A model generated the notes under the pieces. It saw only the letters and a program-made list of their open reading frames with translations. It was not told where the DNA came from and searched no databases. A stretch of DNA of 44,442 nt from Thermoplasmatales archaeon SW_10_69_26 (GTDB lineage Archaea > Thermoplasmatota > SW-10-69-26): positions 1 to 44,442 of the forward strand of contig PXUB01000028.1 in the NCBI GenBank assembly GCA_003009755.1. The letters are read 5' to 3'. The number at the start of each line of letters is the position of its first letter. Position 1 is the first letter of the stretch. A program made the position numbers and the translations under genes. Below are positions 1 to 44,442 of the stretch, piece by piece.

Positions 1-347
1 CGAGGGCGGGGCCAGCGGGAACCACGCGACGAGTGCGGCGACGGGCATGGTGACCGAAGCCGGCAGTCCCTAGCCTGGGCTAGGCGTTGCCGGGTTGGTT
101 CACCCCACCACGCGGCCTGTCCGGGCAGGCGATGGGCGTGTGCCCGGGCGGTCGCTTCTTCTCACCTGTTCACGGGGATACCGGGGCTCCGCGCGTTGGG
201 GCTCACCACGCGACTGGCTTGGGCCCCCGGATCCTCTCCATCTTCTTCTCCTCTCCGAGATCTCCCCTTCGTGACTCCGTCAGGCCCGGGAACCGTGGGG
301 TCCGGGTTGGGAACGTTTATGGTAAGGGGTCCGCACTTGGGAGAGTG

Positions 348-908
348 ATGGCTCCCTCGGTCCGAAGCCAAGCGCTCGAGGATCTCCAGCAGGAGACCCA
401 AGAGGAGCTGTCCAGCGCCGTCGAGAAGTACGAGCTCGAGTGCCTCAAACTCATCGAGGCGGTCGAGCGCTTGGATTCGCGTGGCGAGAAGCACACGCTC
501 CGCAAGATCGCGGACATGACCGGCCTCAGCAAGGACGAGGTCAATCGCTACCTGACGGACGAGGTCAACGAGCTGTACAACCTCAAGCGCCTCGAGCACG
601 TGCGCTCCCGCAACCGACCCCTCTACGACCACCTCATCACGAGCGGCCCCCCGCGCGTCGAGGACGGCGACTGGGTCGGCATCGAGGCCAACACCAGCAA
701 GTTCCGAATCTTCAAGGCCGTCGCCATGAAGTACGGCTACAGCGTCGAGGCCGCCCACGCGCAGGGCCGCATCGTCGAGCTGGAGTACCAGGGCATCGAG
801 GAGCTCTCCTACGAGCGCCAGGGCCTGATGTTCAGCTTCCAGGAGCCGGTCCTCTATCTCGACCAGTACCGCCCCAGCGCCGAGGAAGCCGCCGCCGAGA
901 GCCGCTGA
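348..908 (+). CDS. Hypothetical protein with helix-turn-helix motif (putative DNA-binding protein), ~186 aa
   Basis: Acidic host-like coding starts at ATG 348, ~30 nt after TTTATGGT. TLRKIADMTGLSKDEVNRYL is a typical HTH pattern. The 87-347 extension in the ORF track looks non-coding. Confidence 0.65.
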   Translation: MAPSVRSQALEDLQQETQEELSSAVEKYELECLKLIEAVERLDSRGEKHTLRKIADMTGLSKDEVNRYLTDEVNELYNLKRLEHVRSRNRPLYDHLITSGPPRVEDGDWVGIEANTSKFRIFKAVAMKYGYSVEAAHAQGRIVELEYQGIEELSYERQGLMFSFQEPVLYLDQYRPSAEEAAAESR

Positions 909-929
909 TCGTCGGCGGCCCGGCGCCGT

Positions 930-1064
930 CGCTAGACTGCCGGTCTTGTTTTGCTTAGGCTCTCGCGCTGGTCTCAGCGTGACCAGGTCGCGGAGCCCGA
1001 GGAAACCAACCCTCGAGGGTTGTCGATGGAGTGCGACAACGAGGGGCCCGCCGCAGACCGGCGC
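930..1064. ncRNA. Structured non-coding repeat element, copy 1 (candidate ncRNA or non-autonomous mobile element)
   Basis: Shares CGCTAGACTGCCGG, GCTCTCGC, GCGGAGCC, TCGATGG and GCGACAACG in order with 44026-44138. Internal hairpins CTGGTC/GACCAG and CAACCC/GGGTTG; closing stem GCCGGTCT(939-946)/AGACCGGC(1055-1062). Confidence 0.6.
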
Positions 1065-1120
1065 ACCAGAACATTTCCGGTCCCACGGTCTCCCCCTACG
1101 AGCGGGTGGCCAGGAAATGT

Positions 1121-1483
1121 TCACCAAATCGAGGGGGAGCGGTCTCCGTGACCCCCCTCACGGCGGAGGGTGCCGCCCAGAGGCACATCGCGGTCGGGTG
1201 CCAACAGCACCGGGCCCCCGTCCTCGCCCGGCACGCCGACGGTCAAGACCTGGCTTTCGAACCCGGCGATGGACACGGTGCCGAGATCGGTCACGCACAG
1301 GACCTGGCGGCCGACGAGCTCGCCCGTCTCGTAGTTGAGGCCCAGCTGGGCCGCGGAGCGCACCGGCTCGTCGCCGAGGTCGATCTCGAGCTTCACCATG
1401 CCCGGCGTGCGCGCCTCCTCGAAGGGCGCGGCCTCGCGGATGCGCCCCACCTGGATCGTGTTGGACAGCGGCGTGTCGGCCAT
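1121..1483 (-). CDS. csaA: CsaA-like tRNA-binding OB-fold protein / secretion chaperone
   Basis: IQVGRIREA..KLEIDLG..SAAQLGLNY..LVGRQV..IAGFESQVLTVG..PDRDVPLGG matches the CsaA/Trbp111 family. Start taken at MADTP (1483). Confidence 0.85.
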   Translation of the reverse strand: MADTPLSNTIQVGRIREAAPFEEARTPGMVKLEIDLGDEPVRSAAQLGLNYETGELVGRQVLCVTDLGTVSIAGFESQVLTVGVPGEDGGPVLLAPDRDVPLGGTLRREGGHGDRSPSIW

Positions 1484-1592
1484 CGCCGGGACGATGGCTC
1501 GATAGGGCATGAGGGTTGCGGCACCGCTGTCGAGACGGAGAAGAGAGGAAGGGGAGGTCGGGCGGACTTAGCCGCCCGCCGCCGTGCGCGCC

Positions 1593-2912
1593 TCAGCGCA
1601 AGCCGGCGAAGCCGGCGGACCCGCTCGCGGAGGAGCCGCTGTCGGACTGGGCGCCCTGTTCGCGGATCTCGATCGGGCCGTTGTCGGTCTCGGCGTCGAT
1701 CGATTGCTGGATCGACCTGTCCTCGTAGCCGGCGGTGCGCGCCGACTCGCTGTGGTCGGGACCGCGTTCGTCCCCGGCCTCGGTCTCGTCGTCGCTTTCC
1801 TCGTCCACGAGCTCGACCTCGACCGGGCCGTTGTCGGAGGCACCGGTGACCTCGTAGCCGATGTCGTCGCCGTGGGCCAAGAAGACCTCGATCGCGCCGT
1901 TGTCCGAGACCAGCGACAGCTCGCCGGAGCGGATCGGCTCGGTCTTCATGTCGATCCCGCCGTTGTCGGTCTCGATGGAGCCCTCGGAGAGCCTGGACGA
2001 GGCCACGCTCACGTGGCCGTTGTCGCTCGTGGCGTCGAGCACGGGCACGTCGCCGACCAGGCCGATGTCGCCGTTGTCGGTCGCGAGCGCGGCCTCGTCG
2101 GCGTCGGCCTCGAGGTCGATCGCGCCGTTGTCCGTCTCGACCGTCAGCTGGCTGGCGGTCACCGCGGTGCCGTTCACCTTGCCGTTGTCGGTGGCAACAC
2201 CGAGCCTCGCGAAGTCGAGCTCCTCGAGCTGGACGAGCCCGTCGTCGGCGAGCATCCGGGCCGATTCGCCCTCCAGCGAGGACAGGCCCCACGAGACGTC
2301 GAGCCCATCGTCGTCGTGGCCGTCGAGGTCGGCGCGGATCGTCCCGATCGTGGGCTGCGAGGTGTCGACGCAGTCCCCGTCGGGGGAGAGGGTGACGAGG
2401 CTGATGTCGGTCGTGTGACCCTCACCTTCGCAGGCGTGGATGCTCTCGTAGGTGAGCCGCTGGGGCACGTGGGCGACGATCGCGCGGTCGGCCTGATCGC
2501 CGGCGTTGGCGTGCTCGGACTCGACGTCGACGTTCGTGGTCGAGGTGTGGTCGACGACGAGGGACAAGGAGATCGCGTCCTCCTCGGTCGTCTCCTCGAA
2601 CGTGGCCTCGGTCTCGCCGTCGTCGACGGTCGTCTCCTCGCTGGCCTCCAGCACGTCGATCTTGTACTTGTCCTGCGACCAGCCGACGACCTTCACGGTC
2701 CCACGGTCGATCCGCAGGTCCAGGGTCCCGGCGGTCACGTCCTCGGGGACGTCGCCTTCGAAGGTCTCGATCGTCTCACCCTCGGCGGCCGCCATGGCCG
2801 CGGGTGAAGGGGTCTCGTCCTCCATCGTGTCGGTGTAGGAGGCCACGCCCAGGACGGCGGGCGCAGCCAGCAGCGCGAAAGCGATCGCCAGGTGCGTCGC
2901 GTCGAGGCTCAT
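1593..2912 (-). CDS. Secreted protein with DUF4097-type beta-strand repeats
   Basis: N-terminal hydrophobic signal (MSLDATHLAIAFALLAAPAVLGVAS) and about ten repeats of (E/A)T/SDNGxI/V. TATA-like CTTATCC ~30 nt upstream on the minus strand. Confidence 0.75.
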   Translation of the reverse strand: MSLDATHLAIAFALLAAPAVLGVASYTDTMEDETPSPAAMAAAEGETIETFEGDVPEDVTAGTLDLRIDRGTVKVVGWSQDKYKIDVLEASEETTVDDGETEATFEETTEEDAISLSLVVDHTSTTNVDVESEHANAGDQADRAIVAHVPQRLTYESIHACEGEGHTTDISLVTLSPDGDCVDTSQPTIGTIRADLDGHDDDGLDVSWGLSSLEGESARMLADDGLVQLEELDFARLGVATDNGKVNGTAVTASQLTVETDNGAIDLEADADEAALATDNGDIGLVGDVPVLDATSDNGHVSVASSRLSEGSIETDNGGIDMKTEPIRSGELSLVSDNGAIEVFLAHGDDIGYEVTGASDNGPVEVELVDEESDDETEAGDERGPDHSESARTAGYEDRSIQQSIDAETDNGPIEIREQGAQSDSGSSASGSAGFAGLR

Positions 2913-3049
2913 GGTGCTCGAACCGACGACCAGCACGGAGGAGGATAAGCAGGTTGGTGACGTTGTTGAAGCCCGGCCGCCTGGGTTCCCCACCCCGTGG
3001 GTGAACAGGCACCTTATCGCCGGATAGGCGGCTTCGATCCCGAGGGCCC

Positions 3050-4462
3050 ATGCTGCGTCGTCGCTTGCTCGGGCTGTGCCTTGCATTCGCCGCGGTCGCC
3101 ATCGCCGGGCTCGGTCTCGACGGAGCCGAGGCCGGCCACGAGGAGGCGTTGGCCAACACCAACTGCCCCGAGCATCCGCCGATCGCGATCACCGAGGACG
3201 TCGGCGAGCAGGGGTTCGTGCTCGGGCCCGAGGTCGGCCCTCTCACCGCTCCCACCTACCGCCCCGGGAGCGGGGTCGTCGCCGGCAGCGGCACCGCCGT
3301 CAACCCCTACGTGATCGAGGAGTGGTGCATCAGCTCGGACCCGCAGGCCTGGCCCACGGACACGCCCAACCGGGACGTGGCGATCTCGATCCAGGACACC
3401 AGCGCCCACGTCGTCGTGCGGGACAACGTGGTCGCTTCCGAGGGGAACTTCGCGAGCGGGGTCGAGATCCGCAACGCCGAGCACGTGCGCATCGTCGCCA
3501 ACGACGTCGCCGGCCACGCCCGCAACGGCGTCCGCGTCGTCGGCTCCGAGGATGTCGACGTGCAAGCCAACCGGCTGGCGGGCAACGGCGACCTCGGCGT
3601 CCGCGTCGACGGCGGGCTCACCGTATCCACGACGGGGAACACGATCGTCGCCAACGACGAGGGCGCGGTCCACGTCACCGGCACCGCCAACGCCGCCGTC
3701 GAGGCCAACGACATCGCCGACAACGGCGACGGCATCGCGTTCGTCGACGCCGACACCCCCGCCGTCGACGACAACACCATCCAGAGCAACGGCGACACCG
3801 GCATCGCGCTCACGCGCTCCGACGAGGGCGCCATCCGCGGCAACGAGATCGACCGCAGCGGTCTCCCCGACGCCATCCGCCTGTTCGACACCGACCAGAC
3901 CACGATCGCGGACAACACGATCACGCGGACGATCAACGGCATCGGGCTGTGGGTCGCCAGCGACGACAACACCATCCGATCCAACACGGTCCGCTCGACG
4001 AGCGGCGACGGGGTCACCGTCTCGTTCTCCGCGAACACCGTCGTGAAGGCCAACACGATCGAGGACAACACCGGCCACGGTCTCCGCCTCGCCGGCACCG
4101 GCTCGCTCGTCGAAGCGAACACGATCCTCGGCAACGACGCCGGCATCGACGTGGGACAGGCCAGCACCGGCGCCACGATCGAGGCCAACGAGCTGGCGAG
4201 CAACCGCGTCGGCGTCGCGATCGAGGCGAGCCCGACCGACGGCCTGCACCGCAACGTGATCGAAAACAACGCCGAGGCGGGGCTCGCCGTCACCGACGTC
4301 GCCGAGCCGGTGCCCGCCCAAGACAACGGGTGGGGTCACGACTCGGGCCCCAGCGGAGGCGTGGCGGACGCCTGCACGGGTGCGGTCGCCGACGGCGACG
4401 GCCAGGCGATCGCGACGAGCAGCGCCGACGTGTGCTTCGACCCGTGGCTCGAGACGGGTTAG
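3050..4462 (+). CDS. Secreted right-handed parallel beta-helix (NosD/pectin-lyase-like) protein
   Basis: Signal peptide (MLRRRLLGLCLAFAAVAIAG), G-S-G-T-x-x-N-P-Y-V-I cap and many IxxNxIxxNxxGI repeats. Confidence 0.8.
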   Translation: MLRRRLLGLCLAFAAVAIAGLGLDGAEAGHEEALANTNCPEHPPIAITEDVGEQGFVLGPEVGPLTAPTYRPGSGVVAGSGTAVNPYVIEEWCISSDPQAWPTDTPNRDVAISIQDTSAHVVVRDNVVASEGNFASGVEIRNAEHVRIVANDVAGHARNGVRVVGSEDVDVQANRLAGNGDLGVRVDGGLTVSTTGNTIVANDEGAVHVTGTANAAVEANDIADNGDGIAFVDADTPAVDDNTIQSNGDTGIALTRSDEGAIRGNEIDRSGLPDAIRLFDTDQTTIADNTITRTINGIGLWVASDDNTIRSNTVRSTSGDGVTVSFSANTVVKANTIEDNTGHGLRLAGTGSLVEANTILGNDAGIDVGQASTGATIEANELASNRVGVAIEASPTDGLHRNVIENNAEAGLAVTDVAEPVPAQDNGWGHDSGPSGGVADACTGAVADGDGQAIATSSADVCFDPWLETG

Positions 4463-4606
4463 GCCGCCTCGTCGGACCGGTCCGCGACGGGTGGGATCGA
4501 CGGCTGTCGGTACAGCACGGCGCGCGGGTGCTGTTTCAACGCCTCACAGGCTGGCGGGAGGTTGGACCCTCTCGCGTTCCCCGGGGGCTGGTCGCGTCGA
4601 GTCCCC

Positions 4607-7600
4607 TCACCGCCGCACCCGGACGGCTTTCGCGGTGTTCTTCTCCGCGGCTTTGCGGGCGGGCGGGATCGTGCTCGCCACCGTCGCCACGAGGCTGATC
4701 GAGACGAGGATCGCGATCGACGTCCAGGGGACCGAGAACGTCGCGCCGGCGTCCGCGAAGAACGCCAGGAAGGCGGCGTAGGCGGCCGCGACGCCGACGG
4801 CCAGGCCTGGGATGATGCCCAACAACGCGGTGAGCAGGGCTTCGCCGACGAGACTGGCCGTCACGTGCTCGCTGGGGATGCCCATCGCGCGCATGATGCC
4901 CAGCTCCTGCTCGCGTTCGAGGGCGGCTTTGGCGGTCACGATGCCCAGGCTGGCGACGCCGATCACGAGCCCGATGCCCAGGAACACCTGCAACACGGTG
5001 TAGAAGCGAGCGTTCTGCTGCTGGGTCTGGACGGCCTGCTCGCGGATGTCCTCGGCGTTGAGGCCCAGGTCCTGGAAGTCGGTCTCCAGCTGGCGGGCGA
5101 CCTGTCGGGGGTCCTCGCCCTCGTCCACCCTCACGAGGATCGAGGTGCCGTGCGTGGGGAACAGCTCGCGTACCGTGTCCTCGTGGACGAAGATCCCGCC
5201 CAGGTACTGCTGGCGTTGGGCACCCAGCACCGTGAAGTTGGCCGAGCGCCCGCCAAGGTCGACGGTGAGCTCCTCGCCGCCGTCGATGCGGCCCAGCCGG
5301 CCGGCCTCGTCGGCGTCGTAGACCCGGGACACGATCGCGTTCGAGCGGTCCTCGCGGATCGCCTGGTAGGCCTCCCGGTCGCTGTCGAAGGTGCCCGAGC
5401 GGCCGGCCAGCTCGTAGCCGTTCTCCTCGGCGAAGCCGGGCGTGACGCCGTAGAACACGTCGATCGGGGGCCCGTTGTACTCCGGTGGCCGCCCGTCGAT
5501 CTCGACGATGTCGCCGCCGACGATGCGGGCCCGTGGCAGCTCCTCGCTGGAGGCGACGCGATCCAGGGAGCTGGGTTGCTCGTCGAGGTTCTCGTCCGCC
5601 CAGGCTTCCAGGTCGTCGACCGGGAGCCGCGTCTCGGCGTGGACGTCGTAGCCGCCAGCCTCGCGTTCCGGTTCGACCTCGAAGACGGTGAAGAACGTGG
5701 AGAAGAAGATCAACACCAGGATGACCAGCGCGAACATCGAGGCGGTCAGCCCGGTGCGAAGCTGCTTGCGCGTCGGGTAGGAGAGGGCGACCATGCTGGC
5801 CGGCGCCAGGCGGCCGGCGCGCCGGGCCAGGCCCTTGAACAGCTTGGGCAGCCCGGGGGCGTTGAGCACGGCGACGACGGCCGCGATGACGAGCATGACG
5901 CCGCGGATCGGCACGATGTAGGAGGTCTCGGCGGCGGAGACGTCCTGGAAGGCCAGCACGGTCCACAGGCCGTAGGCGACCACGGGCGCGCTGGCGGTGA
6001 AGCGGGCGATGCGCTTCCCGTAGCGGCGGGTCAGGCCCCAGCCGACGGCCCCGATCACCGCCGCGGGGCCCAGCACGAGCAACGTGTAGAACCCGGTCGG
6101 GAGGTAGGCCAGCCCCGCCAGCGTGCCGACGATCGCGGTCGCGCGCACGGCCAGTTTCGGGTCGCGGGAGACGGGGTCGCGGCGATCCTTGAGGCCGCTG
6201 GCGATGTTCACCCGTGACAGGCGCACGCCGGTCAACAGGACGGCGACCATCGTGATCGCCAACCCGGCCGCGGCGGCGACGAGGATCGTGCCCCAGTCGA
6301 CGACGAACGGGATCGGCAGGCTGTCGGGCCCGATCACAAAGTCGTTCACGGCGCCGACGAGCACGTAGGCCAACCCCAACCCGGCCAAGGCGCCGACCGG
6401 GACGCCGGGGATCGCGTACAGGAGGCCTTCGAGCCCGATCGTGGCGGTCAGCTGGCGGCGTTTGGTGCCCAGGGCCCGCATCACGCTCATCTCGACGCGG
6501 CGCTCCTCGCCCAGCATCGTGAACAGGTTGACGACGAGCAGGACGCCGGCCACGATCGTGAACGAGGACAGCGTCGTCAGGAACCGCGTGAACTGGCTGC
6601 CGGCCTCCTCGGCCCGCTCGACGACGGCCTGCTTGCTGGGCTCGACGCTGAGCGCCTGCACGCTGGGCTGATCGACGTCGGCCTTCGTGTCGTTCAAGGC
6701 CGCCTCGAGGTCCGGCATCACGTCGTCGGTGGCTTCCAAGCCCTCGCGCACGCCGCCGGGGTTGGAGACGCGGACGAGGTTCACTTCGTCCTCGCGGTCC
6801 AACAGCGTCTGCAGGCGCTGCATCTCGAAGAACACGGCCGGTTCGCCGGTGAACCCGCCCTTGCCCTCGCCGGACACGACGCCGGCCACGTCGACGGTCT
6901 CGCGCTCGGTGGCTCGCTGCTCGGCCAACCGTTCCTGCAGGGGCCCCAGGTCGGCGAGCGCGCGCCGGCCTTCGCGCAGCTCCTCGAGCGAGAAGGCCGG
7001 GCGGAGCACGATCACGAACAGCTGGAAGGGCTGCTCGGCGGCGGCTTCGGCGCGCACCTCGGCCGTCCAGTTGCCGGCCTGGGCGGTCGCGTTCACGAAC
7101 GCCGGCGCGTCCGGCGAGCCCGAGGTCCCGTTCGTGTTCTCGACCGTCGTCCCGTCCGGGGCTTGCAGGGCCAGGTCGAGGTCGGTGCTGTTCTCGGGTG
7201 AGCCCCAGCCCAGGACGCCGACGACGCGCTCGTCGGCCTCGTCGACCTCGAAGGTGAACGTCTCGCTGACGGGCCCGGAGCTCTCCTCCGGGAGCGGCGG
7301 ATCGAGGGGGCCGCTGGGGGCCGAGCCGGCGCCGGTCAGGTTGCCCTCGAAGCGCGTCACCTCGGGCACGACCGGGTCCAGGGGCGGAGCATAGCGAAGC
7401 TCGAGCTCGTCGCCGGCGGACAGGTCCAGCCGGTCGGCCAGGCGCTCGTTGACGAGCACGCCCTCGGTCAGGTCGTCGGCGCCCTCGACGGCCTCGAACC
7501 CGCCAAAGCCCTCCTCCTCCGCTGGGTACCCGATCGTCAACGCTCCCGGTTCGGTCAAGCCCTGGCTCGAGCGGGCGACCGTCGCATGGGTGACGGCGGG

Positions 7601-7882
7601 TGAGACCTGCAGGTCCGGGCGACGGTCGTTCACCGACCGGGTGAAGGCCTCGGCGGCCTCCTCCGGCACGAAAAAGTCGCCCTCGCTTTGCACGGTCTCG
7701 TCGGTCTGCCCGAGCACGTCGAAGGCGACCTGCCGGATGCCGCCCTCGGCGGCTTGCCCGGCCAGCAGGGAGGCCGAGAGCACCATCGTGCCGACGGCGA
7801 CGGCGGCCGCGGCGGCGATCGCTTGGGCCTTGTGGCGCTTGGCGTTGCGTTTGGCGATCCGCCACAGCTGGCCGCCGATCAC
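4607..7882 (-). CDS. FtsX/MacB-like ABC transporter permease (duplicated, ~1091 aa) with an inserted PPC-like extracellular domain
   Basis: Two FtsX C-terminal motifs (EERRVEMSVMRALG; EREQELGIMRAMG), multiple TM helices and large extracytoplasmic loops. Overlaps the ATPase gene by 4 nt. Confidence 0.9.
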   Translation of the reverse strand: MIGGQLWRIAKRNAKRHKAQAIAAAAAVAVGTMVLSASLLAGQAAEGGIRQVAFDVLGQTDETVQSEGDFFVPEEAAEAFTRSVNDRRPDLQVSPAVTHATVARSSQGLTEPGALTIGYPAEEEGFGGFEAVEGADDLTEGVLVNERLADRLDLSAGDELELRYAPPLDPVVPEVTRFEGNLTGAGSAPSGPLDPPLPEESSGPVSETFTFEVDEADERVVGVLGWGSPENSTDLDLALQAPDGTTVENTNGTSGSPDAPAFVNATAQAGNWTAEVRAEAAAEQPFQLFVIVLRPAFSLEELREGRRALADLGPLQERLAEQRATERETVDVAGVVSGEGKGGFTGEPAVFFEMQRLQTLLDREDEVNLVRVSNPGGVREGLEATDDVMPDLEAALNDTKADVDQPSVQALSVEPSKQAVVERAEEAGSQFTRFLTTLSSFTIVAGVLLVVNLFTMLGEERRVEMSVMRALGTKRRQLTATIGLEGLLYAIPGVPVGALAGLGLAYVLVGAVNDFVIGPDSLPIPFVVDWGTILVAAAAGLAITMVAVLLTGVRLSRVNIASGLKDRRDPVSRDPKLAVRATAIVGTLAGLAYLPTGFYTLLVLGPAAVIGAVGWGLTRRYGKRIARFTASAPVVAYGLWTVLAFQDVSAAETSYIVPIRGVMLVIAAVVAVLNAPGLPKLFKGLARRAGRLAPASMVALSYPTRKQLRTGLTASMFALVILVLIFFSTFFTVFEVEPEREAGGYDVHAETRLPVDDLEAWADENLDEQPSSLDRVASSEELPRARIVGGDIVEIDGRPPEYNGPPIDVFYGVTPGFAEENGYELAGRSGTFDSDREAYQAIREDRSNAIVSRVYDADEAGRLGRIDGGEELTVDLGGRSANFTVLGAQRQQYLGGIFVHEDTVRELFPTHGTSILVRVDEGEDPRQVARQLETDFQDLGLNAEDIREQAVQTQQQNARFYTVLQVFLGIGLVIGVASLGIVTAKAALEREQELGIMRAMGIPSEHVTASLVGEALLTALLGIIPGLAVGVAAAYAAFLAFFADAGATFSVPWTSIAILVSISLVATVASTIPPARKAAEKNTAKAVRVRR

Positions 7883-8574
7883 CCGGGGGTGGCCTCCTCT
7901 CGGACGAGCTTGCCCGACTCCATGTGCAGGACGCGATCGGCGTAGTCCAGCACCTTGTCGTCGTGCGTCACGATCACGTAGGTCTGGCCCAGCTCCTCGT
8001 TGAGCTCGGCCATCAGGTCCAGCACGCGGAGCCCGGTGTCGCGGTCGAGGTCGCCGGTGGGCTCGTCGGCCCAGACGATCTCCGGTTCGTTGACCAGCGA
8101 GCGCGCCAACGCGACGCGCTGCTGCTCGCCGCCGGACAGCTGGTTGGGCAGGTGCTCGGTCCGGTCGCCCAGCCCGACGCGGTCGAGGGCTGCCTGGGCC
8201 GTCTCACGGGTGGGATCGGGCTCGTGGCCGTCCAACAACAGCGGCATCTCGACGTTCTCGACGGCGGTCAGCACCTGGACGAGGTTGAACGCCTGGAAGA
8301 CGAACCCCATGCGTTGCGACCGGATGTCGGTGCGAGCGTCGTCGGCCAGCTCGTCGAGCTGCCGGTCGTCGAAGCGGACCCGCCCCGCCGTCGGGACGTC
8401 GATCCCGCTCAGACAGTTGAGCAGCGTCGTCTTCCCGCAGCCGGAGGGACCGAGGATCGCGACGACCTGGCCGGCGTCGATGTCGACGTCGACCCCGCGC
8501 AGCGCGTGCACCTCGCCAGCCTCGGTGCTGTAGGTGCGCTCGAGGCCGCGGGCCGAGACGAGCGGCGCCGTCAC
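7879..8574 (-). CDS. ABC transporter ATP-binding protein (LolD/MacB-type)
   Basis: Walker A GPSGCGKT, GFVFQAFNL, signature LSGGEQQRV, Walker B WADEPTG, VTHD. Confidence 0.95.
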   Translation of the reverse strand: MTAPLVSARGLERTYSTEAGEVHALRGVDVDIDAGQVVAILGPSGCGKTTLLNCLSGIDVPTAGRVRFDDRQLDELADDARTDIRSQRMGFVFQAFNLVQVLTAVENVEMPLLLDGHEPDPTRETAQAALDRVGLGDRTEHLPNQLSGGEQQRVALARSLVNEPEIVWADEPTGDLDRDTGLRVLDLMAELNEELGQTYVIVTHDDKVLDYADRVLHMESGKLVREEATPG

Positions 8575-8633
8575 GTCCGGGGCTAGTCGGGCCCCCTACA
8601 AAACCGGTCGGGCCGTGCTCCCGTCAGGGGCCC

Positions 8634-8810
8634 TCAGTCCCCGCCGTAGTCCTTGGCGACCTCGACCATCCACTGCTCCCACCGGAACCGGCAGGAGGGG
8701 TCGTTCTCGACGTGCTCGTAGAAGCCCATGCCCTGGTCTTCGATCGGCTTCCCGCAGACGACGCACACCTTGTCGGGGTCGAACGACAGCTCCTTCGCGG
8801 GCGAGGCCAT
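8634..8810 (-). CDS. Small CxxCG zinc-finger-like microprotein, 58 aa (not in ORF track)
   Basis: Manual translation gives MASPAKELSFDPDKVCVVCGKPIEDQGMGFYEHVENDPSCRFRWEQWMVEVAKDYGGD*. Host-like GC3 codon usage; potential ligand set CxxC...H...C. Confidence 0.8.
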   Translation of the reverse strand: MASPAKELSFDPDKVCVVCGKPIEDQGMGFYEHVENDPSCRFRWEQWMVEVAKDYGGD

Positions 8811-8865
8811 GCATCCTGTTGAGGCCGCGAGGAAGAACAGCCCTCGGGGGCTCGAACATGTTCGG

Positions 8866-9549
8866 CTACTCGGCGTAGGCCACCGGGTCCTCGACGCCGG
8901 CCTCGGCGAAGCCCTGCAACCGCAGCTTGCAGGCGTCGCAGCGTCCGCAAGCTTGCTGGCCGCCCTGGTAGCAGGTCCACGTCAGCTCCAGCGGGGCCTG
9001 CAACTCGTTCCCGAGCTCGACGATCTCGGCCTTCGTGAGGTCGACCAGCGGGGCCTGGATCGACACCGGCTGGCCCTCGACGCCGCGCTTGGTGCCCTCG
9101 CGGGCGGCCGTCTCGAACGCGTCGAGGAAGGCCGGCCGGCAATCGGGGTACCCGGAGAAGTCGACGGCGTTGGCGCCGATGTAGATCGTCTCGGCCTCGC
9201 GCGTCTCGGCGAAGCTCGTCGCCAAGGACAGGAACACGAGGTTGCGCGCCGGCACGTAGGTGACCGGGATCTCCTCGCTCATCTCGTCCTCCTCCCGGTC
9301 CACGGGCACGTCCTCGGCCTCGTCGGTGAGCGCCGAGCCGCCCCAGGCCGACAGGTCCACGTCCAGCTCCACGTGCTCGTCCACGTCCAGCGCCTGGGCC
9401 ACCTCGCGCGCGGCACGCAGCTCGCGCTCGTGTCGTTGGCCGTAGCGGATGGTCAGGGCGTCGATGTCGTACCCGTCGGCACGGGCCATCGCGGCCGTCA
9501 CGGTGCTGTCGAGCCCGCCGGACAGGAGGACGAGGGCGGAGGCCATCAC
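8866..9549 (-). CDS. queC: 7-cyano-7-deazaguanine synthase
   Basis: VLLSGGLDS, YGQRH, TYVPARN, SGYPDCRP and TWTCY..CGRCDAC motifs. Confidence 0.97.
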   Translation of the reverse strand: MMASALVLLSGGLDSTVTAAMARADGYDIDALTIRYGQRHERELRAAREVAQALDVDEHVELDVDLSAWGGSALTDEAEDVPVDREEDEMSEEIPVTYVPARNLVFLSLATSFAETREAETIYIGANAVDFSGYPDCRPAFLDAFETAAREGTKRGVEGQPVSIQAPLVDLTKAEIVELGNELQAPLELTWTCYQGGQQACGRCDACKLRLQGFAEAGVEDPVAYAE

Positions 9550-9677
9550 GCCGTCCAGCGGTGCGCCCAGGTTAAACGTTCAGGCCACGCCCCGTGCGAG
9601 TCGGGCACGAGGCGCGCTGCGTGGTCCCCGGTGGAGACCGCAAACCTCATCCTCGCCATCCCGCCTATCGCCGGTGC

Positions 9678-9962
9678 ATGTTCGCACGGAACAGGGTGGT
9701 TGGAGCGGTACTGGCTCTCGCGCTGCTCGGGATGACCTTCGTCCCCGCCGCCGCGGCTTCGAACGATCCCGTCGAGGACGCCTGGCAGACCTACGAACAG
9801 GTCCGCGACGAGGCGCTAGGCGTCTACGATCAGGTGCTCGACGAGGTCCACGAGGCCGTCTGCCTGCTGCTGAAGGACGACAGCGGCTCGACGTGGGGCT
9901 GCATCCAGGTCTTCTACTGCGGCAGCGAGCACTGCATCGAGGGCAAGATCTGGGCGCCCTGA
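9678..9962 (+). CDS. Small secreted cysteine-containing protein (~94 aa)
   Basis: Signal peptide ending PAAAA, an acidic amphipathic helix and four C-terminal Cys. Host-like codon usage from ATG 9678. Confidence 0.65.
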   Translation: MFARNRVVGAVLALALLGMTFVPAAAASNDPVEDAWQTYEQVRDEALGVYDQVLDEVHEAVCLLLKDDSGSTWGCIQVFYCGSEHCIEGKIWAP

Positions 9963-10125
9963 GCGCCGAGGGCGTTCTCTCAAGGGGCCTTGGCCCCTTT
10001 CCTCCTTCTTCTCCTCTCTCGCCGAAGGAATCCGGCACGTTTAACAGGCTGCACGATGCATCGATTCACGCTGGGATGCACCCACCTTTCTGGCTCCGCG
10101 CGAGCCAGGCCTTGGAGGGACAACG

Positions 10126-11277
10126 TTGGAGTCCATCGTCGAAGACGCCGTCAACCGCGTGGCCGAACAGCAGGGATCATCCACCGACGACGGGACACCC
10201 GAGGTCCCGACCGGTGAGGAAGACGTCGGCACGTCCGACGAGGAGCTGGAGGAGCTGCTCGATGGGCTGAACACCGACGTCACCGTGCTCGGCTGCGGGG
10301 GTGCCGGCACGAACACCGTCGACCGCCTGCAGAAGGCCGACATCGCCGGCGCGGACTTCTACGCGATCAACACCGACGCCCAGCACCTGCTCAACTCCGA
10401 GATCGACAACAAGGTGCTCGTCGGCGAGAACCTCACCAAGGGCCTGGGCAGCGGGTCGCTCCCCCAGGTCGGCGAGAAGGCGGCCAAGGAGTCCGAGCCC
10501 GAGCTGCGACAGATTGTCGAGGGCGAGGACCTCGTGTTCGTCACGTGCGGCCTCGGCGGCGGCACCGGCACGGGCTCGGCGCCCGTCGTCGCCCGCTACG
10601 CCCGCGAGGCCGGCGCGCTCGCCATCGCCGTCGTCACCTTGCCCTTCACCGTCGAGGGCGACGTCCGCATGAAGAACGCCGAAGCTGGCCTGGCGCGGCT
10701 GCGCGATGCGGCGCACACGACGGTCGTCATCCCCAACGACAAGCTGTTGGACATCGCGCCCCAGCTCCCGTTGAACTCCGCGTTCCGCGTCGCCGACGAG
10801 GTCCTGCTCCGCTCGATCAAGGGCATCACCGAGATGGTGACCACGCCCGGCCTGGTGAACCTCGACTTCGCGGACTTGCAGACGGTGATGAAGAAGGGTG
10901 GCGTCGCCATGATCGGGCTCGGAGAGGCCGAGGGCGAGGGACGCACCCGGGAGGCGATCGAGGAGGCGCTGCACTCGCCCCTGATCGACGTCGACGTCTC
11001 CCAAGCCACCGGCGCCTTGATCAACGTCGTCGGTGGCCCGCAGATGACGATCAAGGAGGCCGAGTCCGTCGCCCACGAGGTGTTCGACAACGTGCAGCCC
11101 GACTCCCGCATCATCTGGGGCTGCGGCGTCGACGAGGACCTCGAGGGCGAGATCCGGACGATGGTCGTCGTCACCGGCGTCGAGTCCAGCCAGATCCTCG
11201 GCCCCGACAAGAAGGCCAAGCACAAGGCCAAGCAGAAGGCCACCGAGACCGGCGACGATCCCGACTTCGTCCTGTAG
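10126..11277 (+). CDS. ftsZ: Cell division protein FtsZ (FtsZ1-type by context)
   Basis: GCGGAG, AINTDAQHL, GLGGGTGTG tubulin signature and T7 loop NLDFAD. GGAGG lies before the TTG start; located upstream of secE-spt5. Confidence 0.98.
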   Translation: MESIVEDAVNRVAEQQGSSTDDGTPEVPTGEEDVGTSDEELEELLDGLNTDVTVLGCGGAGTNTVDRLQKADIAGADFYAINTDAQHLLNSEIDNKVLVGENLTKGLGSGSLPQVGEKAAKESEPELRQIVEGEDLVFVTCGLGGGTGTGSAPVVARYAREAGALAIAVVTLPFTVEGDVRMKNAEAGLARLRDAAHTTVVIPNDKLLDIAPQLPLNSAFRVADEVLLRSIKGITEMVTTPGLVNLDFADLQTVMKKGGVAMIGLGEAEGEGRTREAIEEALHSPLIDVDVSQATGALINVVGGPQMTIKEAESVAHEVFDNVQPDSRIIWGCGVDEDLEGEIRTMVVVTGVESSQILGPDKKAKHKAKQKATETGDDPDFVL

Positions 11278-11431
11278 GCATCAGGTCCCGTCGACGCTGA
11301 CCGGGAACCTGCCGCTGTCGTCGTCCACCTGGGTCTGGACCGGGCGGCGAGTTGCCCCAAGGCCCTCGCCTGGCCTGTCACCTCGCCGGGGGCCGAGTCG
11401 ACCGGACCCTGCGGTCGAGGGCCGGGACGCA

Positions 11432-11445
11432 AAGGGCTTAAAGGG
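11432..11445 (+). promoter_or_regulatory. Putative BRE/TATA promoter of secE-spt5
   Basis: AAGGGCTTAAAG ~30 nt upstream of ATG 11473. Similar CTTAAG/CTTATC boxes precede genes at 12672, 13173, 19971 and 25722. Confidence 0.55.
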
Positions 11446-11472
11446 GTGTTCTCTGTGCCATCGATGATAGCA

Positions 11473-11739
11473 ATGGCCAAGCGTCAGCGCCCGGGCCACG
11501 AAGACGACCCGGAGTTCGTGGACAAAGCCTGGGAGATCCAGGGTGAGATCGAGTCCCGGGCCTCGCGCATCGGCAAGGGCAAGTACGGGCGCGTCCTCCG
11601 GATGGCCCGCAAGCCCTCGAAGGAGGAGTTCAACCGGATGACGAAGATCACGGCGATCGGCCTCTTCGTGATCGGCATGGTCGGTTTCTTCGTGTTCTAC
11701 CTCATGCGGTACATCCCCGGCGTCCAGCCGGTGAGCTGA
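11473..11739 (+). CDS. secE: Protein translocase subunit SecE / Sec61-gamma
   Basis: KYGRVLRMARKPSKEEF followed by a single TM helix; lies between ftsZ and spt5. Confidence 0.93.
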   Translation: MAKRQRPGHEDDPEFVDKAWEIQGEIESRASRIGKGKYGRVLRMARKPSKEEFNRMTKITAIGLFVIGMVGFFVFYLMRYIPGVQPVS

Positions 11740-11740
11740 G

Positions 11741-12271
11741 ATGGCGGACGAAGCCGACAGCGAGCAACCCGAAGCCGAGGAGACCGATCCCGAGGATCTG
11801 TCCGGTCAGGTCTTCGTGATCAAGACCACCATCAACCAAGAGGAGAACGTCGCCAAGATGGTGGAGTCGAAGGCCGAGCGCGAGGGCGCTCCGATCCTCG
11901 CCGCGCTGGCTCCCAACGAGCTGCGCGGCTACCTCTTCGTCGAGGCGGCCGAACGTCGCCCGCTCGAGCAGATCACGCAGACCATCCGCCACGCCAAGAC
12001 CCTGCTCGACAGCAAGACGGACATCGCCGACATCGAGCACTTCCTCACCCCGAAACCGGCCGTCGAAGGGATCGAGGAAGGCGACATCGTCGAGCTCTCC
12101 GAGGGCCCGTTCAAGGGCGAGCGCGCCCGCGTGCAACGCATCGACGAGAAGGACGAGGAGATCACCGTCGAGCTCTTCGAGGCGATGGTTCCGATCCCGG
12201 TCACCGTCCGAGGAGATCACGTCCGCGTCCTCAAGAAGGACGAGGAAGCCGAGGACGTCGGGGCCGCGTGA
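11741..12271 (+). CDS. spt5: Transcription elongation factor Spt5 (NusG)
   Basis: NGN domain (KTTINQEENVA, LRGYLFVEA) and KOW motif (GDIVELSEGPFKGERARV; VELFEAMVPIPVTV). Confidence 0.97.
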   Translation: MADEADSEQPEAEETDPEDLSGQVFVIKTTINQEENVAKMVESKAEREGAPILAALAPNELRGYLFVEAAERRPLEQITQTIRHAKTLLDSKTDIADIEHFLTPKPAVEGIEEGDIVELSEGPFKGERARVQRIDEKDEEITVELFEAMVPIPVTVRGDHVRVLKKDEEAEDVGAA

Positions 12272-12469
12272 GACGGCGGGTCATCGCGAACCTCGCGTGA
12301 GCGTCGTTGCCGTCTCACGCGGGAGCACGACCGACCGCGGATACCACTGAGGTCGTGCGAACTGCCAGCATCGTTAGCCTGGGGGCTACCGTGCAGGCTC
12401 GATGCTGGCAACCGCGAAACGCTCACCATCGCGAACCTCGCGTGAGCGTCATCGCCGTCTCACGTGCTC
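12266..12469. repeat. Cluster of four hairpins containing a 38-bp direct repeat (12282-12319 and 12427-12464, 36/38 identical)
   Basis: Stems GCGTGAGACGGC/GCCGTCTCACGC, GCACGACC/GGTCGTGC, TGCCAGCATCG/CGATGCTGGCA and ACGCTCAC/GTGAGCGT read directly from the sequence. Confidence 0.8.
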
Positions 12470-12671
12470 TCCTCCGACGATCGTGGCCGTCCTCCCCGCA
12501 GCTGGACGTCCACGTCTCCATCGCGATCGGCCGATCACGGCGCTCGCGGAACGCATCCCCGGCGCCGCTTGCACCTGCAACCAACGCCGAACCCTGGCAA
12601 CGGACCGGCGAGCCATTTCGACGTTCGGGGCAGGAAGCTTAAGTGCCGCCGGTCACACGTCACATCGAAGC

Positions 12672-13028
12672 ATGGCCAGGAACTACAAGGTCGTGGTCGC
12701 CGCCGTGGGCATCCTCCTCGCCGTCCTCGGCGGGCTGTGGGGTGCCTGGGGCCCGGTCATGGCCATGGCCGAGGCCGGCGAGGTGGTCTGGGTCACCCGG
12801 CTGGCGCTCGTCGCCGGCATCGGCGCCGTCGTCGCGGCTGCCAGCGTCATGCGCGGCCGGGTCCCGACCGGCTCGGCGCTGGCGCTCGTGTGCGGCGTCG
12901 TCATCCTCGCCGCCGGCTCGGCCGGTGCCGGGATCGTCGTCGTGCTCGGCGCGACGATGGTCTTCGGCGCTGGGGAGGAGCCTCAACCGGCCGACGTCCG
13001 CGAGGCGCTGCGCAACGTCGCCTCCTGA
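12672..13028 (+). CDS. Small hypothetical membrane protein (~4 TM helices)
   Basis: ATG 12672 lies ~30 nt after CTTAAG; long Gly/Ala/Val-rich hydrophobic stretches. Confidence 0.7.
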   Translation: MARNYKVVVAAVGILLAVLGGLWGAWGPVMAMAEAGEVVWVTRLALVAGIGAVVAAASVMRGRVPTGSALALVCGVVILAAGSAGAGIVVVLGATMVFGAGEEPQPADVREALRNVAS

Positions 13029-13172
13029 CGCCGCCGTCGGGTGGCGGTCTCCCGCCCACCGACGCAGTGCTTAAGTACCCGAGCGTTTTCGCTGGGATCG
13101 CCGCATCCACCGGGGCCGAGGTCGGCCTCGTAGCACGGCCCGCTTGGGCGTGGTCGCGGCAGGTGATTTCCC

Positions 13173-13649
13173 ATGGCTGAAGAGATCGACGTGCTCGTCG
13201 ACGGCGGCGAGGCCTCCGCTGGCCCGCCCTTGGGACCCGCGCTTGGACCGACCGGCGTCAACGTGATGGACGTCGTCGAGGACATCAACGAGAAGACCGA
13301 AGCCTTCGAGGGGATGCAGGTCCCCGTAACCGTCAACGTCGACGACGAGGGCGGCTTCGAGGTCGAGGTCGGCACCCCGCCCACCTCCGCGCTCCTGCTC
13401 GAGGAGCTCGGCGAGGAGAAGGGCTCGGGCGAACCCAACCGCGACAAGGTCGGCAGCCTCGACCTGGATCAGGCGATCCAGGTCTCCGAGCGCAAGAGGG
13501 TCGACCTGCTCGGCAAGAACCAGAAGACGCGCACGCTCGAGGTGCTCGGCACGGCGAGCTCGCTCGGCATCGAGATCAACGGCAAAGACGCCACGCGCGT
13601 CCAGGACGAGATCAAGCGCGGTCGCCACGACGACGCCTTCGAGGGCTGA
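13173..13649 (+). CDS. rpl11: 50S ribosomal protein uL11
   Basis: LVDGGEASAGPPLGPALGPTGVNV, GMQVPV, GTPPTSALL and EVLGTASSLGI motifs; AGGTGA RBS; own TATA-like CTTAAGTA at 13070. Confidence 0.97.
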   Translation: MAEEIDVLVDGGEASAGPPLGPALGPTGVNVMDVVEDINEKTEAFEGMQVPVTVNVDDEGGFEVEVGTPPTSALLLEELGEEKGSGEPNRDKVGSLDLDQAIQVSERKRVDLLGKNQKTRTLEVLGTASSLGIEINGKDATRVQDEIKRGRHDDAFEG

Positions 13650-13771
13650 GGCGCCCCGCGATCTCCCCGGCGTATCCTCCACGATCCGATCCAGCCTCGG
13701 CTGTGTCTGGATGGGGCGGTGAGCTGTCGAGGGCTGGCCGCCGGGCCTCGAGCCGGGACGGTCCTCGCGGC

Positions 13772-14653
13772 TCAGGCTTCGGCTTCGATCTTCGGCTTGC
13801 GGCCTTCCCGCCACAGCTGCTCGAAGTCCTCGTGGATCTCCTCGGCCAGCTCCTTGTCGGTCACGAACACCGAGCCCAAGGTCTGACCCGGTCGAGCGGG
13901 GTTCTCGATCAGCAGGATCACGCCCTCCCGGTCGAGCACGTGGAAGCCGCGGGTCTGCTGGGTCGTGAACCGCATGGTCGGCGCGCCGCCTTCGCCGATC
14001 AGCCCGATCGCCCACTCCTCGGCGGTCTCGAAGGCGCCCTCCTCGTGGACGACGAGCATCCGGAAGTCGACGTGCTGGCGGCGGACGTTCTCCTTGATCG
14101 CCTCGACCGTCTCGCTGGCGCGTTCGACGGCCTCCGGGCTGGCGGACTGCTGGACGGCGGCGTGGTTGACGACCGCGAAGTAGCTCTCCTCGGCCTCCAT
14201 CGCCTTCGTCAGGTGCTTGTCGACGAACTCGTCCCATCCCATCGAGACGCTCCAGAACGGCGACTCGCTGGGCGGCGTGCGGGCGCGCTCGGCGAGCTGG
14301 GTCTCCAGGACCGGCAGCTTCTCCTTGATGGTCTGGAACTCCTGCTCCTTCTTCCGCTGCAGGCGCTGGATCGCCGTCGAGACGTCCCGCGCCATGTACT
14401 TCTTCGGGCGGGACTGCTGGACGTCCACCAGACCCATCGACTCCAGGCGGCTCATCGCGTCGTAGATCTTGCTCGTCGGCACGCCGGAGCGTTCGCAGAT
14501 GTCCTTGGCTTCAGCGATGCCGAGCGGCAGCAGGGCGAGGTAGGCGTCGATCTCGTACTTCGTCAGGCCGAAGTCCTCGAGGATCGTGCGGGCGTCGAGG
14601 ATCGGTCCCTCTTCGTCGGCAACGGCCGGTGTCTCGGTCACTGTGGACGCCAA
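13772..14653 (-). CDS. TrmB-family transcriptional regulator
   Basis: FGLTKYEIDAYLALL..SGVPTSKIYDAMSRLESMGLV..SRPKKY wHTH plus a C-terminal PLD-like effector domain; GGAGGAGGTGG RBS before TTG. Confidence 0.92.
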   Translation of the reverse strand: MASTVTETPAVADEEGPILDARTILEDFGLTKYEIDAYLALLPLGIAEAKDICERSGVPTSKIYDAMSRLESMGLVDVQQSRPKKYMARDVSTAIQRLQRKKEQEFQTIKEKLPVLETQLAERARTPPSESPFWSVSMGWDEFVDKHLTKAMEAEESYFAVVNHAAVQQSASPEAVERASETVEAIKENVRRQHVDFRMLVVHEEGAFETAEEWAIGLIGEGGAPTMRFTTQQTRGFHVLDREGVILLIENPARPGQTLGSVFVTDKELAEEIHEDFEQLWREGRKPKIEAEA

Positions 14654-14673
14654 CCACCTCCTCCCTCAAGAGG

Positions 14674-14757
14674 GTTCACTCCGCAAAGTAGGAGACGATG
14701 GGTTGCGGCCTGAGTTCACTCCGCAACGTAGAAGCCGCTCGGAAAGGGATTATAAGC
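14674..14757 (-). promoter_or_regulatory. trmB promoter with tandem 18-bp direct repeat (putative operator)
   Basis: GTTCACTCCGCAA(A/C)GTAG at 14674-14691 and 14714-14731; TATA box CTTATAAT on the minus strand at ~14749-14756. Confidence 0.65.
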
Positions 14758-14919
14758 TGCCATCCGTAACACGTCCCGCGGTCGACGACCGCGTGCCAGG
14801 GGGCCGTCTTGCCTCATAGGTACCCACCGCAACGAGGTCCCCCTGGCCCAACGTTTCCCTCCCCCAGCCACGCCCGACCACCCGTGGGTCTCTTAACCCT
14901 CGTCCCCCTCCGTTCGGGC

Positions 14920-15213
14920 GTGCCGCGTTCCTCGCGCGAGATCGTCCGCACCGCTGTCGGGCTCGCCGCGCTCGCCCCAGCCGGTGGGCTGTTCGTGCTC
15001 GCCGTCATCCTGATGCGCGACGGCGGCGCCGGCGTCTTCGCCGGCCTCTTCGTCGGTCTGCTGGCCGTCGGGCTGCTGGCGGTCGCGTTCATGATGACCT
15101 ACGCGCCGGTCACGATCGGCAACCTTCTCGGCGACGACGGCGACGACGAACCGCCCCATCCGGACACCGACGGCCGCCCCCCCGAGCCGGACGAACGACG
15201 GCCGCGTCCGTGA
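14920..15213 (+). CDS. Small hypothetical membrane protein (2 TM)
   Basis: GTG 14920 lies ~28 nt after CTTAACCC; two hydrophobic helices and an acidic/Pro-rich tail. Confidence 0.6.
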   Translation: MPRSSREIVRTAVGLAALAPAGGLFVLAVILMRDGGAGVFAGLFVGLLAVGLLAVAFMMTYAPVTIGNLLGDDGDDEPPHPDTDGRPPEPDERRPRP

Positions 15214-15750
15214 TCAGTCCTCCGGCAGGAAGGCCTGCTGGGCTTCGACGACCTCGGTACTATCCGCGCACTCGGCGTAGGCCGCCAGCGGTTGCTCGTT
15301 CATCGCCCAGAAGCTCTCGTGCCAGCCGAACTTGCTCATGGCGGTCTCGGCGTCCTGGCGGCGCCCGAGGATCGTCAACGCCGAGGCCACGGCCTCGACC
15401 GTGCTCAGCTGGAAGGCTTTGCCGTAGTTCACGGGGTTGGCCGCCACGAGGTAGGGCAGGGCCCGCGGTTCGGCCCGGTCGCCGAGCTGCTCGAAGGCTT
15501 CACGAGCGCGCTTCCACGAGCAATCGAGCGCGGCGAGGCCGCTGGTGGCCAGGTGCTCGCGGTCGGCCGGCGATAGCGCCTGGTCGGCGAAGGGATGCAA
15601 CAAGACCGCGCCGCGGGGGACCTCGCGCTCGTCGACGAGCTCGGCCATGTGGAAGCGCTCGAGCTTGCGCGCCGTGCACTTCGCGGGATCGTCGTCGTCC
15701 TCGTGGACGACCAGCACCCGCGACTCCAGCGGCGTCAAGGCGTCGGTCAC
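15214..15750 (-). CDS. tsr3: 16S rRNA aminocarboxypropyltransferase Tsr3
   Basis: [15 protein letters not shown] and [25 protein letters not shown] motifs. Confidence 0.95.
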
Positions 15751-15823
15751 CGTCTCACCTCGCCCGTAGGCACGGTGGCCCCGTGTGCGCTGGCACCGGA
15801 TGAGCGTTCCGGCTGGGCGGTGC

Positions 15824-16873
15824 TCACGGCGACACCTCGAGATCGAGTCCCACGTGGGCGTGCCCGGGTCCCATCGTCTTCACGACGCGGGCGCCTTGGA
15901 TCTCGACGTCCACGTCCGCCAACGCCTCGTGGCCGTTGATGAGGTCCCTGCCGTGCTCGATCGGGTCGGGTTGGGGGGCTTCGTCGTGGTAGTGGATGCA
16001 CCCGCCCTCCGGCTTGAGGGCGTCGAGGGCGGTCTCGAGGAAGGCGTCCGTGCCTGGGAGGTAGCCCATGTGCACGCGATCGGCCACCCCGCTGGGCGCC
16101 CCCTCGCGGCAGTCGCCCTCCCGGATCGCGATCGCCTCGCCCAGCTCGTTCAGCGCGCGGTTCTCGCGGAGGAACTCGACCGCCGTGGGGTTGGCCTCGC
16201 AGGCGATCACGCGCGCCCCAGCGGAGGCCAAGGGCAGCGCGAAGTAGCCGATGCCGGCGAACAGGTCCACGACGGTCTCGCCCGGAGCCACCTCGTCCCG
16301 CAACCGGTGGCGCTCGGTCTTGTTGCCGGGGCTGAACATGACCTCCCGCGGGTCCAGGCGGTAAACGATCCCGTGCTCGCGGTGCACGGTCTCGGTGTCC
16401 TCGTCCCCGCACAACAGCCGGGTCTCGGGCTCGCGGAACTCGCCGCTCGAGCCCTCGAGATGCACGACCGAGCTCACGTCGAGCACGTCCGCGTACGCCC
16501 GGGCCACCGTCTCGGCTTCCGGGTGCAGGTCGTCGGGGAGGCGAAGCACGAGCACGTCGCCCAGCTCGGTCCAGCCCGTCGGCACCGCGGCCTGCTGTTC
16601 GGCGTCGAGCACCGGGTCGAGCCGTTCCCGCACGATCTCGATCGGCGGGCGGCGGGGATCGTGCTCGAGCTCGGTCTCGACGAGCCGGGCGCCCTCGAGC
16701 AGCTCGGCCGCGCGAGCCGGCCGCTCGACCGGGATCAGCACCCGCTCGTCCTCCCGATGGACGCGGTAGCGATCGTCTCGCAGACCCTCGCCCCCCAGGC
16801 GCTGGAGCGCGTCCCCGGCGCTGGCCGCCGGGACGCTTACACAAACGCCAAAGGGAGGGGCCGCCGTGGTCAT
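15824..16873 (-). CDS. Trm5/Taw2 (Met-10+)-family SAM-dependent tRNA-modifying transferase, probably Taw2-like
   Basis: Trm5-like N-terminal domain, [32 protein letters not shown] and IHYHD. MGY instead of NLP favours Taw2/TYW2. Confidence 0.85.
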
Positions 16874-16877
16874 ATCG

Positions 16878-18515
16878 ATGCGAACCAAGTTCGTCCCCCT
16901 GATTGCGTTTTCGCTGGTGGCTCTCCTCGCGGTCGCGGGGACGGCCGCCGCGCAATCCGAGGACCCCACCCCCGAGGCACCGCGATGGCTGGAGACCGAG
17001 CACGAGGTGTCCTTGGACGAGGATCTGCGAGAGCTGAGCCTCGATGGGACGACCGATCTCCACGAGTTCCAGACCGACAACCGGGCGCTGGAGTTCGAGT
17101 GCGGCGGCTCCGTGTGCACGGCCGACGACCTGCGCGAGACCTACCAACAGAACCCCGATGCCCGGGACGACCTGGTCGAAGCGATCGAGTCGGCCGTCGA
17201 GGAGCGGATCGACGCGGCGCTGGCCAACCTGGCGAGGGGGGATGCCTCGCCCTCGAGCAACGCGACCGTCGACGAGAGCGCGCTGGCCGAGCCCGTCGAA
17301 GGGAGCCCCTACCAGCCCGCCATCCCGATCGCGGCCGAGGGCTCGGTCGCGCTGGGCCTGCTGGACGGGACCGACGTCGACGCCGACCAAGCCGAGGCTC
17401 TGTTCCGCATGGGCGCCCAGGTCGACCAAGCCATCGACCAGGAGGTCCGACCCGGCACGAACCTGACCTTGACCCTCTCCGCCCCGTCGCCGGCGAGCGT
17501 CATCTCCGCGAACGCGGGCACGACGGCCGGCGATGGCAGCCAGGTCACGTGGACGGAGACGAACTGGCGCAGCTCGGAGCCGGTCGCGATCGAGGACGAG
17601 GTTCGCCTGGGTGACCCCAGCGTCGAGGTCCCCAACGCGACGGACGCCGAGGTCGGCGTCAGGCTCGACATCGCGGACGTGAACGTTCGCTACGGTGACG
17701 TGTTCGGTGACGCCGCCCCCGCCGACGCCACGGTCGCCGTCACGGTCGACGGCCGCTTCGCCGCCATCGAGAACCCGCGCGAGATCGACCGCGTGCACCT
17801 GCCCTACCTCTCGGCCGACGCCATCCGGATCGCGCTCGAGAACGACCTCCTCGAGACCCGGCAGCTGCTCTCGCTCGAGGAGCAGGCCCGCCGACAGATG
17901 AAGCAGACCATGGAGGAGATCACCGGCGAGTCCGTGCAGGTCTCCGGCGGGTTCCCCGCGGGGGACCTCTCCAGCCAGGCCGTGGGCGAACCGGCCGGCA
18001 CCGGCGAGCCGATCACGCTCCGGTTGAACACCAGCGCCCAGGTGCCGTTCCCACCCGAGCAACCCGCCGGCGCCCAGGGCTTCACGGTCACGACGCTGTC
18101 GATGGGGTCCTTCGATCTGCCGAACATCGACACCCCCTACGGGAGCGACTCGGCGATCACGGTCGTGCTCCCCGAGGGCCTGGACCTGGACTTCGAGCCG
18201 CCGGCCGGCTACGACGTCGAGGAGACCACCCAGGACGGACGGCAGGCCTACGTGTTCGCCTCGAACGGGGAGGATGGCTCCGGCGAAGCCGCCACGGTCC
18301 AGAACGCCGACGTCGTCGTGAACCACCCCTTCGTGTGGGACGTGTTCTGGCCCGTGCTCGTCGCGCTGGCGCTGTTGTTGATCGTCCTCCCGGCGGTCGT
18401 GATCGGGTTGACGATCCGACGCCGCCGCAGGCGCGGCCCGCCCAGCGCCGGCGAGTCGGCCCAGCCGATCGCCGGTTCCCAGGCCAGCCAGCGCTCCTCG
18501 CCCGACGAGGAGTAG
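16878..18515 (+). CDS. Hypothetical surface protein with signal peptide and C-terminal membrane anchor
   Basis: Signal MRTKFVPLIAFSLVALLAVAGTAAAQ, an acidic ectodomain, then a C-terminal TM helix followed by RRRRRR. Confidence 0.8.
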   Translation: MRTKFVPLIAFSLVALLAVAGTAAAQSEDPTPEAPRWLETEHEVSLDEDLRELSLDGTTDLHEFQTDNRALEFECGGSVCTADDLRETYQQNPDARDDLVEAIESAVEERIDAALANLARGDASPSSNATVDESALAEPVEGSPYQPAIPIAAEGSVALGLLDGTDVDADQAEALFRMGAQVDQAIDQEVRPGTNLTLTLSAPSPASVISANAGTTAGDGSQVTWTETNWRSSEPVAIEDEVRLGDPSVEVPNATDAEVGVRLDIADVNVRYGDVFGDAAPADATVAVTVDGRFAAIENPREIDRVHLPYLSADAIRIALENDLLETRQLLSLEEQARRQMKQTMEEITGESVQVSGGFPAGDLSSQAVGEPAGTGEPITLRLNTSAQVPFPPEQPAGAQGFTVTTLSMGSFDLPNIDTPYGSDSAITVVLPEGLDLDFEPPAGYDVEETTQDGRQAYVFASNGEDGSGEAATVQNADVVVNHPFVWDVFWPVLVALALLLIVLPAVVIGLTIRRRRRRGPPSAGESAQPIAGSQASQRSSPDEE

Positions 18516-18517
18516 GC

Positions 18518-19741
18518 CTACTCCGTGGGCACGTGATCCAGCGTGAGGTTGCTCGCGAAGCCCTTCAGGACGGCGGGTGCGTACCGGATCAGGCCGGGTT
18601 CGGCCTTGATCAAGCGGAACGCGAGCTTGCTGACGTAGTCGATGTCCCCGTGCTCGTTGAGGATGCGGGTGACCTCGGGCTGGGTCAACCGGTCCCAGAT
18701 GTCGTCCAGGTCCTCGTCGTCGAGCTGCAGGAAGGCGTGCCGGAGCGTCATCATGATGCGCAGCTCGCGCCCGATCGAGGACGACCACGCCTGGTGGTAG
18801 GCCTCCAACCGCTCCTCGGATAGATCGTCCTCCGCCAGCGCCTCCCCAAGCTCGTCGGCGAGCATCTCGGCGCAGCAGATGCCCGTGTAGATCCCGCCCC
18901 CGGTCGTCGGTTTGGCCTGCCCCGCCGCGTCCCCGACCAAGGCCACGCGGTCGCGGACGGTCTCCTCGGCCGGTCCGAAGGGGATCGTGGCCGAGATCGT
19001 GAACTGCTCCTCGGCCCCGTCGAGGTGCGGGGCCGACAGCGGATCGTCGAACATTCGCTCGTAGTAGTGCTTGGCCGGCTGGGGCGCGTTCCAGACGCCG
19101 GCCTCGACCTTGCCCCGGTCCTCGCCGGTGGGGACGATGTAGGTGAAGAAGCCGGGCGCGCGCTCCTCGCCCAGCCACATCTCGACGCCCTCCGGGTCGA
19201 GCCCTTCCAGGCCCGTCATCTCGGCGCCGTGCAGGCTGATGTACTGTCTGGGCTCGAAGAGGTCGAACCACTTCCCGACGCGGCTTTGGGCGCCGTCGGC
19301 GCCGACGATGGCGCGCGCCTCGATCGTCCCCTCGTCCTCGGGGGTCCGATAGCTGGCCTCGACGCCTTCGGCGGTGTAGCGGGCGCCCGTGACCTTGGTG
19401 CCCAGGCGCTGCTCGGCGCCGGCCTCGCGAGCCAGCGTGGCCAGCTTGCGGTCGACGGCGGCGCGGTCGCTGGCCACGGACTTGAGCTCGTCGGCCTCGA
19501 GGTGCAACAGCGTGCCGTCGGGAGCGTAGATGCGGGCTTTGCGCAGCTCGGTGTGGACAATCGGCTCGACGTCGAAGGGAAGCTTGTCCATCAGGTGCGG
19601 CGTCAACAGGCCCCCGCACTGGACAGGGTGGCCGATCTCGTCGTGCTCCTCGACCTGAACCACGTCGTGGCCCTCGCTGGCCAGCTCGCGTGCGACGGTG
19701 GACCCGGCGGGGCCTCCGCCGACGACGAGCACGTCACGCAT
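18518..19741 (-). CDS. Geranylgeranyl reductase family FAD-dependent oxidoreductase
   Basis: VVGGGPAGS, IGHPVQCGG, VGADG, LVGDAAGQAKPTTGGGIY motifs. Confidence 0.92.
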   Translation of the reverse strand: MRDVLVVGGGPAGSTVARELASEGHDVVQVEEHDEIGHPVQCGGLLTPHLMDKLPFDVEPIVHTELRKARIYAPDGTLLHLEADELKSVASDRAAVDRKLATLAREAGAEQRLGTKVTGARYTAEGVEASYRTPEDEGTIEARAIVGADGAQSRVGKWFDLFEPRQYISLHGAEMTGLEGLDPEGVEMWLGEERAPGFFTYIVPTGEDRGKVEAGVWNAPQPAKHYYERMFDDPLSAPHLDGAEEQFTISATIPFGPAEETVRDRVALVGDAAGQAKPTTGGGIYTGICCAEMLADELGEALAEDDLSEERLEAYHQAWSSSIGRELRIMMTLRHAFLQLDDEDLDDIWDRLTQPEVTRILNEHGDIDYVSKLAFRLIKAEPGLIRYAPAVLKGFASNLTLDHVPTE

Positions 19742-19970
19742 CCCGACCGCTCCCGGCTGGACGCATCAGGCGCCCAACCGGGAGGGAGTACAAGAGGCCG
19801 GGGGACGCCCGGCTCGGTCGGCCCACCGGCGGCCGTCGAGGCCCGCGGTGATCGGCAGGCCCGCGCCGGCGTCCTCGGTGTGGGGGCGGCGCCAGCCTCG
19901 GAGCGCGGGCTCGGCCGCTGCCGATGGATTCCGGCATGCTTAAGGGAGGCTGGGGGTAATCCGGGAGGCG

Positions 19971-20552
19971 GTGCCCACCTTGAACGAGGCCGTCGTGCAG
20001 CTGTTGATCAGCTGGTCGGACCCGAAGGCGCTGGGGGCGGGGATCATCGCCCTCACGCTCGTCGGCGTGATCGCCGTCCTGATGAACCAGAAGAGCAACC
20101 AGACGGCCAGCAGCGCAAGCGCGGGCGCCTCGGCCACAGCCGGCGCCGCCAGCTCCTCGCCGGACCCGCAACCGATGCCGTCCACGCCCGAGCAGCTCAA
20201 ACAGCGGGCCGAGTCGGCCGACACCTCGCTGTCCAGCGGCGAGGGCGAAACGGTGGCCGAGATGCTCGCCAGCGAGACGTTCGACGACACCGAGCTTTTG
20301 TCCCGCTTCGTGCGCGACGCCGACGGGGAGGAGGTGGGCGAGACGATGACCGTGACCGAGGACGAGGTCGTCGTCAAGCAGGACGGCGAGTTCTTCGCCG
20401 TCGACCCCGACGCGATCATCGAGAAGGACGGCAACCTCGTCCTCGACCCGAACGTCGACTGGGACGAGGCCCGCGAGCGCGGTGAAGCCTGGCGCGAGGC
20501 CAACCTCGACCGCATGCAGTACGACGAGGAAGGCCTCCCCGCCGACGATTGA
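19971..20552 (+). CDS. Membrane-anchored protein with C-terminal PRC-barrel-like (DUF5749-like) domain
   Basis: N-terminal TM helix and Ser/Ala/Pro linker, then RFVRDADGEEVGET..VVVKQDGEFFAV..VDWDEARERGEAWR. Confidence 0.65.
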   Translation: MPTLNEAVVQLLISWSDPKALGAGIIALTLVGVIAVLMNQKSNQTASSASAGASATAGAASSSPDPQPMPSTPEQLKQRAESADTSLSSGEGETVAEMLASETFDDTELLSRFVRDADGEEVGETMTVTEDEVVVKQDGEFFAVDPDAIIEKDGNLVLDPNVDWDEARERGEAWREANLDRMQYDEEGLPADD

Positions 20553-23500
20553 TCAACCGAGGCCGACCGCGAACCGGTCCTCCATCGCCAGCGTCTCCGT
20601 ATCCTGGATCGGAGCGCTCGCCAGGCTGGGCGCCTGTGTCGTCACCGAGACGGTGTGCTCGCCCGGAACGAACAACCCACCCACGTCGCCGTCCAGTTCG
20701 ACGACCAGGCTGCCGTCGGCGTCCGTGAGGACCTCCCGTTCCTCGGTGACGCGGTCGAGGCCTTCGTGCCGCATCGTGACGTCGACCGTCGTCCCCGCGA
20801 GGGGCGTGCCATCGTCGTAGGTCACCGTGGCGTGCACGAGCCGCGGCACGTGGGGACCTTGCTCAGCTCGATGGACGAAGAGGTCGCCGGTCAACGCGTC
20901 GTCGACGGTCACGTTCCTCGCGGTCGTGTCCGCGGCCAGCTGGGTATCCTGGGCGGTCAGCTCGACCTTGTAGGTCCCGTGCTCGTCGAAGGCTTGGGTC
21001 ACCTCGGCTCCGCTGCGGTAGACGCCGGAGACGTTCCACGACCAGCGCCGGATCGCGTCGCCGTCCGGGTCGCTGGCTTGCCCCTCGAAGGTCACCGGGT
21101 TCGGGGACCAGCGCGTGTCCGCCTGGGTCTCCGTGGGTCCGGCGATCGAGGCCTCCGGGGGGCGGTTGGGCACGATCTCGAGCTCGATCTGGTGCTCGGT
21201 CACGTCCTGGCCGTCGTCGGCCTGGATCGTCACGGTGTGCGTGGTTTCGGCAGCGTCGCTGGGCGGCTGGACCGTGATCCGCCACTCCTCGCCGTCCGCG
21301 GCGAAGGACGCGCTGGCGGGGAGTCCCTCCGCCGACAGCGTCACGTTGTTCCCGTCGGCGTCGTCGGCCTGCCCCTCGAGCACGGTCGTCTGCCCGCTGG
21401 AGGCCCGAGCCTGCTCGGGGCCGGTGAGGCTGGGCGGCCGGTTCGTGTTCTCGACGTCGACCGAGACGCTGGCTTCGGCCGTGCCGGTCGGCGTGCCGGC
21501 GTCCTCGACGGTCACCGTGATATCGGTCGTGGCGGGCGTGTCCGAGCGGTTGGTCACGTCGTAGTCGGGCGTCCAGGTGAGCGTGACCTCGTCCGGCGCC
21601 GTGAGATCGGCCCGGGCGCCGGTGGGGCCCTCCACGTCGGTGACGCGGACGGGGTCCCCGTCGGGGTCGTCGGCGGCGAGCGCGACGGAGAGCGTCTGGC
21701 CCTCGGCGGTGGCGGCGGTCTCGTTGCCGTCGAGCGATGGGAAGCGGTTGACGTCGACGGTCTTCTGCACGGTGCGGGCGTCGCCGTCGTCGTCGACCGC
21801 GGTGAAGTTGGCAGTGTAGGTGCCGCCCGTCGGGTATGTGTGCGTGGTCTCTTTGGTGGTCGCCGTCTGGCCGTCGCCGAACGCCCACGTCGTCTCCTCG
21901 ACGGTGCCGTCGGAATCGTCGGCGGTGCCGGTGACGGTGGCCTCGAGGCTGCCGGGCGTGGTGTCGACGGTCCCGGTCACGTTCGGGGGCACGTTGGCGA
22001 CCTGGATCTGCGTGGTCTCGGTCCAGGCGTGACCGTCGGGGTCGGTGACCGTGACGCTGACGTTGTAGGTGCCGTCGTCGGCGAAGCTGTGGGTTGGGCT
22101 CTCGGCCTCGGAGGTGGTGCCGTCGCCGAAGTCCCACGCGTACGAGAGCGAGGCATCGTCGCTGTTTTCGTCGGTCGCGTCGGCGTCGAAGGTGACGGTG
22201 TCCTGGGTCGTCGGCTCGCTGGGGTCGATCGCGATCTCCTCGACGACCGGGTTGGCCGCGTCGACGAAGTGGAGTGTGGAGGCGTTGCCGATGATCGGGA
22301 TGCCCTCGCCGGCGAGCACCTCGCTTCGACCGTCGTCGTCGACGTCGGCGGGGACCGGGCCGGAGATGCCGCCGTCGTCGGGGAAGGAGACCGACCAGCG
22401 CGGCTGGGTGTCGGCGTCGGCGAGGTCGGCGCCGTCGACGGCGAACATCCGCCCGGGCAGGGCGTCGGAGTTCACGACCTCGTCGGTAACGTTGATCGGG
22501 ACGGTGGAGCCGAGAAGCTCGGTGTCCTCGTCGCCGTCGATGTCGGCCACGGCGGGGCTGGCGGCGACCCAGGGGTCCTTGCCGTTGACGGGCGGCAGCG
22601 CGATCTTGCCGTCGTCGACGAAGCCCTCGGAGGTCAGCTCGAGCGACTGGATGCCGTTGAACACGCCGACGGAGACCTCGGGGACGTCGTCGTCGTCGAT
22701 GTCGGCGATCGCGGGCGAGCTGATGGCGACGAGCGGACCCACGGTCGCTTCGTGGTCGGCTTGCACGGTTCCGTCGGGCTCGACGGCGTAGAAGTGGCCG
22801 CCCTGGGCGCCGACGACGATCTCGGGTGTGCCGTCGGCGTCGAGGTCCTCGGCGGTGGGGGAGCCCAACGCCGGGCCGCTGAGGCCGACCTGCCAGTCGA
22901 TCGACCAGGTGCCCCCGGAACGCTCGAACGCGTAGAGGCTCTCGCCGCCGGTCTTGGCGGAGGGGAACAGCTGGGATAGCGTGTCGGGGACGCCGGTGGC
23001 GATGACGAGCTCGCGGGTGTCGTCGCCGTCGAGGTCCTCGTAGAGCGGGGTGGACCACGCCGGGCCGTCGAGCTCGATCGCCTGAAGCTGGTCACCGTCG
23101 TCGTCGTAGATGAGGAGGCTGCCGTCCTGGTCGCTCGTGGAGCCGCCGAGCGCGATCTCCTTGCCGTCCGTGTCGTCGAGGTCGGCGACGATGGGGCTGG
23201 AGGCAAGCAGGTCGCTGCTGGTGTCGCCGACCTGGGCGCTCCACTCCTGGATGCCATCGCGGGCGTTGAACACGCGGAGGGTGGAGTCGTCGAGGCTGGG
23301 GAGGACGACCTCCTTGACGTCGTCGCCGTCGAGGTCCTCGACGGTCGGCGAGGCGATGTAGCCGCCGGTGGACCCTGCCGGTGTCGTGGACCACAGCGTC
23401 TCGCCTCCGGGGGTGATCGCGTAGACGGTTCCCGGGGTGTTCTGGGCGGGGTAGGAACCGACGACGATCGTCGTGTCGCCGTCGACGGTCGTCACGGCGG

Positions 23501-23684
23501 GCGAGGATTCGATCGCTCCGTCGGCGTCGAAGGTCCACGGTTCGTAGGGGGTCTGGATGGCTCCCGCCTGGTCGGCCAGGCTGGTGTGTTCGTCGTCGTG
23601 GCGGAACTGCGACCAGTCGGCGATCCCCGTGGGTACGAGCAGGGCGATAGCGGCCAGGATGGCGATGACGCGCGTCAGTTGCAC
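20553..23684 (-). CDS. Secreted FG-GAP/PQQ-like beta-propeller protein with PKD and Ig-like domains (1043 aa)
   Basis: Signal peptide; WSQFRHDDEHT; repeated SSP..DLDGD..E(I/V)V Ca-binding blades; PKD motifs (YAWDFGDG, WAFGDG, WSWNV); DPDGD Ig repeats. Confidence 0.88.
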   Translation of the reverse strand: MQLTRVIAILAAIALLVPTGIADWSQFRHDDEHTSLADQAGAIQTPYEPWTFDADGAIESSPAVTTVDGDTTIVVGSYPAQNTPGTVYAITPGGETLWSTTPAGSTGGYIASPTVEDLDGDDVKEVVLPSLDDSTLRVFNARDGIQEWSAQVGDTSSDLLASSPIVADLDDTDGKEIALGGSTSDQDGSLLIYDDDGDQLQAIELDGPAWSTPLYEDLDGDDTRELVIATGVPDTLSQLFPSAKTGGESLYAFERSGGTWSIDWQVGLSGPALGSPTAEDLDADGTPEIVVGAQGGHFYAVEPDGTVQADHEATVGPLVAISSPAIADIDDDDVPEVSVGVFNGIQSLELTSEGFVDDGKIALPPVNGKDPWVAASPAVADIDGDEDTELLGSTVPINVTDEVVNSDALPGRMFAVDGADLADADTQPRWSVSFPDDGGISGPVPADVDDDGRSEVLAGEGIPIIGNASTLHFVDAANPVVEEIAIDPSEPTTQDTVTFDADATDENSDDASLSYAWDFGDGTTSEAESPTHSFADDGTYNVSVTVTDPDGHAWTETTQIQVANVPPNVTGTVDTTPGSLEATVTGTADDSDGTVEETTWAFGDGQTATTKETTHTYPTGGTYTANFTAVDDDGDARTVQKTVDVNRFPSLDGNETAATAEGQTLSVALAADDPDGDPVRVTDVEGPTGARADLTAPDEVTLTWTPDYDVTNRSDTPATTDITVTVEDAGTPTGTAEASVSVDVENTNRPPSLTGPEQARASSGQTTVLEGQADDADGNNVTLSAEGLPASASFAADGEEWRITVQPPSDAAETTHTVTIQADDGQDVTEHQIELEIVPNRPPEASIAGPTETQADTRWSPNPVTFEGQASDPDGDAIRRWSWNVSGVYRSGAEVTQAFDEHGTYKVELTAQDTQLAADTTARNVTVDDALTGDLFVHRAEQGPHVPRLVHATVTYDDGTPLAGTTVDVTMRHEGLDRVTEEREVLTDADGSLVVELDGDVGGLFVPGEHTVSVTTQAPSLASAPIQDTETLAMEDRFAVGLG

Positions 23685-23869
23685 GGAAAGCTAGCCTCCC
23701 GCGTGAACGAATAGACGAGATGCATGTAAATCCAAGGGCCCAACCGGGCGTGGTGAACGGACGAGAGCCACGCGAGCACGGTCGGTGTGGGATCGTTGGA
23801 GAAAGATAGGAGAAGAGGAGAGACGAACGGGAGGCGATCGCCTCCCGATCGTGGTTCAGGCGGGACCGT

Positions 23870-24502
23870 TCAACTCGCGGCCTGCGAGACCGGCACCGTG
23901 TCGAAGCTCGCGGAGACGGCGCCGTTGGCCAGCGAGACGTCGCCGGCGAGGTAGGAGCCGCCCTCGGGGATCCCGGCGTTGGTGGCGCACGCGGTGGTGG
24001 CCTTCTGCACGTTCTCGGCGGACGGGGTGGAGGCGTCGAGGTCCTCCGTGCCGGCAGAGGCCGAGCCCTCGTCCCTGGCGCCACCGTCGCGCGGGTTGCA
24101 GGCACCCTCGGCGGCGGCGCTGTTCTGCACGCCGTCCTCGCCGCCGGTCGCGAGCTGCGCCAGCGGGGTCGTGGAGGCGAAGGTGCTGGCGGCGCTGCCG
24201 CCGTTGTCACCTTCGACAACGGTGACCGCGAGGTCGAGGTGGCTGCCGCCCTCGGGCGTATCGCCGTTGGAAGCGGCAGCGATGCAGTTGTTCAGCGCGG
24301 TCTGGACCGTGGCGGGGTTGGGCCCGTCGGACGAGACGGAGCCGTCGTCGCCGACGGCCGCGCTCGCGCTGTCTTCAGCCGTGGAGCCGTCGTAGTTGCA
24401 GGCGCCACTCCCTTCGGCACTCACAGCGGTGTCGGCCACAGCGGATCCGGCACCTGTGAAACCGACGAGAACCAGCAGTCCCAACATCATGTATCTCTTC
24501 AT
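23870..24502 (-). CDS. Secreted protein made of two tandem ~85-90-aa Cys-containing repeats
   Basis: Signal MKRYMMLGLLVLVGF; GACN..SASA..P..VQ.A...C...PEGGS occurs twice; TATA-like TTTAAC upstream. Confidence 0.75.
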   Translation of the reverse strand: MKRYMMLGLLVLVGFTGAGSAVADTAVSAEGSGACNYDGSTAEDSASAAVGDDGSVSSDGPNPATVQTALNNCIAAASNGDTPEGGSHLDLAVTVVEGDNGGSAASTFASTTPLAQLATGGEDGVQNSAAAEGACNPRDGGARDEGSASAGTEDLDASTPSAENVQKATTACATNAGIPEGGSYLAGDVSLANGAVSASFDTVPVSQAAS

Positions 24503-24638
24503 ATGGGTTTCCTCCCAACCCAACCAATGGGGTAGGGGTTAAAGAATGCATTGGCGCACCGTGGAGACGGTTGCAGCCGCGCAGCTTTGCCCCCCACGGT
24601 GGGGCAACGACCTTACCTCTCGAGGAGATCCGGGGTTC

Positions 24639-24992
24639 GTGGCTCCCAAGCTCGTCGTCTGCGTGCGCACGGATCTGGGGATGGGGAAGGGCAAGACCGC
24701 CGCCCAGGTCGGACACGCGAGCGTGAGGGCGGCCGAGGCGGCTCGTCGCCAGGACCAGTCGACGTCCAAGGCGTGGAAGGACGCCGGCCAGCCGAAGGTC
24801 GTCGTGACGGTCACCGGCTCCGATGAGCTCGACGAGATCCGCCGCGAGGCGCGCGCCGCCAACCTTCCCACGCACACCGTCACGGACGCCGGCCGCACGC
24901 AGTTGGAGCCCGGCACGACCACGTGCCTGGCGGTGGGACCAGCCGACGGCGACCGCGTCGACGCCGTGACCGGCCACCTGACGCTGCTGTGA
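24639..24992 (+). CDS. pth2: Peptidyl-tRNA hydrolase Pth2
   Basis: KLVVCVRTDLGMGKGKTAAQVGHA, GQPKVVV, DAGRTQLEPGT, AVGP and VTGHLTLL motifs. Confidence 0.96.
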   Translation: MAPKLVVCVRTDLGMGKGKTAAQVGHASVRAAEAARRQDQSTSKAWKDAGQPKVVVTVTGSDELDEIRREARAANLPTHTVTDAGRTQLEPGTTTCLAVGPADGDRVDAVTGHLTLL

Positions 24993-25058
24993 GGTCTGGG
25001 TTCACGGGCGTCACCACGAACCTTTCGCCCGGGGTCCGAGAGAGCCCACCCGTGGACG

Positions 25059-25646
25059 ATGGGACGGGGCCCCGAACTCGCGGTGCTCGGAATCCTGGCT
25101 CTATCCCTGGGGCTGCCGGTCGCCAGTGCCCTGGAGGGGGAACTTCTGGTCAACGAGGAGCGGCTCGAGCGGGGCCAACCCGGCGTCGTCCACGCCGTCG
25201 TCGACCTCGGCGGAACCGATGACGCGGGGACGTGGGAGGTCCACGTCTCGATCGACGGTCCGGGATCGGACGAGCAGATCGTCGAGCAGCGCAGCGCGTT
25301 GCCCTCCTCCGGGTCCCGTCTGGTCACCCTCGCTTGGACCCCTGCTCAGGCTGGCAACCACACCTTGCAGGCGGCGGCCGTCGTCGGGGGCGAACGCCAC
25401 GTGATCGGGGAGGAGCGCACCGTCTTCGTCTCGCCCGGACGCTCGAGCTCCAGTTCGGGGCCCAGCGCCGGCGTGCTCCCGCACACGGCGCCGGGTACCG
25501 TGCAGTGGGCGATCGCGTTCGGCGTTCTGTTCTTCTTCGCCCGGGACGGCCTGGACCGCCAACGGCGAGGGCCGCCGACCCCGGTCATCCCGGGGACAGA
25601 TCCCGCTGGGCCTGGAGCCATCGATGGGGGTCGAGGTGTGGGATGA
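25059..25646 (+). CDS. Hypothetical membrane-anchored protein with one CARDB/Ig-like domain
   Basis: Signal peptide, VTLAWTPAQAGNHTL beta-sandwich motif and a C-terminal TM helix. Confidence 0.6.
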   Translation: MGRGPELAVLGILALSLGLPVASALEGELLVNEERLERGQPGVVHAVVDLGGTDDAGTWEVHVSIDGPGSDEQIVEQRSALPSSGSRLVTLAWTPAQAGNHTLQAAAVVGGERHVIGEERTVFVSPGRSSSSSGPSAGVLPHTAPGTVQWAIAFGVLFFFARDGLDRQRRGPPTPVIPGTDPAGPGAIDGGRGVG

Positions 25647-25721
25647 GCTCCAGGTGAAACGCCCCCGAGCGGGGGGCGAACCCTTATCTACCTCCTGTCC
25701 CGATGGGCAGCGGGTCCCCAG

Positions 25722-26810
25722 ATGAGCGCCCGCCTTGTCCTTGAAGATGGTACCGTCCTCGAAGGCGAGCCGTTCGGAGCTCAGACGACGAGCTTCGGCG
25801 AGCTCGTGTTCAACACGTCCATGACGGGCTACCAGGAAGCCCTCACGGACCCCTCCTACACGGGCCAACTCCTCATGTTCACGTACCCCCTCATCGGGAA
25901 CTACGGCATCCTCCCCGACGCCTACGAATCCGACAGCGTCAAGGCCTGGGGATGCGCGGTGAGGGAAGCCTGCGAGTCGCCCTGGCATCCCCGATCGGAG
26001 GCCAGCGTCGACGAGTTCCTCGCCGATGAGGGGGTGCCGGGCATCACGGGCATCGACACGCGATCGGTGACCGTGGACGTCCGCGAGCACGGCGTCATGA
26101 AGGCAGCCATCACGACCGAGGAGGACCGCTCCACGGACGACTTGCTCGCGGAGGTGGGCTCGATGCCCTCGCCCGACGAGGACAACCTCGTCGCCGACGT
26201 CAGCGTCGACGGCGTCGAACGCTGGGGCGGCGAGGGACCCCGCGTCGTCGTGATGGACTACGGGTGCAAGCACTCGATCCTGCGCAACCTCGAGAAGCAC
26301 TTCGAGGTCTACCGCGCCCCCTGGAACGCCGACGCCGACGAGGTGTTGGATCTCGACCCCGAGGGCATCATGCTCTCCAACGGGCCCGGGGACCCGGCCC
26401 ACGAGGAGATCATGGAGCACGCGGTGCCGACGATCCGGGACCTCATCGGGGAACGCCCGGTCTACGGGATCTGCCTGGGCCACCAGCTGATGTCGCTGGC
26501 CCTGGGCGGGGACACGTTCAAGCTCAAGTTCGGCCACCGCGGCTCCAACCAGCCGGTGAAGAACCGGCGCACGGGCCGCGTGGTCATCACCAGCCAGAAC
26601 CACGGGTTCGCCGTGGACGCCGACACGTTCGAGGACCCCGACCTGGAGGTCGCCGAGACCAACGCCAGCGACGGTACCCTCGAGGCGATCGGCCTCCCGG
26701 GCAAGCAGGCCTACAGCGTCCAGTACCACCCCGAGGCGAACCCGGGACCGCTCGACACCGAGCACTTCTTCAACGAGTTCGCCGAGGAGATCACGGGAGG
26801 GGGAGCCTAG
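25722..26810 (+). CDS. carA: Carbamoyl-phosphate synthase small subunit
   Basis: GELVFNTSMTGYQE.LTDPSY, LSNGPGDP, GICLGHQ, SQNHGF and QYHPEA motifs. Confidence 0.98.
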   Translation: MSARLVLEDGTVLEGEPFGAQTTSFGELVFNTSMTGYQEALTDPSYTGQLLMFTYPLIGNYGILPDAYESDSVKAWGCAVREACESPWHPRSEASVDEFLADEGVPGITGIDTRSVTVDVREHGVMKAAITTEEDRSTDDLLAEVGSMPSPDEDNLVADVSVDGVERWGGEGPRVVVMDYGCKHSILRNLEKHFEVYRAPWNADADEVLDLDPEGIMLSNGPGDPAHEEIMEHAVPTIRDLIGERPVYGICLGHQLMSLALGGDTFKLKFGHRGSNQPVKNRRTGRVVITSQNHGFAVDADTFEDPDLEVAETNASDGTLEAIGLPGKQAYSVQYHPEANPGPLDTEHFFNEFAEEITGGGA

Positions 26811-30081
<3,271 letters not shown>

Positions 30082-30095
<14 letters not shown>

Positions 30096-30972
30096 AACGG
30101 CCCAGCTCCGCGTCCACGGCACGCCGGCCGTCGCGACGACCGCCGGCGACGGCGAGCAAGCCGTCTTGTGCGTCCACGGGCTCGCCAGCCAACGCGCCTT
30201 GCTCACCCCGCTCGTCGAACGCCTGGCCGAGGCTGGCTACCGAGCGCTCGCGCCCGACCTGCGCGGCCACGGCGACAGTGGTGGCCCCCGTGGCCTGCTC
30301 TCGCGGGACCGCGTGCTCGCCGACCTGCGCGCCTGGCACCGCTGGCTGGAGGACGAGGGGACCCAACTGCGTGCGATCGTCGGCCACTCGCTGGGCGGCC
30401 TGTGGGCGCTCGCCGCGCGCGAGCACCGGGGGATCGACGCGCTGGCGATGGTCGCCACCCCCGCCTCGATCCGGCGCGAGACCGCCTGGCTGGAACGCGC
30501 GATCTACCGGGTCGGCTACCGCCTGCAACGCCTGGTCGACCCGCTCGGTCTCACGCTGCGGGTCCCCAACCGTGTGGGTCTCGACGACGTGCTCGAGACC
30601 GAGGAGGCGATCGAGAGCGCCCGCCGGCTGGATCTCGTGCAAGGCTCGATCCCGCTGGCCAACGCCCGCGAGCTGCTCGCGCTCGACGGCCCTGCGATGG
30701 CCGCCGACACCGAGATCCCGGCCATCGTCGCCCGACCGACGCGGGACCGCCTCGTGCCCGAAGCCAGCACGCGCGCCCTCTACGAGGCCTTGGCTGGTCC
30801 CCGCACCTGGCTCGAGGTCGACGGCCCGCACGAGTGCTTCTTCGACGTCACCGGTCGAGCGTGCGCCCAGGCGATCGTCGACGCGCTCGCGGCCGCCCTC
30901 GAGGGCTCACATGAGGGCCAACAGGACCGCGATCGCAAGGAACAGGAGACCGATCGCAGCGTAAGCGAGTAG
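30082..30972 (+). CDS. Alpha/beta-fold hydrolase
   Basis: VHG oxyanion motif, DLRGHGDS, nucleophile elbow GHSLGG, and late Asp and His residues (DRLVP; GPHE). Confidence 0.9.
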
Positions 30973-31116
30973 TCCCGACCTGTATCCAACCATCCTATCG
31001 TTCACCTCGCCGCGACGGGGGGTTTGGCCCTACCGGTCGGTGAACCTTGGACCTCCCCTCCGCTACCCCAGGTCCGTGGACACCCCTCCGGCGAGGGGTT
31101 TAGGAGGGAACCAGCC

Positions 31117-31869
31117 GTGTCCGGGCCGGGGGACACGGTGACGCTGGCGGTCTTCGACTTCGACGGGACCCTGATCGAGGGCGATGCAGGCGTCCACTTC
31201 GCCCGTCACATGATCCAGAAAGGCTACCTTGACGCCATCACCGACGGATCGATCGCGTCTCGCGCCTGGCAGCTCACCCGCATGAACTGGGCCACGGCTC
31301 GCCTGCTGTTCGACCACGCCCGCCTGCACCTCGGGTACGAGCGCGGCGACATCGACCGACGCCAGATGGTCCAAAGCGCCTACGCGAACTTCGACGGCCT
31401 CGACCCCGCCACCGTCGCCGACGAGATGGACCGCTTCGCCCGCGACAAGCTCCCGGCCAAGCTCCGGCCCAACGTCGTCGACCGCCTGGGCCAGCACGCC
31501 GCCGAGGGCGATCACGTCCTCGTCCTCTCCACCGGCCTCCACGACCTCATCTGGCCGCTGCGCGAGGAGACCGGGCACGCGTTCGAGGTCGTCGCCTGCC
31601 ACCTCAAGCAGCGCGAGGGCGAGCTCACCGGCCAGGTCACCGGCCCCACGACCGGGGCCGAGAAGGCCACCCGGCTCGTCGCCGTGGCCCGGCGCAGCGG
31701 CCACGACCTCGACGAAGCCTACGCCTACGCCGACCACGAGACCGACGCCGACATGCTCGAGGTCGTCGGGAACCCCGTGGCTGTGCATCCCACAGACGAG
31801 ATGCGTCGGCGGGCGCGTGAGGAAGGCTGGCCGATTCTCGAGCGGGGGCGGCTCGAACCGAACGGTTAA
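31117..31869 (+). CDS. HAD-superfamily subfamily IB hydrolase
   Basis: FDFDGTL, VLSTG, AEKA and AYADHETDADMLEVVGNPVAVHP motifs. Start is GTG 31117 or 31138. Confidence 0.9.
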   Translation: MSGPGDTVTLAVFDFDGTLIEGDAGVHFARHMIQKGYLDAITDGSIASRAWQLTRMNWATARLLFDHARLHLGYERGDIDRRQMVQSAYANFDGLDPATVADEMDRFARDKLPAKLRPNVVDRLGQHAAEGDHVLVLSTGLHDLIWPLREETGHAFEVVACHLKQREGELTGQVTGPTTGAEKATRLVAVARRSGHDLDEAYAYADHETDADMLEVVGNPVAVHPTDEMRRRAREEGWPILERGRLEPNG

Positions 31870-31899
31870 GCTTGGAAGACCCCGTCGAGCCTCACGACT

Positions 31900-33495
31900 G
31901 TGGCACCGGCCTGGCAGATCTGGATGCTCGCGGCGGCGGCCCCACTCCAGCTGGCCGTCGCCTACTGGTGGTTCCGGGGGCCCCGATTGGAGGGGACGCG
32001 GTACTGGGTCAGCGGCCTGTTCGCCCTCAACGGGCTCGCCACGGCCGCCGAAGCCACGAACCTCCTGATGGCGGAACCGCTCGGCTTCGTCAAAGGCGTC
32101 GGCCGCGTGTCCTCGATCTGGACGAACTTCGCCGTGTTCGGTCTCGGTCTGGTAGCACTGCGGCTCCACGAGCGACGGCGGACGGCTTATCTCGCGATCG
32201 TGGGCGTGTTCGGCCTGAGCCTGGCCGTGGCCTCGCCCTTCGAATACATGCGCCGAGCCTTCGAGAACACCGCCTTCACGGACAGCATCCAGCGCCAGAG
32301 CCTGAGCTACGCCATCTTCGCCAGCGCCGCCGGGCTGGCTTACCGGGCCGGCGAGGCCGAACAACCCCGGCGGTCGTTGTGGGTGCTGGCCCTGGCCGGC
32401 ATCGTGTTCCGCTTCGCTGAGCTGTCCATCGCGTTCAACTCGCCACCGAGCGTCGACTGGAACCCAGCCGCCCCCCTGGAGACCTACGAGTCGGTGTTGC
32501 GACCGCTGTGGCTCGTCGCGACCGTGGGCGCGTTTGGATCCATGCTCGTCCACCGGTCCCGCGGCGCTGCTGTCGACCGCCCGAACCTCTACGACGGCGC
32601 CATCCTGCTGTTTCTGGGTGGGTTCATCTTCGGTGCCGGCCGCGGTGTCGGTCAGATCGGTTCGCTGGTCGCCTTCTTCTCGCTGGGGTTCGTCCGCCCG
32701 CTCGTCTTCCTCGGCGTGCAGAACCAACTCCTGGACGGCTCCTTCCGAGGGACGGGGCGCTGGCGGGCCCTGCGAAGCGGTGGCATCGTGTTCGTCTGGG
32801 TGCTCGTCGGTTTGCCTGTGGGCTACCTGATGGAGCTGACCTCGCTGTCCTCGTTCCTCATCGGTCTCGGACTTGGGGTCCTCGCGATCTCGGGCCTCCA
32901 CATCCCCGCCCGGCTACAGGCCCCACCCCAGGAGCATGGCTCCGAGCGAGGAGAACAGGACACGGCCCCAGAGGAGCCCGACTGGCCCCTCGAACCCGAC
33001 CGCGTCGCCCTGCCCGACGACTGGCGGGAGCGCGTCGAGGACGGGTACAACGCCTACACCCAGCTCGACCGCTCCACGCGGGAAGCCTTGGACGACCTTG
33101 CCCGGTGGCAACGCATCGTCCTCGCCCTCTGCGCGGCGCCCAGCGGACACAAGATCCCACCCTACGAGCGAACGACGCCTGGCATCCACCTCGTCACGCA
33201 TGCACCCTACTCCGGGATCGGCCCCGAGATCGCCCGGACGAACGACCGCGCCGAGGCGATCGTCGACGAGCTGGACCTCGACCGACCCAAGGCAGCGAGC
33301 CTGCACGGGGACGAGCCCCTGATCGAGTCCAGCCTCGGTCAGGCCGAGGGTCTCTCGAGCCCCCGGGCCAAAAGCTACGAGCTGACCGAGCTCGGGGACC
33401 GGGTCGCGGAGGCGCTTCGCCATCAGGTCGGGCTCGCGGAGTCCGACGACGAGCAGATCCTGCTCGTCCTCGGCGAGGGTTACGCCGACGCCTGA
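31900..33495 (+). CDS. Polytopic membrane protein (~10 TM) with C-terminal winged-helix-like domain; putative membrane-tethered transcription regulator
   Basis: The first ~335 aa are multi-TM. The soluble tail has WQRIVLAL..TTPGIHLVT..IGPEIAR and the wing/terminal helix RAKSYELTELGDRVAEALR typical of MarR/PadR-like wHTH. Confidence 0.6.
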   Translation: MAPAWQIWMLAAAAPLQLAVAYWWFRGPRLEGTRYWVSGLFALNGLATAAEATNLLMAEPLGFVKGVGRVSSIWTNFAVFGLGLVALRLHERRRTAYLAIVGVFGLSLAVASPFEYMRRAFENTAFTDSIQRQSLSYAIFASAAGLAYRAGEAEQPRRSLWVLALAGIVFRFAELSIAFNSPPSVDWNPAAPLETYESVLRPLWLVATVGAFGSMLVHRSRGAAVDRPNLYDGAILLFLGGFIFGAGRGVGQIGSLVAFFSLGFVRPLVFLGVQNQLLDGSFRGTGRWRALRSGGIVFVWVLVGLPVGYLMELTSLSSFLIGLGLGVLAISGLHIPARLQAPPQEHGSERGEQDTAPEEPDWPLEPDRVALPDDWRERVEDGYNAYTQLDRSTREALDDLARWQRIVLALCAAPSGHKIPPYERTTPGIHLVTHAPYSGIGPEIARTNDRAEAIVDELDLDRPKAASLHGDEPLIESSLGQAEGLSSPRAKSYELTELGDRVAEALRHQVGLAESDDEQILLVLGEGYADA

Positions 33496-33518
33496 ACCCG
33501 CGGAAGCTTGCACCTAAA

Positions 33519-33545
33519 GATTCCGAGGTAGGATACCTCGGAATC
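33519..33545. promoter_or_regulatory. Perfect 12-bp inverted repeat (putative operator or hairpin) upstream of the giant surface-protein gene
   Basis: GATTCCGAGGTA-gga-TACCTCGGAATC, flanked by CACCTA/TAGGTG. Confidence 0.6.
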
Positions 33546-33608
33546 AGAGGTAGGTGAACGTTGAAGGTCACCGGTTGGACCTGACGCCATCGAGGAGGCT
33601 TGGACCGG

Positions 33609-36600
33609 ATGACAGGCAAAGAAGGCGCCGGCACGCTGCAGAGGCTCGCTGCGATCGTCTTCGCGATCGCGCTGACCGTCTCGATGATCCCCGGGCTCAC
33701 GCCGGGTGTCGACGAAGATGAGGAGCTGGTCCCCTCGGCGTCGGCCACCCACGCTAGGTACGTCGACTTCTCGTGGCAACAGACCAGCGACGAGAACACG
33801 ATCGAGTTCTCCATCAGCAACGCCTGGCGCCGAGACGCGAGCCTGGACTGCGCGGACATCTCCAGCGGTTCGCCCGACTACTCGGTCAGCTGCTCTGGCG
33901 ACGACGGTCACCCCGTCACCGGTGACATCTTCGCTGAGCAGCAAGGCAACACCCGCTTCACGCCGGAGAGCGGGACGACCATCGGGGACGGCGACGGTGG
34001 CCCACTCCTCTACGAGGTCACCGCCTACAACGTCACCGAGAACTGGGTCATCGGGGTCGCCCTCGACCCGGACGAGTTCCCGACCGAGGACACCACGATC
34101 GAGCACACCTACGCCTCCGGCGGCGAATACGAGGCCTACATCGACTCCTGTTGTCGGATCTCGGCGAACGCGCACCCGTGGGACCACATCAACAACCCCG
34201 ATGGAGACTACCGCTACGAGACGGACGTTCAGGTCGGCGGCGACAACGACTCGCCGACCACGAACATGGTCCCGATCGCCGCGTGCCCGATCGACGACGA
34301 GTGCGAGATCGCGATCCCCGCCTCCGACCCCGACGGCGACGAGCTGCGGTTCCGGCTCGCCACCGACGAGGAGGCGACCGGCGGATCCGGGTTCGTCCAC
34401 CCGGGCCACGGCCAATCCTCGGTCGACGATCTCGAGATCAACGAGACGACGGGCCAGATCACGTGGAACACCACCGGCGCAGAGGCCGAGGACTGCTCTG
34501 CAGACTGCATGACGCTGTACTCCACCCAGATCGTCGTCGAGGATCTCGATGAGAATGGCAACGTCAAGAGCAAAGCGCCGGTCGACTTCCTGATCCATCT
34601 CACCGAAGACACGGTCGATCCCGGCACGGCACCCACGTTCGCGCACCCGCCGACGCCGACGTGCGGCGAGACGGTGCCGGCCACGCCGCAAGAGGAGGTC
34701 AGCTTCGACGTCCGCGCCAAGGGCGAACCCGACCGGAACGTCACCCTGCAAGCCTCCGGGATCCCGACCGACGCCAGCCTCGATCCCGAGAACCCCTCCG
34801 ACAACCCCGTGGAGACCACGTTCTCCTGGACCCCCAGCGAACAGGACCTCTCCAGCCCTGTCGTCATGACGTTCAGCGCGACCGACGACGAGGGCCTCCA
34901 GGAACGATGCTCGATCACGGTCGCACGGGAAGGGGTGGACCTCGAGGTCGTCGACTTGCAGATCACCGGCCTTCGAGGTTCGCCGGACACGTTCGAGGTC
35001 GGCGAGGACGTCCAGGTTCAAGCGACGATCCGGAACAACGGTGGCGGAGCCATCCAGGACGCACCGATCCGCATGGGCGCCCCCTCCGACACGCAGGAGC
35101 TGACCACCACGTTCGATCCCTCAGAGGCGAAGAAGGTGAGCTTCTGGACCACCTTGGAGGTCAGCGGGCCTTTCGAGGTCACCGTCACCACCGACCCCGA
35201 CGACGACATCCACGAGTTCGACGAAACGAACAACCAGCGCTCGGCATCCGGCATCGTTCACGCTGGCGTTACCCTCCAGGGGATCCACTCGCGGACCATG
35301 GAGGATCTCGGGACGACCCACGCGCTCGACCTTTACGCGCCCGGTGAGGAGGTCAAGCTCCACCTCCACGTCCAAGAACCGGATCCGCCGTCCCTCGATC
35401 CCGCGGATGTCGACCTCGCGCTGGCGGGGCAACCCCTGCCGATCGACGGCTTCGACCAGCAAGGGGCCAGCTTCACGGTCGACACCGCGATCCCCGACAC
35501 CGTGCCCCCGTCCGACGAGCACGCCGAACCGAAACCGCTCGTCGGAGAGGCCTACGACCATCGGCTCAACCTTCGCATCCCTAGCGAAGATCTAGCCGGG
35601 GCGGCCTCCGTGACCGTCCTCCACGACGGGATCAAGATCGGGTTGGACGACACCTTCTACGAGCTGGATGGCGGATGGTTCACGAGCTCCGTGGAGGCCC
35701 ATCCCGACCTCGGGACGATCTGGGTCCAGGAAGGTGAGCAGGCCGACCTCAGGTCCTCCGAGAAGCACGTCATGGGCGGGTCGCGCATGATCGACGTCCC
35801 CTACCACATCGACTTCGAGGACGTGCGGAGGACCACCCTGGTCACCCAGCACGGCCAGCCCGGCGTGGCGCACGGGGAGATCAAGATCACCCAGGACGAG
35901 GCATCCCTCCGTGCCTTCGTCGGCGGCTACGAGGATGGTGGGCTCGACTGGACCGTCCCCGTCTCCGGCTCGGACGATGTCGACGCCAGCGAATCCCCCC
36001 TCGACTCGTTGGCGAACCAACCCCTCGTCCCGTACCTACCCAACGGCAACGAGATGACGGGGGGAGGTGTCTACATCGCCACGGGGGCCGTCGAGGCGAA
36101 GGAGTTCCCCGAGCACCGGATCCAGTGGACGACCATCTCCCTCGACGTGCCGCCTGGCTTCGAGACGGCCACCACGTGCCGCGAGATCGCCGTCACGGGG
36201 GACCACCCCCACCGGTTCTCGTTCCCCGTCCGTCCTGGCGAGACCCTCCCCACCCCGACCTCCCACGACATCCAGGTCCATGCCTACGAGGGCCGAACCT
36301 GCGACGACCTCCCCGATCCCGACGAGTCTGAGTGGTCCCGGGCGATGAGCGTCGACCTTGTCGACGGTTCGCCGACCGTATCCCAGGTCCAGACGGTGTT
36401 GGGTGACCGTGTCGACGACGTCGCGGACAACGGGACCCGCTCGCTGCTCGGCAACTACCACCGCGACAACCTCGTCTTCTGGAAATCGGTGCTGGGTATC
36501 GGCATCACGGCGGCAGCGGCCGGGGGAAGCGACCTGCTCGTCGACTACCTCAGCGAGGCCCTCAGCGGAGCCGTCGAAAGCGGAGCCCTCAGCCAGGGTA

Positions 36601-38375
36601 CGATCGAGTTCCTCGGCGAGACCATTCCCGCCCTGTTCGCCATCGGGACCCACGAAGCCCTCGGCCACCTCGCCGACGATGAGGTCGATCACCTGCTCGC
36701 GGAGACGACGTACGAGGATCTCGAGGATGGAAAGATCGAGGCTAGCTCGCTCGGCGACGATCTCGGAACGCCCGACGCGATCCAGCTCGGCCTGTTCCTC
36801 CGACACCACGAGGACAAGATCGAGCCCTGGCGGCAGCAGGTCGACACCGGCGACCTCTGGAGCGGATCGGACCCCAAGATCGACATCGACGATCTCGAGA
36901 GCCTCGGGAGCCACCTTCACCGCACCGACGAAGCCTCGTGGATGCTGTCCCTGGGCGACGTCCGGACGGGCTCGGGCCACGTCCCCGGCATCACGCTTAC
37001 CACCCCGCCCAGGCCGGGCCTCCCTGCCGACGAATGCAAGGCAGCGTTCGACTGCTACTACTTCGGTCAGGAGCATCTCTACGAGACGGGGACCGACCCG
37101 AACGAGCTCGTGGCTCTCACCGACAGCTACCGGATCGCCAACCACGTCGGCATGGCCAGCAAGCTCGTCGGTGCCGGGCTCGCGCCGTTGACCGGGGGGG
37201 CTAGCGCCTCGATCGGCGCCCTCACGGCCGCCGGGGTCCAGGTCCCGTTCCTCGTCTTTTCCGCCTTGGGCGATGGATCCGCCTACCAGCAGGGGACCAT
37301 CGATCTCATCCGCGAGGCCAGCCCTCTCGGCCGGGAGACCACCGAGATCGAGACCGGGGTCATCTCCACGAACTCCTCGGTAGAGCACACCTACAATGCG
37401 AGCGGCTTCCTCGAGCGGGTCAACGTGTCGGTCGTCTCCTCCGGTGATCACCTCGACCTTGCCGTCCAGAACGCGTCGACCACGTGGACCGCTTCGGCCG
37501 CCAACACGACGACCAAGACCGGCAACGAGACCTGGGTGGAGGTGCCGATCGAAGCAACCAGCAACCTCACGATCACCGTCTCGGGAGCCACCGTCGACGA
37601 CCTGGACTACCACGTCCGGGTTTCCCAGTTCCTGGACGACGCGGCGCGGGAGGTCGTCGTCCAGCCCGAGACACCGAACGGGACACCGGTGAACGCCGAC
37701 GAGGTGCAGGTGAGCGGCCCGAACGGGACGCTCGACGTGGACGAACAGGGATCCGGGTACCGTGTCCTCACGTGGAACGACACCACGCTCGACGTCAGCG
37801 TGGACGACCCGGCCTACCTGTCGGCGCAAACGACCCACCACGTCAACACCACAGCCGAGACGATCAGCCTCCCCGTCCCTCTCACGCCGACCATCGTGCC
37901 TGGCAACGTTTCGGTCGCCGTCACGCAGGGGAACGACACTTCTCCATCCCTCGCGATCGCCAATAACGCCGCCGATCCGATCGACCTGAACCTCTCGCTG
38001 GAGGGCCGCGTCGCCGGGATCGCCTCCGTGCCGTCCACGACGACGATCCCCGCAGAGGACACCAGCGAGGTTCCGGTGAGCGTCACCACGAACGGTTCGA
38101 CCCTCGTCGGTCGCCACGATGGAGCCCTCCGCGTAACGGAGGCCGGGAGCTCGCACGGGGAGGCGGCCGTCGAGGTGTTCGTCGACGGTCCCGTCCTCAC
38201 GCGGAACGTCACGAGCGTCCACGAACGGATCTTCCAGGGCGACAGCTCGGCGACCGCGGTCACCGTCCGGAACCAGGGGCTCGCCAACGCGACCGGTCTC
38301 TCGTTGGCGACCGACCTCCCGTCCTGGCGACGGGCGCGAACTCGGACACGTCGGACCAGCCGATGGCCGACCTGA
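33609..38375 (+). CDS. Giant multidomain surface protein, N-terminal part (Ig-like/CARDB domains, Cys-rich N-terminus, internal hydrophobic helices); frameshifted at ~38327
   Basis: Signal peptide, THARYVDFSW, SCCRIS, DPDGDELRF and CARDB (DLEVVDLQ..DPDDDIHEFDETNN). The last 15 codons turn Arg-rich (off-frame). Confidence 0.8.
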   Translation: MTGKEGAGTLQRLAAIVFAIALTVSMIPGLTPGVDEDEELVPSASATHARYVDFSWQQTSDENTIEFSISNAWRRDASLDCADISSGSPDYSVSCSGDDGHPVTGDIFAEQQGNTRFTPESGTTIGDGDGGPLLYEVTAYNVTENWVIGVALDPDEFPTEDTTIEHTYASGGEYEAYIDSCCRISANAHPWDHINNPDGDYRYETDVQVGGDNDSPTTNMVPIAACPIDDECEIAIPASDPDGDELRFRLATDEEATGGSGFVHPGHGQSSVDDLEINETTGQITWNTTGAEAEDCSADCMTLYSTQIVVEDLDENGNVKSKAPVDFLIHLTEDTVDPGTAPTFAHPPTPTCGETVPATPQEEVSFDVRAKGEPDRNVTLQASGIPTDASLDPENPSDNPVETTFSWTPSEQDLSSPVVMTFSATDDEGLQERCSITVAREGVDLEVVDLQITGLRGSPDTFEVGEDVQVQATIRNNGGGAIQDAPIRMGAPSDTQELTTTFDPSEAKKVSFWTTLEVSGPFEVTVTTDPDDDIHEFDETNNQRSASGIVHAGVTLQGIHSRTMEDLGTTHALDLYAPGEEVKLHLHVQEPDPPSLDPADVDLALAGQPLPIDGFDQQGASFTVDTAIPDTVPPSDEHAEPKPLVGEAYDHRLNLRIPSEDLAGAASVTVLHDGIKIGLDDTFYELDGGWFTSSVEAHPDLGTIWVQEGEQADLRSSEKHVMGGSRMIDVPYHIDFEDVRRTTLVTQHGQPGVAHGEIKITQDEASLRAFVGGYEDGGLDWTVPVSGSDDVDASESPLDSLANQPLVPYLPNGNEMTGGGVYIATGAVEAKEFPEHRIQWTTISLDVPPGFETATTCREIAVTGDHPHRFSFPVRPGETLPTPTSHDIQVHAYEGRTCDDLPDPDESEWSRAMSVDLVDGSPTVSQVQTVLGDRVDDVADNGTRSLLGNYHRDNLVFWKSVLGIGITAAAAGGSDLLVDYLSEALSGAVESGALSQGTIEFLGETIPALFAIGTHEALGHLADDEVDHLLAETTYEDLEDGKIEASSLGDDLGTPDAIQLGLFLRHHEDKIEPWRQQVDTGDLWSGSDPKIDIDDLESLGSHLHRTDEASWMLSLGDVRTGSGHVPGITLTTPPRPGLPADECKAAFDCYYFGQEHLYETGTDPNELVALTDSYRIANHVGMASKLVGAGLAPLTGGASASIGALTAAGVQVPFLVFSALGDGSAYQQGTIDLIREASPLGRETTEIETGVISTNSSVEHTYNASGFLERVNVSVVSSGDHLDLAVQNASTTWTASAANTTTKTGNETWVEVPIEATSNLTITVSGATVDDLDYHVRVSQFLDDAAREVVVQPETPNGTPVNADEVQVSGPNGTLDVDEQGSGYRVLTWNDTTLDVSVDDPAYLSAQTTHHVNTTAETISLPVPLTPTIVPGNVSVAVTQGNDTSPSLAIANNAADPIDLNLSLEGRVAGIASVPSTTTIPAEDTSEVPVSVTTNGSTLVGRHDGALRVTEAGSSHGEAAVEVFVDGPVLTRNVTSVHERIFQGDSSATAVTVRNQGLANATGLSLATDLPSWRRARTRTRRTSRWPT

Positions 38376-38408
38376 TGGCGACGGCGCGCGAGGCCGAGGA
38401 GCGAGCGG

Positions 38409-41400
38409 AGCACGCTGACGGACCTCGACGACGACGGGACCGACGAGGAGCTCGTGCTCAACCACTCGACCGAGGATGTGGCCTCCGTCACCGTCGAGGG
38501 GGACAACCGTTCCCTCTCAGCCACGCTGTCCGCGGTCAACGTCGACGGGGACACGGGGACGCTGCTCGACTCCCGAACCGTCACAGCAGCCCTCGGCCAG
38601 GCGGGCGACTCCTTCCTGACACGCTGGGCCGACGGCGGCGTCCGCGTCGATCGCATCGTCGAGCTCGGGGCCGACGAGGTGTCCGTCGAGTACGACGTCG
38701 AAGGCGCCGAGGGCGATCTGGTCCTCGATCAGTCCCTCTCCACGGACGGCCAGGAGGAGAACGGCGAGATCCTCCCGACGACCTGGAACGCGACCGCTAC
38801 GCCGAGCTTGACGGTCGTCTCATCCCACGAGGAGGACCTCGGGTCAAACAACGTCCAGATGGCGTTCCGACACGACGAGGCCCCCCATATCACGTTCCAG
38901 CCCCGCTCGGGGGTCACGCTCCCGGACCTCTGGGACCGTCCCGCTGATCTCCACGGATCGGCCGTGAACCTGACCGGCACCGTCACCTCCACATACGTGG
39001 ACCGGTTCGTGCTCGAGAAGGACGGGACGGGGGTCCTCGCCCATCACAACGCCTCCGACCAACTTACCCGAGGCGACGAGGTCGTCGTCAGAGGGGAGGT
39101 CGTCCACGACCTCGGCGGTCCCCACGTCGAGGTCGCCAACGTCACCGTGACCGACCAAGCCCCCGTTCCCGAGCGGTCGCTACCGTCCGATCTCGGCGAC
39201 GCCGTGACCAACAACGGCAACGTCCGCGTCGGGTTCACCGGCGAGGTCGTCGAGGAGGGGCAGGCCGCCTACGCCTTTGAGACCACGAACCGCACCATCC
39301 CCGTCTACCCGTGGTACCGAGCCGGGCCTCCGGATTTGTCCACCTTTGAGGTCCACCAGATCCAGGGGTCGCTCGTCGACGGCCCCCGCGGCCCGGGCGT
39401 CCTGCTCGACGACTTCTCCTTCGTCCCCGCCCACGTGGGGGACATCCGGCTCCAGGATCGCACCTTCGATCTCGGCGACCTGGACACCTACACACAGCAA
39501 GGCGACCTCGTCGCCGACAACGCCACCGTGCGCGTCACGAACACGTCCTTCGTCTTCGACGGAGGCCTCGGCGATCGCTTCGCCCTCGAGATGACGAATG
39601 GCAGCCGGCTGACGCTTGAGAACGCGAGCCTCTCCGTCTCAGATCCCTCCGTGGCGGCGACGTTCGCCAACACCACCGTCTCGCTGTTGAACAGCACGAT
39701 GCACGGCCTCGACCTCGCATCGGCGGAGTCCGTCGACATCGAGGCCCGCAACGCGAGCCTCGCCGTCGGCGGAGACCCCGTGGTGTCGTCGGCTCGCCTG
39801 GACCTCAACGCCAGCCACCTCGGCGTCGACGGCGACCTTCAGCTCGCCAACGGGACCACGGTCCACCACGCGAACGGTTCCGCGCACCTCGGCGGCAACA
39901 CCGAGATCAGCGCCGACTCGCAGATGGAGCTCGTCAACACGAGCGTGAAGCTGGGCGCGGACGACGGAACAGGCGGGGTGCTCGAGACCGCCGGTCAGCT
40001 CCAACTGGCGGATCTCGACGACCAGCGGTTAACCCACTCGGGCAACGCGATCGTCGAGGCTCCCGCCAACCGGAGCGAACCGATCGCGCTCCGCGCCACC
40101 GACTCCGCGAACCTCACGATCGATCGGGCTGTCCTCACTGATCTCGGAGCCCCCAACGGGACGTCGATGGACGCCGGCTTCGTGATCGAAACCGACGACG
40201 CCGCGATCACCGAGTCGGAGATGGAAGACTTCGAGGACCTGTTCCTCGTCCGCGACGCCTCCCCCCGGATCTCGGGGAACAACATGGAGCACGGCCGAAC
40301 GGCGATCGAGGCCGTCGGGGGAAGCCAGGTCCTGGTCGAGGACAACGCGATCGTGCGGACGGATGTCGGCGCCCGCCTGGCGACCGAGGCTAGCGCGCCC
40401 ACGTTCACTCAGAACATCTTCGACGACGTGGGCCAGGGCGTCGTCGTCGAGGACGGGACCGCGAGCATCCTCGACAACGCGGTTCACCAGACCGACGAAG
40501 CGGGCATCCGCCTCGTCGACGCCGAGCCGACGATCGCCAACAACTCGTTCGCGTTCAACCGCGGATCGGCCATCCAGGCCGTGGACGTCGACGTCGACCG
40601 CGAGGACCCGGGAGCCAACGAGTCCCTCGTCCCGACGAACAACACCTTCCGCAGGAATCCGGTCGACTACGAGCAGCGTTGGACGCTGTCCCTGGACCTC
40701 ACCGGGACGGATGGGGAGCCGCTGACCACCGGCAATCTCACCATCCGGAACGCGAGCGACGAGCCCGTCATCGAGGGCCGCCCGATCAGTTCGGGTAACG
40801 TCACCGCAGAGCTCGCGGCGTACACGATCAACGCGACCGGCGTCCGGGAGGACCGGACCCCGCACACGGTCCTCGTCGACACCGCCGAGGGCCAGCAGAC
40901 CGAGACCGTGCAGGCCGCCCCCGACGCCACGCTCAGCCTCGACCAGATCCCCGTCCCCACGTCCTCCGGCTCCTCCGGCGGCGGTGGCGGGGGAGGCGGT
41001 GGTGGCGGTGGTGGAGGCGGCGGAGGGGGAGGTGGAGGCGGAGGCGGTTCCGCCTCGCCCAGCGTTGCTCCCTCCGAGGGCGAACCTGCCCAGGTCGAGG
41101 GCGAGGCCAGCGACGAGGCCGGGGGCACCTTCACCGCCGAGGCCACCGTCGAGGGCACCGGCGAGGTACGCATCCAGATGCCCGAGGACAGCCCCGTCGA
41201 GCGAGTTGAGGTCCCGGTCGAGCAGGCCGGGGACATCCAGACCGAGCTCGTCGTCCACGACGATCCGCCCGATGCGTTCCCGACACCACCGACTCAGGCC
41301 TACATGGACACGGGGACCTACCTCGACCTGGACGTCGACGGTAGCGCGCAGACCGACGAGACCACGGTGCGGTTCACCGTCCCGGAGGAGCGACTGGGCT

Positions 41401-42578
41401 CGCTCTCGCGTGACCAGGTCGTCCTCCTCCACGGTACCGAGGACGGATGGGAGCCCACCGACACCCGCCCTGTTGGGACCGAGGACGGAGAACGGGTGTT
41501 CGAAAGCGACGTCGATGCGTTCAGTCCGTTCATGCCGAGCATCGACACCCAGCCGCCCGATCTCAGCGACCGACAGCCGGCCCCCGACGCGACGACCGCC
41601 AATACCACGCCCGAGATCGGTCTCGCGTGGAGCGACAACCGCGAGCTCAACCTCTCCGCGGCAACGTTCGAGCTCGATGGCACCCAGCTCTTGGCTGAGG
41701 CCGACACCGAGGGCATCCGGTACACGCCCGCGGCCCCGCTCGCCGACGGGAAGCACACGGTCCGGGTCGCGATCGAGGACGAAAGCGGGTTCCCCGCAGA
41801 GGCGACGTGGACGTTCACCGTCGACGTGCCCGAGCCAGGACCGGTGGCGAACCTCTCCGCCAGCCTCCAGGCTGGGGACGGTGAGGAGGCGACCGTGATG
41901 CTGCGATGGTCGCCCGTCGACGACGCCGACGCCTACCGGATCCAGCAGGATGGCGACGTCGTCGACGAGGTGCCCGCCCAGACGCTGGACCCCTTGCCGG
42001 CATCCGGTCTCGTGCAGCACGAGCTGGCGGCCCCGAGCGAGGGCTCGGCCACCTACCGCGTCGTCGCCGTGAACGCCGCCGGCGAGACCGGCCCCGCCTC
42101 GGAGCCCGTCGAGACCGATGACCAACAGCTGGAACCGGCCGGCGAGACCGGCGCCCCGGACGCCTCCGAAGGCCTTCCCTGGGGCTACATCTTCCTCGGG
42201 ATGTTGGCGGCTGCCGCGGTCGCCGCCCCCGCCTACCGCCACCGCGACCGGTTGCGGGATCGGTGGTCCCAGGTCTCGGACCTCGTCCACGGCGTCTTCG
42301 TGGCCGACCCCTCGCTTCCCGCGACCCGCGAGCAGGCGCTCACCATCATCGACGAGACGCGGGAACGCTTGGAAGCCCTGCGGGCGGCGAAGGACCCGTC
42401 CGTGCTCAAGAATGCCGATGAGCGGTTGGCGAGCCTCGAGGAGGCCGTGCGCTCGGCGGAAACGGTCGACGAGATCGAGACCCACCTCGGGGTGCTCGAG
42501 GAGGAGATCCTCGAGCCGCTGGCCGACCACGAGCGAACCCGCGGTAGCAACCCGGAGGACGGCCACCAGGGCTCGTGA
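38409..42578 (+). CDS. Giant surface protein, C-terminal part (OB-folds, beta-helix, Gly24 linker, PGF-pre-PGF-like, Ig, FN3, TM anchor, helical tail); continuation of the 33609 gene
   Basis: Same frame as the upstream ORF, with no signal peptide of its own. Acidic composition resumes at STLTDLDDDG (38409). FESDVDAFSPF motif; C-terminal TM plus basic residues. Confidence 0.8.
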   Translation, partial: STLTDLDDDGTDEELVLNHSTEDVASVTVEGDNRSLSATLSAVNVDGDTGTLLDSRTVTAALGQAGDSFLTRWADGGVRVDRIVELGADEVSVEYDVEGAEGDLVLDQSLSTDGQEENGEILPTTWNATATPSLTVVSSHEEDLGSNNVQMAFRHDEAPHITFQPRSGVTLPDLWDRPADLHGSAVNLTGTVTSTYVDRFVLEKDGTGVLAHHNASDQLTRGDEVVVRGEVVHDLGGPHVEVANVTVTDQAPVPERSLPSDLGDAVTNNGNVRVGFTGEVVEEGQAAYAFETTNRTIPVYPWYRAGPPDLSTFEVHQIQGSLVDGPRGPGVLLDDFSFVPAHVGDIRLQDRTFDLGDLDTYTQQGDLVADNATVRVTNTSFVFDGGLGDRFALEMTNGSRLTLENASLSVSDPSVAATFANTTVSLLNSTMHGLDLASAESVDIEARNASLAVGGDPVVSSARLDLNASHLGVDGDLQLANGTTVHHANGSAHLGGNTEISADSQMELVNTSVKLGADDGTGGVLETAGQLQLADLDDQRLTHSGNAIVEAPANRSEPIALRATDSANLTIDRAVLTDLGAPNGTSMDAGFVIETDDAAITESEMEDFEDLFLVRDASPRISGNNMEHGRTAIEAVGGSQVLVEDNAIVRTDVGARLATEASAPTFTQNIFDDVGQGVVVEDGTASILDNAVHQTDEAGIRLVDAEPTIANNSFAFNRGSAIQAVDVDVDREDPGANESLVPTNNTFRRNPVDYEQRWTLSLDLTGTDGEPLTTGNLTIRNASDEPVIEGRPISSGNVTAELAAYTINATGVREDRTPHTVLVDTAEGQQTETVQAAPDATLSLDQIPVPTSSGSSGGGGGGGGGGGGGGGGGGGGGGGGSASPSVAPSEGEPAQVEGEASDEAGGTFTAEATVEGTGEVRIQMPEDSPVERVEVPVEQAGDIQTELVVHDDPPDAFPTPPTQAYMDTGTYLDLDVDGSAQTDETTVRFTVPEERLGSLSRDQVVLLHGTEDGWEPTDTRPVGTEDGERVFESDVDAFSPFMPSIDTQPPDLSDRQPAPDATTANTTPEIGLAWSDNRELNLSAATFELDGTQLLAEADTEGIRYTPAAPLADGKHTVRVAIEDESGFPAEATWTFTVDVPEPGPVANLSASLQAGDGEEATVMLRWSPVDDADAYRIQQDGDVVDEVPAQTLDPLPASGLVQHELAAPSEGSATYRVVAVNAAGETGPASEPVETDDQQLEPAGETGAPDASEGLPWGYIFLGMLAAAAVAAPAYRHRDRLRDRWSQVSDLVHGVFVADPSLPATREQALTIIDETRERLEALRAAKDPSVLKNADERLASLEEAVRSAETVDEIETHLGVLEEEILEPLADHERTRGSNPEDGHQGS
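40977..41048 (+). repeat. (GGN)24 poly-glycine linker
   Basis: 24 consecutive Gly codons with mixed third positions. Confidence 0.95.
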
Positions 42579-42630
42579 AGCCGGCCGCTTTCGCCAGCCT
42601 TGAAGGCCCGGGCCCGCCTATGAGGGCCCC

Positions 42631-43107
42631 ATGGCCCGGGCCCATCTGCTGGCCGTCCTCCTCTTCCTCGCCCTGCCCTTCGTCCCCGGCTGCACCGACG
42701 GCCCCACCGCCCCCTCGTCCGACGACGGGACGGGCAACGGCGAGGCGCGCACCTACGAGGAGTGCGACGCGATCGTCGTTCCCTTCGAGGCCAACGGCAC
42801 ACAGTGGGAGGCCGGCCGCATCTCGTGCGATGCCAACGTGCCTGGCAAGAACACGGTGAATCCCACCTGTGGCCAACCCGACGAGGTCGAGCTGTCGGCC
42901 GCCGCCAACCTGACCAGCGGCCACGTCCAGCTCGTCGTCGAAGACGGCACCGGCGAGCGGATCGTCGACCACCGGCTGGAGGACACCGACGGTGAGGCCC
43001 GCCAGGTCGCCGTCCCCTCCGGCGAGGCCGGCGACTGGACCCTCACCGGGGAACGCTTGGAGGGCTTCGAGGGTACCTACCGGGCCGAGCTCGCCTGCCC
43101 GACCTGA
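42631..43107 (+). CDS. Hypothetical lipoprotein
   Basis: Signal peptide ending in lipobox-like VPGC; beta-rich acidic domain with four further Cys. Confidence 0.75.
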   Translation: MARAHLLAVLLFLALPFVPGCTDGPTAPSSDDGTGNGEARTYEECDAIVVPFEANGTQWEAGRISCDANVPGKNTVNPTCGQPDEVELSAAANLTSGHVQLVVEDGTGERIVDHRLEDTDGEARQVAVPSGEAGDWTLTGERLEGFEGTYRAELACPT

Positions 43108-43125
43108 CGCGGCCGGGCGACGCCG

Positions 43126-43752
43126 TCACTCGTCGACGAGGCTCAGGTGCTCGGGCGGCACGCGCTCGCAGGTGAACACCGCCGAGCTGCGCCGGTGCAC
43201 GTCGATGCCGTGCTTGCGCACGCCGTTCACGTCGATCCGCAGGACGACGATGCCGTCCCCGTGGCGGAGGCCGACCTCGCGCGCCTGCGCGGCGGCCGGG
43301 CTCAGGTGAACCTCGCGCCGGCCCTGCGGCGTCAACCCCTCCTCGCGGATCGCCGCCCATCGCTCGCGCGTCGTACCGTGGTAGAGCTGGCCCGGCACCG
43401 AGCCCTCGTCCTTCTCGATCGCGACCTCGACCGAGTGCCCGTAGGTGGCTCGGACCCGGTCGCCGTCCCGCTCGAAGCGACCCTTCCGGTCGGTCGCCAG
43501 CACGGCTCGCACGTGGTCGACCCGCGCCCACGCGCAGCGGTCCCGGGCGGCCTCGATCAGATCCGCCAGCGGCGTCCATCCGGCGCGATCGAGATCGAGC
43601 CCGACGTCCTCAGGGAAGTGCCGCAGCGCGCCCGAGCAGAACGTCGACAACCGGGTGCGGTGCTCCTCTTCCAACAGCTCGTCGCCGCGATGCCCGCTCG
43701 TCGGGCAGTAGGCCTCGTCGAAGGGGCCGTGAGCGGGACAGCGTCGGAGCAT
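43126..43752 (-). CDS. kptA: RNA 2'-phosphotransferase (Tpt1/KptA)
   Basis: SGALRH, KGRFE, RATYGHS, LYHGT and VHLS motifs; N-terminal CxxHG..CP extension. Confidence 0.95.
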   Translation of the reverse strand: MLRRCPAHGPFDEAYCPTSGHRGDELLEEEHRTRLSTFCSGALRHFPEDVGLDLDRAGWTPLADLIEAARDRCAWARVDHVRAVLATDRKGRFERDGDRVRATYGHSVEVAIEKDEGSVPGQLYHGTTRERWAAIREEGLTPQGRREVHLSPAAAQAREVGLRHGDGIVVLRIDVNGVRKHGIDVHRRSSAVFTCERVPPEHLSLVDE

Positions 43753-43794
43753 CGACCCAAGGCAGCCGCGGCCCGGCGGAAGGTGCTTGCGCCG

Positions 43795-43965
43795 GGTGTC
43801 TCCACCGCTCGGCTCTCCGCCACTCGTCCTTCTCCGTGCCCTCCCCGCCGCCCTCCCTTCCAGCCTCCTCTCGCCTCCGTTCCTTCCCTCCTCTGTGCGT
43901 TCTCCGTGCTCTCTGTGCCTCTCTGGTTGGCTCTCTGTGCCCTCCGCTGGGCTCTGTGCCCTCTA
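43795..43965. repeat. Pyrimidine-rich tract with six CTCYGTGC octamers
   Basis: Copies at 43832, 43891, 43902, 43911, 43933 and 43952; A is nearly absent on the + strand. Confidence 0.8.
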
Positions 43966-44025
43966 CACCCCGATGTCCTTCCGCCGGAACCCGGCGATGC
44001 CGACGAGCACGAGCGCGGTCCCCAG

Positions 44026-44138
44026 CGCTAGACTGCCGGCTGTGCTTGGGTTAAGCTCTCGCCGCCCTCAGGCGGTGAAAGCGCGGAGCCGAGACGAAGG
44101 AGTAGCCGGAGGCTACTTCGATGGCGAAGGCGACAACG
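44026..44138. ncRNA. Structured non-coding repeat element, copy 2 (same orientation as 930-1041)
   Basis: Same ordered conserved blocks as copy 1. Equivalent hairpins have different sequence (CCGCC/GGCGG; AGTAGCC/GGCTACT). Confidence 0.6.
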
Positions 44139-44201
44139 CTTGGAAACCTCACAATTCGCAAGGATTGTATCATCGCCGCCTGAGGGCGGCCTCGCGTGGA
44201 G

Positions 44202-44320
44202 GCGCCGGTCTGAGGCGGGCAATCTTGCTGTACGAATCGAAGATTCGTACGCAGCCGAGATCGGTCCGGACGGCGGACCGATGCTCGGCCGTTGTCGCCC
44301 TCCGTCGAAAACCCAAAGGG
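44202..44320. repeat. Inverted partial copy 3 of the structured element, with two extra hairpins inserted
   Basis: 44202-44220 matches the reverse complement of 1046-1064 (18/19). 44290-44314 matches the reverse complement of 1017-1041 (22/25). Confidence 0.65.
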
Positions 44321-44323
44321 CGA

Positions 44324-44442
44324 GGGTCTGTAGTTGTGTCAGTCACCTGCGAACCGTTCGCCACAACCCCCGCTTGGAGGATCCCCCCTACCCGCCTCCA
44401 TGACCGACGAGATGAGTTTGACCGAGTTCTACGAGCGCTTCC
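44324..44442 (+). mobile_element. Probable left end and transposase N-terminus of an IS1595-family element (truncated by window edge)
   Basis: The ORF from ATG 44400 reads MTDEMSLTEFYERF, resembling the (M/S)LxEFxxxFP start of IS1595/ISXO2 transposases. Similarity to the repeat element stops just before. Only 14 codons are visible. Confidence 0.45.

Follow-up and report, generated by a model that had tools for sequence, protein, structure and literature searches.

[quoted passage not shown] The first region (copy 1) is a left-type arm and the second (copy 2) a right-type arm of this one family. The element is of an ordinary kind, a MITE, yet unusually rich in hairpins.

Two arms of one family in the window

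A preliminary description had reported ordered blocks common to two regions, 930-1122 and 44026-44138, and every block and hairpin that it named was found. In a global alignment, 930-1045 and 44026-44140 share 89 matches over approximately 116 bases with a score of 74, whereas shuffled sequences (n = 500) scored -7.1 ± 9.1 with a maximum of 15. A generic repeat finder run on the window did not report this pair, its output being dominated by coding-sequence periodicity. Both copies do start at a CTAG (932 and 44028), which is rare in the window (14 observed, 126 expected from base composition). The extents had been set too short, as family similarity reaches approximately 1185 in copy 1 (merged span 932-1185 by BLAST with a library of complete elements) and approximately 44325 to 44345 in copy 2. 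The features are as follows, the shared blocks having been read directly in the sequence.

930-943 (copy 1) and 44026-44039 (copy 2): shared block CGCTAGACTGCCGG
959-966 and 44055-44062: shared block GCTCTCGC
968-973/981-986 and 44062-44066/44071-44075: first hairpin, CTGGTC/GACCAG in copy 1 and CCGCC/GGCGG in copy 2
990-997 and 44083-44090: shared block GCGGAGCC
1007-1012/1017-1022 and 44101-44107/44111-44117: second hairpin, CAACCC/GGGTTG in copy 1 and AGTAGCC/GGCTACT in copy 2
1023-1029 and 44118-44124: shared block TCGATGG
1033-1041 and 44130-44138: shared block GCGACAACG
933-934: TA beside copy 1, putatively one half of a duplicated TA target; the C before it and the first G of the element complete the CTAG at 932-935
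935-966, plus strand: left-type (L) terminal inverted repeat of copy 1, GACTGCCGG, 16 nt, CTCTCGC; an exact match to the terminal pattern, typed L1
967-1045, plus strand: inner L arm of copy 1, with GCGGAGCC, the CAACCC/GGGTTG side hairpin, TCGATGG, and GCGACAACG, blocks that pair with the R arm in complete elements
1046-1185, plus strand: central module of copy 1, in which GAACATTTCC/GGAAATGTTC form a hairpin (1069-1122); resemblance to the family stops at approximately 1185
1121-1510, minus strand: open reading frame (ORF) of 129 amino acids with a tRNA_bind domain, whose last approximately 13 codons and stop lie inside the MITE remnant
44029-44030: TA flank of copy 2, within the CTAG at 44028-44031
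44031-44062, plus strand: right-type (R) terminal inverted repeat of copy 2, GACTGCCGG, 16 nt, CTCTCGC
44063-44138, plus strand: inner R arm of copy 2, with the CCGCC/GGCGG hairpin, GCGGAGCC, the covarying AGTAGCC-GGA-GGCTACT (44101-44117), TCGATGG, and GCGACAACG
44139-44289, plus strand: center of copy 2, near-perfect hairpin modules in series, found in varying combinations in other copies
44290-44327, plus strand: innermost L arm of copy 2, with CGTTGTCGC, CCGTCGA, and AAACCCA, the inverted complement of 44118-44138
60-68, minus strand: third occurrence of the GACTGCCGG 9-mer, adjoining a CTAG and otherwise without family similarity

The pair GCCGGTCT/AGACCGGC that was said to close copy 1 and the GAACATTTCC/GGAAATGTTC stem (1069-1078/1113-1122) that was said to follow it are both present, and the central module that holds this stem has copies of 95 to 96% identity on four contigs (C1, C6, C34, and C36). 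The supposed conserved scaffold, on the other hand, turned out to be the two inverted-repeat arms of one transposon, each read inward from its end. Hairpins that keep their position and change their sequence do exist, but CTGGTC/GACCAG is private to copy 1, and other left-type arms differ at this place. Compared with complete elements, copy 1 lacks the R arm and the second terminus, and copy 2 lacks the outer L arm with its terminus. Since each copy is without its other end, neither should be mobile, and with one terminus each the two should be immobile relics. The sequence from approximately 44328 onward looks like the end of another repeat. Two loci in the window were borne out, while the third was represented only by the unsupported 9-mer match at 60-68; at least three GACTGCCGG 9-mer matches arise in 15 of 100 shuffles of the window, and this match is possibly a decayed end or a chance occurrence.

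A family of paired, inverted termini

The estimate of at least three copies fell far below the number in the genome. BLAST of copy 1 against its own genome gave 87 matches, the two window queries together gave 75 clustered loci, and the library of complete elements gave 97 merged loci, which cover 20,559 bp, or 0.73%, of the 2.8-Mb assembly. Of the 98 contig ends, 30 have a family repeat no more than 150 bp away, so that the family accounts for roughly one third of the breaks between contigs in the assembly. The pattern TAGACTGCCGG-N15/16-CTCTCGC occurs 65 times in this genome (32 forward and 33 reverse), and the reversed pattern, used as a control, does not occur.

Complete members are bounded by inverted GACTGCCGG-N15/16-CTCTCGC termini. 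Twenty-seven pairs of inward-facing ends were found, 79 to 668 bp in length, with one further pair spanning 1341 bp; by type, the 27 pairs comprise 19 L+R (two typed by eye), 6 X+Z, 1 Z+R, and 1 untyped. Four minimal forms of 97 bp consist of the two ends alone. A complete element is an imperfect palindrome, in which an L-type and an R-type arm carry further mutually complementary blocks; this complementarity is seen in complete elements. The blocks of the arms are separated by side hairpins specific to each arm, and the center is a variable string of hairpin modules that are present or absent as a mosaic among copies. Ungapped identity among R arms is not given here, as it is distorted by a 1-nt indel. 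Predicted folds are stronger than those of shuffled sequences (z = -6.6 for a 395-nt element, -3.7 for copy 1, and -6.3 for copy 2). Terminal inverted repeats on both ends of complete copies, a small size that probably leaves no room for a transposase gene, and many dispersed copies, all seen here, are hallmarks of MITEs.

Insertion at TA, preferably within CTAG

A TA is present on both sides in 22 of the 27 pairs and is missing on one side in the other 5, and it precedes 88 of 94 typed ends. Of the bases before these 88 TAs, 72 are C, 10 are T, 6 are A, and none is G, while genome-wide TA is preceded by C in 32.5% and by G in 50.6% of cases (binomial p = 2e-21). CTAG itself is 8-fold depleted in the genome, with 999 occurrences where 7963 would be expected; family termini hold 75 of these. 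Insertion into TA is as in IS630/Tc1/mariner elements, and the preference for CTAG is as in IS630 proper. IS630-family elements target TA and duplicate it, and a preference for CTAG has been reported, in the part of PMC2170065 that concerns them; the title of Tenzen and Ohtsubo 1991, cited there, names preferential transposition to TA in 5'-CTAG-3'. We infer that the TA is the target duplication and not part of the element.

Filled and empty alleles were compared in sequencing runs, which were available as contig sets in which most contigs break at repeats, and one contig bridging a family element was found. In this contig (run X3, depth 4), L050:12919 is joined to 13080 with 3 letters between them, and a 155-bp X+Z element is skipped. 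The junction leaves 4 letters, the number expected for the filled allele minus the element and one TA; as it reads ATCA where GTTA is expected, the contig shows that the element is missing and that the length fits, not the duplication itself. The contig sets yielded no clean empty site in which the TA is intact, and empty sites modeled for the 27 pairs (flank, TA, flank) had no paralogous counterpart in the genome. The flanks of two elements of the sister genus (G002) map to contigs C25 and C49 of this genome, yet the intergenic DNA of the two genera is not alignable and gives no cross-genus empty site.

A candidate autonomous partner

An IS630-family insertion sequence of 1128 bp (G000:C32:89547-90674), with TA-GACTGCCGG ends, has the same termini and TA flanks as the MITEs; both of its ends share the outer 9 to 11 nt and the CTCTCG spacing of the L terminus of copy 1. 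It encodes HTH_33/HTH_32 and DDE_3 domains in two reading frames joined at an A7 run, and both halves of the transposase match NCBIfam transpos_IS630 (96.6 and 92.8 bits). It is the sole DDE_3 match in the assembly. The A7 run may be either a programmed shift or a fatal mutation; some IS630 members use a frameshift or transcriptional slippage, as a section of PMC5009743 describes. In plasmid records, the best 15 of 328 matches to this transposase are 33 to 38% identical, and all 328 are below 60%.

Over 34 nt, MITE ends have 21.6 to 25.2 matches to the ends of the insertion sequence, which have 25 matches to each other, and random genomic 34-mers have 17.6 matches to such an end, with a maximum of 24. 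Because random 34-mers score this high, the link rests on the identical outer 9 to 11 nt, the fixed CTCTCG spacing, and the TA flanks. The L/R family has diverged from the insertion sequence at end positions 10 to 25, and the true mobilizer could therefore be another transposase that is missing from the 95%-complete assembly. In the proposed mechanism, a DDE transposase supplied in trans would bind the approximately 32-bp ends, excise the element, and insert it at a TA, with CTAG as the preferred setting, so that the TA is duplicated. The single IS630-family element on C32 is the candidate mobilizer, and its transposase, judged by the shared ends, probably moved the family. In this lineage the family has grown to about 100 loci, among them copy 1, which retains the left arm and center, and copy 2, which retains the right arm, the center, and the inner left arm. 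The suggestion that the repeat is a non-autonomous mobile element was thus well founded, given its terminal inverted repeats, TA flanks, and about 100 loci, and termini in common with a resident IS630-family transposase gene.

A MITE remnant at the end of a conserved gene

In the tRNA_bind ORF that overlaps copy 1, Pfam PF01588 spans residues 19 to 112. Same-family orthologues with a visible stop (L101 and L105) end two residues past a GG(L/T)L motif. The tail of approximately 13 residues in the ORF of the window is reached by none of the orthologue alignments. The copy 1 remnant supplies the C-terminal tail and the stop codon of this conserved gene. In five genomes of the same family, the orthologous tRNA_bind locus is without the ORF that neighbors this gene in the window, so that no synteny-based empty site for copy 1 is available.

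Hairpins that change sequence and keep their pairing

The proposal that the fold is under selection is borne out in part: one side hairpin pairs through changes on both sides, and the other hairpin tested does not. In the R and X arms, this side hairpin is 93.6% paired, and both sides have changed at 5 of its 7 pairs; its covariation score is 0.310, compared with 0.138 ± 0.020 in shuffles (reached by 0 of 500) and at most 0.071 when the partners are slid. The other hairpin is 80% paired, and one of its pairs does not form in 17 of 25 cases. A half-changed intermediate, AATGCCC...GGGCCTT, is found at C19:5708. Analogous stem variants occur in the L and Z arms (AAACCC/GGGTTT, CAACCC/GGGTTG, AAACCCC/GGGGTTT, GGAACCC/GGGTTCC, and GCAAACC/GGTTTGC); these were read by eye and not formally counted, two loose regular expressions having given noise only.

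A simple cut-and-paste model does not call for such covariation, which hints at some further constraint. This raises the possibility that the element is a MITE whose hairpin modules are selected for a function of their own, as RNA signals for stability or processing in untranslated regions, as small RNAs, or through structure-specific recognition of subterminal hairpins in transposition. Besides the covariation, the intermediate, and the L/Z variants, this is favored by the architecture being kept in the sister genus, and Correia/NEMIS elements offer a precedent for hairpin function at the RNA level, within what the relevant part of PMC2229807 covers. We nevertheless consider it unlikely. The distinct stems are only a handful and represent few independent events; the relatedness of the copies and the exchange of hairpin variants between arm variants inflate the cell counts; and the other tested hairpin is poorly kept. 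Near-perfect palindromes can also acquire matched changes by intrastrand template switching, for which no selection is needed. Selection and palindrome-templated mutation both explain the covariation of the side hairpin, and a purely mutational cause may suffice. It would be similarly surprising if the subterminal and central hairpin cassettes were kept by selection in one of two specific ways, with a transposase or host factor reading the DNA structure or with copies seeding RNA processing or stability signals in untranslated regions.

Distribution among relatives

The strict terminal pattern was found in 0 of 60 relatives. Six single matches to it in the collection of species genomes are all unrelated, with no BLAST similarity to the element library, and 25 matches in metagenome (21) and viral (4) contigs likewise have no family similarity by BLAST. 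Seven of the pattern matches outside the genome represent one conserved low-GC sequence. The sister genus (G002) harbors two elements of approximately 400 bp with the same architecture, GACTTCCGG ends, and TA/TA flanks. The family is restricted to one genus-level lineage, with about 100 loci compared with the two elements in the sister genus. The translations of ORFs give the impression of an acidic proteome, and the small-subunit rRNA of the genome scores higher with the archaeal model (1498 bits) than with the bacterial one (1109 bits). Within a limited literature collection, we found no description of this element and no report that joins miniature inverted-repeat elements, haloarchaea, and IS630.

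RNA genes, guide RNAs, and known repeat systems

The repeats might instead be copies of a free-standing structured non-coding RNA gene, such as a new ribozyme or regulatory RNA, as had also been proposed. The predicted folds are strong, there is some covariation, and no known RNA family was matched, which leaves room for a new one: Rfam gave no match at the gathering threshold in the whole window and, at E ≤ 10, two short matches near copy 1, both meaningless, with nothing near copy 2, and no tRNAs were found in the window. Yet inverted termini, TA flanks, and 97-bp forms made of two ends only are not what RNA genes would display, nor are the mosaic presence and absence of modules, a copy fused into the end of an ORF, ends in common with a transposase-encoding insertion sequence, and a confinement to one genus-level lineage with its uneven copy numbers. 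The new-ribozyme reading is not supported, and we regard an RNA gene of any kind as very improbable.

Still less credible is a guide-type RNA of an RNA-guided mobile element (an IS110 bridge RNA or an IS200/IS605 omega RNA), which had been suggested from the apparent conserved scaffold with variable segments and for which two IS110-family DEDD transposase genes in the genome could be invoked. No family locus comes within 17 kb of these genes (C3:88341-88769 and C2:62978-63406), no guide-RNA-using transposase is near any locus of the family, and neither a TnpB-type domain nor a Y1 transposase was found in the 95%-complete assembly. Ends of IS110 or IS200/IS605 elements do not resemble these inverted repeats and TA bounds, the variable segments form self-complementary hairpins and not single-stranded guide loops, and the partner enzyme is a DDE transposase, which recognizes double-stranded ends. 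Palindromic repeats of the REP/BIME kind, spread by a RAYT-type tyrosine transposase, resemble the family in their high copy number, hairpin units, and mosaic composites (BIMEs, as treated in part of PMC2817692), but REPs have neither long terminal inverted repeats nor TA flanks and they rely on RAYT, whereas no Y1_Tnp domain (PF01797) was matched in the 95%-complete assembly and the 32-bp inverted termini, TA flanks, and matching IS630 element point to DDE transposition, which leaves this explanation with hardly any probability.

Among known systems, the IS630-type MITE family described here is closest in kind to several others. [quoted passage not shown] RUP is, however, a uniform 107-bp bacterial element, while the family here is archaeal, 79 to 668 bp in length, and modular, and each of its elements has two types of end, long arms that complement each other, and numerous hairpins inside. 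The archaeal MITEs of Sulfolobus are likewise non-autonomous and thought to be mobilized in trans by resident transposases through common ends, although they belong to another phylum and differ in sequence. Redder et al. in 2001 reportedly linked one of these Sulfolobus MITEs to an IS630-family element. The candidate partner has the HTH and DDE_3 transposase of IS630, ISY100, and Tc1/mariner cut-and-paste transposons, whose target is a TA with a 2-bp duplication (in the part of PMC2170065 devoted to them). The window copies differ from these transposons in having no transposase and one end each. Correia/NEMIS of Neisseria is a MITE that gives a transcript with a long stem-loop fold and is proposed to affect neighboring mRNAs via RNase III (again in a portion of PMC2229807); it has no sequence relation to the family here and would be a model for a role of the hairpins if they are transcribed.

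These results remove a candidate new structured RNA or guide RNA and replace it with the annotation of an IS630-type MITE family, which covers the types of end, the likely autonomous partner, and the condition of the window copies. They document a lineage-specific burst in an uncultured halite archaeon, in a host that is 8-fold depleted in the preferred CTAG target. If the hairpins are read as DNA structure, this would be new for the IS630/Tc1/mariner superfamily; if they act as RNA, about 100 copies would place structured RNA modules in the untranslated regions of a halophilic archaeon. The hairpins that change sequence and keep their pairing provide a natural data set to separate selection from palindrome-templated mutation.

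RESULTS

Two regions of the window are arms of one repeat family

The two window regions that the preliminary description presented as a structured noncoding element (copy 1, near 930-1185; copy 2, near 44026-44345) belong to a repeat family that we regard, with a probability of roughly 0.85, as an IS630-type MITE, an ordinary class of element. Reading the sequence directly, we found all of the described blocks and hairpins at the positions claimed for them or within a base or two. When 930-1045 was aligned with 44026-44140, 89 of about 116 positions were identical and the score was 74, compared to -7.1 +/- 9.1 and a maximum of 15 in 500 shuffles, and the likeness is thus real. Both regions start at a CTAG, which is indeed rare in the window (14 seen, 126 predicted from base composition). 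The ordered blocks that they share correspond to the L arm (copy 1) and the R arm (copy 2) of a single transposon family, both read inward; here L, R, X and Z are types of element end, and an arm is the sequence inward from an end. The preliminary description counted at least three copies; the genome has 97 loci, of which the window holds only two, at 932-1185 and 44029-44345.

Family copies in the window
933 to ~1185, copy 1: TA flank, L terminus, L arm, central module with the GAACATTTCC hairpin; R arm missing
44029 to ~44327, copy 2: TA flank, R terminus, R arm, central hairpins, innermost L-arm blocks, then a break

As each has one terminus, both copies should be immobile. Just past the break in copy 2, from ~44328 on, visual inspection shows a likeness to the end (GAGGGTGTGTAGCTGTCTCAGTTCACC) of another repeat, one that breaks into the hairpin loops of MITEs at the edges of two contigs (G000:C22 near 95 and G000:C25 near 172250; G000 is the assembly and C-numbers are its contigs). 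This end probably belongs to a larger IS. Only 115 bp of contig remain from this point, the affected stretch being 44328-44442. A CT-rich stretch immediately upstream of copy 2 (window 43870-43970) has weak copies at about a dozen other loci (77-89% over 34-103 nt), and CT-rich sequence also precedes another R-type end, at G000:C40:2520.

Copy 1 overlaps the 3' end of an ORF at 1121-1510 on the minus strand, in which residues 19-112 of 129 form a Pfam tRNA_bind domain. The two of five same-family orthologues with a visible stop end two residues past a GG(L/T)L motif, and the window ORF has about 13 extra C-terminal residues (window 1124-1165, minus strand). Since those two orthologues end earlier and none of the five aligns into this tail, the MITE remnant supplies both the tail and the stop codon.

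Copy number and anatomy

The assembly (2.82 Mb, 49 contigs, 95% complete; the window is the entire contig C28) is archaeal, because the archaeal SSU model outscores the bacterial one (1498 versus 1109 bits). Public runs that contain a 10-kb stretch of it are labelled halite metagenomes and come from three studies; the assembly itself may derive from one of these runs. Searched against its own genome with BLAST, copy 1 gave 87 matches; copies 1 and 2 as joint queries gave 75 clustered loci, and a library of complete elements gave 97 merged loci covering 20,559 bp, or 0.73% of the assembly. A family repeat lies within 150 bp of 30 of the 98 contig ends, so the family accounts for many breaks in the assembly.

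The terminal pattern TAGACTGCCGG-N15/16-CTCTCGC occurs 65 times in the genome (32 forward, 33 reverse), and its reversed control does not occur. A looser scan returned 118 candidate ends, 94 of which could be typed (R 41, L 33, X 9, Z 11). Neighboring ends that face inward form 27 pairs: 19 L+R (two of them typed by eye, the automatic rule being unsuited to them), 6 X+Z, 1 Z+R and 1 untyped. These span 79-668 bp, plus one of 1341 bp with a foreign insert, and in four minimal elements of 97 bp each the L end is joined directly to the R end. Viewed side by side, complete elements are long imperfect palindromes.

Pairing between arms of complete elements
R arm GCTCTCGC with L arm GCGAGAGC
R arm GCGGAGCC-GAGACGAAGG with L arm CCTTCCTCGG-GCTCCGC
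R arm TCGAKGKCGA with L arm CCGTCGA
R arm GCGACAACG with L arm CGTTGTCGC

The predicted fold of a 395-nt complete element has an energy of -212.5 kcal/mol (z = -6.6), and those of copies 1 and 2 have z values of -3.7 and -6.3. An insert of ~330 bp is nested inside the family element at G000:C14:16715-17382 (10215-10882 of L050, a 14-kb stretch of C14), with ends GGTGCTGA.CG / CGTTCAGCACC and CTCCCGAG duplicated. The same kind of insert is present in an arm at G000:C4:61548, and it represents yet another type of small mobile element, the third, which inserts into the MITEs.

Target site and candidate autonomous partner

TA directly precedes 88 of the 94 typed ends and is present on both sides in 22 of the 27 pairs. 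The base before this TA is C at 72 of the 88 ends, T at 10, A at 6 and G at none, compared to 32.5% C and 50.6% G before TA genome-wide (p = 2e-21 for family ends). C, TA and the first G of the element make up the CTAG of the preliminary description. CTAG is 8-fold under-represented in the genome (999 observed versus 7963 expected), and family termini hold 75 of the 999 (7.5%). TA is described in one account as the insertion site of IS630-family elements, duplicated on insertion (PMC2170065), and among the references of that account is a study with a title that names a preference for TA within 5'-CTAG-3'.

At G000:C32:89547-90674, two ends of a rarer type face each other 1128 bp apart, with two overlapping reading frames between them. 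The first matches HTH_33, HTH_32 and HTH_29, and the second matches DDE_3 (positions 2-145 of 146); against NCBIfam transpos_IS630 they align to profile positions 9-133 (96.6 bits) and 142-293 (92.8 bits), respectively. A -1 shift at the frame junction, GCTGAAAAAAACCTAG, leads on into the DDE frame, and the junction may be either a programmed shift or a lesion. Frameshifting or transcriptional slippage is recorded for IS630-family members in one source (PMC5009743). This locus holds the only IS630-type transposase gene in the assembly. The IS has TA on both flanks and starts with GACTGCCGG, as do the MITEs. Over 34 nt, MITE ends match IS ends at 21.6-25.2 positions, compared to 25 between the two IS ends. 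The figure for random 34-mers is 17.6 (maximum, 24), and therefore the argument for a MITE-IS tie leans on identity of the outer 9-11 nt, the constant spacing to CTCTCG and the flanks.

Relatives of the transposase (31-36% identity) were found in 3 of 60 related genomes, none of them in the same family. The best-ranked plasmid match, annotated as an IS630 family transposase, has 36% identity, and the 15 matches listed have 33-38%.

Distribution and mobility

None of 60 relatives, many with incomplete genomes, has the strict terminal pattern (5 are from the same family, 15 from the same class and 40 from the same phylum). Among 185,579 species genomes it gave six single matches, in unrelated bacteria, and none of its 25 occurrences in metagenome or viral contigs showed similarity to the element library. 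A BLAST-level search of the 60 relatives gave weak matches in two. One of the two, G002, from another genus of the same family, has a pair of ~400-bp elements built in the same way (G002:C22:32847-33244 and G002:C120:812-1214, loci L116 and L118). Their ends are R-like and L-like, their hairpin is of the CAACCC/GGGTTG type, their flanks are TA/TA and their termini are GACTTCCGG rather than GACTGCCGG. No IS630 transposase was found in G002 with the C32 transposase as the query. Such elements are present in a sister genus, and the family is therefore older than the genus and later expanded in the lineage of the window.

Contigs from four runs were placed on L050, which holds three complete elements. 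Summed depth of element-bearing bins was several-fold to tens-fold over that of neighboring bins in all four, and therefore the family is multicopy in independent 2022 samples as well. One contig of run X3 (depth 4) joins L050 12919 to 13080 with ATC between them and lacks the 155-bp X+Z element; the four leftover letters are ATCA, versus GTTA expected for a single-TA empty site. Three positions differ, and it is only in length that the junction agrees with a duplication of 2 bp. Modelled empty sites in the genome, same-family tRNA_bind loci and G002 flanks compared with G000 yielded no other empty site. A separate 180-bp stretch, L050:11548-11727 (G000:C14:18048-18227), is precisely absent from contigs of runs X2, X3 and X4 and has the 9-bp direct repeat GGCCCAGAG at both edges; this is another MITE-like insert, unrelated, whose duplication is 9 bp long, and the population is polymorphic for it.

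Hairpin covariation

The hairpins said to keep position and change sequence are side hairpins specific to each arm. We aligned 25 distinct R/X arms, two rows of which are gap-misaligned, and counted two helices.

Helices in the R/X arm alignment
Side hairpin, window 44101-44117: columns 73-79 with 83-89, 93.6% of cells paired, both-side changes in 5 of 7 pairs
CCGCC/GGCGG-type helix: columns 32-37 with 42-46, 80% of cells paired, both-side changes in 1 of 5 pairs

Jointly, the helices scored 0.310 versus 0.138 +/- 0.020 in shuffles (0 of 500 as high) and at most 0.071 with slid partners, although independent events are few because the copies are related. The side hairpin covaries, with stems that include AGTAGCC/GGCTACT, AATGCCC/GGGCATT, AAGGCCC/GGGCCTT and CTTGCCC/GGGCAAG; the CCGCC/GGCGG-type helix does not, and one of its pairs fails to form in 17 of the 25 sequences. 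Variants of the hairpins and of the arms are combined in several ways, a pattern that points to exchange among the copies. A half-changed stem intermediate is present at C19:5708, and by eye L/Z arms have similar matched stem variants.

DISCUSSION

The suggestion of a nonautonomous mobile element in the preliminary description agrees with the inverted termini, the TA flanks, the 97 loci and outer ends identical to those of an IS630-family IS. RUP of Streptococcus pneumoniae, as described in one report, is 107 bp with 108 copies, IS630-Spn1-like ends and TA targets, and the same report mentions MITEs in archaea and cites work on those of Sulfolobus (PMC2229807). Of the cases on record RUP is the closest, sharing IS630-type ends and TA targets; in contrast, the present family is archaeal, far longer, modular, built almost entirely of hairpins and has two end types per element. 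The family is therefore new, but its class of element is already known.

Some copies may have been exapted. A free-standing family of RNA genes would not readily explain the inverted termini and TA flanks, the minimal forms of 97 bp, the mosaicism of modules and the lineage-specific burst. No Rfam family matched. The proposal of a guide-type RNA of an RNA-guided element fails on adjacency, as the distance from IS110-type genes to the nearest family locus exceeds 17 kb. Neither TnpB nor a Y1 transposase was found in the 95%-complete assembly. The IS110-family DEDD transposase genes (G000:C3:88341-88769 and G000:C2:62978-63406) both lie near contig ends and are unrelated to MITE loci.

Matched changes in a hairpin can arise by palindrome-templated mutation. 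Pairing in the side hairpin of these IS630-type MITEs fits both this mechanism and selection on the hairpin, as DNA or RNA. The modest question that the family leaves is why its hairpins stay paired.
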